DNA from: a virus | Taxonomy: Duplodnaviria; Caudoviricetes | DNA length: 57,565 nucleotides | IMG/VR virus record: IMGVR_UViG_3300045170_000116 | Coordinates: 1-57,565 of that record | Reading direction: 5' to 3' (one strand) | Shown: positions 1 to 57,565 of the stretch, piece after piece | Numbering within the stretch: position 1 is the stretch's first letter | How the letters are laid out: every line of letters begins with the position of its first letter | Translations under genes and position numbers: made by a program | Notes under the pieces: generated by a model | Databases searched by the model: none | What the model was told of the DNA's origin: nothing | The model's input: only the letters and a program-made list of their open reading frames with translations

Positions 1-40
1 GGAGACACCTCAGTTCATGAGGTCAGGACTCCTATACCGT

Positions 41-95
41 GAACAGAAAGAGAACAATATCTTGACTCTCACTCTGGCGTGTTCTTTTTTGGTCC
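41..95. promoter_or_regulatory. Alphaproteobacterial LexA (SOS) boxes
   Basis: GAAC-agaaaga-GAAC (41-55, N7) and GTTC-ttttttg-GTCC (81-95) flanking TTGACT, upstream of ORF 122. Confidence 0.7.
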
Positions 96-121
96 TCCTC
101 GAAGCTCACCGGAGACAGGAC

Positions 122-571
122 ATGGAAAGCCCTTGGACGTGGATTTATCCGCACCGAAATCCGAACCATGCTGATCTACGCGGGGTGTACCCTAACGAGG
201 CGGAAGCGCGGGAATATAGGGGGTTGGTGCTAGTGCCATTTTACGATCCCCACCGAGGAAGTAACGTCTGGGGATGGTGGGAGCTGCGGCACAAGATTAG
301 CAATGACTCGATCCTGTTCATCCGCGCAGATGGCGACGAGATGGCAGAAGAGTATGGGGCCAAGGTCGCTGAGATGGCGAACTGGGAGCACATGCGCAAC
401 GTTCCGGAGTGGACGTCTCCACCCCACTCATATGCGCTTATCGACTATTTGCGATCGACCTATCAGGTTTTCTATCAGCCCAACCACCAGGCGCTCTGGG
501 AGAGGCCGGTTAGCGATGTCGAGAAAGTCGAGGACTGGGAAGAAGACGTGCCATACGCCGACAAAGCATGA
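122..571 (+). CDS. Hypothetical protein, probably SOS-regulated
   Basis: ATG 122 after GGAG/AGGA; Trp/Tyr-rich 149 aa. Confidence 0.65.
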   Translation: MESPWTWIYPHRNPNHADLRGVYPNEAEAREYRGLVLVPFYDPHRGSNVWGWWELRHKISNDSILFIRADGDEMAEEYGAKVAEMANWEHMRNVPEWTSPPHSYALIDYLRSTYQVFYQPNHQALWERPVSDVEKVEDWEEDVPYADKA

Positions 572-699
572 GGGAAGATGACCCGTCCGAGCTAGACCAT
601 TAAGAATGCGCTTCGCGCCGTTGAGCAAAGTGCATCTGCAGCTTTGCTAACCCTTAGAGTTTGGCCCCTATCCGTAGTGAAAATCAAAGGGATCGAACG

Positions 700-1161
700 A
701 TGAAAGCGCTTGTCGCGGCAGTGGCCATTGCGGCCGCAATGATGGCTCCAGTCTCAGCGCAGACAGTCCAACACGACCAACATACCGGGGCCACTTTGGT
801 CGCCTCGAAACGCGTGTCCGTGAAAGGTGGACTGTTCAGCAACCTAAATGCCTATGGCATTTGGTCGTCGCGCCAAGGATATGGAGTCGCCGTCGAATAC
901 ATCGGCACCGGTGGTGGTTGGCACTTCTTTCAAGAAGCTTGGTCGTTTGGGAAGCAGTTCAAATTTACCCAGGCCAACGGAAATGTGATGGGTTGTGGCG
1001 CTGGTTGTACGCTGCAGGAGGGGGGCTTCATCCACATGACTGAAGCACAGTTCAAAAAGGCAGCGACCGAAGGGTTCGGGTTCAAACTGCTAGGTACCGG
1101 GGGCAGCGTCGAGGGAACCGTGCCAGCGTCCGCTTTCACCCAAGTCTTGTCTGCGTTGTAA
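700..1161 (+). CDS. Secreted hypothetical protein
   Basis: Signal peptide MKALVAAVAIAAAMMAPVSA. Confidence 0.75.
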   Translation: MKALVAAVAIAAAMMAPVSAQTVQHDQHTGATLVASKRVSVKGGLFSNLNAYGIWSSRQGYGVAVEYIGTGGGWHFFQEAWSFGKQFKFTQANGNVMGCGAGCTLQEGGFIHMTEAQFKKAATEGFGFKLLGTGGSVEGTVPASAFTQVLSAL

Positions 1162-1225
1162 CGGAAGGGCGCGGCGTGGAACCTGGGCCAATTTCGGGGA
1201 CCACGCTCACCAGCCCTTCTAATCG

Positions 1226-1459
1226 TCAGCGAGCGTCGAAGATGCGCTCGAGGCGCTGCATGCGCTGATCCATGGCGGTGATCATACTGCCCTGTCTGAC
1301 CTGCTCGACGAGCGTTGCTGTAGTTGTCTCCAGGGTCTTCTCAACCGCCCTTAGCCGACCATCAAAGGTCGCCCACCCGATACTCATCGTTACGATGAGG
1401 CCGCCAAAGGTGATGACGTGGCCGAGGTTGATGGTGAAGTCGAATTTCGGTGCAGTCAT
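1226..1459 (-). CDS. Small membrane/coiled-coil lysis-module protein (holin-like)
   Basis: One TM segment then coiled coil; ATGA-coupled to upstream lipoprotein gene. Confidence 0.6.
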   Translation of the reverse strand: MTAPKFDFTINLGHVITFGGLIVTMSIGWATFDGRLRAVEKTLETTTATLVEQVRQGSMITAMDQRMQRLERIFDAR

Positions 1460-1689
1460 CGGTCGGCTCCTCGGCAGGAATCCAGCTTCTGATAGTGGCG
1501 ATCGAGCTCGACTGCCCAAGCATCGACGGCGCTATTGTGAGCGCCTTGTAGGGCGTCAACGGCGGCCGGCGGCGCAGGAGGCAGCACCGGGCAGCTACCG
1601 ACCACGCGAGCGGCCGCGCAGCCGGTCATAAGCCCCGTCAGGATCAATAGGCCCAGCGTCGATACGATTGTATTCGTCTTGGAGCGCAT
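1456..1689 (-). CDS. o-spanin-like lipoprotein (Rz1-like)
   Basis: Lipobox LMTG-C, Pro-rich tract, overlaps i-spanin gene. Confidence 0.7.
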   Translation of the reverse strand: MRSKTNTIVSTLGLLILTGLMTGCAAARVVGSCPVLPPAPPAAVDALQGAHNSAVDAWAVELDRHYQKLDSCRGADR

Positions 1690-1825
1690 CTCGCTTCCTC
1701 TGCTGTTCTGCTTCGATGTGTTGGACACCGGCACTCCTGCCCCGCATGAAGGCGATGCCAATTGCGACAATGACCGCGCCGGCGATGACGAGCGCGGTCT
1801 TGATCTTTCCCCAGATGCTAAACAT
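1595..1825 (-). CDS. i-spanin-like protein (Rz-like)
   Basis: N-terminal TM plus coiled coil directly after endolysin. Confidence 0.65.
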   Translation of the reverse strand: MFSIWGKIKTALVIAGAVIVAIGIAFMRGRSAGVQHIEAEQQRKRDALQDEYNRIDAGPIDPDGAYDRLRGRSRGR

Positions 1826-2459
1826 CGCGCGGCCGCTGGAATGCCTTCGCTGCCATCCACGCAACGAACGCGCAGACGACGATCACCAGGGCGATCCCGA
1901 GGGCGAGTTGCACCGGACCATTGCCCTGCGCTATCGGCGCCGCAGCGCCAATGGCGGTGCCTGCAGCGGGCAAGATCACCTCGGGCTTCCTGATGAGGTC
2001 GGTGATGGTTTCCGGCTTGGGCTCGGTCTGGAAGGTCGGCGTGGCGACATTCTTCTTGGGGAAGTCGGAGCCATCGTTCCACCGGCGCGCAGGCCCAGTG
2101 TCGATGTGCATGAAGTTCGACTTCGGATAGTGCCCGAATCCGGTGAAGCCGACCGAACGGGCTGCCCTCTCGAACTCCCAAGGATCCTGATTGGTCATGA
2201 CCACGTCGAACGCTTTGCCGAGACGGTGCTGGCTGTTCGTGGCGCCGCCGACTGCCTTGTTGTGGGCCGCCGATCGATATGCGCTCGTAATGAGCAGCGG
2301 CTTGCCGAGGACGGTCCGAAGCTTCTGCAGCTTGTCCATGCTGGCTTCATCGATCAGAAGCTCGCCCTCGCGCTTGCTGGCCAGTTCCTGCGGGGTGAAA
2401 TTCGGCCAGCGCCAATCGCCCAGTGGGAAGTCCCGCCAGGTCTTGTAGACCTTGCTCAT
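1818..2459 (-). CDS. Endolysin, peptidase M15 (YcbK-like) with C-terminal TM
   Basis: SAYRS, SQHRLGKAFD and FMHID zinc motifs; hydrophobic C-terminus. Confidence 0.88.
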   Translation of the reverse strand: MSKVYKTWRDFPLGDWRWPNFTPQELASKREGELLIDEASMDKLQKLRTVLGKPLLITSAYRSAAHNKAVGGATNSQHRLGKAFDVVMTNQDPWEFERAARSVGFTGFGHYPKSNFMHIDTGPARRWNDGSDFPKKNVATPTFQTEPKPETITDLIRKPEVILPAAGTAIGAAAPIAQGNGPVQLALGIALVIVVCAFVAWMAAKAFQRPRDV

Positions 2460-2586
2460 GGTGAGCTCCTATCGATGTTGGAAAAGAAAAGAGCCCCGCT
2501 CGCAGCGGGGCCTATTTGGCAGTATTCGGCCTAAAGCCTTCCATCTGCGGCTAGCACGTCCTACCTTGGTGGCAGGAGGAACGACC

Positions 2587-2817
2587 ATGGAACGAGAATC
2601 TCAGATTCTGACGACCGAGGTGGAGTTCGAGGGCGAAAGCTACTCAGCAACCTATTATGTCGAGCACAACATCATCCACGCCCATATCGGGGGCCGGCTC
2701 ATGTCTACCCCTGTTGCCCATGTGCCTGCTGAAAGAACGGTGCAAGCGCTCCTGCAGGGCCACCTTCTTCAGAGCCAGCGGAAACGCAACCAGCGGATTG
2801 ACTGGAACCAGCTCTAA
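2587..2817 (+). CDS. Small hypothetical protein (moron)
   Basis: AGGAGG RBS, 76 aa, followed by hairpin GCGGGCTG/CAGCCCGC. Confidence 0.7.
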   Translation: MERESQILTTEVEFEGESYSATYYVEHNIIHAHIGGRLMSTPVAHVPAERTVQALLQGHLLQSQRKRNQRIDWNQL

Positions 2818-2878
2818 CGTTGTGAAAATGCGGGCTGCAAGCCAGCCCGCGAAAACCCAAATCGTGATCCTCATCGAG

Positions 2879-2903
2879 GGAACCAGCCAAACCATCACCC
2901 GTT
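2879..2903 (+). promoter_or_regulatory. sigma-EcfG (sigT/RpoE2)-type promoter 1
   Basis: GGAAC-N16-CGTT. Confidence 0.75.
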
Positions 2904-2907
2904 CGGG

Positions 2908-3055
2908 CTATGAGTGCTTGGTTCTGGTTCCTATGCTCTGCTGCTCCGAGCACTCGACCTCGCCTCTTGGCAGGTTGTCCCCTCAGAGCCTGTTTTCGCT
3001 GGCTGAACTATCAGGCTCTGCTCACTTGGCCCCGGTTGATTGACCGGGGCTTTTT
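2908..3055 (+). ncRNA. Putative sRNA 1 (~145 nt)
   Basis: Hairpins GAGTGCTTGG/CCGAGCACTC and CAGAGCCTG/CAGGCTCTG, terminator GCCCCGGT/ACCGGGGC+T5. Confidence 0.62.
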
Positions 3056-3063
3056 CGTGCGTG

Positions 3064-3089
3064 GGAACCTTTTTACTCGCTCATGCATT
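3064..3089 (+). promoter_or_regulatory. sigma-EcfG-type promoter 2
   Basis: GGAAC-N17-CATT. Confidence 0.62.
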
Positions 3090-3094
3090 TGTGA

Positions 3095-3211
3095 GCCCGA
3101 ATGCCTGGGGTGGGTCTTGGGGCTCTGGGCATTCACTTGTCTGTCCACACGGCGCCATCACATTCCAGGATGGAGCTGAACACTGCCCTGGCTCTGCCGG
3201 GGCCTTTTTTT
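3095..3211 (+). ncRNA. Putative sRNA 2 (~115 nt)
   Basis: 5' hairpin GAATGCC/GGCATTC, terminator GCCCTGGC/GCCGGGGC+T7. Confidence 0.58.
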
Positions 3212-3230
3212 GGCAGCATTTGAGCTATCG

Positions 3231-3255
3231 GGAACCATAGCTGCGGTTAGACGTT
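3231..3255 (+). promoter_or_regulatory. sigma-EcfG-type promoter 3
   Basis: GGAAC-N16-CGTT. Confidence 0.75.
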
Positions 3256-3259
3256 CGCC

Positions 3260-3340
3260 CCCTGTCGAACGGGCCCGCTCCCCTGGTATTCCGCCAGAGG
3301 GCCCCAGACATTGGCCCCGGAGCATGAACCGGGGCCTTTT
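3260..3340 (+). ncRNA. Putative sRNA 3 (~80 nt)
   Basis: Hairpin GGGCCC..CTGG/CCAG..GGGCCC, terminator GGCCCCGG/CCGGGGCC+T4. Confidence 0.6.
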
Positions 3341-3596
3341 CCTTGCCAATTGACACTTTGCCAGCCCGACCATTTGTCGCCCGAGCGTCTGGTGCGGGGT
3401 GCGGGAGGCCCGCGCGTGTGTGCGGCCATCGCGCTTTGCCGTGATATCGGGAGTCTCACCCGCGAACATCTTTGATTAGTCAAGTTGAAAACTTGATCGA
3501 ACTCGCGAGGGCCTCAACTTAGGATCATTTACTCTTGGAGCCAGAGAATAGTATCCACGCAGCCGGCCCGCAAATCTAGGGATCGGAGACGCCCCC

Positions 3597-3791
3597 TTGC
3601 GTGTATCTTTGAATAACCCGCCGAAGATTACCGGAGTTGAAGAAATTTCATTTCCCGCAAAAATAGCGGAAACAGAAATTATCTTGGAGATGACAAGATT
3701 TGATGCAGAGCAGCTTGCAGAAGCACTGGTTCGCCACTTGGAGGCAACCTTGTTACTAGGCGCACTCATCTCATCAGAACCGACGCTATAA
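3597..3791 (+). CDS. Small hypothetical protein, paralog A
   Basis: TTG start after GGAG; aligns with 4141-4329 (NPPKIT...EMxRxDAEQLAEALxRH). Confidence 0.75.
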   Translation: MRVSLNNPPKITGVEEISFPAKIAETEIILEMTRFDAEQLAEALVRHLEATLLLGALISSEPTL

Positions 3792-3952
3792 ACAATCTGG
3801 TTCCGTCACATTCGGTCACTGGCGCCGGAGCATGAACCCGCTGCTGGTCCTGGACGCTTCCGCGAAGCCGCCGCGTATCCCAATAGAGGAACGAAGGGCG
3901 GCTTTTTCTTTGCCTGATTGCAGTTGAGGCACGATGCACCTATGTTCGCTCC

Positions 3953-4052
3953 CGGCTCGCGCACACGCGGGCTGGGGCGTGGAAACCCCGCACAGAGCGG
4001 CCTGGACCGGCCGTATTAAGTCGTCTCTCAATTAGTCGGGGAGGCGCGTTTT
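3953..4052 (+). ncRNA. C4/CI-like antisense RNA
   Basis: TTGCAG-N17-TATGTT promoter, multi-hairpin RNA with GGGCGTGGAAACCC arm, complementary sites at 4060-4113. Confidence 0.55.
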
Positions 4053-4140
4053 GGCGTATGTCCAGGCCGTAAGGCTAAAGGCCCGCGCGAACCCACTCTG
4101 TGCGGTTTTTCCAACTCCCCGACGCGATCGGAGAGCACGC

Positions 4141-4329
4141 ATGCGCATAGCTTTGACCAACCCGCCCAAGATCACCGACGACGGCGACATTTCGATCCCC
4201 GCCTCCGTTGATGGAAAGAACGATCAAATCGAGATGTCCCGCCACGATGCCGAGCAGTTGGCCGAGGCACTGCTTCGGCATTTTGCCAACGATGACAAAA
4301 TCTCGGGCGGATCAAACGGCGCCACGTAG
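4141..4329 (+). CDS. Small hypothetical protein, paralog B
   Basis: ATG after GATCGGAGA; paralog of 3597-3791. Confidence 0.75.
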   Translation: MRIALTNPPKITDDGDISIPASVDGKNDQIEMSRHDAEQLAEALLRHFANDDKISGGSNGAT

Positions 4330-5025
4330 CGGCGGCCCCTTGGCGATGCGCGGCCCGGTGAACTGCTGATACGCACCCCAGCAGCGATGAAACCCCATGT
4401 AGTGAAGGTCGGGGCCGCAGAGATGCACGGTGTCGAAAGGGCGAAGGCTGTCGGCAGGCGCAAAGAACATATCGGCATGGTTGGCTGCCGTGGACTCGAG
4501 TGCGCCATTTAGGCTCGCCTGTGTTCCAACCAGCCCTTGGATGATGATTGGGGCGTCGGCGGCGAGAAGGCCATCCTCCCGAAAGCCCGCTATGGCGCTG
4601 AGGAACCCTGCTTCATATGCCGATGGGTTTGAGCCTAGAAGCGCATCCCCGTTGTTCCAGAGCAGGAAGTCGGCAGGCGGCGCACCCGAGGCCACATAGG
4701 CACTTTTGACCTTGACGTATCGCGAGCCCGACGGCGGCTGCATGTCGGCGATCACCAGTGAACTTTGCGCGACCACCACCAGACGCACGGCCTCCCCGAT
4801 TTCACGCGCGAGACGGTCACAGAACCACGCCGCGGAATTGTTGCCGCCGCTGGCCCGCCAAGGGGCGCTGCCTGCGGCAGGCGATGCAATCCAAGCAGTC
4901 CCATCTGCCCCGCCGTCGTTCACATTGTTCCAGACTTGAACGAGGGGCGAGAGGGTCGCAAGGCTGGGACCGCCCACCCCTTCTCCGGCCATATTTGAAC
5001 CGCCAACGGCAAGCCCGTACTTCAT
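4312..5025 (-). CDS. SGNH/sialate O-acetylesterase (SASA/CE6)-like protein
   Basis: GGSNMAG (GQSN-like) N-terminal motif and DTVH (DxxH) motif; coupled to tail fibre gene. Confidence 0.7.
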   Translation of the reverse strand: MKYGLAVGGSNMAGEGVGGPSLATLSPLVQVWNNVNDGGADGTAWIASPAAGSAPWRASGGNNSAAWFCDRLAREIGEAVRLVVVAQSSLVIADMQPPSGSRYVKVKSAYVASGAPPADFLLWNNGDALLGSNPSAYEAGFLSAIAGFREDGLLAADAPIIIQGLVGTQASLNGALESTAANHADMFFAPADSLRPFDTVHLCGPDLHYMGFHRCWGAYQQFTGPRIAKGPPLRGAV

Positions 5026-6908
5026 CAGAAATTCTCCGAGACTATAGCAAGACCAGGAGCGCCGGCAGCACCATTGCGGTGCGTAGCGTCCGTCGAGACC
5101 GGTCCGCCCGCACCAGAGCCATAACCCTTGCCGGGATAGCCATCTCCGCCGCCAATGGTTCGTCCGCCAGCGCCTAGGCGCGAATTGCCGCCAGCATTTG
5201 CAGAGAAATAGGTCGTGCCGGAGAGCCGGAGGCCGCGTTGCGAATTCTGTCCGGGCACGATCAAATCGCCCACGCCTGTGTCTGCCCCGTCGTTCTGGTT
5301 GGACGAGGTGACAGAAGTGCCCGCGGTGCAGATGCCGGTGACCGTGCCGCCAATTCCCCCCGCGGCTTCGCAATACCCGCCGATGGACGTTGTCCCGCCG
5401 TTTCCACCGGCCGTGGGGGAAGCAGCGCCGACTCCCGCCAACCCGGCCGCACCGATCGTGACGGGACAGGACACGAAGTCGAGCGTGCCGCCGCTGACAT
5501 AGGCGCCGAAGCTCGTCGTATTGACGCCACTGAGTTGGAAGGTGTTCGTGGTTGCGCCGGCAACGGTATAGGTATTTCCGTTCAGGGAGGTCATCCCGAC
5601 GACCCCAGCGATTTTGACAACCGTGCCGTTCTTGAAGCCATGGCCATTGCTGGTCACGACGCCAGGGTTCGCCTGCGAAATGCCGCTGATTGACCTCAGC
5701 GAGAAATCGAGATGCTTGTGGGCCTCGGCGCCAGCCGATCCAGCATTCCCCATGCCGACACTTGCTGCCGCTCCAGAACAACCAGAGCTGCCGCCACCGG
5801 GCCCCTGCGTGACAAGATCGACCGACTTCGCGCCAGGCGTTCGGGTGTAAATTCCGCTGCCGGTGAAATAGAGGGTCCGCGCAGAGCCGATGACGGGGTC
5901 GACGCTGATGACAGGCGACGTGGGAACGGAGAGGTCAATCTGGACGCCGGTGCCGGCGACCAGGTCGAGCGGCTGCGCGTCAGCAGAGATGACGGGGTTG
6001 GCAGGGTCCGTGTTGTCGATGGAGATACCGTCGCCCTCAACCAAGCTAACAATTGTCCCGGCGCCGTCATTGCCCTTTTGCGCCAGCAAGGCCCAATAGG
6101 CATTGCTTGTGGTTGGTAGCGTTGGCGGAGCGTTGCCAGTGGTCGGCTGGAGCGCGATCCAGGATGAGCCGTTTTCGCGGGCAACGTCGCCCTCGGCGTA
6201 TGACGTTACGCCACTGTACGCACCTTTGAACGAGAAGCCCTCGCCGCGGAAGTCGACAGCATCGCCGATGGTGCCGGTCCAGGTGCCGTCCGCCTTGAGG
6301 TACTGCCCGACATTGTCTGTGGGAGGCACCCCCTCACCGCCAACATAGCCCGCCAGCTTTATGACCCTGCGAGCGCCATCGGCTTCGGCCACAAGCTGCG
6401 GCGACCATCCCTTCTGTCCTGTGTCGCCCTTGAACTCGACAGGTCCGATCCATGCGCCATATGCGCCGCTTTGCTTGGCCCAGATCACGCCATCGTCTTT
6501 GACGAGGACGCGATAGCCGGCGCGGAGTGGATTGGCAGGGCTTTCGAGCGCCAGTCGAGATGCATCATCTGCGACGATAATGTCGTACCAAGCCTTCACA
6601 TCGCCAAGCTGCTCAAGAACCTTGCGGCTCTGCGCCGTCGAGCGCTCGATGATGCTCACATAACGAACTTCATAGGACTCTTCAGCGGCAGCGGCGCCGG
6701 GCCATGGATAGGCGAGAACGATCTGGCCGTCTGCGTTGACGCTTTCGACACGCTGGGGAGGCACGAGCGGTTGCGACGGAAGGAAGAACAAGTCGTCGCC
6801 CCAGACGTTGTCAGTCCAAGTTGCGCCGGTTGGTGTGACGACAGTGCCACCGGCAGCGACAGACGCCCTTCCGACCGCATAGCGGCCAGGTAGAAGATTA
6901 TCGGTCAT
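5025..6908 (-). CDS. Tail fibre/receptor-binding protein
   Basis: KGDTGQKG collagen-like stretch, CBM5/12-like YxxGDxVxxxGSSWIAL motif, Gly-rich C-terminus with FCCH-like insert. Confidence 0.8.
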   Translation of the reverse strand: MTDNLLPGRYAVGRASVAAGGTVVTPTGATWTDNVWGDDLFFLPSQPLVPPQRVESVNADGQIVLAYPWPGAAAAEESYEVRYVSIIERSTAQSRKVLEQLGDVKAWYDIIVADDASRLALESPANPLRAGYRVLVKDDGVIWAKQSGAYGAWIGPVEFKGDTGQKGWSPQLVAEADGARRVIKLAGYVGGEGVPPTDNVGQYLKADGTWTGTIGDAVDFRGEGFSFKGAYSGVTSYAEGDVARENGSSWIALQPTTGNAPPTLPTTSNAYWALLAQKGNDGAGTIVSLVEGDGISIDNTDPANPVISADAQPLDLVAGTGVQIDLSVPTSPVISVDPVIGSARTLYFTGSGIYTRTPGAKSVDLVTQGPGGGSSGCSGAAASVGMGNAGSAGAEAHKHLDFSLRSISGISQANPGVVTSNGHGFKNGTVVKIAGVVGMTSLNGNTYTVAGATTNTFQLSGVNTTSFGAYVSGGTLDFVSCPVTIGAAGLAGVGAASPTAGGNGGTTSIGGYCEAAGGIGGTVTGICTAGTSVTSSNQNDGADTGVGDLIVPGQNSQRGLRLSGTTYFSANAGGNSRLGAGGRTIGGGDGYPGKGYGSGAGGPVSTDATHRNGAAGAPGLAIVSENF

Positions 6909-6921
6909 GATGTTTCCGTGT

Positions 6922-7773
6922 TTAGCTTCGCCGCCCGAACCGTCCACGGACGGTCAGTGCATAGGTGGAAGAATAGTTGGTAGGATCGTCATAGGCGGCC
7001 GCTGCAGCCCCGCCATAGCGCCGGGCATTGCCAAAACCAGCGACCTCCCCAGGCCCGAAGAGACCCGAGCCAGTAGTGGCCTCAGACTTGTTGTAGGGAC
7101 TCTCATCGCGCCAAAAGACCGGCAGGGCCGCAACACCCGATGCTGAGACATTTTCGACGCCACTTCGGGTGTGGTTTGGCGGAATTGATGTGTTGGACAC
7201 GGCGACGGGAACATTGCCCTGCTGTCCGAAATTTCCAGCCGCAGGGCCGACTGAGTGCTCCAGGATAGCCACCAGGCGTCCGCCTGTCGTTTCGATCACC
7301 TCGTCGCTACCGGCGATATCGATGGTCAGCGCGCGGGAAAAGCCCATCACCTGCTCGACCATCATTGACCCAGCGATCTGGACGCCATCTGCCAAAACAG
7401 GAAACGGCGAGATCGTTTGGCCAAGCCAGGTATGGCTTGGTGAGGCCGTACGGACTAGTGAGATCCGACCAATAAAAAGATCAGCCCCTTTTGGCGCGGC
7501 GCCCAGGTCTACGGTCTGGGTCCATTCCTGCGGTCGAGCCCCCACGGCCGTTCGGCAAGCAACGCCTATATGATAGTTATCACCTGGCGCGCGAGTGGTC
7601 GTGTACTGCCAGGTATACAGCTGGTTCTTGGCAGCATCCGGGAAAGTGATGCTGGCGCTGAAGACCCTAGCCGCAGTCAGAAACTGCAGCAAAGTGCCCC
7701 CGGTAGTAGCAACGCGACGGTCACCGTAGCGGATGACCATCTGCCCCCCCTCGTAAGAGAAGCCCCCGCTCAT
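6922..7773 (-). CDS. Minor tail protein
   Basis: Position and overlap in tail operon. Confidence 0.65.
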   Translation of the reverse strand: MSGGFSYEGGQMVIRYGDRRVATTGGTLLQFLTAARVFSASITFPDAAKNQLYTWQYTTTRAPGDNYHIGVACRTAVGARPQEWTQTVDLGAAPKGADLFIGRISLVRTASPSHTWLGQTISPFPVLADGVQIAGSMMVEQVMGFSRALTIDIAGSDEVIETTGGRLVAILEHSVGPAAGNFGQQGNVPVAVSNTSIPPNHTRSGVENVSASGVAALPVFWRDESPYNKSEATTGSGLFGPGEVAGFGNARRYGGAAAAAYDDPTNYSSTYALTVRGRFGRRS

Positions 7774-8612
7774 GGCGCTTGCACCATAACCACAGGATCT
7801 CCAAGGAAGGTGCCGTCGTAGCTGCCCGCGGGCCCGTAGTTCGGCGTCCCGCCGCCGAACGCAACCCTAAAGCTCGCTGGAACAATGTCGCGGATGGAGC
7901 CACCTGCGCCCACCGAGCGTGGTGCCCCGTTCTGAAGGTCAATTGTCCGGCCGAGGGGGATGCCGAACGGGCTACCGCCCGAGACCACCTGTAGATAACG
8001 GCGATCCGACCTGAACTTTTCAAAGCCCATGCGGACCAGACCGCTGACAGGATTGAAATCATAAAGCACCGTGCCCGTGGGAGGTGGCGGCTGCTTGAGC
8101 ACCACGAGCGAGTAATTTGCAGTCAGTCCACCCATGGCGTTTGAAGTCTGTATCCCAGTCTCATAAAGCCTGATCTGGGTTGCCGTGGCATAGGCGGTGA
8201 CGCTTCGAGCCCGACCGTCCGCGCTATCGAATTGGATAGGAAAGCCGGGGTGCACGGTGGTTGCGCCGAACACGCAGAAGAAATCGGGCACATAGCCCAA
8301 ATTGTGCTGCAGCATCAGATGATCGACCATATGTGAGCCATACACCCGACTGCCGTTGACCCCGGCTACACCGCCGCCGCTACCAGACCCCGCTGGTATG
8401 GTCGGATGGGTAATCGACACACTCTGAGGGCCGATCGCCACTTCCATCGGATCAAGGTCCGAATGGAAGAAGACGTGCTGCAGGTTGTTTGCCGGATCCG
8501 CGAGCGGCGCATTGCACGGGGCGGAAGGACTATCGGGGTCGCCAACACTGGTCGGCACCTCATAAATCGCAACCCGCCCGCTCGCAGGATCGAGAAACCG
8601 ACGAATGGTCAT
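7770..8612 (-). CDS. Minor tail protein
   Basis: ATGA-coupled in tail operon. Confidence 0.65.
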   Translation of the reverse strand: MTIRRFLDPASGRVAIYEVPTSVGDPDSPSAPCNAPLADPANNLQHVFFHSDLDPMEVAIGPQSVSITHPTIPAGSGSGGGVAGVNGSRVYGSHMVDHLMLQHNLGYVPDFFCVFGATTVHPGFPIQFDSADGRARSVTAYATATQIRLYETGIQTSNAMGGLTANYSLVVLKQPPPPTGTVLYDFNPVSGLVRMGFEKFRSDRRYLQVVSGGSPFGIPLGRTIDLQNGAPRSVGAGGSIRDIVPASFRVAFGGGTPNYGPAGSYDGTFLGDPVVMVQAP

Positions 8613-11095
8613 ACAGCGTCATTCCTCATTGCACCTGTGACCCAGTTGATCATCACTGCATTGTTGGCGGAGCGTTGCACACCGTCCTCATCGAGGATGA
8701 CCAGCGGAACCCCGCCCGATGTGAAGAACACCGTCTGGCCAGCCATGAAGCCAATGCGACCGGGCTTGGTGGGGTCTTCCGGCAGGTCGAGGAACATGTT
8801 CACCTGACGCTCGGCCCCGCCTGTCTCGCGAAGCTGGATAACGTAGCGAGCCGAAAACCCTGACGGCGCCGCCGAGACATCCCAGCGGACATTGATCTCG
8901 GCCGAACTGCCCCCCATTGCCGCGCGCAACTGCTGGATGGCAATGCCGAGCGCGCTGTCCCCTTCGGGATCCAGGGCAACCTCGATGATCTCGGTGAAGC
9001 TGGCCTGTAGTCCTTCCAACTCGACCTGCACTTCCCGAAACAGGCTTTCCCGCTTGGTGAAGTTCTCTCGGTCAACTTCTTCGAGCAACGTGCCGATGCG
9101 CTTGTAGGCCTCGATCAACCGCCGGTTTGTGCCGATCTGCGCGATCACGTCCTTCGCAAGATTGGAAATATCGACGACATCGGGCGACAGCTTCACGTTC
9201 GCGATCGTCACCGGCATCCATGCGCTGGCGACAGTTGGCCGGCCCGAATACGGCAGGTATTCAAGCTGCACTTCAAGCACCTGGCCACTGAGTTCGATGG
9301 ACACAGGAATACGGGCCGCACCCGTCAATAGATCTGGCTTGGGCACAAGGACTGTGTAAGGCAGCGTGCCGTCCGGTCGCTGATGCGAGACGCGGACGAA
9401 CTGCACGTCTACAGCCACAGATGGAGCCGACCAGAAGACATCGTATGCCAGCGTTCCCGGCACAGGAACAACCGACGGGCCCGATACCTCCTGCGGCGCC
9501 GGCCGAATCGTGACCATCGGGGCGACGGCATATGGCCGTTCATCACTCCCCGGAGACCAGTCATAGTCCTCAGGATCGTTCTCGCGCAGACTGGCGAACT
9601 GGATCAGGTCGGACCCGCCCCCGATCTCGTCGACTTCGAACTCCTTCGCAACATAACCAGCCTCGGCCGACGTCCACGACACGGTATCGAGAGCTTCGAT
9701 CAGCCAGGCGATCGGCGGCAGATAAAGCGCGTGGGTATCGAAGCGCCGGCTATTCTTCAGCGCCGCCTGCACCAGCCGTTGGCCGGTCGTGTTTGAATGC
9801 GTCCACGGTAGATCGAACGGCATGGGCAAGGTCCGGCCACGATCCGACGCGACCAGGACAGAATCCTTGTATTGCGGGCCCGGCTTGTTCGCCCAGCGCT
9901 CGACGGGCTCCGAATAGGTCCAGTTGACCGTGTTGAAGGTCTCGCCGATACCCTTGAACGGTGCCCAGCCGTGTTCGCGCGTGACGACGATATCCTCGTC
10001 GGTGAAATGCATCACCGGAACGCCGGGCGCGCCGACGCGGATCTTGTAGATGCCGCCGCCTTCCGCGATCTTGGCCGATGCCGACTTCATCAGTTCGTTG
10101 AGGACGGAGGCAGCATCGATCTCCGACACGTCCACTATGCCGCCGCCGTGAAACTGCGGCTCGGTGCCGCCTTCCTTCAGTGCGATAGCAAGGTCACAGG
10201 CATTCATCGCCGCCATCCACGAAGCGGCCGGCAGGCGGAACGCGGGCCAGTTCTGGCCGCCAAAGACCCACTCGCCGCCATAGCTGATGCCTCGGGCGAC
10301 ATTGTAGGCCTGCACCATCAGGTTCGAGGACGGCTCATAGGTCGAATAATCGCCCCAGCGATGGCCACCGACGCCGCCAGCAGTCGAATCCTTGCGGAGG
10401 TCGTACTGCAGGATGGAGTCGGGCTCAGCGAGCACACGCGCAGGGCTGGAAAGCAAATCCTGATCATCCGGACCAGGGCGGCGCGTGGTGACAATGAAAT
10501 AGGCCACACCGCGCCCGACCATGTCATCGCCATAGGGATAGACCGGATGGCCGCCGAACTTCGCGCGCAGATAAGGATCAGTGCTCAGTTGCACGCCGCG
10601 GTAGTGCTTGATCCAGACATGATCAACGCCGTTGCGGCGGAAATCGAGCACTGGATAGCCGAGGGTAGCATCATAGGCACCGAATACGGCGCGCTGATCA
10701 TTCACCCAGAAGCCCTTCCAACCGGCAATGGGGAGATCGGATGCTGCGAAGGCCTCGACAAAGTAGGCGTTCGGCGCCTCCCCAGGATTTCCCCACGAAC
10801 CGTGATAGAATTTCGTACCCGAGGTAGCAGAAGGCCCGAGCGGGAACGAAAATGGCCCATCGCCGCCAAGCCGTACATTGAGTTGCGTGCCGTTGGTGCG
10901 CTGCGCCTGTTTCGAGCCGAACAGACCCTTGATCACCCCACCAATCAGCATCGAGCCGATGCCGACGACGATGCCACCAAGCGGCGTGGCCATGAAGGCG
11001 GCAATACCGGCGACGATCGGGCCCGCATGGGCAGGCGCTGTCGCCGCCAGCAGCAACGCTGTGGCGTGGAAAAGAACCAGGGCTAGTCTGATCAT
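8609..11095 (-). CDS. Tail tip/host-specificity (gpJ-like) protein
   Basis: 828 aa, YDLRKDSTAGG and WMAAMNACD motifs typical of alphaproteobacterial tail-tip proteins. Confidence 0.85.
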   Translation of the reverse strand: MIRLALVLFHATALLLAATAPAHAGPIVAGIAAFMATPLGGIVVGIGSMLIGGVIKGLFGSKQAQRTNGTQLNVRLGGDGPFSFPLGPSATSGTKFYHGSWGNPGEAPNAYFVEAFAASDLPIAGWKGFWVNDQRAVFGAYDATLGYPVLDFRRNGVDHVWIKHYRGVQLSTDPYLRAKFGGHPVYPYGDDMVGRGVAYFIVTTRRPGPDDQDLLSSPARVLAEPDSILQYDLRKDSTAGGVGGHRWGDYSTYEPSSNLMVQAYNVARGISYGGEWVFGGQNWPAFRLPAASWMAAMNACDLAIALKEGGTEPQFHGGGIVDVSEIDAASVLNELMKSASAKIAEGGGIYKIRVGAPGVPVMHFTDEDIVVTREHGWAPFKGIGETFNTVNWTYSEPVERWANKPGPQYKDSVLVASDRGRTLPMPFDLPWTHSNTTGQRLVQAALKNSRRFDTHALYLPPIAWLIEALDTVSWTSAEAGYVAKEFEVDEIGGGSDLIQFASLRENDPEDYDWSPGSDERPYAVAPMVTIRPAPQEVSGPSVVPVPGTLAYDVFWSAPSVAVDVQFVRVSHQRPDGTLPYTVLVPKPDLLTGAARIPVSIELSGQVLEVQLEYLPYSGRPTVASAWMPVTIANVKLSPDVVDISNLAKDVIAQIGTNRRLIEAYKRIGTLLEEVDRENFTKRESLFREVQVELEGLQASFTEIIEVALDPEGDSALGIAIQQLRAAMGGSSAEINVRWDVSAAPSGFSARYVIQLRETGGAERQVNMFLDLPEDPTKPGRIGFMAGQTVFFTSGGVPLVILDEDGVQRSANNAVMINWVTGAMRNDAV

Positions 11096-11541
11096 CAGCT
11101 CGTCAGTCTCTCGCCAACGGCAAAGGCCCGGTCGGCATCCAGCAGGTTGAGGACACGAACACCATCCTCCCCACGGACGAGGATGGTTTCGCCATTGACG
11201 ATGCCCAGAGCGAAGCCAAAAGCGTCGTCTGTCTTGATGGCGGCGATATCGCCAATGACGGCGCGACTGGGGTGGATTTCAGGAAGGAACCGAGCCACCA
11301 AATCAGCAAGGTTCTCGACCTTTTGGCCACGCAGAAACGCCAATGCGCCCTGCGCGGTCTTGTAGCGGGGCTTGAGCCCAGCGGCGGGGTTCTGGCCGGT
11401 CACAGCCAACACCGCCCGTCCTGCCCAGTCGAGGCCGCAATCGCTCGCGCCCCAGACCAGTGGCGCGCGGCGTACTTCTTCAACGGCCCGGATCAGGCGG
11501 CTATGCCAGTCCGGCAGCCGTTTCAATGTCACTGGCCCCAT
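11095..11541 (-). CDS. NlpC/P60-like tail-associated protein (DUF6950-like)
   Basis: WGASDC motif, GDIA motif, tail position. Confidence 0.75.
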   Translation of the reverse strand: MGPVTLKRLPDWHSRLIRAVEEVRRAPLVWGASDCGLDWAGRAVLAVTGQNPAAGLKPRYKTAQGALAFLRGQKVENLADLVARFLPEIHPSRAVIGDIAAIKTDDAFGFALGIVNGETILVRGEDGVRVLNLLDADRAFAVGERLTS

Positions 11542-12146
11542 GGCACGTTCACCTCGCTGATGATGCTGAGATACTTGTAGAGGCCGTCGCCGCTGCGCTG
11601 GTTCTGCACCACATGGGCCCGGCGAAGCGGGTTGATGTTCGTCAGTTCGACCGAATGGCTGAGACAGCTGAGCGTTACGCCGCCCTCGGACCCCGGCGCG
11701 GGCCGGACATCGTTCGGCTCGTTGATGAAACCCATGTAGTCAACGACCGGATTGGCCGCGAAGAGGTGCGAGGCTGGGTCGAGGATGCCGACGTGGAACT
11801 CGATCGGCGCCATGCGCAGATCATACCCGCGCACCATCAACTCGACCTCTGGATGGGCCATGGACAAGGTGATGGTCTTGTTCTTGTATTCGAGCCCGCT
11901 GCGACGCGTAGTCTTGCCCACGCGGATGATCGACCCGTCGCCGACAAAATCACGGCTGACGACTGCGCCGGTTTCGCCGCTCACCACATTGATCGCGTAG
12001 GTGTCGAGGCCCGACCAGAAGCAGAACATTCGCTCAGCGCCGGTCGAGCGATGCTTGCCGACGATCGACACAAGGTCGCGTTGGATTATGCCGTTTCGTG
12101 GCGCATTGGCCAGGAAGTCGGCGGTGACGTTATCAACGCTGCGCAT
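11529..12146 (-). CDS. Minor tail/hub protein
   Basis: FWSG and C-terminal VPWG motifs; tail position. Confidence 0.7.
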   Translation of the reverse strand: MRSVDNVTADFLANAPRNGIIQRDLVSIVGKHRSTGAERMFCFWSGLDTYAINVVSGETGAVVSRDFVGDGSIIRVGKTTRRSGLEYKNKTITLSMAHPEVELMVRGYDLRMAPIEFHVGILDPASHLFAANPVVDYMGFINEPNDVRPAPGSEGGVTLSCLSHSVELTNINPLRRAHVVQNQRSGDGLYKYLSIISEVNVPWGQ

Positions 12147-12796
12147 CAGACGACCTTCTCGATGAACTCGATGCTCATGCCGTCATGAAAGACGGCGCGC
12201 GATGTGCCGGCGCTATGGGCCACGCGCATCATCTTCAGGGCTGGTTTCTTGAGGTTCACCACAGCCGCAGTCGTTACCGCCGGACGCACATGTTGGTAAA
12301 CAGCGAGAGCCGCCATCACCCCTGCCCCGTTTGCCGTGCCGAATTCGCTGACCTCAACTATCTGCCTGCGGAGCGGGTCGCCGCCGTATTGGAGTTCGAT
12401 CTTGTCGCCTGGGCGAAGCTGGTAATTGGCAGGAAAGCCTGAGAGCGCCAAGGTGTCGCGATTGGCACCAATGACTGTGATCGCGACGGCGTTGGCCCCG
12501 AGGATAGTCCCGTCTGGGTCGTAAGCCGGGTATCGGGCGATCGGGTCGTAGACCAAAGCGAAGCGACCAACCGGCACCAGCGAGTTCAGCAGTGCCCGCG
12601 TTTGCCGAGCACCGCCATAATAGTCCGTGGCGATCGTGAGCTTTGCGGTCCAAAGGTCCGGGGCCACGTCCGTTTGGAGTATTTGCCCCGACCCCTGCCC
12701 ATCGATCTGCCGAGATTCCCGTACCGACCAGTCGAAATCGGTTATCCGTAGCTTGTCCATGAAGTCGGCAAGCGGACGGGGATTTAGAAGGGTCAT
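12146..12796 (-). CDS. Distal tail protein
   Basis: Immediately after tape measure with ATGA overlap. Confidence 0.7.
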   Translation of the reverse strand: MTLLNPRPLADFMDKLRITDFDWSVRESRQIDGQGSGQILQTDVAPDLWTAKLTIATDYYGGARQTRALLNSLVPVGRFALVYDPIARYPAYDPDGTILGANAVAITVIGANRDTLALSGFPANYQLRPGDKIELQYGGDPLRRQIVEVSEFGTANGAGVMAALAVYQHVRPAVTTAAVVNLKKPALKMMRVAHSAGTSRAVFHDGMSIEFIEKVV

Positions 12797-15237
12797 CCAG
12801 TGTACCCCTTCCAACGATTGCTGCCGATATCTCGGATGCGGTTCGCCATGCCGTCGTTGTAGGAGTTCACGCGGATATCGGCTTCTTCACCGGCGACCTG
12901 ACGAACAAGCGGGACGATGTTGCCGCCCTCATCCACTGAGATCGAGACTTCGATCTGCACCTTCTGCGGGGCATTTGAGTTTGCGGCCATGGCCATGGAC
13001 TGCTGGTGAGGATAGACCTGCGACCCGCGCGGAAGGTTTACCAGTTCGGGACCACGTTCCCCCACCCAGGCCAGCCCGCCGGGCGCAGAGCTCGTTCCGT
13101 TGGCAAAGCCCGGAATGCCGAAGATGCCAGGGCGCCCAAAGCCTCCCGCAACGCCCCAGCCGCCACCGAGGCTATTGCCGCCACGTCCTCCCATGATCCC
13201 ACCAAAGATCATGTCCCAAATGCCCATCGCGGCATTCTCGAGGGCCTTGTCAGCGATTTTCTGGAGCGCATTCGCACCGGCGAGGCCAATCCCTTCCCAA
13301 ACCGATCGGGCCACATCACCGATATTCTGCCACTCGCTGGCCTGCTCACGGAGGTGATTGGTGACGTCGGAGAAGAAGCCAGTTGTAAGCCCTGCCCCCA
13401 AATTGTAGATCTCGGTGACGCGGCGAGTTGCCTCTTCGACGGCCGCCATCTGGGCAGCAAGGTCCATAAGCTCATTTTTCTGGCCGCCGGACAGCTTGAT
13501 ATTGTCGTTGGCGGCCCGATTGAGCAGATCCTGTTCATGGCGCATTCGGGACGCCGCTTCCGAGGTCACGAACAATGCCCGCTGCTCCAACTCCTGAGCT
13601 GCGATGTATTGCTGCGACTCCCTGACCAGATCGCGGTAGGCGTCCCGTAGCTTTTCCTGCTCGCGCGCACCCTTGCGGCCTGACCGTTCGTTCGCAACGG
13701 CTTCAGCGGCGTTGATGCTCCCTAGGACGCGCTCATAGTCGTTCGCAAGCGCAGTGAGCTCGCTCATGCTCTGGGCGCTCTCCTGTGCGGCCTGAGAGCG
13801 CAGTTTCAGTTCTTCGCGCGCACGGGTGAACTGGTCGCGAGGATCCATATAGAGCGAGTTGATATCCGCCATAGCGTCGGCGAAGACGTTCGACATGGAG
13901 ATGCGGATTTGGATGTCGCGATCGAGCGCATCAAGTGCCGCTCCTGTTGCCAGAGCCTCGCTCTTCAAGCCAAGAAGCTGCGTGATAAGGACGCCGGCAT
14001 CACTGGCCATGTCTTTCAACCCGTCGTCATCAGTGGAGTTGAAAAGTTCTTGCGCCGCAGTAGCGGCCGCGTCCAATTGGGCGCGGGTGGAGCTAGCGTC
14101 AACTCCAAGCGTCCGCAACATTTCGATCTGCTTGATGGCCTGATCGACGGCGGGGGCCTCCTCGCCGGTGGACTGACTGATGCTGCGAATTTGTTCGAAG
14201 AACGAAATGCTTTCGGCCAGGGCAATATTGTTCCGAGTTATTCGATCATTCAAATCCTTCGCTGCCTTTTCCTGCTCGCGCAGACTGGCGTTGAGGTCCG
14301 ACATGACCACGCCCTGCGGCAACTTCGCGGCAGCCTCGAAAACCGAAGCCACGATGCCCTTGGCGCGCGCATAACCGGTAAGTACGCGCTCAAACTTCTC
14401 CTGATTGGATTCGAGCGCCTGTGTTGCCTTGTCTGCCTCACCACCCATGTTCATGAACGCCTGAACGCCGGCAGCGCCAAGGCCGATGGTCAAGATCGTG
14501 GCGACGTTGAGCGGGTTCAGCATCATGCCGATGGCGCTCGTGAGGCCCTGAACAATGGCCTTGCCGCCGCCCATCTGCGAGAAAATGCCGCCGACCTGCA
14601 AACCTTGCTGGAGCGCCAGGGTCTTCGGGTCTTGCCCGAGCAGCGCCATCATGGCGATGTCCTGACCTTGGTACATCAGGTTGACTGCGTTGGCCCTCTG
14701 CGCGCCGCTTGCCCTGGATGCAGCATTGTTGTTCTGCATGGCCGCAGTGTTGGTGTTGATCGCCGCAGTTGCCGCTTCGTATGCCGATTGCTCTCGCATG
14801 AGGGCATCCGTCGCCTCACGTGACGAAATCGCGCCCACGCGCTGCGCATGGCTGATTTCATCGGTAACAGCCCTGAATCGCTGCTGGGCTGCGAACATCG
14901 GATTAAACTTCGCGCGCAGATCATCCATCTCCCGGCCGTAAGCCTTAATGTCATCCGCCCGAAGGTCCGTCATCGACAGCTTTGCCATGTGCTGAGTGAT
15001 GTGCTGGGCCTGCATCGCTGCGCGTGCGGCGATAGCGTCAAAGCCCCTTAGGTTGGTCGTGGCTTGAGCGACGGTTGCGGCGTAGTCGCGCGCCTCCTTG
15101 TTGCCCTTGGCATGAAACAGCTTTCCGGCCGCAATTTCCGCGCGCTGCGCCGAGGCCGAGAACTTATCGAGCTCGCTTGTTGTGGCGGTGACACTGCCGT
15201 CACGACGCACCGAGACGCCAAGGCTTGCGAAGTCCAT
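12793..15237 (-). CDS. Tape measure protein
   Basis: Ala-rich helical 814 aa, QGQDI..LQQGLQV lambda-TMP-like motif, VGERGPEL motif. Confidence 0.92.
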   Translation of the reverse strand: MDFASLGVSVRRDGSVTATTSELDKFSASAQRAEIAAGKLFHAKGNKEARDYAATVAQATTNLRGFDAIAARAAMQAQHITQHMAKLSMTDLRADDIKAYGREMDDLRAKFNPMFAAQQRFRAVTDEISHAQRVGAISSREATDALMREQSAYEAATAAINTNTAAMQNNNAASRASGAQRANAVNLMYQGQDIAMMALLGQDPKTLALQQGLQVGGIFSQMGGGKAIVQGLTSAIGMMLNPLNVATILTIGLGAAGVQAFMNMGGEADKATQALESNQEKFERVLTGYARAKGIVASVFEAAAKLPQGVVMSDLNASLREQEKAAKDLNDRITRNNIALAESISFFEQIRSISQSTGEEAPAVDQAIKQIEMLRTLGVDASSTRAQLDAAATAAQELFNSTDDDGLKDMASDAGVLITQLLGLKSEALATGAALDALDRDIQIRISMSNVFADAMADINSLYMDPRDQFTRAREELKLRSQAAQESAQSMSELTALANDYERVLGSINAAEAVANERSGRKGAREQEKLRDAYRDLVRESQQYIAAQELEQRALFVTSEAASRMRHEQDLLNRAANDNIKLSGGQKNELMDLAAQMAAVEEATRRVTEIYNLGAGLTTGFFSDVTNHLREQASEWQNIGDVARSVWEGIGLAGANALQKIADKALENAAMGIWDMIFGGIMGGRGGNSLGGGWGVAGGFGRPGIFGIPGFANGTSSAPGGLAWVGERGPELVNLPRGSQVYPHQQSMAMAANSNAPQKVQIEVSISVDEGGNIVPLVRQVAGEEADIRVNSYNDGMANRIRDIGSNRWKGYTG

Positions 15238-15294
15238 GGGTTGCCTGCCTTTCGGGGCATGGGGTAGCGTCCCCCACGAACACGGGGGGGCAAC

Positions 15295-15633
15295 ATGCCA
15301 AAAATTTCGATGATTGCATGCGCTGCAATTTTTGCGAGCTTGCTGGGAACTTACGCACCACTGGCGGCGGAACAGAAGGACCCTGTGGCCTTCTGTGGGA
15401 CCATGGGTGAGCTGGCTGAGGCCATCATGACAATTCGCCAATCAGGCGTGCCAATGTCGAAGGCTATGGGTGTCGCCACAGCGAGTGACAAACTGGCCGA
15501 AGTAGCTTCCAAACTTATTCTGGAGGCTTACGACAAACCGCAGTACAGCGCGGCTGAAAATCGACAGGACGCCGCATCGAGATTCCGAAATGACTTCGAG
15601 GTCGAGTGCTTCAAAAGCATGATGTCTAATTGA
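15295..15633 (+). CDS. Secreted hypothetical protein (moron)
   Basis: Signal peptide, Cys pair, followed by hairpin terminator 15637-15658. Confidence 0.7.
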   Translation: MPKISMIACAAIFASLLGTYAPLAAEQKDPVAFCGTMGELAEAIMTIRQSGVPMSKAMGVATASDKLAEVASKLILEAYDKPQYSAAENRQDAASRFRNDFEVECFKSMMSN

Positions 15634-15662
15634 GATAGAGCGCCCCGTAGGGCGCTCCTATT

Positions 15663-15995
15663 TCATGCGGCCTCGATCACCTTGCCGATCACCACACAGG
15701 CAACTGATGCTCGACCATCTTTCGCCTCAGGATGGTCAGTGATGTCGTAGTAAGCGCCGCGCGGTCCCGTGCACCAGAATTTCAGGCCGTTCCAGGGCTT
15801 CTCAATCCCAATTGACCCATCGCCACGAACGACAACACATGATTCCTTGCCGTTTAGGTGCTTGAAGTTCAGCTCGATCAAGACGATTTCGCCATCAATG
15901 GTAATTGCGCCGGCCGCGGGAGACGCTGGCTGGAACTCGTTGGTGTGAGAACGGCGAAGCGGAAGGTTTCTTTCGGTTGCGAGGGCGCCCATCAT
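15663..15995 (-). CDS. Hypothetical protein
   Basis: ATGA-coupled to KilA-N gene. Confidence 0.6.
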   Translation of the reverse strand: MMGALATERNLPLRRSHTNEFQPASPAAGAITIDGEIVLIELNFKHLNGKESCVVVRGDGSIGIEKPWNGLKFWCTGPRGAYYDITDHPEAKDGRASVACVVIGKVIEAA

Positions 15996-16804
15996 GCCGC
16001 CCTCTTGTCGAGGTACGCGCGCAGGCGAGTGGTAACTTCCGGCTCGTGCTTTGGCGCCGTCAGCCGAAGTGCCTTCTGCCCAGTCTTTTCGTCCACCCAG
16101 CGCTTGATGAGTCCGCGACCTTCAAGATCGAGCCATTCACGCGCAGCATGGGTCGGAAAAACCATCGCCCGGACCCGTCCGAGACGCGTAACCGGAACAG
16201 TGATGTTCCGGACGGCGCAGAAGCGCACCATATGCGCCGACACCTTCGAAGAGATACCACGCGGATATTTTTCGCTCACGCCCGACAGGTGGCAGACTTC
16301 GCCAGAGGTAAGGCCGTCTGCAATGCTGAGATTGTGTTCTGCGACATAGCCCGCGACGAGTTGCGGCATGACTTCCGTAAGCTGCGAGTGGACCACGCTC
16401 TTGACGATGCCGCCGAAGACCTTGCGAACTTCGTCATCCATGACCATCGGCGCGGCCACGACAGGCTTGCCCTCCATGCGCTCCCGCACCACCTGATTGC
16501 ACCACATGTGGAAGTCGTGGTTCAGGTACTTGGCATAGGCCAAACCAACCTGCCAGTGAGCAAAAGTTCCAGGCGACCTACCACCATTGGCAACGCGGAA
16601 AAGTTCACTGTCGGATTTTCCGATAGTGAGTTCGACGTGCTCAACGAAGGACTTTGTGCTTGGGAGCGCACGCCATTTTGCTGGCGCCTGCTGCGAGTCG
16701 CTGCCCGAGGCCTTCCACATGTCAGTGAGGGAAAGCATGTCGCCCTTGTCGCGGATAATCTCGCCCTTGTACACAAGCGGGGTAGTCGTGATAGAATTGT
16801 TCAT
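15992..16804 (-). CDS. KilA-N domain protein (antirepressor-like)
   Basis: LSLTDMWKASG...GTFAHWQVGLAYAKYL KilA-N motif. Confidence 0.88.
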   Translation of the reverse strand: MNNSITTTPLVYKGEIIRDKGDMLSLTDMWKASGSDSQQAPAKWRALPSTKSFVEHVELTIGKSDSELFRVANGGRSPGTFAHWQVGLAYAKYLNHDFHMWCNQVVRERMEGKPVVAAPMVMDDEVRKVFGGIVKSVVHSQLTEVMPQLVAGYVAEHNLSIADGLTSGEVCHLSGVSEKYPRGISSKVSAHMVRFCAVRNITVPVTRLGRVRAMVFPTHAAREWLDLEGRGLIKRWVDEKTGQKALRLTAPKHEPEVTTRLRAYLDKRAA

Positions 16805-16815
16805 CCGATGGCTCC

Positions 16816-17043
16816 CTATAAGCCGTTGGTGGAATTGGAGCCCTGCAAGGCCCTGGTTCTGGTGACAGCGACGGGGGCTGTGTCGGCAAAACCTTCCCCC
16901 GTCGCTGCCTGCATCCGCACACGTATGAGGCGGATTATCTCGTCATTTTGAGACGTGAAATTCTTCTTAGCCTGCTCAACCACCCAAGCGTGCAGCTCTT
17001 GCGGCAACCTCAGTGTGAGACTCGACCTACGCTCGTGTTTCAT
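16816..17043 (-). CDS. Arc-family ribbon-helix-helix repressor
   Basis: LTLRLPQELHAWV..A..NFTSQNDEII. Confidence 0.85.
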   Translation of the reverse strand: MKHERRSSLTLRLPQELHAWVVEQAKKNFTSQNDEIIRLIRVRMQAATGEGFADTAPVAVTRTRALQGSNSTNGL

Positions 17044-17056
17044 GTACCTCTCGCTT

Positions 17057-17122
17057 TGACGTCTGATTGACGCCACGAGATTAACAGACGTCATTATGAC
17101 GTCAAGCACCAAAATGACGTCA
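17057..17122. promoter_or_regulatory. Operator cluster of TGACGTCA-like palindromes
   Basis: TGACGTCT 17057, TGACGCCA 17068, AGACGTCA 17086, TGACGTCA 17097 and 17115 between divergent Arc genes. Confidence 0.7.
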
Positions 17123-17123
17123 A

Positions 17124-17582
17124 ATGAACAAAGATGCAGAAGTCGTTCGTACCAGCCTTCGTTTGCACAAGCCGCTCTATGACCGGCTGTCCGCATCCGC
17201 TGAGGAGCATGGCATGACAATGCATGCCGAAATTTTGGCGAGGCTTGAGGACTCGTTCGCGGCAAATCGAGGAGCGGCGGAGGCTCTGGATCTGGCGCTG
17301 AAAACCCTTGAGCAGCAGAACGCCGAAAGTCGCAGAGTACTTTTGGAAGAGCGCGCAATGCTCTCCCAGGTGAAACTGATGCGTCACCTCCTAGATCAAG
17401 TTGCCCTTTCGCGTGGCGTTCTCGACAAAGATCTCTGGATCACAATCGCAATGCTAAGCGGTCGAGACATAGAAGGCGCCGAGCCTGAAGGCGATCTGGC
17501 AACCCTGTTACAAGCGACAGTTGATGCGATCGACGCAGCCGAAGAGGCAAAAGACGACGCCGCCCCTCCAAAGGGCGACTGA
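17124..17582 (+). CDS. Arc/Mnt-family repressor
   Basis: TSLRLHKPLYDRL..SA....TMHAEILARLE. Confidence 0.82.
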   Translation: MNKDAEVVRTSLRLHKPLYDRLSASAEEHGMTMHAEILARLEDSFAANRGAAEALDLALKTLEQQNAESRRVLLEERAMLSQVKLMRHLLDQVALSRGVLDKDLWITIAMLSGRDIEGAEPEGDLATLLQATVDAIDAAEEAKDDAAPPKGD

Positions 17583-17636
17583 CTCGACTCCCTCAGCCCA
17601 TTTTGCTTTGATCCCCTGGCGAGTTGGGGGGCTCAA

Positions 17637-27370: not shown

Positions 27371-28513
27371 TCAGCCGAGAAGCAGACCGATGTGTTCCGG
27401 CTTGATGGCGCGCGTGCCCCAGGCAAGACGGACGTGGTAGACGGTCTGCAAGAACTGGCGGTACACGGCGACCTCGAAAGCGAGGCCGGTGCGTTCATCA
27501 ACGATCGTGATGGCATCGTCTGCCGAGTCACCGCCCTTCGGCAGCGCGGGAGCGCGAGTGGCCAGGACAACGGCGGAGCGAGCAAATGCGACGTTACCGG
27601 CGTAGCTGCCGCCAACTGTGATGGCATTGTTGTCGGCGATCGATGTCAACAGACCCGGCTTATTCAACGCCAGGCTGGCATCGGTCAGTCCAGCAGAGAC
27701 ATATTTGTTGGCGGCATCAGCGGCAAAGCTCACCACGTCACCAGCCAGTACCGTTCCGGTACCCGTATCGACAGGAACTGCCACACCGCCGACCACACCG
27801 GCGCCGTCGACAAGATAGCCGGCCCCAGAGCCTTTCACATGCAACCGCACAGCATGAGAGTGGCGAATAGCCATGTTCATGACGCGATCGGTCATGCCGT
27901 TTCGCAGCATGTCCGCGGAGCCGGCTTCATTCACCTTGAAGAGGCCCGACTGCTTACCACGCATGTTGCCGATCGCTGCATGGCCCAGCACCAGCTGGAT
28001 ATCGTTAGTCGGTGCGCCGTTCTCTTCGAGAATACGCAACACGCCAGCGAAGTCCGAGAGATCATTGGCCGTGGCAAATGGCGTCGTGCCGGCCGTTCCG
28101 AAGGCGCGGGAAGCGCGACGGTAGGTTTCGAACCAGATGTCAGACTCGATCTCGTTCACCAGCGTCCGCATTGCCTGGTAGAAGCGATCGGCCTGAATGG
28201 ACGAGAAGGTGCCAGCGTTTTCGAGGCCCTTGGTTTCCTCACCGTTCCAGCGCACAGGAACGTGCTTGGACTTGGTGATTGCAACCTTCACATTGTCGAC
28301 GGTGGTGTCGCCGGTGTCGGGAGCGTTGACGCCGGGGGTGTTGTCAGCGGACGAAGCGGCGGTCGTGACAGGAACGATCACGTCCTCGTTCAGCGCTGCA
28401 CGTTCGATGCTCGATGAGCGCGAAACGGCAGGAATGAAGCCGGTCAGTTCCCGGCTCACAACGTCCAGAGCTTCGTAAAGGTCCGGAATCAGGTCAGTCA
28501 AAGTGTTGGCCAC
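27371..28513 (-). CDS. Major capsid protein (P22 coat family)
   Basis: MANTLTDLIPDLYEALDVVSRELTGFIP..; 380 aa. Confidence 0.92.
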   Translation of the reverse strand: MANTLTDLIPDLYEALDVVSRELTGFIPAVSRSSSIERAALNEDVIVPVTTAASSADNTPGVNAPDTGDTTVDNVKVAITKSKHVPVRWNGEETKGLENAGTFSSIQADRFYQAMRTLVNEIESDIWFETYRRASRAFGTAGTTPFATANDLSDFAGVLRILEENGAPTNDIQLVLGHAAIGNMRGKQSGLFKVNEAGSADMLRNGMTDRVMNMAIRHSHAVRLHVKGSGAGYLVDGAGVVGGVAVPVDTGTGTVLAGDVVSFAADAANKYVSAGLTDASLALNKPGLLTSIADNNAITVGGSYAGNVAFARSAVVLATRAPALPKGGDSADDAITIVDERTGLAFEVAVYRQFLQTVYHVRLAWGTRAIKPEHIGLLLG

Positions 28514-28604
28514 GATTGGCCTCCTTTCAGATTATCGATGTGTTGAAAGAGGCCGTTGGCCTGAGTGGCGAATGCTCTTTGAGCGTCAGCCTGAACCGGG
28601 TCGA

Positions 28605-29390
28605 TCAGTCGACCACGGTAACCTTGTCGGTCACGACAGCTTTACGCTGCGCGGCCGGATCGAGCTTGTTGAATTCTGTGCGCGAAATGGTCTTGGCGCC
28701 GACACGCCCGCCCAGGTTGCCCTTGGCGTCCATTGGCGGGGCTTTGCCAAGAAATTTCTGCCCCTTCGATGCACTCCAGTCTTTCACAAAGGACGAGACA
28801 TCGACTTCGCCAAGGTCGGTTTCCACGAATGCCTTGCGGTTGCCGTCGTCGGCGCGGGTGACCTTGATCGAAGGCGACAGGTGATCGACCACAACGTCCT
28901 CAAAGTCAGGATCAACACCGACATCACGAAGAGATTTGCGCAGCACGTCGAGCTTGGTGGTCTTGTCGATATAGCCGTCACGCTCGGATAGCTGATCGTT
29001 GAGCGTGGCGAGGTCGGTTTCGTGCTTCTTAGTCAGGTTGGCGATGCGTTGCTCGTAGAGCTGGCGCTGCGACTGGAGGTGTTCGTCATCGGCCTTCTTC
29101 TTGGCCGGATCGTCAGGATCGCCGGCCCTGGCCTTGAGGCTGATGTATTCCTCTGCGTCGAAACCATCGGGGATTTCTGCCAGACGAGTTTCTGCATCGG
29201 TGAGCTTGGTTGAAAGCTCCTTCCGACGCGTCTGCTCCTGTTTATAGGCATTGGACAGTGCGGCGATGCGAGGATGGTTCTTCACATCCTCTTCCAGGTC
29301 GAGGACGTACTTGCCGTCACTCTCACCATAAAAGGCGTGCAGTTCGGCCGGGACATTATCCAGGCTTTCGAGGATAGCTTTGAGGCCCAT
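28605..29390 (-). CDS. Capsid scaffolding protein
   Basis: LESLDNVP..FY..DGKYVLD, coiled coil, precedes capsid. Confidence 0.82.
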   Translation of the reverse strand: MGLKAILESLDNVPAELHAFYGESDGKYVLDLEEDVKNHPRIAALSNAYKQEQTRRKELSTKLTDAETRLAEIPDGFDAEEYISLKARAGDPDDPAKKKADDEHLQSQRQLYEQRIANLTKKHETDLATLNDQLSERDGYIDKTTKLDVLRKSLRDVGVDPDFEDVVVDHLSPSIKVTRADDGNRKAFVETDLGEVDVSSFVKDWSASKGQKFLGKAPPMDAKGNLGGRVGAKTISRTEFNKLDPAAQRKAVVTDKVTVVD

Positions 29391-29520
29391 TGGGCGACTC
29401 CTTAGGATTGCCGGGCACTGCCGGACATGAAAAAGCCGCCCACAACGCGACTGAGGAGCGGCCAGAACCACTAATTTACGGATTGGCTGGATGATCGCCC
29501 CCAATCTTGGGGGATCGAAG

Positions 29521-29922
29521 TTGAGACTAGCGACCGTTCTTACCGCCGCCTTTGCGTGCCTGGCATGGCCAGCTCTGGCGCAGCAGTTCACGTATGAGAA
29601 ATGGCCAATCCAGCAATCGGAATGGCTCTACTTCGATCCGCCAGTCTCAGTAGACGGGATCTGGCGGGACGAATTCGATGAAGGCGACATGACCTTTGCG
29701 AGCGGCGTCAAAATTACCGATGCGCAGGACACCTACACCTTCGTGTGCAGAGAATGGGACGAAGCCGGAAATCGCTTAAAAGGCATCATGCGACGTTGGA
29801 GCGATGATTTCTCGCAAGAGGCCGACTATGCGGCAGCGTGGTACCTGCTAAATGAGCGGGGCTCACCCTACACCTTGTTGCAATGGGCCGAGGCGTGCGG
29901 TCGCCACGACATGACAGACTGA
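29521..29922 (+). CDS. Secreted hypothetical protein (moron)
   Basis: Signal peptide, TTG start. Confidence 0.65.
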   Translation: MRLATVLTAAFACLAWPALAQQFTYEKWPIQQSEWLYFDPPVSVDGIWRDEFDEGDMTFASGVKITDAQDTYTFVCREWDEAGNRLKGIMRRWSDDFSQEADYAAAWYLLNERGSPYTLLQWAEACGRHDMTD

Positions 29923-30047
29923 CACCATAAAGGCGCTGCTGCCGGTTCACTGTTCTCTCTATGAGAAAGCCCGCATCGAAATACCGGGCGGGCATGGATT
30001 TAGGTCAGGGTTTGTGATTGCTTCCACTGATTGAGTTGGGGGGCAAT

Positions 30048-30839
30048 GTGAAGCACGTTTATGCTGGATTGGCGGGACTAGCCGTCGGACTTGTGGTTGG
30101 CTTGGTACTGTTGCGCTGGGGATGGGAAATCTCAGATATGGCAGCGTCCCCCAGCTTTGCTACTCTGTTGGCGGGCTTGGGAGGCGCCACATTAGGCGGC
30201 GTCATCTCGTATTTTATTGCGCGGCAGACCGCCAAAGAGACAGCTGAGCGCGATGAAGACGCGAGAATGTCCATTGAAAAGGCCCAGGCACTGAGCGGGC
30301 TTGTGAACACCATGCAACTGTCCAACCGCCTTTTCACGCTAAACCACAGGCTCAAGGAAGCCGCAAATCCACCAGATGGCGCCCAGCCATGGCAAATACT
30401 TCAAGCATCAGCGGGTCAAAGCAACAAAGCACCGGATTATGTTGCTGCCGAGTTTATTCCGTTTATCAACGCCGGCCATGCGGACTTCGTCCATCGAGCG
30501 CTTTTGCTGGCAGATCGGGTAGACGCCATCGAGGCGGCATATCAAACCTACAGCGAGCACAGGCTGCGGCACGAGCAGTTCATGTTACCCTTCAGCCACT
30601 TCCAGAACGGCGCGATGGTCACCGCCATTCCTCCTCAGAATCGGAGCGAATTCGACTATCGGGCAAATCTGCTGAACAAGCTCATTGCTGAGATGGCCGA
30701 TTATTGTGAACGCGACTTCGCGGACGCAACCGGTCTCATTCGCGAGATGAACAAAGCCTTCCTTGATTATTTCAAGGAGCGAGCAAACTTTCGGCTTGAT
30801 ATGCAAGATGCACAAGACACTACCCAAGTAGCCGCGTGA
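30048..30839 (+). CDS. 2-TM helical protein (moron)
   Basis: Two N-terminal TM segments then helical domain. Confidence 0.7.
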   Translation: MKHVYAGLAGLAVGLVVGLVLLRWGWEISDMAASPSFATLLAGLGGATLGGVISYFIARQTAKETAERDEDARMSIEKAQALSGLVNTMQLSNRLFTLNHRLKEAANPPDGAQPWQILQASAGQSNKAPDYVAAEFIPFINAGHADFVHRALLLADRVDAIEAAYQTYSEHRLRHEQFMLPFSHFQNGAMVTAIPPQNRSEFDYRANLLNKLIAEMADYCERDFADATGLIREMNKAFLDYFKERANFRLDMQDAQDTTQVAA

Positions 30840-30888
30840 CCTTCCCCCCGCCAAGCCGTGGGCACACACCCACTGTTTGGTTCCGACC

Positions 30889-32325
30889 CTATGCCGCCTT
30901 CTGTCCCACCTTTGGCAGAATGTCTGGCGGGGCGTCCTCTCCGAACTGATCCTTATCCATTAGCGCCAGCTCGTCCTCAGCTGTGCGATCCAGTGGCACC
31001 ACGCCACCTGCCTTAAGCCGGTCGAATGCAGATCGCCACGAGATGGCCGTCGACTGCCAGGCCGCGACGATCGCAGTGATCTCCTGCCCCGAGAGCGAAT
31101 GGTCGAAGAAGTCCAAGTTCGGCGTGACCTTCACTTCGTCAGGGTTAGCACCCATCCAAACAGCGACGTTCTTAAGTGCCCTTTCAAGCCCCGAGGCCGA
31201 AGTCATAGCAATGCCCTTGAGCGTTGAGTGCTGGCTATCGAGGCGAACGCGCTTGGCCTCGCCGCTTTCGTTTGCGCCACCCTTCTCGGCAAGCATCTGC
31301 GCGCCGAACATCACTGCCCGGTCGTAGGCCTTCTGGATCTCATTGTGCTGGGCCTCGGCGCCGGCACCCGTGAACTCAAGGAACTTGCCGTCACCGTCCT
31401 TGGGTAGAACCCATATGTTTGCACCACCAATGCCCTGGGGAACGTGGCCTTTCTCGATCGCGTCTTGCGGGTTCTCATAGCCGGAGACAACAGGGGTCGG
31501 CTCGGCGGTGTAATGCAGCGTCTGACGCAGATCAGCGTCAAGCTGGTAGATGCGGACAGAGAGTTTGGCGAGGCCGTACAGCGGCACATCGTCGGGGTCA
31601 GGGCGAAGGTCATTGGTGTTAATGAAAACGAACGGCAGGAAGCCTAAGGGCTGGCGTTTGCGGTCCTGCGCGGCGACCTCCTCACCGGGTTCAAATTTTC
31701 CATCCGCACCGGACCAGACACGAGCCATGTAGCGCCCGGTGTCCAGGTAGCATTCGCGATATTGTTCTTTTTGCTCCCACTCGTTGGTTGCCCGATCACG
31801 GACCATGCCGCTTTCATCGAGCACCACGAAATCTGCGGCCTGGTTGTCGTCTACGTCCCAGTTGATGATGGACTCTGACACGTACCCTGCAAGGTATGGA
31901 TTGCCCGCCGCGTCGATCCCCGGAAGGATGCCGTAGCGGCCTGTAGTCATAAGCTCTGTGGCGATGCGCCGATGCAGCGCTTCCAGAGTTAGGCCGTCGC
32001 GAGTTGCCTTTTCCATCAGCGGTTGGAGGGCGCTAGGCAGTTCGATTTCTGCTGCCTGATCGAGAATGGTCCCGACGGCCCCGCGCACAGTGAGCGCCAC
32101 GAGGTCAGGAAACTCAGCGCGCGCCTTGTATGCGTCGTATGCGGCCATGGCTAAGGCCCGATGCGAAGTGCTCTCCATGAGCTTCGCAAGGCCGGTCTTT
32201 ATCGGCAGGTACTTGGCGCCCGCCTTCTTGATGTCGTCTTCACCGGAGAACGCGGCGCGCATCAGCTCCCATGAGGGCGCGAACTGATCATAGGCGGGGT
32301 GTCTGACTTTAATGTCGAAGGTCAT
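30889..32325 (-). CDS. Portal protein (DUF4055/SPP1-like)
   Basis: HPAY..W..R..YLP..Y..RA.F, INW, ESGEAKRVR. Confidence 0.9.
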   Translation of the reverse strand: MTFDIKVRHPAYDQFAPSWELMRAAFSGEDDIKKAGAKYLPIKTGLAKLMESTSHRALAMAAYDAYKARAEFPDLVALTVRGAVGTILDQAAEIELPSALQPLMEKATRDGLTLEALHRRIATELMTTGRYGILPGIDAAGNPYLAGYVSESIINWDVDDNQAADFVVLDESGMVRDRATNEWEQKEQYRECYLDTGRYMARVWSGADGKFEPGEEVAAQDRKRQPLGFLPFVFINTNDLRPDPDDVPLYGLAKLSVRIYQLDADLRQTLHYTAEPTPVVSGYENPQDAIEKGHVPQGIGGANIWVLPKDGDGKFLEFTGAGAEAQHNEIQKAYDRAVMFGAQMLAEKGGANESGEAKRVRLDSQHSTLKGIAMTSASGLERALKNVAVWMGANPDEVKVTPNLDFFDHSLSGQEITAIVAAWQSTAISWRSAFDRLKAGGVVPLDRTAEDELALMDKDQFGEDAPPDILPKVGQKAA

Positions 32326-33740
32326 CAGAGGAACCCCGTGAATACAGCTGACGAAGCCGGGCCAGTCTTGTTTTCGATAAGCGCGTTGAAAGCGCGGCTG
32401 GTGCTGTCCGCGTCATCGTCATGTGTCGCCTCTGGGAAGCCCTCAAGCGCCGTAAACCAGTCCTCGTTCCAAGCCCCTCGAAGGATCAAAACGTTGCCCG
32501 CCTCGGCTTGAGCTGAGAACGGGCTGAACCGTGTAACCTTGTCGCCGCTTTCGGGCGTGGCCCGTGCCGTGAAGCCGGACAGCAGCTTGATCAGGTTCGC
32601 GACCTGCGACTTACCCGCCTGCCCCGGATCCTGCGGCAACGAAATTTCCGTCTCACGCCCATCCTGGTCGGCAGTGTTCTTGATCAGCGTCTCGACGCCG
32701 TTGGGCGACAGATACGCCTTGGTGTGATGGCCAACGACATACCGGCCGTCCGGTAGCTTGCCGATCTTTGTACCGGCAGTGCCGTCTGGATCGTTGCCTT
32801 CAACCTTCGGCGTTGCTGCCAAGTCCCAGCCACGCATCCATCGGACGCCAGGGGGTACCGCATCTATGACCTGGCACCAGCCACGCTGAAACAGCATGCC
32901 AGCAGCGGGCCGGATTTTCCAGTTGCCACCGAGAAGGCGCTCACGCTCAACAGTAGGCAACGCCATAAGGTTGGCGAGATAACCGGGATCGGCCGCCATA
33001 AGCGCGCGATTATCGCTCAACTTCGCCGGGATGAACGTCACCGACTTCGGCGGGATCGGCGTTTCGATGCCGTCCTCGTTTGGCGCCGTGTACTGGGAAA
33101 GCTCCTCAGGCTTGTCCGCCCAGATGAGCTTGTCGCCTATGCGAACGAACCAGCGCAGCACGCCGGCCCGCTCGGGGATTGGCAGGCCCGTTGCCTGATT
33201 GATCCACCACGAAATGAACTCGGCAACCCAGCTGTCAGCGTCGGGATTGCACGTCGCCCTTACATAAGGACGAACGCCGGACATCGATCGGTTGCGGCTG
33301 AGTAGGTACCAGAACTGCTTGGCCGTGAAGTGCGTCAGCTCATCGAAGCAGATGAGCGGGATTTGCGAGCCCTGCCAGTTCTGGGCCGACTTCTCGTGTT
33401 CCAGATGCGCAAACGCTACCGATGCGCCGGACGGGAAGGTCCATGACAGATCGGGAGCACTGCGCGCCTTGGCCGACAGGTTCGGGTAGAGCTTTTCGCT
33501 CTCGTCCCACAACCCGCCTTCGTTTCGGACTTGGACCAGCGTGCGCCGGAAGAACACGGCGCCGAACTGCGGGTTTGCCACATGGCGCAGCGGCTCCATC
33601 AGGAGCGCCCAAGTCTTGCCGCCGCCGGCCGAGCCTCCGTAGATCGCGATATCCGCCGGTGAGGCAAGGAACGTTGTCTGTGGCCCAGGCTGGGGGCGAA
33701 TGATTGTTTGGGCGCCCTGCCCTGCCTCAACCCCTGCCAT
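32325..33740 (-). CDS. terL: Terminase large subunit
   Basis: GGSAGGGKT Walker A, FDELT Walker B, RGWDLA and HDDDAD nuclease motifs. Confidence 0.95.
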   Translation of the reverse strand: MAGVEAGQGAQTIIRPQPGPQTTFLASPADIAIYGGSAGGGKTWALLMEPLRHVANPQFGAVFFRRTLVQVRNEGGLWDESEKLYPNLSAKARSAPDLSWTFPSGASVAFAHLEHEKSAQNWQGSQIPLICFDELTHFTAKQFWYLLSRNRSMSGVRPYVRATCNPDADSWVAEFISWWINQATGLPIPERAGVLRWFVRIGDKLIWADKPEELSQYTAPNEDGIETPIPPKSVTFIPAKLSDNRALMAADPGYLANLMALPTVERERLLGGNWKIRPAAGMLFQRGWCQVIDAVPPGVRWMRGWDLAATPKVEGNDPDGTAGTKIGKLPDGRYVVGHHTKAYLSPNGVETLIKNTADQDGRETEISLPQDPGQAGKSQVANLIKLLSGFTARATPESGDKVTRFSPFSAQAEAGNVLILRGAWNEDWFTALEGFPEATHDDDADSTSRAFNALIENKTGPASSAVFTGFL

Positions 33741-34191
33741 TGTCGGGCAACTGGAAGATCGTCACCGGCGACACTGGCACCGGCAAATCCTTTCCATCCT
33801 TCCCGGTGAGCTCGCGCCGGTTCGTGTAACTGTCACCGACCTCTTTGGCAGCCTGCTCCATAAGTGAAGCTGCCAAAACCATATTGCCCTGGGCCTCTGC
33901 CTTCTCCGCCATGCGCTGCAAGGCACGGAGACGAACGGCACGATGGCTGATGGCGATCTGTGAAGTGTCTTCGAGGAAAGCCTTGCGGGTCTCTTCGAAG
34001 AGCAACTTCCATTTCTCGGCCAAGTTCGCGCCGGCCTTCTTGTTGGGGTCGTAACCTTCAACGGCCTGGCGGGTAATCTCCTCGCCGTATTCCTTCTTGA
34101 CCGCTGCGACGACCGTTGACGGACTATCGAAGCAGGCGAGACTTTGAACGACGAACGTCTGAACCTCTACCGAGAGCTTGCCTTTTGCCAT
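33727..34191 (-). CDS. terS: Terminase small subunit (DUF2280)
   Basis: FVVQSLACFDSPS..QAAKEVG..ELTGKDG. Confidence 0.88.
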   Translation of the reverse strand: MAKGKLSVEVQTFVVQSLACFDSPSTVVAAVKKEYGEEITRQAVEGYDPNKKAGANLAEKWKLLFEETRKAFLEDTSQIAISHRAVRLRALQRMAEKAEAQGNMVLAASLMEQAAKEVGDSYTNRRELTGKDGKDLPVPVSPVTIFQLPDNGRG

Positions 34192-34224
34192 TGGTGTGTC
34201 AGGCTCCGGTCAGGAGGAATACAA

Positions 34225-34428
34225 ATGCTCAGCGTGATGTATCCGGCGGGAATGGACCCAATTGCAGGTCTCGCTAAGGTTAGAGAAATTTTCGCGAGAC
34301 AGAACATCGGCGAACTTACGCTTCACCGTCGTAGCCAAGGCGCAATTGTCAGCGGCAACCTGAATCAACTGCTGGCATTTCGCGTAAGTCTTGACGGCTT
34401 CGAGACAAGTCTTCTAGACGGCCCGTAA
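34225..34428 (+). CDS. Small hypothetical protein
   Basis: AGGAGGA RBS, 67 aa. Confidence 0.5.
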   Translation: MLSVMYPAGMDPIAGLAKVREIFARQNIGELTLHRRSQGAIVSGNLNQLLAFRVSLDGFETSLLDGP

Positions 34429-35028
34429 CCGACACGTTCCGCATGCCTCGGCAATCTTCACGTCTGCAATCTGTGGCCGCGCATTAGCTGCATCGACCAT
34501 CTCTTGAACGCCAGCGGCACCAGCGCCATACCGACGAACGACGCCGACAAACTCTTCCACGTCATGGCCGCGAATGGCGAATGCCGGCGCGCCGTTCTTG
34601 CGGAACTTCGGGGCGCCGAATGGATCACGCTCTTGCCCTGCGTGGTAAAGCTCGTGCTCAACCAGGGCCATGAACTCCGCATCGCCGCAATCACGGGCGT
34701 ATTCAGCGTCGAAGGTCAGCAGAAAGATCGGAAGCTCACCGAACCAGTCGAGCAGCTGGCGCTCTACCCTTGCCCTGCCCCACTTGTTCATGGTTGGGAG
34801 TCCCATTTCGCACTGACCGATGACCCGACGGCCGGCGCGGCCGTTTGGAACGTTGGTCCACAGCGCGCCAAGTGATGCCCAAGCCAGGTGCTTATGGTCC
34901 TCGTTCTGAAGCGGCGCGCCATCAGCGATGAACGTCTGTTGCAGCCACTCGATCAGATCGGGCGCAGGCATGAACACCGGCTCGGCGGGGCTCTCGAAGA
35001 TCTCCGCTGGCGGCATAGGCCTGTTCAT
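34414..35028 (-). CDS. Putative phage metallopeptidase
   Basis: HELYH and HDVEEF motifs. Confidence 0.88.
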   Translation of the reverse strand: MNRPMPPAEIFESPAEPVFMPAPDLIEWLQQTFIADGAPLQNEDHKHLAWASLGALWTNVPNGRAGRRVIGQCEMGLPTMNKWGRARVERQLLDWFGELPIFLLTFDAEYARDCGDAEFMALVEHELYHAGQERDPFGAPKFRKNGAPAFAIRGHDVEEFVGVVRRYGAGAAGVQEMVDAANARPQIADVKIAEACGTCRLRAV

Positions 35029-35064
35029 GCCACGCTCTCATGTCTTGGGTTGGGGAGGACGAGC

Positions 35065-35301
35065 ATGGCTGAAGACCAAAGTGCGCTGAAGCCACACACG
35101 CTCGAAGAAGTTGACGAGTGGGAACTCAGGTCCGATGAGCTGGAGGAACACCTACGTTGGGTTGAGCTGCACGGCGCCGAAATGGAGTGGAACGGCGAGG
35201 ATCCAGTTGTTGCGAGCCAGAGGTACGTTCAAAACGGACGAACCGCAATTGCTGCGACTAGGGCTCGCATCGCGGAGTTGAGGCGAACTAAACGTCAATG
35301 A
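35065..35301 (+). CDS. Small hypothetical protein
   Basis: GGAGG RBS. Confidence 0.6.
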   Translation: MAEDQSALKPHTLEEVDEWELRSDELEEHLRWVELHGAEMEWNGEDPVVASQRYVQNGRTAIAATRARIAELRRTKRQ

Positions 35302-35382
35302 CTTGATCATGTTGGCCGGCGAGGACGCCCCAGTGCCGCGCAAGCCGTTCGTTACCTATCAATCGTACACACAAGGGGCCAC

Positions 35383-35736
35383 ATGTCTGGTCGCGCTATT
35401 GTTCACGTTATCTGCCACAAAGAGCCTGGTACCAAGTACAGAGGGCTGGACGACATCAACCCTACATCGTTCATTTTCGAATCCCGGGCATGGCGCATTA
35501 ACCGAGAAGATGCGCCAAAGTTGATCGGCGGTTTGTTTTGCCTGCACAGCACGAAGAAACAACCGTCAGACTATGGCGGCGAAATTCTATCCATCGACTA
35601 CCGCCCCCAAGCCGACAACAACGGCGAGGAGATGGCGGTCGTGAAGTTTCAAGCGACAAAAGAGGCTCGCGGCAGAGAGTGGCCTGAGACTAACAATCCG
35701 ATGGAGTTTCTGAAGGTAGTCATCCCTCATGAATGA
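35383..35736 (+). CDS. Hypothetical protein
   Basis: 117 aa, overlaps next gene. Confidence 0.65.
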   Translation: MSGRAIVHVICHKEPGTKYRGLDDINPTSFIFESRAWRINREDAPKLIGGLFCLHSTKKQPSDYGGEILSIDYRPQADNNGEEMAVVKFQATKEARGREWPETNNPMEFLKVVIPHE

Positions 35737-35977
35737 CCAGATCCGATCTATTGGGACGAAACTCTCCGCAAGGCCACGTAGTCTTGGTGCCGTAGCCGGT
35801 GCGTTGATTGGCCTGCTGATCGGCCTATGGCTAGTGCCGAATTTCGGAGTCGCAAGCCGAGGTGGGGGCTTCGGGGTTTGGGGCTGGCTATTTGGCACCG
35901 TTATCGGAGCGTACGTAGGTTTTCGGATCGGTGAGTGGTGCAAGCGCCGCATCGATAGAGCGGACCGCATCGCTTAG
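35729..35977 (+). CDS. Small 2-TM protein
   Basis: Gly-rich TM segments. Confidence 0.55.
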   Translation: MNDQIRSIGTKLSARPRSLGAVAGALIGLLIGLWLVPNFGVASRGGGFGVWGWLFGTVIGAYVGFRIGEWCKRRIDRADRIA

Positions 35978-36074
35978 ACTTTGCTCGCAGCAGGCACAAC
36001 GCCAGCAAATTTCCGAGGTATTGTTATCTGCGGGCGTCCGTGCATTACTCCCAACGTAAAATATTGGGGGTACA

Positions 36075-36221
36075 ATGAAAAAGATCATCTGCGCGGTAGT
36101 CGCAATCACTCTTTCCATGAGCACTGTCGCCTATGCACATGGTGGCGGATGCCGTAAGAGTTCGCCGCCGGGAAAGTGTTGCCATATGGACAATAGTGTT
36201 GGCCGCGTGCACTGCCATTAA
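36075..36221 (+). CDS. Secreted His/Cys-rich peptide (YHYH-like), 48 aa
   Basis: MKKIICAVVAITLSMSTVAYA-HGGGCRKSSPPGKCCHMDNSVGRVHCH; below ORF-track cutoff. Confidence 0.75.
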   Translation: MKKIICAVVAITLSMSTVAYAHGGGCRKSSPPGKCCHMDNSVGRVHCH

Positions 36222-36353
36222 GAACAAGACCCGTCGGCGAGCCCCGGCGGGTCAAACACAATTGGCATCGCCTGACATGCGCCAGGTCGACGGCACGGCC
36301 AGTCTTACCCCTCCGCTGTGGCTGCCTAAAAGTGATTGCCCATTGGGCGATGC

Positions 36354-36429
36354 TGGTTGCGGGAGCAGGAATTGAACCTGCGACCTTCGGCTTATGAGAC
36401 CGGCGAGCTACCGCTGCTCCACCAACGCA
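36354..36429 (-). tRNA. tRNA-Met(CAT), initiator-like, degenerate
   Basis: GGTGGAGCAGCGGTAGCTCG..CTCATAA..GCAGGTTCAATTCCTGC..ACCA; mismatches in acceptor and anticodon stems. Confidence 0.75.
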
Positions 36430-36505
36430 TGAACCCTGCTCATCGAACCTTTGCCTAGCACAAGTTGGGTGAACAGGCCGAGCGCTTAGTCCATCAGGGA
36501 GAAAA

Positions 36506-36877
36506 GTGCAGAGGATGATCGAGGTCTTTGTATTCCGCGCACACTACAAGAACGCCAATGCGGCGGCCGCTGCCACGACCGCAGTACTCCAAGCTTTTGG
36601 CACTATCGCGCAGTTTGAGCAGATGTTCGGCGGCTCAATGACATTCGGCAGGCCTCCCTCGCGACCTGACTATCTGGGCGTCTGGGGGAGCCGCAATGTA
36701 TCGCGTTTTCGTCGCCTTCTCAGAGAACGCGTGGGCGATTTGGTGATCATCCATGCCGCGCCGCCGGCCGATCACAGTGTTTCAACGGTCACGGGCGAGC
36801 GCCCCACTCAATCCGAACGCACATCTTTTGAGAAGAAGTTGCCAACCGCGCCTGACGGTCACAAAGCCGCTCATTAG
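36506..36877 (+). CDS. Hypothetical protein
   Basis: GGGAG RBS, 123 aa. Confidence 0.5.
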   Translation: MQRMIEVFVFRAHYKNANAAAAATTAVLQAFGTIAQFEQMFGGSMTFGRPPSRPDYLGVWGSRNVSRFRRLLRERVGDLVIIHAAPPADHSVSTVTGERPTQSERTSFEKKLPTAPDGHKAAH

Positions 36878-36977
36878 CTACGCTGACCAAAAGCTACACA
36901 TATTGACCTGCTTGTCGAGAAGGCCGAAGCCGCCTTGAGAAGCAGGCCGAGCGCCTTAGCGCCCGACCGGAGAATGG

Positions 36978-37292
36978 CTAGACCGAGCAGCGGCCAGGGT
37001 CGACGTGCAGGCGGTAGCCGGCAAAGTCGAGCGCGTTCTGCTGGACCGTTGCACACAGGGCCGGAGCGGCTTCGCCCTGGTCGCCGCCGAGACTGGTCGG
37101 ATCGACATGGACATCGGCAACGATGGAGGGGCAGTCTTCGCCATCGGGAATGCCGAGGGCATAGTCGACGGTGGCAGGCTGGGAAAGATCGAGGACACAG
37201 ACGTCATCAAACGGCGCCGCAGTGGCGGGAACCATGGAAGCCATGGAGCCGACCAGACAGAGCGCCGCGATCGCAATGAACTTGCGGATCAT
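36978..37292 (-). CDS. Secreted hypothetical protein
   Basis: Signal peptide MIRKFIAIAALCLVGS. Confidence 0.6.
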   Translation of the reverse strand: MIRKFIAIAALCLVGSMASMVPATAAPFDDVCVLDLSQPATVDYALGIPDGEDCPSIVADVHVDPTSLGGDQGEAAPALCATVQQNALDFAGYRLHVDPGRCSV

Positions 37293-37573
37293 GGGCAGGC
37301 CTTTCGATGGAGGGTTATCTGCGAGCAATAAAAAAGCCGCCTCGTTTCCGGGGCGGCTATCGCTTGATACGATACTATCAACGTCGCATTACGTGCATTT
37401 AGGGTGATTTGCCCTACCCTGTCAACGTCAGCGGCCCAACGAGGAGCGGGAATATTAGTTAACAAAACCCTAGTGAGCAATAGTACTACTATTGCCCATC
37501 GGTTAAAAGCGATCAAGTCGGCCGTTCTCTGTCATGGTAGTGTCAAACTGTACATTGCTGAAGGAGGACGACG

Positions 37574-38365
37574 ATGGCCCGACGACCAATTAGCCGCCCT
37601 GCTCTGGGGCTTTTTACGACTTCTGGAGTTTGCCTCGGTACCGCCGGGGGCATCTCCCACTTCACTGTAGCCGGCGGACATCCCCTCGTTCTGGGAATAG
37701 CAGCTGTAGGCTTAGCTTGCGTCCCTTTGGGGCTCGCGTTGCGCTACGGCTCCACGCTTCACGAACGGTTCAAACGGCACCGCGACCGCCACATTGAAAT
37801 CTCGACCTGCCGACATGAAGACGTTCAAGCCGTTTATGAACTGGCGGTCGGTCATTTTGGCGAGGGCGTCACGCCTCCCGACCAGATCCATAGAATACTG
37901 GCAAGGCACCGTACCGGCCTTAAGACTGCGCATTGGGTGGGTGGAGGACAGCCCCGCGAGTTGTGCGGGTACTTCTTCGTGATACCGATCAATCGCAGTC
38001 TTGCCACCAAAATTCATATGGATCGCTTCAAGGTCGTCGACATTGATGTAGACGACATTCCGCGGCAGCCTCGCTACGCATATGCCACTTACATCGGGGG
38101 CATCGTGGGTATCGGAAAACCAGCCCGGCATGAAATCCTGGGGGCCCTCAAGGCCGCGTTGGATAACTCGCCAAGGACGAAAAGCGGCCTCGTTTACGCA
38201 AAGGCTGCTACGGAAGCTGGCCTTCGTGCGCTGGACGGTTACAAGTTCCGCCCAGTCCACACCAAGGCAACTGGCATCGACTGCTACTATTACCGCGACA
38301 TCCACCCGGCCAACGGCGCTCCGAAGCAATCTGAGAGCTTGGGCTTGGCGCCAGCGTTCGCGTGA
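37574..38365 (+). CDS. 2-TM + GNAT-like domain protein
   Basis: AGGAGG RBS; TM pair; YIGGI and YAKAATEAGLR..GYKF GNAT-like motifs. Confidence 0.62.
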   Translation: MARRPISRPALGLFTTSGVCLGTAGGISHFTVAGGHPLVLGIAAVGLACVPLGLALRYGSTLHERFKRHRDRHIEISTCRHEDVQAVYELAVGHFGEGVTPPDQIHRILARHRTGLKTAHWVGGGQPRELCGYFFVIPINRSLATKIHMDRFKVVDIDVDDIPRQPRYAYATYIGGIVGIGKPARHEILGALKAALDNSPRTKSGLVYAKAATEAGLRALDGYKFRPVHTKATGIDCYYYRDIHPANGAPKQSESLGLAPAFA

Positions 38366-38397
38366 TACTCAGTGGGCGACATGATGTCGCCCACTAT

Positions 38398-38976
38398 TCA
38401 CGCCGCTGAAGCGGTTATCGCTCTCTCCCGCGAGATCATTCCCAAATGGTGCCCGACCGCATTAAGCGCCAGTCGAAGGTCGCCGATCATATGCGGCATC
38501 TGCTCGTCCCGCTCGAGTAGGTAGTTAACCGCGGCGTACATGTTGGCGCCGCGGTTCTCATGGAAGCCCTGCTCGGTCTGAATTGCCGTTTGAATAGCCT
38601 CCCATTTACGAACCGCGCGCTGGCACCATTCGTCATAGCCTGGGCCTTCAACGCCGCTGGCGCCGCCATTTCCGGTCGCGAGTGCATCCGGTGACTTCAC
38701 AGCACGTTTGAAGTTCTGCCGAGCCTCCAGATAGGCAACGGCCGCATCATACTGGGCAGGCGAAATACCATCAGTATTGTTCCGCAGGCCGGCGAGGCAG
38801 AGGCGGCCAACATAGGTTGCGGCCTTTTGGTCCCGAGCCTCCTTCTCGGTGAGGCCGAACACCCGCATGCGCAGGGCGATAGCATCGGCATTTTCCTGGT
38901 ACGCGCTATTTGCACGGCTGATCGCTCCGGACTTGGTGCGGCGGACATTCGATTTACGGGGGCGGCCCTTAGCCAT
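38398..38976 (-). CDS. Putative late-gene regulator
   Basis: Last gene of early operon, GRPRK N-terminus, GIS.AQYDAA motif. Confidence 0.65.
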   Translation of the reverse strand: MAKGRPRKSNVRRTKSGAISRANSAYQENADAIALRMRVFGLTEKEARDQKAATYVGRLCLAGLRNNTDGISPAQYDAAVAYLEARQNFKRAVKSPDALATGNGGASGVEGPGYDEWCQRAVRKWEAIQTAIQTEQGFHENRGANMYAAVNYLLERDEQMPHMIGDLRLALNAVGHHLGMISRERAITASAA

Positions 38977-39104
38977 TCTGCTGCCTCTTGTTGGATGGGT
39001 GGTTCAGGAGATCAAGGCGGCAACAACGCCACCCAGGAAGTCGAAGGCGGGGCGGGCCACAATGCCAGCGATGCCCCACCAGAAGATCACGACGGGAATG
39101 CGCA

Positions 39105-39962
39105 TCATCGCCCTGCTCTCGCCTGCTCGATTTCTTCGACGCGAAAGCCGCGCTTGCCGCTGGCACTGACGATGGGAAGCTTCTTGCCCAGCATCTGCTC
39201 GACGGCTTGGAAGTCAGGATGATTGGCCGACAGGTAGACCCAGCCCCTGACAGCATCGGCTGGCACGGGATCGTTGATGAGCGGAATGGTCAGAGCCTCG
39301 ATCCACGCCGATGAGCGCAGCCACTTGGCCAAGCCGATTCGGAACTCCAGCGCCTTTTCGGCGGTCTCGCTCCGAGTGGCAGCGTCCTCGATGTGCCACT
39401 GGTGAAACCGCTTGGCTGCCGTGAGGCAACGACGGGTCTCATCATCGGCAAGCTTGGCAAATTCTGCCTCGGCTTCAGTGCGGTTCGTCATCCGGCGGCG
39501 AGGGAATGCCCTCCAGATTTCCTCAAACGAAATGCGCGCGTCCGCCTGTTCCCGTTCCTTCTTCCGGTTTTCTTCCGGTTTCTTTAGAGGGGTGTCAGCA
39601 GTGGCACCCCCGAGGGTGTCAACTGTGTCACCCTCCCCCGTGTCACCAGTGACACCCCTAGATTTAGTGGGGGGTGTCAATTTGGCACCCCTGTAGAAGC
39701 CATTGATGCGATACTCGTTCGCCTGCTGGCGGCCGTTGTCGCTGCGCTCTACGACCTCAACATAGCCCTCATCTGCCAGCCATTTGAGCCAACGCTGAAC
39801 GCTACGGCGGGACATGCTGCTTTCGTCAGCAAGGCGGCTCACAGACGGACAGCAAAGTCCGGTTTCTTGGTTGTGCGCGTTCGCCAGACAGACCATGAGC
39901 ATCTTCGCCGCCACTTCTGGGACGTCGGTGTCGAGGACAAAAGCGACAGCCTGAATACTCAT
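39105..39962 (-). CDS. Replication initiator, N-terminal wHTH
   Basis: CCPSVSRLADESSMSRRSVQRWL; FEEIWRAFPR. Confidence 0.85.
   Translation of the reverse strand: MSIQAVAFVLDTDVPEVAAKMLMVCLANAHNQETGLCCPSVSRLADESSMSRRSVQRWLKWLADEGYVEVVERSDNGRQQANEYRINGFYRGAKLTPPTKSRGVTGDTGEGDTVDTLGGATADTPLKKPEENRKKEREQADARISFEEIWRAFPRRRMTNRTEAEAEFAKLADDETRRCLTAAKRFHQWHIEDAATRSETAEKALEFRIGLAKWLRSSAWIEALTIPLINDPVPADAVRGWVYLSANHPDFQAVEQMLGKKLPIVSASGKRGFRVEEIEQARAGR
39589..39691. repeat. Four palindromic iterons (phage ori) inside initiator gene
   Basis: GGGGTGTCAGCAGTGGCACCCC, GAGGGTGTCAACTGTGTCACCCTC, CCCGTGTCACCAGTGACACCCC, GGGGTGTCAATTTGGCACCCC. Confidence 0.75.
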
Positions 39963-40351
39963 CAGACCTGACCCTTTTGGAAGTCACGGAACGATCGAAT
40001 GCCAAGAGTGACAGTGTGATGGTCCATGCCAAAGATGCGCGCGATGTTCGCGACTGGATGGCCGCCATCGAGCAGCACCGTCCAAAGCATATGGCGCGCG
40101 GCAATGGCGGCGCTGTACTGGCTGTTGAACAATTGGTCCGGCGTGACCTGCTGGTCTTCGCAAACGAGCTGCGCGGCGTATTCGATGTCTACTGCAGCCC
40201 TATTGGTCTTGCGAAAGGGCGCAAGGGCCGTGCGCGGCATGTTGGCACCAGGGCGTGCGCCGGGGCGCCCCCAGAGGCGCGCATGAGCCTCTGCGCTGGC
40301 TTCGTGCTGCCGCCGAAGCTCTGGCCCGATGAACTGATGAGCGAAGGTCAT
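39962..40351 (-). CDS. DnaA C-terminal HTH-like protein
   Basis: AARH..W....IARIFGMDHHTV resembles DnaA domain IV DHTTV. Confidence 0.75.
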   Translation of the reverse strand: MTFAHQFIGPELRRQHEASAEAHARLWGRPGARPGANMPRTALAPFRKTNRAAVDIEYAAQLVCEDQQVTPDQLFNSQYSAAIAARHMLWTVLLDGGHPVANIARIFGMDHHTVTLGIRSFRDFQKGQV

Positions 40352-40575
40352 GGTTCACCTGCCGCGAGAGGTACATCACTGCGCACAAAACGGTTCGGAT
40401 AGTACGTCTCATATCCGGCATATGGCGCCTTGGGCGCGGCTTGCTTCGGCGCGCGCGGTCGGGAACTGGTGATGAGGTATACGGTCGCTTCACTGGCTCC
40501 GAGGATCTCGGCAATGTGGGCGGTATCGTATTGTCCCATTTCCCAGAGGCGCATGACCTCGGACTGAAGGCTCAT
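40348..40575 (-). CDS. Small HTH protein
   Basis: DTAHIAEILGASEATVY. Confidence 0.7.
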   Translation of the reverse strand: MSLQSEVMRLWEMGQYDTAHIAEILGASEATVYLITSSRPRAPKQAAPKAPYAGYETYYPNRFVRSDVPLAAGEP

Positions 40576-40693
40576 TTCCCCCTCCCCTTTGCCTTGGCAA
40601 TCGAACGGAGGATGGATTTGGAGCGAGGCTTGGGCTTCCTGCCCTGCCAGACCTTCTTGCTCTTTTGATCGTGCTGGGATTGGAGGACGGAGG

Positions 40694-41257
40694 TCATTGC
40701 TTGCCTCCCCAGAGCATATGGGCCTGCGCATAGGTGCCGGGCCCCCAGACGTACCAGGCGTGATCTTCAGTGCCTGTCTCGCCGTTCCCTGCCCACGAGA
40801 TGCGATCCAGCAAGGCGATCTTCGCCATGAACCGGTGATTGTCCTGGAAGAGGTGACGACGGGTTTTGCCGAAATCGAACTTGGCCGTCAGCAGCAGCGC
40901 GACCATGCCATCGCAGCGCTCGAGCGCCAGTTCGGCGAAGCGCACAGCGTCACGGTTGCCCTTGCCGTATGGAGGGTTGGTGATGATGGCGTCGACCGAT
41001 AGCCGCGGCTCGGACGGGTAGTAGGCGAGAAAGTCTCGAACCATGTCATGCTGCCGATCATATGTCGCAATGTCCGAGGTGAAGACTTCTGCACCGTGCT
41101 CGCGAAGCACATCGGCCACCATGTGATTGCCTGCCGCTGGCTCCAAAACGCGAAGCCCGGCCACCGGGAAATGCCGCAACAGCACTCCCGTCGCCCATGG
41201 CTCGGTCTGGTAAAGGTCATTCGCAGCGCGAGCGAAGTTGGAAGCGGTGACAGTCAT
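40694..41257 (-). CDS. DNA N6-adenine methyltransferase
   Basis: EPAAGN motif I, ITNPPY motif IV. Confidence 0.85.
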   Translation of the reverse strand: MTVTASNFARAANDLYQTEPWATGVLLRHFPVAGLRVLEPAAGNHMVADVLREHGAEVFTSDIATYDRQHDMVRDFLAYYPSEPRLSVDAIITNPPYGKGNRDAVRFAELALERCDGMVALLLTAKFDFGKTRRHLFQDNHRFMAKIALLDRISWAGNGETGTEDHAWYVWGPGTYAQAHMLWGGKQ

Positions 41258-42099
41258 GCTGCTGCCTTCCGCTTCTGCTTGATCTGGTGATCGAGCTTGG
41301 CAATCGTCAGGAGCGCGGGCTTCAGTTCATCCGGCGCGCTGTCGTAGGCCATCACGCGGGTTGCCTTGCCGCCATTCAAGCGAGGCAGCAAGCCGCGAGA
41401 GATCAGCTCCCAGTTCGACGGATCGGTATTGAGCTTGTTGCCGTCGAGGCACTTAAGGCAATGGCCCTTGGGCACTGGACCGTTGAGTTTCTCCCACAGC
41501 CAGACATGCTTGTGCACTGGGCGCGTCTTGGCGCCGGTCCATGGGTTTGTTTCCTCGACGATCATGACGACGTAGCCGTCTTTGCTGTCGATGCGCTCGT
41601 GACCTGGCCCTTTGTAGGTGTGCGAGACGTTGCCCTTCTTGAACTGAGTTTTCCGGGCATTCGGGTGCCGGCCACCAACACCGTCGGCGCATCGTTTGCC
41701 CTTGTTGTGTGAGACGTTGCCCTTGGGGAACTGTCCAGTGCGCCCAGTCTTCCACCCCATACGCTTACGGAGGGCGTGAAGGTTCTGCGGACGGACGTCT
41801 TCGCGCGGGAAGGCCGCAACGAACTCCTGATGATACTCCGCGATAGGCAGCAGGTGGTTGGCTTCAAGCCAGGCCATCTCCGCTGCGCCGAATTTCCGGT
41901 GCCGACCTTTGTATCGGTCGCCTTCCCTGCCAGTCTTCCAACCCTTGCGCTTGCGCAATCCATGCAAGTTCATCGCCGAGACATCATCACGGCCAAACTC
42001 GGCGACGAACGCGGCGTGATAGTCACTGATGACCATCGTGCGGTTGGTTTCCAGCCAGATCATTTCGACGGCGCTGTATTCGATCCGGCTGCGCTTCAT
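41254..42099 (-). CDS. HNH endonuclease family protein
   Basis: QFKKG repeats, H..LWE...GPVP..DGNKLN..SN. Confidence 0.85.
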   Translation of the reverse strand: MKRSRIEYSAVEMIWLETNRTMVISDYHAAFVAEFGRDDVSAMNLHGLRKRKGWKTGREGDRYKGRHRKFGAAEMAWLEANHLLPIAEYHQEFVAAFPREDVRPQNLHALRKRMGWKTGRTGQFPKGNVSHNKGKRCADGVGGRHPNARKTQFKKGNVSHTYKGPGHERIDSKDGYVVMIVEETNPWTGAKTRPVHKHVWLWEKLNGPVPKGHCLKCLDGNKLNTDPSNWELISRGLLPRLNGGKATRVMAYDSAPDELKPALLTIAKLDHQIKQKRKAAA

Positions 42100-42353
42100 T
42101 CGTCAGCCTCCACGGTGACCGATTTGCCGATGAGGCCGGAGAGGGCTGGGCGGAACCGGTCGCCGTGTTGAGCGACAAACGTCGACGCCTTGAACGTCAG
42201 TTCGGCATTGCGGATGATCTGGTCAGCGACGTTGACCAAGGCCTCGCCGCGTTTCGCCTCGACCTCTATCTGCTCAGGCGTCAGGTCTTCGTCGGACAGC
42301 CGCTCGAGCTGGGCGAACAGGTGATCGTTCAGATCGGAAAGCTTGTTCTTCAT
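42096..42353 (-). CDS. Conserved phage protein
   Basis: MKNKLSDLNDHLFAQLERL. Confidence 0.8.
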   Translation of the reverse strand: MKNKLSDLNDHLFAQLERLSDEDLTPEQIEVEAKRGEALVNVADQIIRNAELTFKASTFVAQHGDRFRPALSGLIGKSVTVEADE

Positions 42354-42727
42354 GCTGCTACTCCGAACAGGTCGAGTTGATTGGGGATGAGGGTGCTGAG
42401 CCACTCGATGACCGCCCTGGCGTCTTTGCATTCGACGGCGCGGGGTTCGAGGTTCCGGCGAAGTTCTGCGCAGGCGGCTTCAATGGCGGCCTGACGGGTG
42501 GGCGCCCGACAGTTGAGGCGGCTTCCCGGCGGCAAATCCATGAGCGGCGAACCGCTGCCGCTGTGGTCACCGGTGTACATCTGGAAGTCAGTCGCCCAGA
42601 TCCAGTGAGTGCCGAGATCGACCAGCTTAATGTCAGCCAGGTTGCAGCCTCGCCACCCCTTGACCGTGCGGGCCAGCGACAGCTTTTCTTGGGGCTCGTA
42701 GACACCGTGAGCGTTTGGGACGGGCAT
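42350..42727 (-). CDS. Hypothetical protein with C-terminal QLDLF
   Basis: Coupled ORF; QLDLF beta-clamp-binding-like motif. Confidence 0.65.
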   Translation of the reverse strand: MPVPNAHGVYEPQEKLSLARTVKGWRGCNLADIKLVDLGTHWIWATDFQMYTGDHSGSGSPLMDLPPGSRLNCRAPTRQAAIEAACAELRRNLEPRAVECKDARAVIEWLSTLIPNQLDLFGVAA

Positions 42728-42930
42728 TACTGCGCACCACCCTGCAGCCGCTCCCCGGCGCCATCTCGGAAGTGCTTCGGCACATAGAGGCCGGCGGCGG
42801 TCATGTCCTTGACCAGTCGATCCGTCGCATCAGGCTTTTCCTCGTGAGACGAACAGAACCGGCCGCAGGTGCAACGGGGCTGGGTCTTTATCGTGGGCTT
42901 GCTGGAGAGAAGGCGGTTTAGCCATTCCAT
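42727..42930 (-). CDS. Small hypothetical protein
   Basis: Coupled ORF. Confidence 0.55.
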   Translation of the reverse strand: MEWLNRLLSSKPTIKTQPRCTCGRFCSSHEEKPDATDRLVKDMTAAGLYVPKHFRDGAGERLQGGAQ

Positions 42931-42933
42931 GGG

Positions 42934-43362
42934 TCAGTCCTCGTCGCTCGTGAATGCGTCGAGGTCGATGCGCCAGTCGGCAATCTTGCCATCAGCGCCA
43001 ATGTCCATGATCACATAGTCGCCGTAGCCGTTTTCCTTGGGCGACATGATGCGCGGCACATAGCCGTCGATGGTGATCAGCTCACCCTTGTCCGCGTCGA
43101 GCAGTGAATACCGCCCAGCATCGCAAACCTTGTAATGGACCGAAGCGGACGTGCCTTGCGGCCAGTCGACAATACGCCCTTCTTCCAGGTCTATGATAAT
43201 CGCCCACTCTTCTCGGCTGGGGTTCGAGAAGGGCATCAGCGGCACATCTTCGCCATCAGCGACGCCGTTGATTTCGCCATCATCCCAGTAGCGAACTCCG
43301 CATTCGGCCTTGAGGAAAACCGCTTCGACTTCGACAGGGCGTTTGATCGTGATCTTGGGCAT
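42934..43362 (-). CDS. Conserved phage protein
   Basis: VRYWDD, HYKVCDAG, GYGDY motifs. Confidence 0.75.
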   Translation of the reverse strand: MPKITIKRPVEVEAVFLKAECGVRYWDDGEINGVADGEDVPLMPFSNPSREEWAIIIDLEEGRIVDWPQGTSASVHYKVCDAGRYSLLDADKGELITIDGYVPRIMSPKENGYGDYVIMDIGADGKIADWRIDLDAFTSDED

Positions 43363-43410
43363 GGTCAGTCCTCGATGCGTGGGGTTTCGTCTTCAGGTTC
43401 GGCGGTATCG

Positions 43411-43914
43411 TCACTGGCGATCTGTTGAGCGGCGGCTGAAAGAGCCCTGCCCCGCACCACCAGCCGCTCCACCTTTTCCGCGATCGCTGTTGCGCGCGCC
43501 GTCCAGCGCCTGGCCAGCAAGCGCCGCGCGTAGGGCGGCAAGCTCGGCTTCAACAGCAACAAAACGGGCCTCCAAGATGCGATATCCTTCGGCATCCGCC
43601 GCCTCCTCTGCTCGACGTTTCCGAGCTTCCTGCGCCGCCTTAAGTTCTTCGATGCGGAGGGTTTCGGCGCCGCGTAGCGAAACCCCTTCTTCCGCGTTGT
43701 AAATTGAGCGGGTACGGCGAGCCGACCAGCCCAAGAAATCCTTCAGCCGCTCAATGCGATCCTGATGGTACTGAAGCGTGGGGAAGCGAAACTTCGCCTC
43801 CGCGCGCAGAATGTCAGATGCGTCAGCAAGCATTTTCTCTCGCCCGCTTTTGGAAAAAGTTTCCAGCAATTTGGAAATCCTTTCGTGCATGGTGCTTCTC
43901 ATCGAAGCGAACAT
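43411..43914 (-). CDS. Phage regulatory protein (CII-like position); start uncertain
   Basis: GWSARRTRSIY HTH-like segment plus coiled coil. Confidence 0.55.
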   Translation of the reverse strand: MFASMRSTMHERISKLLETFSKSGREKMLADASDILRAEAKFRFPTLQYHQDRIERLKDFLGWSARRTRSIYNAEEGVSLRGAETLRIEELKAAQEARKRRAEEAADAEGYRILEARFVAVEAELAALRAALAGQALDGARNSDRGKGGAAGGAGQGSFSRRSTDRQ

Positions 43915-44268
43915 TCACGGAAGGTTGACGATGACTATTGAGCCGATCAGCGAGACTTTGAGAGCGTTGCTGGTTCGGCAAGGATTGCGCGGGCGAACGG
44001 TTGGCGCCGAATGCCTGCTCGGAAAGAAAAGCCGGGAGAGCGCAATAGAGCGCTCGACCCCGGAGTTTGCCGCCGGGAGCCGTGGAGGAACGGCCAGGGA
44101 GGAGATCGGCGGGGTTGCTGAAACGAGTTTGAGCCAGTGGCGTGTCATCAGAGTGCGCCCCTCGCTGAAAATCGCTGATGGCGGCCGGAAATGACGACGA
44201 TCGAGCGGCGAATGCCGTGGAGCCGCTTGCCGGTTCGGGTCGATTGGTGGAGACAGGTACGCGTTCCA

Positions 44269-44586
44269 TCACGCCGTCTCGCTCGTGGTGAGGCGGTAGC
44301 CGACGCCGCGAACGTTCTCGATGCCGAAGCCGAAGGGCCGAAGCTTGTTGCGGCTGACGCAGACATGCCGGCGAATGATGTTGTCGGCACAGTCAGGCCC
44401 ACCGTTGGGATCAAGACCCCAGATCACGGTCCAGATAGCCTGAATGGTGACGGCTCTGCCTTTGCCCTTGGCAACGGCCAGGAATAGCTGGCGCTCACTC
44501 GGGCTGAGCTTTGCGCGATAAGCCGCGTTCTCGATGCCGTCGATGATCGGCTGGCCGCAGCAATCGCAGACCTTCTGGGCGCTCAT
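44269..44586 (-). CDS. Winged-helix (OmpR C-terminal-like) protein
   Basis: CDCCG, LSPSE..LF, R.KL....IENVRGVGYRL. Confidence 0.8.
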   Translation of the reverse strand: MSAQKVCDCCGQPIIDGIENAAYRAKLSPSERQLFLAVAKGKGRAVTIQAIWTVIWGLDPNGGPDCADNIIRRHVCVSRNKLRPFGFGIENVRGVGYRLTTSETA

Positions 44587-44708
44587 GGTGCCGCCCCAAT
44601 CAGGAACAGTACGTGCGCAGCGACAGCCAAGAGGATGAGCCCATAAATCGTGGGCCAGATCACCTTTGACGGTTCAAGGCGAGGGCCGGAGTTGCGTGCC
44701 CTGCTCAT
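44583..44708 (-). CDS. 41-aa single-TM peptide
   Basis: ATGA overlaps at both ends; [22 protein letters not shown]. Confidence 0.55.
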
Positions 44709-45448
44709 GCCGACACCAGGCCATCGCCGGCCATTTTCAGGCAGGAATTGCAGTGAGCCTTCCCACCAGACGAACGGCAGGCTTCAGGGCTCTGGCACAA
44801 GGGGCGCAGCTTCTTGACGCCCTCGGCTCGCGAAAGAACGTTGGATGCCGGAGCTGGGGTCGAACCAGCGTTGACGGCGTCAAAGGCCGCTGTCCTGCCA
44901 TTAGACGATCCGGCATTGTCCTGAAGGGGCTCGACATTGTCGACGCCCCTGCCCTCGCTTGCATCTGCCGAGAGAGTTTCGTTCGCCGTTTCCGGCTGAA
45001 TAGGTTGACGTTCTTCGATGCCCTCCACAACGTCAGGAGAGGGAGTGACGGTCGCTGTAACGACCCGCATCTGCGCAGGCTGAGGGGCAACCTGCGGTTG
45101 GGTAATAGGTTCGGAAACAGCCTCGACGCGACCAGCAAAGAGCGGCGCAGAATGGCCGGCGGAGCCGCGGCGCAAAGTGCGATTCATTGCCTCTTCGTGC
45201 GAGGTCTGCATATCGAGCGCGGTCATGTAGAGCTCGAGCAGAGCTTCCTGCTCCATGCGCTCGTTGGCGTCCTGCTTGCGGATCGTCACAATCTTCCGCA
45301 GGATTTTCGTGTCGAAGCCGTTGCCCTTGGCTTCGGCGTAGATTTCCTTGATGTCAGCCGCGATGGCGGCTTTCTCTTCCTCCATTCTCTCGATGCGTTC
45401 GATGAAGGCGCGGAGCTGGTCCTGGGCGACGGAATCTTCAACGGCCAT
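44705..45448 (-). CDS. gapR: GapR/DUF2312 protein with long C-terminal extension and Cys4 motif
   Basis: [45 protein letters not shown]. Confidence 0.88.
44842..44915 (-). tRNA. tRNA-Gln(TTG) nested within the GapR CDS
   Basis: TGCCGGA-TC-GTC TAATGGCAG GAC-A-GCGGC CTTTGAC GCCGT-CAAC-GCTGG TTCGACC CCAGC-TCCGGCA-T-CCA, 74 nt. Confidence 0.85.
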
Positions 45449-45676
45449 TTAAGCCTCCACCATCTTGCAGCCGGCGGCCGCGTTGAACTTGAGACGACAG
45501 GCACGAGCTTGGTCAGGAGTGCCGGACCATGCGTGTTCGGGATTGTCGGTGAGGAAGCCGCCGGACCAATGGAGGTATTGGACCCCTGCCCTAAGCCGGA
45601 CCTTGGCGGCAGAAGCGCGAAGATCAGACAAGCTGGGTGGATGATGCTTGGGGTGGGCTTCGATGCGCGAGGTCAT
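45449..45676 (-). CDS. Hypothetical protein
   Basis: Coupled to cro; YLHWSG..AWSGT. Confidence 0.65.
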   Translation of the reverse strand: MTSRIEAHPKHHPPSLSDLRASAAKVRLRAGVQYLHWSGGFLTDNPEHAWSGTPDQARACRLKFNAAAGCKMVEA

Positions 45677-45915
45677 GCTGCGGCTCCTCCCTGCTGGCGC
45701 GGCAGGAAATCCTCTGCACGCACTTTCAGTTTTCGCGCGGCCGCCGCCGCCATCAGCTTGGGAATATGCCAATGAGGAACAGCGCCGCCGGTGCCGCCCT
45801 TCTCTTTGACCTGACGCCACCGCCGGACTTGCCCAGGCGAGGCCTCAACGATGGCCGCGACCACTTCGGGGCCGCCGAATTTCTTGATGATGGATGTAGC
45901 GGGTTCGCACTTCAT
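45673..45915 (-). CDS. cro: Cro-like repressor
   Basis: IIKKFGG..VA.....V.RW...GG.VP..H, divergent from cI. Confidence 0.85.
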   Translation of the reverse strand: MKCEPATSIIKKFGGPEVVAAIVEASPGQVRRWRQVKEKGGTGGAVPHWHIPKLMAAAAARKLKVRAEDFLPRQQGGAAA

Positions 45916-45923
45916 GGCCCTAG

Positions 45924-46010
45924 CTATGCGCTTTTCGCACAGTCAGTCAAGTGCTATGCAAGCGATAATCGCACAGGACGTTTAGAACACTCCTATGCGA
46001 AATAATCACA
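45924..46010. promoter_or_regulatory. cI/cro operators
   Basis: CTATGCGCTTTTCGCACA, AGCGATAATCGCACA, CTATGCGAAATAATCACA. Confidence 0.7.
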
Positions 46011-46696
46011 TGTCCGAAGATCCGATCCTTCAGTGGGTAATTGAGAACCTTGCGAAGCCCGGCCGTTCCCAGAGCGAGCTGGCGCGGCGCCTCGGCGTGC
46101 ATCCTTCTGCGATCAACAAGCTGGTGAACGGGAAGCGCGGCCTAAAGTCGAGCGAGATCCCGATCGCCGCAGACTACTTCGGCGAAGAGCCGCCAGCTGG
46201 TGACGTCAGAGCAGCGCCTTCCGTCGGGCTGCTGCCGATCAAGGTCAACGGCAAGCTGGCCGCCGGCGTGTTCCGCGAGGTCGATGACTTCGACCAGTCG
46301 GACGCAGAGCGCGTGTACGAGCCGCCCGACGAGCGCTTCCCCAACGCACGCCGCATGGCTTTCGACGTCGAGGGCGATTCCATGAACGCGCTCGAGCCTC
46401 GTCCCATCATGTCCGGCGACCGCCTCATTTGTGTTTCGTTCGAGGACGTCGCCAGCCAGGTCCGGGTGAAGGACGGGTTGGTCGTCGTGGTCGAGCGCAC
46501 GAGAGATGGCGGCCACACGCGGGAATGGTCGGTGAAGCAGGTCGAACTCTATGAGGATCGGACTGAGTTTCACCCTCGATCGACCAACCGCACGCACAAG
46601 CCGATCGTCATCAAGCGCGATGCCCAGGCCGACGATGGCGTGAGCGTCGAGATCATTGCGTTGGTCCGCTCTGTCAGGAATGACCTGCCGCTCTAA
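46010..46696 (+). CDS. cI: CI repressor (HTH + S24 peptidase)
   Basis: SQSELARRLGV HTH, AAG cleavage site, VEGDSMN and SVK catalytic motifs. Confidence 0.92.
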   Translation: MSEDPILQWVIENLAKPGRSQSELARRLGVHPSAINKLVNGKRGLKSSEIPIAADYFGEEPPAGDVRAAPSVGLLPIKVNGKLAAGVFREVDDFDQSDAERVYEPPDERFPNARRMAFDVEGDSMNALEPRPIMSGDRLICVSFEDVASQVRVKDGLVVVVERTRDGGHTREWSVKQVELYEDRTEFHPRSTNRTHKPIVIKRDAQADDGVSVEIIALVRSVRNDLPL

Positions 46697-46753
46697 CGGT
46701 TAAAAATATAATTTACCTAATCCTAACTATGAACTGGGAGTTTGTTAGCTTAT

Positions 46754-47230
46754 ATGGCAACACTTGCTGAACTTGTAGGAAGGCAGGAGCTGGTGCGCCT
46801 TGGCGGCGGACTACTGCCCAACGAGCAGGTTCAGGGGCGACTGTACGCCTTCCCGCATGTGATTGATTGGTTTGAAAATGTGCTGCCGGTTCTTCAATCC
46901 GAGCTGGGTGATGGACGCCAGGATCCTTTGGAACAGGTCGACGACCTCGTGCATGATTTCGTTGCAGGCACAAATCTCGACTATTGGGAACGAAGCCACT
47001 CTATGCGACCCGAGGTACCAGGCGTGTGGGAACTAAAAACCCCCGACGTTCGTCTCTTTGGATGGTTTCACTTACGGTTGACCTTCGTCATTGCGGAGGT
47101 CAACACGGCGTTCAAATGCAAGAAACACGACCTGTATCCGGGGTACCGCGATAGCGTTATCCGAAGACGTGATGCGCTCGACCTGAACGAGCCGAAGTTT
47201 ATTACCGGGAGCTACGAAGATGTCTTATGA
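46754..47230 (+). CDS. RelE/HigB-like toxin
   Basis: GVWELKTPDVRLFGWF; upstream of HTH gene. Confidence 0.65.
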   Translation: MATLAELVGRQELVRLGGGLLPNEQVQGRLYAFPHVIDWFENVLPVLQSELGDGRQDPLEQVDDLVHDFVAGTNLDYWERSHSMRPEVPGVWELKTPDVRLFGWFHLRLTFVIAEVNTAFKCKKHDLYPGYRDSVIRRRDALDLNEPKFITGSYEDVL

Positions 47231-47630
47231 GCTGAAGATCGATCCCAAACGGCGCGCCGCCGGTCGATTCATCGGCACGGTTAGGAAGGCATTGATCAAT
47301 GCAGCACTTGAAGAGAAACAGTCTCGCGGCCTGTCTCAACAGAAGGTCGCGGAGTGCCTTGGCGTGAATCGATCGGTAATCAACCGGATGCTCCGAGGCG
47401 AGGTAAACTTGACGCTCCGTTCCGTGGCAGAACTTGCCTGGGCCATGGGGTGGCAACCCCACTTCTCCCTTAGGCGAATTGAGCGCGAAGCCCTTTCCAA
47501 TGAGACACCGGACCCTGCTCCGGCATACGTGGCTGTGACCACTAGCACGTCGCCACGATCCGTCACCCAACCCAAGGTCTACGGCGCCAGCCAAGCTCCG
47601 TCCAACCACTACAGGGTAGCGGCAGAATGA
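47220..47630 (+). CDS. HigA-like HTH antitoxin with C-terminal tail
   Basis: GLSQQKVAECLGVNRSVINRML..NLTLRSVAELAWAM. Confidence 0.8.
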   Translation: MSYELKIDPKRRAAGRFIGTVRKALINAALEEKQSRGLSQQKVAECLGVNRSVINRMLRGEVNLTLRSVAELAWAMGWQPHFSLRRIEREALSNETPDPAPAYVAVTTSTSPRSVTQPKVYGASQAPSNHYRVAAE

Positions 47631-48016
47631 TCAGGTATACCGTCGTCTTTTGCGACGACATCCGTCAGGAAGCATCTGGCAAAAACATCTTAATAGGCGT
47701 CTACAGTGGCGACTTGGTCCCCGCAGCAGTCCCCGGCAGCTTTCCGCTGTCGGTTTACATCAAAGTCCAAGGTCTGACCGGCCATCATAGCTTTCACATG
47801 AAGCTAACTTCCCCGAACGGCGCCATCGCCATGGAGATCGAGGACGAAGTTGAGTTCGTGCCAGAGTCCGATAGTCTGCCGATGTCGTTCCAAAATGCCA
47901 TTATTCAGGTGGAGAGCGCGGGTAGAATAACCGTAGAATTTGCACTCGATGGCGCGCCTTCAGAGGTAATTGGCGAGCTAGCGGTACACATGCCGAATGC
48001 AGCGCAGGCCGGTTAA
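47627..48016 (+). CDS. DUF6941-like beta-rich protein
   Basis: FCDDIRQE.SGK..LIGVY. Confidence 0.7.
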   Translation: MIRYTVVFCDDIRQEASGKNILIGVYSGDLVPAAVPGSFPLSVYIKVQGLTGHHSFHMKLTSPNGAIAMEIEDEVEFVPESDSLPMSFQNAIIQVESAGRITVEFALDGAPSEVIGELAVHMPNAAQAG

Positions 48017-48052
48017 CCAACCCAGCGCCGCATATCTTTCCCTGAACGATAG

Positions 48053-48310
48053 CTATTCTAGTGCCGGCAATTCCCCGTGCCGCGCGAGAACGACTGGATC
48101 ATCGAAATCGCCTGTATCGGCATCGCCAGTGCGCGAGAATGCGATAACGCCATGGCGACGGCCAGCGGTAGCTTCAGCCAGTCTCAAGCAGTGCTTCTCG
48201 TCATTCGCGATCTTCGGCTCGTCGGCGACGATCTTCTTCCCCACCTTCCTATAGGCCTGGACGATGTAGTGGGTCACTCGGCTGTTGTGGTCTATACGGG
48301 CGACTTGCAT
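48053..48310 (-). CDS. Small hypothetical protein (SOS operon)
   Basis: YIVQAY..GVIAFSRTGD..GDF..PV.L..G. Confidence 0.7.
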   Translation of the reverse strand: MQVARIDHNSRVTHYIVQAYRKVGKKIVADEPKIANDEKHCLRLAEATAGRRHGVIAFSRTGDADTGDFDDPVVLARHGELPALE

Positions 48311-48624
48311 CAGTGGCTCCTGGTCTTGTCTGGATCGAATGAGCGCAGAGCCTGGCGGATCTGCGGAATTGCTTCGGGGTTGAGCTGACATATGTGCAGC
48401 TCGTCAGGGTCGCGATCTTCACCAGGCACCGGCGGCCGGTTCATGATCGGCAAAACCGTGAACTCTTCGTCGTCAGCGAAGGGGCCGAACGGCTCGATGC
48501 GGAAGCGATAGGCGGGAAACTGGTCGCCGAGATAGGCGAGCAATCGAGTTTCAGCCCACCCCACCGCCTTCCCCAAATTCGCCGGCGCAACGACGATGAA
48601 CTCGCTGACTTCATGCTGCGACAT
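48310..48624 (-). CDS. Hypothetical protein (SOS operon)
   Basis: Coupled ORF. Confidence 0.65.
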   Translation of the reverse strand: MSQHEVSEFIVVAPANLGKAVGWAETRLLAYLGDQFPAYRFRIEPFGPFADDEEFTVLPIMNRPPVPGEDRDPDELHICQLNPEAIPQIRQALRSFDPDKTRSH

Positions 48625-48847
48625 GATCGTACTCCATTGTCACGCCCACCAGTTCCCCGATCAGGCTTTCGCAATGCCCGCAGGTGAACGGCACCGGGTT
48701 GTGTTCTAGCCCATCTATGAATTCGTCCACGGTCGTCGGCGCCCCTTCCATGCGAGGTATCTGGACGCGCCTGATCGTTGGCCGCTGACAGTTGGCGCAG
48801 AGGCAATGGAGGACGAAAATGCGAGCCGGGCGCGTTCCTTCAAACAT
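48611..48847 (-). CDS. Small zinc-ribbon protein (SOS operon)
   Basis: CANC...CGHC. Confidence 0.65.
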   Translation of the reverse strand: MFEGTRPARIFVLHCLCANCQRPTIRRVQIPRMEGAPTTVDEFIDGLEHNPVPFTCGHCESLIGELVGVTMEYDHVAA

Positions 48848-48853
48848 CGCTTA

Positions 48854-48868
48854 GTTCCTGTTTTGTTC
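48854..48868. promoter_or_regulatory. LexA box
   Basis: GTTC-ctgtttt-GTTC overlapping the RBS of 48847. Confidence 0.78.
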
Positions 48869-48942
48869 TCGTTCGCATTCAAAGCGCAGAACGCTCGGGG
48901 AGTCGAGAGCGATTCGAGAGCAAATTTTAACGACCTTCCGAC

Positions 48943-48996
48943 TGTGCATTTTTCGCATAGTTTTTGCTTGACGCATTCTGTGCGATTATCGCATAG
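48943..48996. promoter_or_regulatory. Second pair of CI operators around a TTGACG promoter
   Basis: TGTGCATTTTTCGCATAG and TGTGCGATTATCGCATAG, reverse complements of the 45924-46010 motif. Confidence 0.72.
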
Positions 48997-49026
48997 TCAC
49001 TTCATCAACGACGCACCGCGTCACCG

Positions 49027-49467
49027 ATGGAGAAGCAGATGACCACCAACCAGATTATCCCGATCAGCGGCCACAAGCTCTCCATGGTGCAGGGCGTCTA
49101 TGTGATCGCTCAGAATGGCAAGACTGCCGCCGTCTGCACTTCGTTGAAGCTGGTCCACGAATGGCTGGACGGCGCTGAATACGACGAAGCCAGCAAGATC
49201 AGCATCGCGCTTGCCAGCCTCGACGGCATGGAAGCGGACGACATTACCCACGTCATCGCTGATGATCTGATGGGCGATTACCGGACCTATTCAGACTTCT
49301 CGGAAGATCAGGGCTACGCCCTTCCGTGGCTTGAGTTCTGGTTTGATGAAATCAAGGCTGGCGAGTTCGTTCGCGACCTCAAGAGCCGCCGTGATCGTCA
49401 CCGCGCCATCCACGCTCCGATTGCTCGGGCCGAAAGCCCCCAAGCCTTTGCCGTGGCTGCGGAGTAA
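49027..49467 (+). CDS. Hypothetical early protein
   Basis: First gene after operator/promoter. Confidence 0.65.
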   Translation: MEKQMTTNQIIPISGHKLSMVQGVYVIAQNGKTAAVCTSLKLVHEWLDGAEYDEASKISIALASLDGMEADDITHVIADDLMGDYRTYSDFSEDQGYALPWLEFWFDEIKAGEFVRDLKSRRDRHRAIHAPIARAESPQAFAVAAE

Positions 49468-49473
49468 GGGGTG

Positions 49474-49791
49474 ATGAAGCATCCGATCTCAGGACCGATC
49501 AGCCCCGAAGAACTTCGCGCTATCGCTGATCTTCCATACGGTAAGGCCGGAGCCGAACTGCGAAAGCATGACCCAGCATGGGGTCTTGGGTCGGCGGAAA
49601 ATCCCAACATCAAGTGGGACGTAGTTCTTGTTGGAAGCGCGCCTGTGACGACGGTTGTCACAGTGGAGGCGCCAGATGAAGCGACTGCCAAAAAGGCGGC
49701 GATGTCCATCAGGGTTCATCGCTCCGATTGGGAGATCGATACCTATTCTCGCATCGAAGACATCGACGTTGAGAGCGTGGAGCCGGCATGA
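49474..49791 (+). CDS. Hypothetical protein
   Basis: VEAPDE..A motif; operon context. Confidence 0.6.
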   Translation: MKHPISGPISPEELRAIADLPYGKAGAELRKHDPAWGLGSAENPNIKWDVVLVGSAPVTTVVTVEAPDEATAKKAAMSIRVHRSDWEIDTYSRIEDIDVESVEPA

Positions 49792-49895
49792 ACCTCCCTC
49801 CCTTGTCCACCCACCCTTCCCTCTATCTCTGGTCCTTATCCCTTTTCATTGGCTGGGCGCTGGTTGTGTTCATGCCGGAAGCTGGAGTTTGAACG

Positions 49896-50762
49896 ATGGC
49901 AGAACAGACCGGCATTGAATGGACCGACAGCACGTTCAACCCATGGTGGGGCTGCACGACGATCAGCCCTGCGTGTGATCACTGCTACGCGGCCGATCTC
50001 GACAAGCGCACTGGCGGCAACCACTGGGGCAACGTCCCGCGCCGCCGCACGAGCGACAAGAACTGGAACGAGCCTCGCCGCTGGCAGAAAGCCGCGCCTG
50101 CTTTCCTTGCCGAGCATGGCCGCAAGCGCCGCGTATTCTGCGCGTCGATGGCCGATGTGTTCGACAATCAGGTTGATGCGGCATGGCGTGATGACCTGTG
50201 GACGCTCATTCGCGAGTGCCAAGACCTCGATTGGCTGTTGCTGACCAAGCGTCCACAGAACATTGCCGACATGCTGCCAACGTTCTGGGAAGATGTGAAA
50301 GCATCGGTTTGGCTGGGAACGACCGTCGAGGATCAGAAGCGCGCTGACCAGAATATTCCGCATCTGCTCAAGCAAGATTCCGCGGTGCGCTTCCTCTCAT
50401 GCGAGCCGATGGTCGGTCCAATTGACCTGATGCACTTAAGATACTCGCTGCACGGCTACGGCCCTTTGTGGGCGGAGGCGCTGACCGGCTGGACCCGCGG
50501 CGCTGGTCATGGCTACCGCGAGGCAGATCTGCCCAACAAAATCGATTGGGTGATCGCAGGGGGAGAAAGCGGGCCGAGTGCTCGTGTGGCCGATCCTGAT
50601 TGGTTCCGGCAGCTCCGCAACGACTGCGCAGCTCACGACGTGCCCTTCCTGTTCAAGCAGTGGGGCAATTGGGACGAGAACATGCGCCATGTCCGCGACA
50701 AGAAGGTCGCCGGGCGCCTGCTCGATGGGGTGACCCACGATGGCTATCCGGTGCTGCCATGA
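49896..50762 (+). CDS. DUF5131 (Gp37/Gp68) family protein
   Basis: IEWTD.TFNPWWGC..SPACDHCYA, LTKRP, GGESG, FKQWG. Confidence 0.92.
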   Translation: MAEQTGIEWTDSTFNPWWGCTTISPACDHCYAADLDKRTGGNHWGNVPRRRTSDKNWNEPRRWQKAAPAFLAEHGRKRRVFCASMADVFDNQVDAAWRDDLWTLIRECQDLDWLLLTKRPQNIADMLPTFWEDVKASVWLGTTVEDQKRADQNIPHLLKQDSAVRFLSCEPMVGPIDLMHLRYSLHGYGPLWAEALTGWTRGAGHGYREADLPNKIDWVIAGGESGPSARVADPDWFRQLRNDCAAHDVPFLFKQWGNWDENMRHVRDKKVAGRLLDGVTHDGYPVLP

Positions 50763-50870
50763 CCGTCACCAACCAAGACATCTACCTACTCGCAGAGCTT
50801 CGCCGGAAAGACCCAGCCGAAGCCCTTCGCATCGCCACCCTTTCCGGCACTCAGAACAAGGAACAGACCA

Positions 50871-51701
50871 ATGCAGGCCGTTGAGAAGATCCAGCCGGTT
50901 GAGACATTGCCAGTGGCGCCAGCAGCTTCGGAAAGCGCGGCAATCCTTTCCGTGATCGAGCGCATGGCGACCAACCCCGATATCGATCCCGACCGCATCG
51001 AACGTTTCATCGCCCTCAAGGAGCGTATGGACAAGGAAGCGGCCCGCAAAGCCTTTGCTGGCGCCCTTGCTGAATGCCAGTCGGAAATCCCGGCGATCGA
51101 GGAACGCGGCCAGATCAAATACGGCAAGAAGAACGCCGATGGCGAGGACACTGGCCCGACCTATGCCCTCTGGGAAGACATCAACGAAACCATCCGCCCC
51201 ATCCTGAAGCGGCACGGCTTTGCCCTGTCCTTCCGAACGGGCCAGACGCCAGAAGGCAAGATCACTGTCACCGGCATTCTCAGCCATCGCGACGGGCATT
51301 TCGAGGAAACCACAATGGCCCTCATGCACGACAGCAGCGGAGCGAAGAACTCGGTTCAGGCGATGGGATCGAGCATTAGCTACGGCAAGCGCTACACAGC
51401 CGCCGCCCTGCTCAACATCACCAGCCGGGGCGAAGATGATGACGGCGAAGCTGGCGGCCGGCTTCTCGCCAAGGCGGAGGCACGCGGGCCCTACAAGGAA
51501 ATGCAGGAGGAATTGGACTCCTGCGGCAGCCTTGAGCAGCTTCAGGGCCTTTGGACATCGCCGCAGTTTCGCGCCGCCTTCGAACAGCTTCCCAATGACT
51601 GGAAGAAGCTCATCACCGAGCGCAAGGACGCGCTGAAGGCTGATCTTTCAAAGCCCAATCCGAACTACGTGGCGCCGAACTTCGACGGCGACCGTCCCTA
51701 A
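50871..51701 (+). CDS. erf: ERF-family ssDNA annealing protein
   Basis: GSSISYGKRY..EDDDG. Confidence 0.9.
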   Translation: MQAVEKIQPVETLPVAPAASESAAILSVIERMATNPDIDPDRIERFIALKERMDKEAARKAFAGALAECQSEIPAIEERGQIKYGKKNADGEDTGPTYALWEDINETIRPILKRHGFALSFRTGQTPEGKITVTGILSHRDGHFEETTMALMHDSSGAKNSVQAMGSSISYGKRYTAAALLNITSRGEDDDGEAGGRLLAKAEARGPYKEMQEELDSCGSLEQLQGLWTSPQFRAAFEQLPNDWKKLITERKDALKADLSKPNPNYVAPNFDGDRP

Positions 51702-51763
51702 TTCCCAACCTCAAGGGACCGGCGGGCCAATGGCTCAGTCCCAGAAACCCGCCGGATGATTCA

Positions 51764-51973
51764 ATGACCGCAATCGACACCCAAGCCGATCTCATCACCC
51801 AAGTTCAGACGGTACTGCGTCAAGCTCGTAACGAACGGGATGGGACCAAGCTCCGGGCTGGTAATGAACTGATGCAGTCCGATGAGTATCTGCAGCTTCC
51901 GGTCGGCGTGAAAGACGACTGCCGCGCTCTCTATCGCGACGCGTTTGTTGCGGTCAGTGGGGCATTCGCATGA
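51764..51973 (+). CDS. Small hypothetical protein
   Basis: Coupled to ninB. Confidence 0.55.
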   Translation: MTAIDTQADLITQVQTVLRQARNERDGTKLRAGNELMQSDEYLQLPVGVKDDCRALYRDAFVAVSGAFA

Positions 51974-52398
51974 GCCGCTATCCAATTCTCATCAACGGAC
52001 CTGAGGACAAACGGAAGGCCCACCGGTGGGTGGATGCCGCGCCTGTCGGCATGTCCATCACCTTCAAGGTCAATAAGCGCTCACTGGACCAAAACGCCAA
52101 GCTTTGGTGTCTGCTTGGAGAGGTGTCCGCTCAAGTCGAATGGTACGGGCAAAAGCTCTCGCCCGAAGACTGGAAGGACATGTTCACGGCTTCGCTCCGA
52201 AAGGCGCGAGTGTCGCCCGGCATTGATCCCGGCAGCTTTGTCGTTCTCGGACTGCACACCAGTGACCTAACCAAAGAGGAGTTCAGCAATCTCATTGAGC
52301 TGATCCACGCCTTCGGCGCTGAGCACGGCGTCGAGTTCCAGGACGACAAACCCTCTCCCTCGCCTTCTGCTGGGGCTGATCGGAAGGAAGCAGCGTAA
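51970..52398 (+). CDS. ninB: NinB-family recombination protein
   Basis: RSLDQNAKLW..L, TS.L...EFS.LIELI.AFGAE. Confidence 0.9.
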   Translation: MSRYPILINGPEDKRKAHRWVDAAPVGMSITFKVNKRSLDQNAKLWCLLGEVSAQVEWYGQKLSPEDWKDMFTASLRKARVSPGIDPGSFVVLGLHTSDLTKEEFSNLIELIHAFGAEHGVEFQDDKPSPSPSAGADRKEAA

Positions 52399-53033
52399 TG
52401 ACGAAGACCATTCCAGTTGATGCTTCATATGTCAGCGTCCAGCTGCCTGAAGATCATGACCCCACCAAGCCGTTCCCGCTGACCATTAAGAGAGATTTCG
52501 AGAACCCCAACTGCTGGGCTACCGGCGACGGCAAAAAGGTCTTCCGTGACCGCGAATGGGCCGAAAAGTCCATGGAGATGGATACCGAGGCCTACAAAGA
52601 ACATGGGCGGCGTCGGATGGAGTTCAGTCGTCTTGCGAAGGCTGAAGTCACGCAAGATCGCGATTGGGTCTATAGCGACGACGTGTCCGGATATCAGGAT
52701 GGGTATTTCGACAGCGTCGCCGAGCTTCTGGACTATGCCGCCGACGACGAGATCACCCCGCCGACATACTGCTATGGCACGAGGGAAGAGACCTTTGACT
52801 TCGACGTCGAGGGATATCTCGAGAGCTACCTGTCTGATCACCATCACGAAGATGCACATGAGCAGATCGTGGGCTGGAAGGAACTCCACGCCTTCATGAA
52901 GGAATGGTGCGCCAAGCAGACGGTCAGAACCTATTACGTCGATTATTCCAAGGTCGTGGTCATCAATCAGGCCGGATATGAGCAGGCTTTGGCAGAAGCA
53001 AGGGCATGGCTCGCGGAGAACGCATCGTCATGA
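52398..53033 (+). CDS. Hypothetical acidic protein
   Basis: Coupled ORF. Confidence 0.65.
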   Translation: MTKTIPVDASYVSVQLPEDHDPTKPFPLTIKRDFENPNCWATGDGKKVFRDREWAEKSMEMDTEAYKEHGRRRMEFSRLAKAEVTQDRDWVYSDDVSGYQDGYFDSVAELLDYAADDEITPPTYCYGTREETFDFDVEGYLESYLSDHHHEDAHEQIVGWKELHAFMKEWCAKQTVRTYYVDYSKVVVINQAGYEQALAEARAWLAENASS

Positions 53034-53196
53034 CCCGCCGCCTCTCCGACCAAGAGCGCCAGCTATTGCGCCGGCAGGTTCTCGCCAGCGGGGCGGAAGT
53101 CGCTTCGCTATATGGTCTCGAAAGGATTCCTGACCGAGGACACCTTCGACGATGGCCCTCGCTTCACCCTCACGTCTCAAGGACAGGAGGAAGCCA

Positions 53197-53481
53197 ATGG
53201 CTGACCTCTTACTGCCGCTGAAGGCTGAGTATTTCAACGCGATCAAGGCTGGCACCAAGCTCTGGGAGTATCGACTACGCACTCCGTTCTGGCGGAAGCG
53301 CATTGAGGGCCGTGTCTATGACCGCTTCATTCTCACGCTGGGATATCCCGCGGCTGACGTCCATGCTCGTAGGCTGGTGTTGCCATGGCGTGGCTATCGA
53401 GAAGAGCGACTAACGCACCGGCACTTTGGACCGCTGCCGGTCGAGGTGTATGCGATCGACGTCACCGGGGCGCCCCTCTGA
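53197..53481 (+). CDS. ASCH-domain protein
   Basis: EYFNAIKAGTK.WEYR...FW.KR. Confidence 0.82.
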   Translation: MADLLLPLKAEYFNAIKAGTKLWEYRLRTPFWRKRIEGRVYDRFILTLGYPAADVHARRLVLPWRGYREERLTHRHFGPLPVEVYAIDVTGAPL

Positions 53482-53876
53482 TGCGCACAGCCAAGCTCAA
53501 GGAATGGGTTGGCAAGACGCCTGAGGCAATGCCGGGACAGACCGTCCTTTTGCGCCTCTATGCCAAGCAGAACGGGATTTGCGCCTGCGGCTGTGGACAG
53601 TCGATGAACCTGAACCGCGACAAGGTCGATTGCGACCATGTCATTGCCCTGATCGACGGCGGCGAGAACCGGGAGAGCAATCTGCAGCTCCTGCTCAACG
53701 CCTGCCACAAGGTCAAGACCGGCAAAGAGGCCACCGCCAGGAGCGAGGAGCGCCGGCATAAGGCGAAGGCCTTCACTGCCCTCCGCGAGCCCTCCATGCG
53801 CTCCCAAGGCTTCAGGAAAGCAGAGCCTCAGAGGAGCGCCACCAGGAAGATTGAGAAATGGAGTTTGCTGCGATGA
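53481..53876 (+). CDS. HNH endonuclease
   Basis: CACGCG..DHVIAL..GG.N..SNLQ....CH..KT. Confidence 0.85.
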   Translation: MRTAKLKEWVGKTPEAMPGQTVLLRLYAKQNGICACGCGQSMNLNRDKVDCDHVIALIDGGENRESNLQLLLNACHKVKTGKEATARSEERRHKAKAFTALREPSMRSQGFRKAEPQRSATRKIEKWSLLR

Positions 53877-54403
53877 GCACGAAGCTTTTGCCCTGCCCGT
53901 TCTGCGGCGTCCAGGCGGCAGTCTTTTGCGAAACATCCGTCTGGTGGGTCCGTTGCGAGAATTGTCAGGCAGAGAGCGGCAGTTCCGACACCGACGATGG
54001 CGCGGCCGAAATCTGGAACCTCCGCTCCAAGCCTGCGGCAGGGGGAGTGAAGCCAGCCATCGACAGCCCGACCGTTGTAGTCGGCTACACCAACTGGCGA
54101 GGCCAGTACGGCGAGCGCGAGATTGTGCCCATGCGGCCATGGTTCGGCTCGACAGACTGGCATCCTGAGGAGCAATGGCTTCTGAAGGCTTGGGATGTTG
54201 AGAGAGACGCTGAACGCGATTTCGCAATCAAAGATGTCGGTTTCAAGTCCCCACAGCCAGAGGCGGGCATAACCGACGAGATGGTGGAGCGGGCTGCTGC
54301 CTGTATCAAAGGCGGCTCCACGTTCAGCCAAGAAGACCGGGCCGACATGGCCCGCGCCGCCCTCACCGCAGCTCTATCCACGGAGGGGCAGAGCGATGTG
54401 TGA
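53873..54403 (+). CDS. Lar-like zinc ribbon fused to WYL-like domain
   Basis: LLPCPFCG..V.C..C..WN then YTNWRG...R.I.P...W.GST.WHP..QW. Confidence 0.72.
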   Translation: MSTKLLPCPFCGVQAAVFCETSVWWVRCENCQAESGSSDTDDGAAEIWNLRSKPAAGGVKPAIDSPTVVVGYTNWRGQYGEREIVPMRPWFGSTDWHPEEQWLLKAWDVERDAERDFAIKDVGFKSPQPEAGITDEMVERAAACIKGGSTFSQEDRADMARAALTAALSTEGQSDV

Positions 54404-54872
54404 GTTGCAAAGCAAACTCCGCGCAGCTGTAGTCACTGCAATGGATCATGCGGGCACACTACCCGCGAAGGAGGCGGTCAAACTTAGGCCTGCTGATTGG
54501 CGCCGTCTGACGGATGTAGCGCAAGAAGCCGCCGCCGCCCTCCAATCCCAAGCCGAGCAGATCGAACAGCTGACGAGGGAAAGGGATGAGGCCGACAATG
54601 CACTTGTCGACAAGTACCGCGACCCACAGACTGGCGCATTCAGCTTCCCAGGGGATGTAGCCTCTATCGTTCGACGCCTCGACACCGCCGATGCCAGTCT
54701 TGCCGCAGCCCTAGAGGCGCTGAAGCCGTTCGCCAAGTGCAGCGAGGTTTATCCAAATTCGCGCGGCGACGGCAACGTTGGTTTTGCTGGGCTCCATGAC
54801 CCAAGGTGTCCTTTGACATTCGACGACTACCACCGTGCACGCCAAGCTCTTTCCGAAGGAGAGCAGACATGA
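54396..54872 (+). CDS. Hypothetical coiled-coil protein
   Basis: EALKPFA motif; coupled. Confidence 0.6.
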   Translation: MCELQSKLRAAVVTAMDHAGTLPAKEAVKLRPADWRRLTDVAQEAAAALQSQAEQIEQLTRERDEADNALVDKYRDPQTGAFSFPGDVASIVRRLDTADASLAAALEALKPFAKCSEVYPNSRGDGNVGFAGLHDPRCPLTFDDYHRARQALSEGEQT

Positions 54873-54874
54873 TG

Positions 54875-55108
54875 TCAGTTCAGCTTTCCTCGAATGGCGT
54901 CAATCATGGCTTTCCACCCTTCGACAAGGCTGGCCAGCTCGCTCGCCCTGCCCGGATGGAGCGCGGCGATTTCCTCAAGCTTTTGAACTTCTTGGACCAT
55001 CAGCGGCAGATCGCCGAGCGGCCAGAGCCCTGCCCTGGTCATGTCTGCATACCGCAGCAACGTATGGCGGCTGAGATTGATGCGGCTGTCGGCTTCGGCT
55101 GGGGTCAT
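54875..55108 (-). CDS. Small hypothetical protein
   Basis: 77 aa filling the gap before xis. Confidence 0.45.
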   Translation of the reverse strand: MTPAEADSRINLSRHTLLRYADMTRAGLWPLGDLPLMVQEVQKLEEIAALHPGRASELASLVEGWKAMIDAIRGKLN

Positions 55109-55119
55109 GAGGTGGGACA

Positions 55120-55332
55120 ATGACAAAAGCGGCAGTCTTCACGCAAGGTGACATTTCGAAGCTTCTGAAGGGCGCCAAGGCCGCAGGAATGTCGGTGAAA
55201 CGCGTCGTGATCGATCGATCCGGCAGGATAGTTGCAGACTTCGGCGGCACGGAAGAGGATGCCCAGCCGGCCAATGAATGGGATGTTGTGTTCAATGCCG
55301 AAGAAAAGCGGCCTACCAAAGGGCGTCACTGA
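55120..55332 (+). CDS. Excisionase-like protein
   Basis: FTQ.DI...LKGA..AG..V..V.ID..G.I ...NEWD, overlaps integrase start. Confidence 0.75.
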   Translation: MTKAAVFTQGDISKLLKGAKAAGMSVKRVVIDRSGRIVADFGGTEEDAQPANEWDVVFNAEEKRPTKGRH

Positions 55333-56350
55333 GTTTCAGGACCGACACGGCGCCTGGCACCTTCGCTATCGCGCCAAGGGGAAGGCCACCCACTATTTCA
55401 GGACAAGGCCGGGCCAGCCCGGATGGCTGGAGGAGCTGGCACAAGCCAGGGACGGCGCCGTTGACGCCCCCAAGGTGCGGACGAACCTGCGGACCAAACC
55501 TGGCTCGATATCGGCGCTGATCGCGGTCTACTACGGCACCCCAGAATTCACGGGCCTCGCCGCAAGTTCACAGAAGACCTATCGCAATATGCTCGAGCGC
55601 TTTCGGGAGGCCCACGGCGACAAACAAGTCGCCACCCTCACCCGCGCTCACATCAAGGCGATTATCGGCGGGATGCACGAGACGCCGGCCGCAGCCAACA
55701 ATCTGCTCGACCGATTGCGGGTGTTGATGAAGATCGCCATGGATGACGACTGGCGCCCCGATGACCCGACATATCGGGTACGCGGATTCAAGCTCAAGGG
55801 CGACGGCTTTCACACATGGTCGGAAGACGACATCGCCACGTTCTGTGAGCACTATCCCATCGGCACAAGCGCACGCCTAGCCATGGGCCTGATGCTCTAT
55901 ACCGGTCAGCGCCGCTCCGACATGGTCAAGATGGGATGGCAGCATTTGGCGGGCAATCGTGTGCGCGTCCATCAGCTCAAGACTGACGAGATGCTGTCGA
56001 TCCCGGTGCATCCGGAATTGGCGACTATCCTGGCTGCCGCCGAGCGGTCTGATTTTCCGATTCTGCTCACGCAGTTCGGGAAGCCGTTCACGGCCAATGG
56101 TTTTGGGAATCGGATGAGAAAGTGGTGCACGGCGGCCAAGTTGCCCGACTGCACGTCTCACGGCCTCCGGAAGGCCGCGGCTCGCCGAATGGCTGAAGCC
56201 GGGTGCACCAACAAAGAAATTATGGCCATCACCGGCCATAAGACCGATCGCGAGGTCACTCGGTACACGAAAGCTGCCGATCAGATTCGGCTCGCTGACA
56301 GGGCAATGGAAGCCCTTGAGAGATCAGAGGAAGAACGCAAGAGTGGCTAA
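55295..56350 (+). CDS. int: Tyrosine integrase
   Basis: TGQRRSD, HGLRK, TGH, Y catalytic residues. Confidence 0.95.
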   Translation: MPKKSGLPKGVTEFQDRHGAWHLRYRAKGKATHYFRTRPGQPGWLEELAQARDGAVDAPKVRTNLRTKPGSISALIAVYYGTPEFTGLAASSQKTYRNMLERFREAHGDKQVATLTRAHIKAIIGGMHETPAAANNLLDRLRVLMKIAMDDDWRPDDPTYRVRGFKLKGDGFHTWSEDDIATFCEHYPIGTSARLAMGLMLYTGQRRSDMVKMGWQHLAGNRVRVHQLKTDEMLSIPVHPELATILAAAERSDFPILLTQFGKPFTANGFGNRMRKWCTAAKLPDCTSHGLRKAAARRMAEAGCTNKEIMAITGHKTDREVTRYTKAADQIRLADRAMEALERSEEERKSG

Positions 56351-56415
56351 CCTCGAAATGGGTTAGCCAAAAACCACCGAATTCTATTGGAATTTCAAGA
56401 CCCTCTGGGGCCCGG

Positions 56416-56500
56416 TGGTGGAGGGGACTGGATTCGAACCAGTGTACGCTAAGCGGTCAGATTTACAGTCTGATGGATTTAACCACTCTCCCACCCCTCC
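56416..56500 (-). tRNA. tRNA-Tyr(GTA), probable attB
   Basis: 85-nt cloverleaf with long variable arm, CTGTAAA loop, CCA end facing integrase. Confidence 0.97.
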
Positions 56501-56700
56501 ACATTCTCGGGTGAGACAACGAAGCGCTCGGCGTTTCGTCGGGCCGGTTTATGGTTGGCTGTCGCAAAGGTGTCAACACCCTTCCGTCACCCTTGTGCAG
56601 AAATCTTGTGATAGATGAAAAAACTTGGCCTATCCCCAAGCCCCACTTGCCTTGTCGTCCGCGTTCGGGATAAGCCAATTTCGGCTTTAGCCTCGTAAGG

Positions 56701-56774
56701 GCGGGTATAGCTCAATGGTAGAGCAGCAGCCTTCCAAGCTGAATACGCGGGTTCGATTCCCGCTACCCGCTCCA
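56701..56774 (+). tRNA. tRNA-Gly(TCC)
   Basis: GCGGGTA..CTTCCAA..GGTTCGATTCC..TACCCGC-T-CCA. Confidence 0.97.
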
Positions 56775-56809
56775 TTTCCCCTTCATTCAGTTGCGGAAAG
56801 GCGCTTTTC

Positions 56810-57565
56810 ATGAGCCGCAACAAATTTCCGCCCAAGCCCAAGTATGACCCTGATACCGGGCCGGTCTATCTCTATGGCATCCACACCGTTCGTGCCGCGC
56901 TGGACAACCCGCTGCGGCTGAAGAAGGAATTGCTGGTCACGCCCAACGCCCTCAACCGGCTGAAGGAAAGTGGCGATATCGGCAAGGTTTCCGTCAAGGA
57001 AACGACGCCCAAGGAACTCGACCGGCTGCTCGGCGGCGAAGCCGTGCACCAGGGCGCGGCGCTAGAAGTCGATCCGGTGAGCCGTTTTGGCCTGACTGAC
57101 ATAAAGCAGCTGCGTCTCGTTGTCGTGCTCGATCAACTGACCGATCCGCACAATGTCGGCGCGATCCTGCGCACCGCCTGCGCCTTTGGTGCCGATGCCG
57201 TCATCACGACCGCGCGCCACTCGCCGCGCGAAACCGGTGTCATGGCCAAGGCCGCTTCGGGCGCGCTCGACCTCGTGCCGATGATCGAAGTGCGCAATCT
57301 GGGCGACGCGATCGAGACGCTCAAGGAGCGCGGCCTGACCGTGCTCGGCTTCGATTCCGAGGCCCCTGCCCCCCTCCGCCCACGCACCGACGACCGGCCG
57401 ATGGCCGTGGTTCTCGGCGCCGAAGGCAAGGGCCTGCGCCAGCGCACGCGCGAGCTCTGCGACGAAATGGTGCGTCTCGACATGCCGGGACCGATTAAAT
57501 CCCTCAACGTGTCCAATGCCGCCGCCATCGCCCTCTTCGCAGCGACCGCCGGGAGACAGTCATGA
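56810..57565 (+). CDS. rlmB: TrmH/SpoU-family 23S rRNA methyltransferase (host)
   Basis: DPHNVGAILRT, GAEGKG, SLNVSNAA. Confidence 0.88.
   Translation: MSRNKFPPKPKYDPDTGPVYLYGIHTVRAALDNPLRLKKELLVTPNALNRLKESGDIGKVSVKETTPKELDRLLGGEAVHQGAALEVDPVSRFGLTDIKQLRLVVVLDQLTDPHNVGAILRTACAFGADAVITTARHSPRETGVMAKAASGALDLVPMIEVRNLGDAIETLKERGLTVLGFDSEAPAPLRPRTDDRPMAVVLGAEGKGLRQRTRELCDEMVRLDMPGPIKSLNVSNAAAIALFAATAGRQS

Follow-up and report, generated by a model that had tools for sequence, protein, structure and literature searches.

The window analysed here, a stretch of 57,565 bases, is a complete IMG/VR provirus record. Within it, a plus-strand island at about 2450-4330, flanked on both sides by minus-strand late genes, holds a folded RNA of about 155-195 bases that lies directly 5' of a small open reading frame, ORF 4141 (Table 1). 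The RNA element is thus located between tail-fibre and lysis genes and not in an immunity or anti-repressor operon; the original prediction for this locus had likewise placed it outside the immunity region, and the neighbours (a tail-fibre-like protein, a SASA-like esterase and an M15 endolysin) bear this out.

Table 1. Features of the RNA element and of its surroundings, in window coordinates
Feature	Position	Strand	Basis or remark
M15 endolysin	1818-2459	minus	borders the plus-strand island
Tandem paralogue of ORF 4141, 64 aa	3597-3791	+	without RNA element
Promoter-like TTGCAG-N17-TATGTT	3918-3946 (TTGCAG 3918-3923, TATGTT 3941-3946)	+	sequence
HP0, 5'-terminal hairpin	3947-3973 (3955-3961/3966-3972)	+	fold
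S1 hairpin, GGGG-CGTGGAAA-CCCC	3974-3977/3986-3989	+	covariation
PK, S1 loop TGGAAA with a far downstream strand	3980-3985/4108-4113	+	covariation
H1, 5' strand CCGCACAGAG	3988-3997/4096-4105	+	covariation
P2a hairpin, CGGCC/GGCCG	3998-4002/4009-4013	+	covariation
P5 hairpin, CGTCTCTC with GGGAGGCG	4022-4029/4039-4046	+	fold; competitor of P6 for the G-rich strand
P6, GTCGGGGAG (Shine-Dalgarno-like) with CTCCCCGAC	4035-4043/4115-4123	+	covariation
P3	4044-4048 + 4053-4055/4081-4088	+	covariation; encloses the junction, P4 and TAAAG
Junction GTATGTCCA (RNA GUAUGUCCA)	4056-4064	+	invariant junction sequence
P4, GNRA hairpin GCC-GTAA-GGC	4066-4075	+	covariation
TAAAG (RNA UAAAG)	4076-4080	+	invariant junction sequence
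P7 hairpin, AACC/GGTT	4090-4093/4104-4107	+	covariation; cannot form together with H1 or PK
Ribosome site TCGGAGAG and ATG of ORF 4141	4127-4143	+	sequence
ORF 4141, 62 aa	4141-4329	+	candidate gene directly behind the RNA element
SASA-like esterase	~4312-5100	minus	borders the plus-strand island
Tail-fibre-like protein	5025-6947	minus	neighbour of the island

ORF 4141 and its tandem paralogue share 27 identical residues among 48 aligned (E 2e-19). The small protein had been described as not recognisable as Icd or Ant, and neither ORF 4141 nor the paralogue has a family in Pfam or PHROG. A viral scan for relatives of ORF 4141 was empty, a word-index search of 5.8 billion proteins returned its own cluster as the sole match, and a profile search of 1.84 billion protein representatives yielded, besides the paralogue and a fragment, nothing but an odd repeat protein of 871 aa. 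The predicted structure of ORF 4141 is a beta3-alpha arrangement (pLDDT 79); compared with the PDB, the model gave nothing at E≤0.001, and in the ESM Atlas it gave sub-threshold leads only (DUF6324, DUF6967). Since the protein searches yielded no usable relatives, ORF 4141 was dropped as a route to homologous loci.

The original prediction had described a promoter-driven RNA with several hairpins, the upstream part of which is complementary to the downstream leader. All the motifs that it named (the promoter, the hairpins and the GCC-GTAA-GGC element) are found in the sequence, as are the exact complements 3998-4007/4060-4069 (10/10), 3988-3997/4096-4105, 3966-3972/4081-4087 and 4035-4043/4115-4123 (9/9). 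The proposal of a single C-rich strand with two alternative partners, an upstream G-rich strand and the ribosome site of ORF 4141, holds at the level of complementarity, the C-rich CTCCCCGA at 4115-4122 being able to pair with TCGGAGAG at 4127-4134, just before the ATG. The RNA 3947-4160 is predicted to fold with a minimum free energy (MFE) of -102.2 kcal/mol (z = -3.88), a value that none of 200 dinucleotide shuffles equalled. Regarding the promoter-like box, the nearest relative of the element (L005) carries TTGCGC-N17-TATGTT in the same position relative to the 5' hairpin, and boxes of the CTTGCG/CTTTCG-N17-TAnnnT type were read by eye at an equal distance in other relatives; a sigma-70 consensus scan did not list the box at 3918-3946. 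At the position of HP0, the relatives have a hairpin of differing sequence (by eye, uncounted).

To what extent the element recurs elsewhere was addressed by several searches. A distant BLAST of 3300-4335 against the phage record collection gave no DNA match. In three Shinella plasmids, the match is confined to 3973-4122 of the window, so that it takes in the RNA but leaves out the ORF; the plasmid DNA concerned carries no annotation. A pattern of the shared core detected one further viral contig and, in a scan of 185,579 species genomes, 24 loci. A covariance model, R1, was built from 23 copies of the window's subfamily and confirmed 23 of the 24 loci; the Streptomyces locus (L015), which R1 failed to confirm, was rejected as a chance match. 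R1 matches the window once, at 3972-4126 with 112 bits, and one copy of the family therefore corresponds to this segment, plus the promoter at 3918-3946 and the 5' hairpin. The carriers belong to many orders of Alphaproteobacteria and further include an Aquimonas MAG (Gammaproteobacteria) as well as Akkermansiaceae and Luteolibacter MAGs (Verrucomicrobiota). R1 hits were obtained in 19 of 141 genomes sampled from the order to which the Devosia carrier belongs (at most 7 copies in one genome), in 4 of 121 genomes from the order of the Aquimonas carrier (G001), and in 2 of 141 genomes from the phylum of the Akkermansiaceae carrier (G003 and G004 being the Devosia and Akkermansiaceae carriers, respectively). 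Individual genomes hold 4 and 8 copies of the element. For genome G216, five further copies were compared, and in four of them the repeated unit begins about 85 nt ahead of the element, a point in favour of a role in cis. The element is found on plasmids, in prophages and in integron-like contexts. Its patchy, multi-copy distribution is as expected of mobile DNA, on which the unit is modular and present in several copies.

Conservation of the fold was evaluated on two alignments. In a MAFFT alignment of 23 sequences, which was fitted to no structure, 96.7% of the cells were paired, compared with at most 48.9% in slid-partner controls, and 19 pairs displayed compensatory change against a shuffled mean of 10.1 (none of 500 shuffles as good). 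A second alignment of 46 sequences, which also takes in true sRNA-Xcc1 loci (14 loci are of the RF02221 type), showed compensatory change in 33 of 40 pairs with 95.9% paired, and again none of 500 shuffles did as well. Covariation in homologues, a check that the original prediction had named, is thus present. In the 46 sequences, all four pairs of S1 changed on both sides (98.4% paired), and compensatory change was detected in 8/8 pairs of P3, 3/3 of P4, 7/10 of P6 (96.9% paired) and 4/5 of P7 (98.2% paired; 4/4 on the MAFFT alignment), while P2a showed it in two of its five pairs (93% paired). The pseudoknot PK, which lies outside the search model, displayed compensatory change in all 5 counted pairs (93.9% paired) and in 5 of 6 pairs on the MAFFT alignment. 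H1 forms an uninterrupted helix of 8-12 bp, with differing sequences, in 17 of 23 copies; at least 9 pairs can form in 39 of 46 copies, compared with 6% of 2070 partner swaps, and 45 distinct 5' strands were counted. By contrast, the support for P5 is compositional only: its G-rich strand pairs locally with upstream C-rich sequence in 37 of 46 copies, but 70% of shuffles do likewise. Taken together, these results show that the RNA element is conserved and that the helices of both of the folds described below covary.

Regarding sequence conservation, ATGTCCA is present in 31 of the 46 aligned copies, all of them of the window's subfamily, and AAAGG shows no variation across the 23-sequence alignment. 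A conserved leader peptide starting at the invariant AUG 4058 was considered and rejected: the frame has 4 codons in the window and 6 codons in 10 of 31 copies, and in the other 20 it has 11-66 codons or no stop in the stretch read. As a separate observation made by eye and uncounted, the P2a loop of relatives also pairs with the segment immediately ahead of the following hairpin, which may make a small pseudoknot.

On the plus strand, G-U pairs are common and A-C combinations rare (for instance, G-U occurs 25 times at one pair of P7 and 10 times in P6), a pattern that fits an RNA read from this strand. The same pattern bears on whether the conserved structure could act as DNA, for instance as a single-stranded signal by which mobile elements recombine or replicate. 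Such a role would suit the multi-copy, patchy occurrence of the element on plasmids, prophages and integron-like contexts, and integron cassettes contain sRNA-Xcc1 according to excerpts of a preprint (bioRxiv 10.1101/2025.06.18.660453). However, the frequent G-U pairs of the plus strand would be A-C mismatches on the other strand, the element has a promoter-like box on its 5' side and a ribosome site on its 3' side, and inspection by eye of the inverted-repeat ends, against the attC consensus, revealed no attC-like core. Moreover, the plasmid locus L004 carries a sense group II intron with its reverse transcriptase, inserted exactly between the 3' strand of S1 and H1, which fits a transcribed site and implies transcription. 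A function at the level of DNA is therefore considered extremely improbable.

Regarding expression, 24 RNA-library runs from ant metagenomes hold part of 3850-4400. Contigs from four such runs cover the locus, and two of these contigs span the leader together with the ORF (3821-4210 and 3966-4252). It should be noted that the contigs also cover the flanks (3200-3650 and 4500-4800), that they give neither ends nor strand and that DNA carry-over is possible; they are compatible with a transcript joining leader and ORF and are no proof of it.

The antisense RNAs of the C4/CI/IsrK class are found in immunity or anti-repressor operons, upstream of genes of the icd/ant type. Through short segments, these RNAs bind target boxes overlapping the ribosome site of the gene that follows, and the active species is a processed RNA of 70-80 nt released by RNase P. 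Like C4 of P1/P7, CI of P4 and IsrK, the element described here is a phage-borne RNA located in the leader of a gene that it possibly controls, its upstream sequence is complementary to sites near the ribosome site, and it may be released by processing. The original prediction had assigned it to this class. This assignment did not hold: Rfam C4, isrK or related models are absent at the gathering score over the whole window, and at E≤10 with lax filters in 3000-4700. The fold differs as well, and so does the genomic place. The four complementary boxes on which the assignment had been built fared unequally. Two of them, 3988/4096 and 4035/4115, are conserved and correspond to H1 and P6, whereas 3998/4060 and 3966/4081 are not conserved. 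The 3998/4060 pairing is restricted to the window and its nearest relative, L005 (8/10 pairs in the latter); in relatives beyond L005, 4057-4064 is an invariant junction and 4066-4075 a hairpin. Similarly, 4081-4088 pairs locally with 4044-4048 and 4053-4055 to form P3, and not with 3966-3972. As for the two conserved boxes, the analysis identifies them as helices of a single conserved intramolecular fold that is common to sRNA-Xcc1-type RNAs, and a reading as antisense-target pairs is not supported. The 'terminator-like stem' at 4022-4052 corresponds to a hairpin, P5, that is also seen in relatives, and a terminator scan did not list it; the U-run behind it is confined to the window and appears in the alignment as a 4-nt UUUU bulge (4049-4052) inserted into P3 and absent from the 22 other aligned relatives.

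A mechanism of this kind could nevertheless operate if a short 5' RNA of about 3947-4052, ended at the hairpin and UUUU or cut out, paired intermolecularly with the leader boxes and thereby gated ORF 4141. The window does have, alone among its relatives, a U-run directly behind the hairpin 4022-4046, and the 5' part is complementary to 4096-4113 and 4115-4123; in addition, a table in PMC12189769 gives, for a Xylella genome, an sRNA-Xcc1 hit no more than about 400 nt away from hits to isrK and C4 on one strand. We regard this possibility as very unlikely, given that every C4-type Rfam model fails to match, that the U-run is missing from the relatives and is not called a terminator, that RNA-library contigs run through 4052, that two of the four boxes are unconserved and that strands belonging to the same molecule would pair intramolecularly first.

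No Rfam family attains its gathering score on the element. The only Rfam family hit on it, with lax filters and at E≤10, is RF02221 (sRNA-Xcc1), which matches 4035-4131 of the window with 19 bits (E 3.9) and does not reach the gathering score of 53; the best-scoring relative (L029) attains 29.7 bits. For the reciprocal comparison, 20 RF02221 loci were taken from the order of G001, in which RF02221 is present in 10 of 121 genomes, 7 of them above the cut-off. With filters off, R1 matched the RF02221 site in 18 of the 20 loci at E≤0.01 and in all 20 at E≤0.1, and the alignments run over the full length of the model, so that the S1 hairpin at its 5' end is included. Each of the 14 RF02221-type loci in the 46-sequence alignment has a hairpin resembling S1, with a loop complementary to the sequence ahead of the C-rich strand, and an H1 of at least 8 pairs. 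Conversely, P6, P3/P4 and P7 of the window's subfamily align to the RF02221 consensus structure and covary across both groups; in the sRNA-Xcc1 consensus too, an outer helix made of a G-rich 5' strand and a C-rich 3' strand surrounds a stem with a capped hairpin and a second hairpin. The genomic setting is also the same, namely mobile DNA just 5' of a co-oriented small gene and often several copies per genome. The two groups differ at the junctions, which read GUAUGUCCA/UAAAG in the window and AAUACAACA/GAAUA in sRNA-Xcc1. We conclude that the element is almost certainly a conserved structured RNA homologous to sRNA-Xcc1. It is a divergent member of an sRNA-Xcc1 superfamily whose full conserved fold exceeds the known model.

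sRNA-Xcc1 was first found in Xanthomonas campestris; it was mapped there as a discrete RNA of 88 nt, seen as a single band of about 100 nt on Northern blots, and is described as trans-acting (PMC2996969, in the portions available), and its relatives in Xylella are abundant discrete RNAs (excerpts of PMC12189769). Both the Rfam model and the mapped 88-nt RNA begin at the outer helix. The conserved fold, by contrast, runs about 65-100 nt further 5', and this extension includes a hairpin that pairs, through its loop and flank, with the 3' part. The R1 matches, together with the presence of S1 and H1 in the RF02221 loci, therefore indicate that the conserved fold measures about 155-180 nt, of which the Rfam model and the mapped 88-nt RNA represent no more than the 3' part. 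In the collection of papers searched for sRNA-Xcc1, no description of the 5' part or of a cis role was found. The preprint excerpts on integrons mention sRNA-Xcc1 upstream of symE in the same orientation (bioRxiv 10.1101/2025.06.18.660453), and in APSE phages it is located upstream of an ORF6N-domain gene according to a partly accessible preprint (bioRxiv 10.1101/2020.03.17.996009).

The conserved helices cannot all form at once. PK and H1 share 3986-3989 and 4104-4108 with S1 and P7, so that the two sets cannot coexist, and P5 and P6 compete for the G-rich strand that is common to both. The fold containing PK and H1 (fold X) is the MFE structure of 3947-4150, with -101.8 kcal/mol. When S1, P7 and P6 were enforced (fold Y), the energy was -85.0 kcal/mol, a cost of about 17 kcal/mol, and enforcing P6 alone gave -94.4 kcal/mol; an RNA starting at 4033 was computed to fold into the P6-closed form. 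In the MFE structure of the window, the C-rich strand 4115-4123 pairs with 4127-4135, and the lineage-specific helix 3998-4007/4060-4069 takes the place of the conserved P3/P4. The mismatches of H1 are also informative: in several copies, a conserved H1 mismatch falls on a nucleotide that is paired in P7, and the 5' strand of P7 changes together with the H1 strands, as is expected if both folds matter.

Because two mutually exclusive folds both covary, we read the element as a cis-acting two-state switch of ORF 4141, an interpretation that we hold to be somewhat better than evenly probable. In this proposal, 3918-4140 would be a self-contained unit consisting of a promoter, a 5' hairpin and a pseudoknotted RNA domain joined to the ribosome site of the small gene. 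In fold X, the S1 loop and the strand that follows it (3980-3997) would be engaged in a long helix with 4096-4113 and the G-rich strand 4035-4046 would be kept in P5, leaving the C-rich strand 4115-4122 free to mask the Shine-Dalgarno sequence at 4127-4135 and to keep ORF 4141 off. Fold Y would consist of S1, P7 and P6 as the outer helix, as in sRNA-Xcc1, and P6 would withdraw the C-rich strand from the ribosome site, turning ORF 4141 on. Such a switch would be off by default and would act in cis on translation. Which of the folds corresponds to the 'on' state is suggested by the predicted pairings, and the choice between them would be made by a signal, for which 5' processing, a protein, another RNA or a ligand are candidates.

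The junction between the element and its gene was compared with that of the paralogue. The RNA family match stops at 4126, precisely where homology to the ribosome site of the paralogue starts, GATCGGAGA at 4126-4134 recurring exactly at 3581-3589 ahead of 3597-3791. The element is thus joined, with no gap, to a ribosome site that already existed, which supports a role in cis. No second copy of the element ahead of the paralogue was detected with R1 over the whole window at E≤10, and the pairing of the paralogue leader (3360-3600) with the 5' part of the element is at chance level, being equalled by 27 of 300 shuffles and by 22 of 233 other segments of the window. Regarding the masking itself, the C-rich strand pairs with the region before the start codon in the MFE structure of 22 of 41 copies, compared with 46% when the 9-mer was shuffled; the predicted masking rests on composition and not on a specific sequence.

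This last result is one of several that would suit a stand-alone, trans-acting small RNA, which would have its own promoter, would end near 4125 by processing or termination and would be followed by the ORF as a passenger expressed by read-through or separately. The 88-nt species with its mapped ends and single band, the abundance of the discrete Xylella RNAs and the canonical terminator found right behind the element in some relatives point in the same direction, and sRNA-Xcc1 has been published as trans-acting whereas we read the window element as cis-acting. Several observations argue against it, however. In the window, the family match ends only 14 nt ahead of the ATG, and this gap contains no terminator. 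A co-oriented ORF lies close behind nearly all copies; in 41 of 46, a candidate starts no more than 100 nt away. A conserved single-stranded seed is not evident; the invariant stretches are located in junctions. Finally, in the RF02221-type loci as well, there is covariation between the 3' half and the 5' half that the 88-nt RNA lacks (14/14 with an H1 of at least 8 pairs), from which it follows that a longer RNA must exist at some stage. We consider a stand-alone, trans-acting role less likely, though a serious alternative, and the cis-acting switch is retained as the preferred reading.

The element can also be compared with other leaders. Like the expression platforms of riboswitches and other leaders, it has two exclusive folds and a strand common to the closing helix and to an anti-Shine-Dalgarno or terminator element, and its relatives include both translational and terminator-type versions: behind the C-rich strand there is either a ribosome site right away or a hairpin and U-run in between, and in some relatives, L070 among them, a strong terminator separates the element from the ORF. 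As in riboswitches generally, a conserved structured core is thus followed by alternative expression platforms; unlike in riboswitches, the downstream genes form no functionally coherent set. A Pfam scan of 29 downstream ORFs left 27 without family and assigned HTH families to one and SymE_toxin to another. These ORFs share no alignment (mean column identity 10%), and simple hydropathy reveals a hydrophobic segment in many of the downstream proteins and none in ORF 4141. The downstream genes are too diverse to suggest a trigger or a ligand. In the 5' leaders of type I toxin mRNAs, processing is required for translation, and one relative of the element does precede a SymE-type toxin gene; here, by contrast, no antisense partner was seen and most downstream genes encode uncharacterised small proteins. 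The difference from the C4/CI/IsrK class is also one of design, since the complementary segments of the element are helices of one conserved intramolecular structure.

A broader and bolder reading is that the sRNA-Xcc1 superfamily, this prophage copy included, constitutes a new class of complex pseudoknotted sensor leaders, by which mobile elements would license the expression of accessory genes on a signal from the cell, whether a ligand or a protein or the ribosome. The invariant GUAUGUCCA/UAAAG junction would then be the sensing site, and one of the two states would yield, by processing or termination, the 88-nt sRNA of the literature. We offer this as a speculation and consider it unlikely.

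sRNA-Xcc1 is automatically annotated in many genomes and discussed as a virulence-linked, trans-acting small RNA. Our analysis adds that there is a larger conserved fold of which its Rfam model captures no more than the 3' half, that a divergent subfamily missed at the Rfam threshold occurs in Alphaproteobacteria, an Aquimonas MAG and Verrucomicrobiota MAGs, in prophages and on plasmids, and that compensatory change maintains two exclusive folds. What had been a vague 'sRNA' may thus become a testable switch ahead of dozens of uncharacterised accessory genes on mobile elements, and a new or extended covariance model would find copies that are now missed and would thereby improve annotation.

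The two small paralogous ORFs upstream and downstream of the RNA element (window 3597-3791 and 4141-4329) lie within a stretch of about 510-545 nt that is duplicated in tandem, with its repeat pairs listed in the table below. Only the second ORF copy (4141-4329) is accompanied by the RNA element, and the homology between the duplicated copies restarts exactly at the ribosome site. Since the element is confined to one copy and the homology resumes at this precise point, the element is a module that was acquired or lost by one of the two duplicates.

Coordinates of features in the window
Feature	Position	Strand	Remark
Terminator-like hairpin with U-run	3028-3051	+	terminator scan
Terminator-like hairpin with U-run	3185-3204	+	terminator scan
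Terminator-like hairpin with U-run	3313-3336	+	terminator scan
Repeat pair	3581-3589 and 4126-4134		identical
Repeat pair	3309-3343 and 3817-3851		similar
tRNA gene	36358-36428
tRNA gene	44845-44915
tRNA gene	56419-56500		near right end of record
tRNA gene	56701-56771		near right end of record

Upstream of the duplicated ORFs, three terminator-like hairpins on the + strand (window 3028-3336) follow one another at intervals of about 130-155 nt, no convincing ORF being found between them. Five terminator-like sites were found versus 1.6 expected. These three hairpins may be small RNA genes or leftovers of further modules. Regarding the ORF products, eight stretches of the 871-aa repeat protein P0004 match the profile representing this ORF pair (E 8e-10); the match may be an artefact of the repeats, or it may reflect a real kinship of the beta-rich N-terminal half. 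Four tRNA genes are present in the provirus record, and the two located near its right end may mark the integration site.

Copies of the element were also compared in other genomes. On a Shinella sumterensis plasmid (locus L004, ~653-2451), a group II intron carrying ltrA is inserted within the element in the sense orientation, between the 3' strand of the S1 hairpin and H1, and locus L003 provides the uninterrupted allele. Genome G216, to which loci L070 and L080-L083 belong, contains seven copies. The homology among copies starts about 85 nt 5' of the element, extends for over 1.2 kb beyond it and shows mosaic rearrangements; at L070, a canonical terminator separates the element from a 73-aa ORF.

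Within the element, inspection by eye of alignment A4 (columns ~33-75, corresponding to window 4003-4029) indicated that in most relatives the P2a loop shows complementarity to a stretch of 5-6 nt immediately preceding the P5 hairpin. The complementary sequences vary from relative to relative, and the complementarity is weak in the window's own copy. This pattern suggests that the two stretches could form a small H-type pseudoknot. Moreover, a Shine-Dalgarno-like GGGGAGG precedes an invariant AUG, at 13 nt in the window (4040-4072) and at about 9 nt in most relatives of alignment A5, and the AUG lies in an AUGUCCA context in 31 of the 46 copies. The frame opened by this AUG spans 4 codons in the window, 6 codons in 10 copies and, in the remaining 20 of these 31 copies, 11-66 codons or no stop within the stretch read. 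It does not encode a conserved peptide. The AUG and its GGGGAGG could constitute a decoy start site.

Finally, Table 4 of PMC12189769 lists, for one Xylella fastidiosa genome, sRNA-Xcc1, isrK and C4 matches on one strand within about 400 nt and, for another, five sRNA-Xcc1 copies, one per 380-385 nt. The cluster in the former genome is a possible physical link between two RNA families.

Follow-up and report, generated by a model that had tools for sequence, protein, structure and literature searches.

The question raised by this locus is whether a single stretch of phage DNA can serve both as a tRNA and as the codons of a protein. The window, a stretch of 57,565 nucleotides, carries a Devosia prophage, and the gene concerned is a gapR fusion belonging to its early leftward operon. 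A sequence-only reading had proposed that a complete tRNA-Gln(UUG) lies in frame, and on the same strand, inside this phage gene. The proposal was borne out by ARAGORN, by Rfam and by the stop-free ORF that runs through the tRNA. We consider it probable that a functional tRNA-Gln(UUG) is nested in frame in a translated linker, as an exchangeable cassette, and that its 74 nt are used twice. The coordinates of the relevant features are collected in Table 1. The integrase adjoins tRNA-Tyr, tRNA-Gly and the host SpoU methylase gene, and the att site is the prophage end near the integrase, not gapR. An ordinary intergenic tRNA-Met is also present in the window, at 36354-36429 (ARAGORN, Rfam).

Table 1. 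Features of the gapR-fusion locus and of the integrase end of the prophage, with positions in the window.
Feature	Position	Strand	Evidence
gapR-fusion ORF (247 aa) encoding the GapR domain, the tRNA-holding linker and the 4-Cys domain	44705-45448	-	247 codons without a stop
GapR DNA-binding domain, aa 8-79	45212-45427	-	Pfam match
Predicted disordered linker holding the tRNA, about aa 97-203	44840-45160	-	AF2 pLDDT, alignment variability
tRNA-Gln(UUG), 74 nt, encoded CCA	44842-44915	-	ARAGORN, Rfam
Conserved linker island, peptide PIQPETANE	44978-45005	-	Identity across gapR-fusion linkers
C-x5-C-x8-C-x2-C motif, aa 218-236	44741-44797	-	Translation
Next gene, 41 aa	44583-44708	-	ORF coordinates; start overlaps gapR stop
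Cro-like gene heading the leftward early operon that includes gapR	45673-45915	-	Weak hit to Pfam P22_Cro, under the cut-off (E 7.8e-4)
cI/LexA-type repressor, oriented divergently to the early operon	45995-46696	+	Pfam HTH_3 and Peptidase_S24
Tyrosine integrase at prophage end	55232-56350	+	Pfam Phage_integrase, E 1.3e-21
Integrase-side tRNAs: tRNA-Tyr(gta), tRNA-Gly(tcc)	56416-56500, 56701-56774		ARAGORN, Rfam; both score as intact

The assignment of the tRNA was supported by the following data. A tRNA caller had been named as a check, and ARAGORN does call tRNA-Gln(ttg) at this position. The Rfam model RF00005 gave a score of 57.5 bits (gathering threshold 29; E 7.9e-10); one Devosiaceae genome has 46 tRNAs scoring 50.8-80.7 bits, a range that includes this value. 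Alignment to this model assigned standard pairs to 21/21 stem pairs, in agreement with the full 74-nt cloverleaf first described, and the nucleotides expected of a tRNA were found in the loops and at the 3' end (U33, purine 37, a 7-nt anticodon loop with TTG anticodon, a UUCGA T-loop, a G18/G19-type D-loop and the encoded CCA). The single-sequence fold was weak (-29.2 kcal/mol, z -1.85), with 11/200 shuffles equally stable. The discriminator had been called atypical, and this proved correct, as the 29 chromosomal-type tRNA-Gln genes that were read in the order have G73 or A73 in place of U73, and both tRNA-Gln genes of one Devosiaceae genome differ from it as well. A promoter-like site that ends on the tRNA's first base was rejected: it matches at 9/12 positions only and is misplaced for a tRNA start. 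The exact 23-nt D-arm pattern matched only two unrelated phage tRNA arrays in IMG/VR.

The protein was assigned as a long GapR fusion. The Pfam profile PF10073 (GapR_DNA-bd) was matched over its positions 1-72 of 72 (E 6.7e-34), and aa 1-80 are 98% identical to copies in many Devosia genomes. The AF2 model showed helices in the GapR region (residues 3-96, pLDDT 76-97), values of 42-50 for residues 101-200, where the linker is highly variable in the alignment, and values of 67-75 for the region of the Cys motif. The peptide read from the tRNA is a 24-residue stretch rich in Gly, Ser, Ala, Pro and Thr, and it is predicted to sit in the disordered part of the linker (pLDDT <50). As had been noted, the GapR frame reads through the tRNA into C-x5-C-x8-C-x2-C, and the ORF coordinates agree with the remark that its stop is ATGA-coupled to the next gene, the TGA (44705-44707) overlapping the ATG of that ORF. 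The gapR-fusion homologues (n = 448) are 135-433 aa in length, and the C terminus of the long fusions is either the 4-Cys domain or a domain of about 135 aa.

Since stop-free frames through tRNAs are not rare in high-GC DNA, the case for translation across the tRNA rests on homology. An open frame of at least 40 codons on both sides was observed for 38/273 tRNAs in 320 sources, ordinary chromosomal ones included. In tRNA-less relatives, the 4-Cys domain continues the GapR frame (L083; 18/27 aligned proteins) and C-x5-C-x8-C-x2-C is kept. The only stand-alone homologue of the tail with a length of 24-77 aa was the window's own 31-aa call, which was made as a separate product on 50 contigs from the window's lineage. 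The C-terminal extension was thus concluded to be a real coding part, as the sequence-only reading had argued. That reading had named a protein ending before the tRNA as an outcome that would speak against it; the fusion is kept in the relatives without a tRNA, and the protein does not end there.

The arrangement is not the single oddity that was first presented, as it recurs with several tRNA identities and in two or more unrelated genes. When 243 Devosiaceae genomes were searched, a single further copy of the tRNA came to light (L253, 99% identical over 75 nt), and it too is in frame within a GapR-fusion ORF, of 440 aa. The GapR domain of L253 shares 66% nucleotide identity with that of the window and the flanks are unalignable, leaving the tRNA plus 1 nt as the shared island. 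L083 is 99% identical to the window from 44817 to 44405, the Cys-motif DNA included, and 88% identical in gapR, and it has no tRNA; an unrelated 244 nt replaces the 160-nt tRNA segment, and the ORF still leads from GapR to the Cys domain. In L102, a tRNA-Arg(UCU) scoring 60.9 bits lies in frame at the same spot, directly before the C-domain, and L293 carries the L102-type C-domain at 93% identity without a tRNA. The same tRNA-Gln precedes two C-domains and the same C-domain follows two tRNAs, and the junctions were therefore placed at the tRNA edges. Judged from these alignments, the tRNA acts like a cassette that can be exchanged, being present, absent or replaced between close relatives. Its peptide was found in 9/120 of the long GapR proteins listed, which is not an unbiased rate because a search of long proteins sees in-frame cases only; the tRNAs of P0001, P0006-P0010, P0031, P0083 and P0106 are known as peptides only. 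A Pfam GapR census of the 243 genomes covered the best 150 of 288 matches, all chromosomal, and provides no rate for the fusion form.

An alignment of homologues had been suggested as a check for recurrent in-frame tRNAs and stem covariation, and both were observed. In 11 nested tRNA-Gln sequences, picked by an ARAGORN tRNA call that favours pairing, 97.8% of stem cells pair and 16/21 pairs show compensatory two-sided change, the structure string having been taken from the way the window's tRNA aligns to the Rfam model. None of the shuffles (0/500) was as high, and slid partners pair at 25-53%. All 11 share an unchanged segment from U33 to A37, with the UUG anticodon in it, and an unchanged CCA; the T-loop and D-loop columns are invariant or almost so. 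At the peptide level of the long GapR proteins, 0/231 stem cells were unable to pair given the amino acids, compared with 42-67/231 when the partner was slid, and two compensatory changes were forced (G-C to A-T and C-G to G-C).

An independent parallel is the primase-helicase family, the gene of which is unrelated to gapR. A tRNA-Gln and a tRNA-Met lie in frame in a primase-helicase ORF (about 800 aa, GC 0.36-0.42) in 7/10 IMG/VR relatives and also on 2 metagenome contigs, and the spacers have five different lengths, all of them frame-preserving. For L283 and L284, the tRNA-Met is 100% identical and the flanks are 86% and 71% identical, while for L245 and L283, the tRNAs are 88-91% and the flanks 96-97% identical. 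Because tRNA and flank identities disagree in both pairs, the cassettes were deduced to be exchanged independently of their flanks. Cultured primase-helicase relatives such as Pseudomonas phage Ab26 have no tRNA, and in PSV3 the gene is split among other ORFs, also without a tRNA. This family surfaced by chance from a metagenome scan with the tRNA-peptide alignment, in which the tRNA was found in 80/80 loci and GapR in 0/80; these ordinary tRNA-Gln(UUG) genes were used as a control set. Since intact in-frame nesting is seen again in other phage genes, both related and unrelated, one stretch appears to serve as both tRNA and protein spacer. The earlier description of the locus as dual-coding DNA, with a tRNA and GapR-fusion codons, is likewise favoured by the tRNA calls, the homology and the covariation.

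U1-A72 is the GatCAB determinant of bacterial tRNA-Gln. The remark that the nested tRNA carries this pair fits the host, as U1-A72 is also found in host-type tRNA-Gln genes and, among three Devosia-family genomes, GlnRS was over the cut-off in 0/3 and GatB in 3/3. Charging of the nested tRNA is an assumption, because the host tRNA-Gln genes do not share U73. The CAA share of Gln codons was 0.225 (112/498) in the prophage vs 0.134 (352/2633) in Devosia loci, a rough comparison of crude ORF sets with different GC3 filters. As CAA is used about 1.7 times more by the prophage than by its GC-rich host, CAA decoding would be the likely use of the tRNA. A use against anticodon nucleases, as first proposed, is hypothetical.

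From these data, we infer the following double use of the 74 nt. Transcripts that are translated would yield the full-length fusion, with the tRNA as a 24-residue spacer, and transcripts in which the cloverleaf folds first would be cleaved by the RNase P and 3' processing enzymes of the host. Because the tRNA is nested in the gene, any excision must cut the mRNA. Excision would release the tRNA, which would be charged via the host GluRS/GatCAB route and would most likely supply CAA decoding, and it would destroy that mRNA copy for the fusion protein, leaving a 5' piece without a stop and a 3' piece without a start. Excision would in this way compete with full-length translation. A frame-preserving, stop-free insert would be tolerated in the linker. 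Contigs from RNA libraries, which may contain DNA, cover the locus at depth 2-5 and include stretches bridging the tRNA; they carry coverage gaps and no end or strand information. One of these contigs bridges the whole tRNA, which fits either an unprocessed transcript or DNA.

Several other explanations were weighed against a functional nested tRNA. That GapR ends before the tRNA, with the downstream frame being chance read-through in GC-rich DNA, is scarcely credible. Chromosomal tRNAs do lie in long open frames at loci with GC 0.62-0.67 (L258, L269, L277, L298, L308), and the separate 31-aa product of the gene caller would suit such a reading. It is opposed by the 167 stop-free codons that follow the GapR domain, for which base composition at 59-63% GC gives an estimated chance of about 0.01, by the fusion of the same Cys domain in tRNA-less relatives and by the window having no in-frame start codon (ATG or GTG) from the tRNA to the first Cys. 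In addition, the frame past the tRNA remains open for 141 codons in L253 and for 135 in L102, reaching a conserved domain, and the low-GC primase family excludes chance altogether. A fossil insert, i.e., captured tRNA-derived DNA that now provides only spacer codons and from which no tRNA is made, is very unlikely. Linkers tolerate nearly any stop-free sequence, at least one stop-free frame is present in 29/33 tRNAs of a Devosiaceae genome, and the peptide of P0008 implies alterations at conserved T-loop and acceptor sites (A58 to U and C68 to U). A fossil would, however, be hard to reconcile with a tRNA-sized island at 99% identity between otherwise unalignable genes, with stems that change in a compensatory way and an anticodon that stays constant in lineages sharing 49-97% protein identity, or with an Rfam score as high as those of cellular tRNAs.

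The location of the junctions at the tRNA edges and the independent exchange of the primase-family cassettes could also point to a recombination site, the tRNA copy being attP or a site of module exchange. This is so improbable that it can nearly be set aside, as the gene is intact in the integrated provirus, the sole integrase found lies beside tRNA-Tyr/tRNA-Gly and 10 kb from the tRNA-Gln, and the tRNA is of full length rather than a 3' half. Moreover, no similar tRNA-Gln was detected in 2 complete Devosia genomes (best E 0.1), 242/243 Devosiaceae genomes were without a copy, the one copy being the L253 prophage, and identities to a Devosiaceae genome's own tRNA-Gln genes were 48/76 and 52/74. 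A role as an anchor for homologous recombination is compatible with the main explanation. It is unlikely that the element is a processing signal rather than a decoder, in which case an RNase P/RNase Z target would punctuate the early transcript, and the released RNA would not decode. Such a signal would set the ratio of full-length to truncated GapR and uncouple the downstream genes. The nested position, at which excision cuts the mRNA, the ATGA coupling of the next gene and the differing identities of the tRNAs in this position, which is tRNA-Gln in the window and L253 and tRNA-Arg in L102, are consistent with it. Contigs from two RNA runs stop and start at 44922, 7 nt 5' of the tRNA, a weak hint in the same direction; this break was rejected as processing evidence. 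Mere cleavage would not need the T-loop, D-loop and CCA, all of which are kept, and the anticodon is invariant in 11/11 nested tRNA-Gln and 8/8 nested tRNA-Met. The isoacceptors also read A-ending codons that are commoner in the prophage than in the host.

Full-text literature searches found no description of an in-frame nested tRNA. Ordinary phage tRNAs are intergenic, occur singly or in arrays, and are thought to compensate for codon usage or to replace tRNAs destroyed by defence systems. The nested tRNA is like these in being canonical and in reading the A-ending CAA, commoner in the phage than in its GC-rich host, and unlike them in lying wholly within a protein-coding frame, on the same strand and flanked by conserved protein domains. 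Its bases must double as codons, and excising it must cut the mRNA. Joint tRNA-mRNA transcripts and tRNA punctuation are known from the E. coli tufB operon, the phage T4 tRNA cluster, mitochondrial transcripts and the plant mitochondrial t-elements. Here too, a tRNA fold in a longer transcript would be a target of RNase P and a 3' enzyme and would separate the flanking RNA. In those systems, the tRNA lies between or at the ends of coding regions, whereas the nested tRNA interrupts one reading frame, and processing and full-length protein therefore exclude each other on any one molecule. In phages and viruses that integrate at tRNA genes, attP can lie within a gene, as in SSV1-type integrase partition, Mx8 intP and mycobacteriophage integration-dependent immunity. 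These share with the present locus a tRNA-related sequence inside or beside phage genes; their partial tRNA core adjoins the integrase, and integration splits the gene, whereas the full tRNA here has its place 10 kb away from the integrase, the gapR fusion is not split, and no identical host tRNA gene was found in the Devosiaceae genomes searched.

Inteins are in-frame selfish inserts in phage genes, and SgrS/SgrT and RNAIII/hld are dual-function RNAs that encode peptides. Like inteins, the nested tRNA keeps the frame, is present or absent between close relatives and resides in replication or early genes; unlike them, it involves neither protein splicing nor an endonuclease, and its 74 nt stay in the protein as a spacer. 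As with the dual-function RNAs, one locus is predicted to give an RNA and a protein product, the RNA in this case being a housekeeping-type tRNA and the protein large and multidomain. The PF10073 match and the N-terminal identity relate the protein to the GapR (DUF2312/UPF0335) nucleoid-associated proteins of alphaproteobacteria, short genes for which occur in many alphaproteobacterial phages. It differs from the usual GapR in being a long fusion with a disordered linker, which is the landing pad of the tRNA, and an extra C-domain. In a report on tRNA-dependent lysogeny, phage tRNAs are linked to lysogeny and match the isotype of the disrupted attB tRNA (PMC10865867). The att-side tRNAs here are Tyr and Gly and score as intact, while the nested tRNA is Gln.

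If nested tRNAs are made, one DNA stretch would be selected simultaneously as tRNA and as codons, and each transcript would yield a tRNA or a full-length protein, never both. This gives a testable model of how translation and RNA processing compete in bacteria. Phages would also have a new route of tRNA carriage, in which no intergenic space is spent and translational coupling is unbroken. Linkers of multidomain phage proteins appear to be landing pads for exchangeable RNA cassettes, which has a bearing on how domain shuffling and mosaicism come about in phages. For annotation, the lesson is that real proteins are cut short when tRNAs are masked ahead of gene calling, as exemplified by the 31-aa tail. 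A tentative extension, possible rather than expected, is that nested tRNAs are a general and overlooked phage gene organisation, with mobile cassettes in frame in the disordered linkers of early and replication proteins (GapR fusions, primase-helicases) and competition between RNase P and translation. If so, tRNA supply would be coupled to the dose of full-length vs truncated protein and to downstream operon expression, and annotation pipelines in which a CDS may not overlap a tRNA would have kept the phenomenon, and the tRNA-bearing proteins with it, out of sight.

Further observations were made on the linkers. With Rfam at permissive E-values, no second RNA was found in the linkers of the window, L083, L103, L105 and L108, and the recurrent linker peptide VTGGESAAT was therefore not regarded as a recognisable tRNA. 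A tRNA-Trp candidate, which is a lead only, was seen upstream of the tRNA-Gln in P0006 and P0009. Among 33 tRNAs, the peptide fits the translated Devosiaceae tRNA-Trp best (62 vs 54 for the next), and an E-value of 1e-3 was not reached by blastp-short. The conserved linker island recurs as 17-28 nt at 95-100% identity in L253, L293, L108, L016 and L083, and it can form a GAAA-tetraloop hairpin (MFE -8.0 kcal/mol).

The cloverleaf put forward by the sequence-only reading, a complete tRNA-Gln in frame and on the same strand within a phage gapR gene, was recovered by ARAGORN and by Rfam (RF00005; 57.5 bits, gathering score 29, E 7.9e-10). The Rfam alignment gave standard pairs throughout the stems, together with U33, the UUCGA T-loop, and an encoded CCA. 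The tRNA was deemed ordinary in quality, since its score falls within the range of 50.8 to 80.7 bits obtained for the 46 tRNAs of one Devosiaceae genome. Its folding energy was unremarkable (z −1.85; 11 of 200 shuffles folded equally well). The 247-aa GapR ORF reads through the tRNA as 24 residues and then runs into a 19-residue Cys stretch, and its stop shares an ATGA with the start codon of the next gene, as had been described. The earlier observation, correct in every element, describes a real feature and understates the case for it.

Coordinates of the nested tRNAs, their genes and associated features
Feature	Coordinates	Strand	Remarks
gapR fusion ORF, 247 aa	44705-45448	minus	encloses tRNA-Gln
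tRNA-Gln(ttg), nested in gapR fusion	44842-44915	minus	ARAGORN
Linker island, peptide PIQPETANE	window 44978-45005	minus	17-28 nt at 95-100% identity
PIQPETANE island, further copies	L253:1205-1232, L293:2273-2295, L108:4475-4497, L016:3379-3400, L083:4517-4533
Tyrosine integrase	55232-56350		adjoins tRNA-Tyr, tRNA-Gly, host SpoU methylase gene
tRNA-Arg(UCU), 60.9 bits (Rfam)	L102:4634-4709		in frame within ORF 4001-5116
Primase-polymerase/helicase ORFs (~800 aa)	L245:3104-5533, L202, L283-L286, L288, L290, L292		low-GC (0.36-0.42) viral contigs

The provirus, rated complete in IMG/VR, has Devosia as its host. The GapR DNA-binding domain is full in aa 8 to 79 of the fusion (E 6.7e-34), and over aa 1 to 80 its identity to the gapR copies of numerous Devosia genomes was 98%; judged by its sequence, the phage copy seems to have arisen recently from the host gene or to have been homogenised with it. 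The fusion belongs to the leftward early operon, where a Cro-like gene precedes it; an HTH/S24 repressor gene diverges from this operon, and the terminase and portal genes are further left. The prophage GapR domain (45212-45448) shared 94 to 98% protein identity with gapR copies found in many Devosia species (L084-L162).

Nesting cannot be judged well from an open frame alone, because ordinary tRNAs in GC-rich DNA often lie in long stop-free frames. In a survey of 320 fetched sources, 38 of 273 tRNAs had at least 40 open codons on both sides, several of them being ordinary chromosomal tRNAs from GC-rich DNA. It is homology that decides whether the frame of the gapR fusion is meaningful. A search of 5.8 billion clustered proteins gave 448 GapR homologues of 135 to 433 aa, and of 27 aligned proteins 18, most of these without the tRNA peptide, had the 4-Cys motif after GapR in a single frame. 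The related locus L083, which has no tRNA, was 88% identical to the window in gapR and 99% identical across window 44817 to 44405, and a single ORF still spans GapR to the Cys domain. No in-frame ATG or GTG was found between the tRNA-Gln and the first Cys, and a search for stand-alone tail homologues of 24 to 77 aa yielded nothing beyond the 31-aa gene call of the window itself. AlphaFold2 predicted confident helices at aa 3 to 96, with pLDDT values of 42 to 50 at residues 101 to 200, the tRNA-coded peptide included, and of 67 to 75 for the Cys domain. From this profile and the tRNA-less relatives, the tRNA was deduced to fall within the disordered linker of a genuine protein with two domains. 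The peptide it encodes has a high content of Gly, Ser, Ala, Pro, and Thr, as befits a linker. Since 29 of 33 tRNAs of one Devosiaceae genome had at least one stop-free frame, nesting needs little adaptation. Seven compared loci (L258, L269, L277, L298, L308, L198, and L082) carry ordinary tRNAs in GC-rich DNA within frames that stay free of stops for 40 to more than 400 codons on each side.

The phage tRNA-Gln is not a host copy, because no similar tRNA was present in two complete Devosia genomes and identity to one Devosiaceae genome's own tRNA-Gln genes was 48/76 and 52/74. The 91-nt tRNA region matched one of 243 Devosiaceae genomes, at locus L253, where the tRNA (99% identity over 75 nt) is again in frame, inside a 440-aa GapR fusion. 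The GapR domains of the two genes share 66% nucleotide identity, and beyond them only a 28-nt island and the tRNA align, the latter island comprising the tRNA and 1 further nt. Across the wider order, matches came from 40 of 401 genomes. Of the 30 loci examined, the 29 other than L253 held non-nested tRNA-Gln genes (76 to 88% identity), none of them next to GapR. All but one of these were chromosomal-type (28 genes, G73 or A73). The remaining one, L263:1502-1575, is a free-standing tRNA-Gln(UUG) that matches the phage tRNA in type (UGCC-GA acceptor, U73) in a phage-like tRNA cluster that adjoins an RNA-ligase-like ORF; this locus is possibly another phage.

Among the matches listed, the tRNA-Gln peptide was present in 9 of 120 long GapR proteins, in two architectures in which the tRNA precedes either the Cys domain or an unrelated domain of ~135 aa. 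The tRNA-Arg(UCU) of L102, a Devosia GapR fusion, directly precedes the latter conserved C-domain, and the related locus L293 has this C-domain at 93% identity without a tRNA. All three tRNAs found at the DNA level within Devosia-type gapR fusions (window, L253, and L102) are in frame. None of 80 IMG/VR gapR loci had a nested tRNA; two near-identical low-GC viral contigs, L077 and L078, have a tRNA-Trp(cca) 40 nt past the stop of a short 88-aa gapR, not nested (L077:3147-3221 and L078:3277-3351). In the GapR homologues P0006 (aa 173-192) and P0009 (aa 153-172), the tRNA-Gln peptide is closely preceded by the peptide EAQKVERRSPKPEDAGSIPA, whose best protein-level alignment was with the translated tRNA-Trp(CCA) from one Devosiaceae genome; these proteins may hold a second nested tRNA.

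Nucleotide evidence came, unplanned, from a metagenome scan that returned 80 ordinary tRNA-Gln(UUG) loci. The open stretch in the window's frame had a median of 50 codons and reached at least 247 codons in five loci, two of which (GC 0.36-0.38) proved to be an 810-aa ORF with tRNA-Gln and tRNA-Met in frame at aa 302 to 362. An NrS-1-type primase-polymerase helix-bundle domain lies upstream of the tRNAs and a helicase-like part downstream, so that tRNA-Gln(UUG) and tRNA-Met(CAU) stand in frame between the two halves. Both were in frame in 7 of 10 IMG/VR relatives (protein identity 49-97%), in swapped order in two of the seven (L285 and L288), while three (L287, L289, and L291) had neither; cultured relatives had no tRNA. 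The spacers between the tRNAs were 29, 5, and 2 nt for Gln-then-Met and 1 and 25 nt for Met-then-Gln, and arithmetic on the tRNA coordinates gave a single workable frame that every one of them preserves.

In 11 GapR-context peptides, pairing was possible in 231 of 231 stem cells, as inferred from the amino acids alone, with two forced compensatory changes; in the slid-partner control, 42 to 67 cells could not pair. For nucleotides, sequences were chosen via ARAGORN tRNA calls. In 11 nested tRNA-Gln sequences 97.8% of cells paired, with both-sided change in 16 of 21 pairs; none of 500 shuffles was as high, and slid partners gave 25 to 53%. The CCA never varied, nor did U33 to A37 in the anticodon loop, where the UUG anticodon lies. 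For the nested tRNA-Met, 99.2% of cells paired and 9 of 21 pairs were compensatory. The tRNAs of the primase family do not track their flanks: between L245 and L283 the flanks were 96 to 97% identical and the tRNAs just 88 to 91%, and between L283 and L284 the tRNA-Met was 100% identical with flanks at 86% and 71%. These comparisons, with those of the window, L083, and L253, indicate that nested tRNAs are exchanged, acquired, or lost as units. At the level of sequence comparison, the data demonstrate a conserved canonical tRNA in frame in an apparently translated linker, exchangeable between relatives.

The PIQPETANE island, set in gapR-fusion linkers that otherwise cannot be aligned, is able to fold into a hairpin with a GAAA tetraloop. 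Its role may be that of an element acting at the DNA or RNA level or of an anchor for recombination. Peptide motifs recurring in the variable linkers (P0001-P0044, L083, and L253) were VTGGESAAT, EPQPTKAAGQ, and ITEQQVAPQPASDLT. Rfam gave no RNA family at these motifs, which may be further conserved nucleotide islands.

That the nested tRNA-Gln is the attP of this prophage was ruled out, as the prophage is integrated ~10 kb away, at the integrase end, and the gapR fusion is unbroken. For the gapR fusion we infer a mechanism of processing versus translation. Host RNase P and 3' enzymes would excise the tRNA from part of the early transcripts, leaving a 5' mRNA without a stop and a 3' piece without a start, so that tRNA output and full-length protein would compete; ribosome occupancy would probably settle the outcome. 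Charging via non-discriminating GluRS and GatCAB is proposed: among three Devosia-family genomes, GlnRS scored over the cut-off in none and GatB in all three, and phage and host tRNA-Gln have the U1-A72 pair in common. The likely benefit is CAA decoding; roughly, CAA made up 22.5% of Gln codons in the prophage versus 13.4% in Devosia loci, and AGA, the codon of the tRNA-Arg(UCU) of L102, was also about twice as frequent. Part of the gapR/tRNA stretch was present in six metatranscriptome runs. Contigs in four of the six covered most of it at depth 2 to 5, in assemblies that may include DNA and show presence only. One contig (44704-44947), possibly DNA, bridges the whole tRNA, and contigs from two runs, again assemblies possibly including DNA, break at 44922.

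The systems compared were the attP-in-gene arrangements of SSV1 and Mx8, integration-dependent immunity, the tufB operon, and mitochondrial punctuation. A full-text literature search, judged by listings and the starts of abstracts, gave no account of phage ORFs that contain an in-frame tRNA gene. tRNA-dependent lysogeny, the subject of PMC10865867, is a different phenomenon, whose defining feature is absent from the prophage with the nested tRNA-Gln. The arrangement appears new and the kind of gene known, with good comparative support for function.

An HNH endonuclease gene (41254-42099, minus strand) lies ~2.7 kb downstream of the gapR fusion in the same operon; a connection with cassette mobility would be pure speculation. 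A second phage tRNA, tRNA-Met(cat) at window 36354-36429 (minus strand; 45.2 bits), has two non-standard acceptor pairs and is intergenic, with no covering minus-strand ORF of at least 40 aa. ARAGORN also called a 98-nt tRNA-Pro(tgg) at window 17511-17608 (minus strand), unreported by Rfam at the gathering score, which is probably either spurious or a tRNA that contains an insert.
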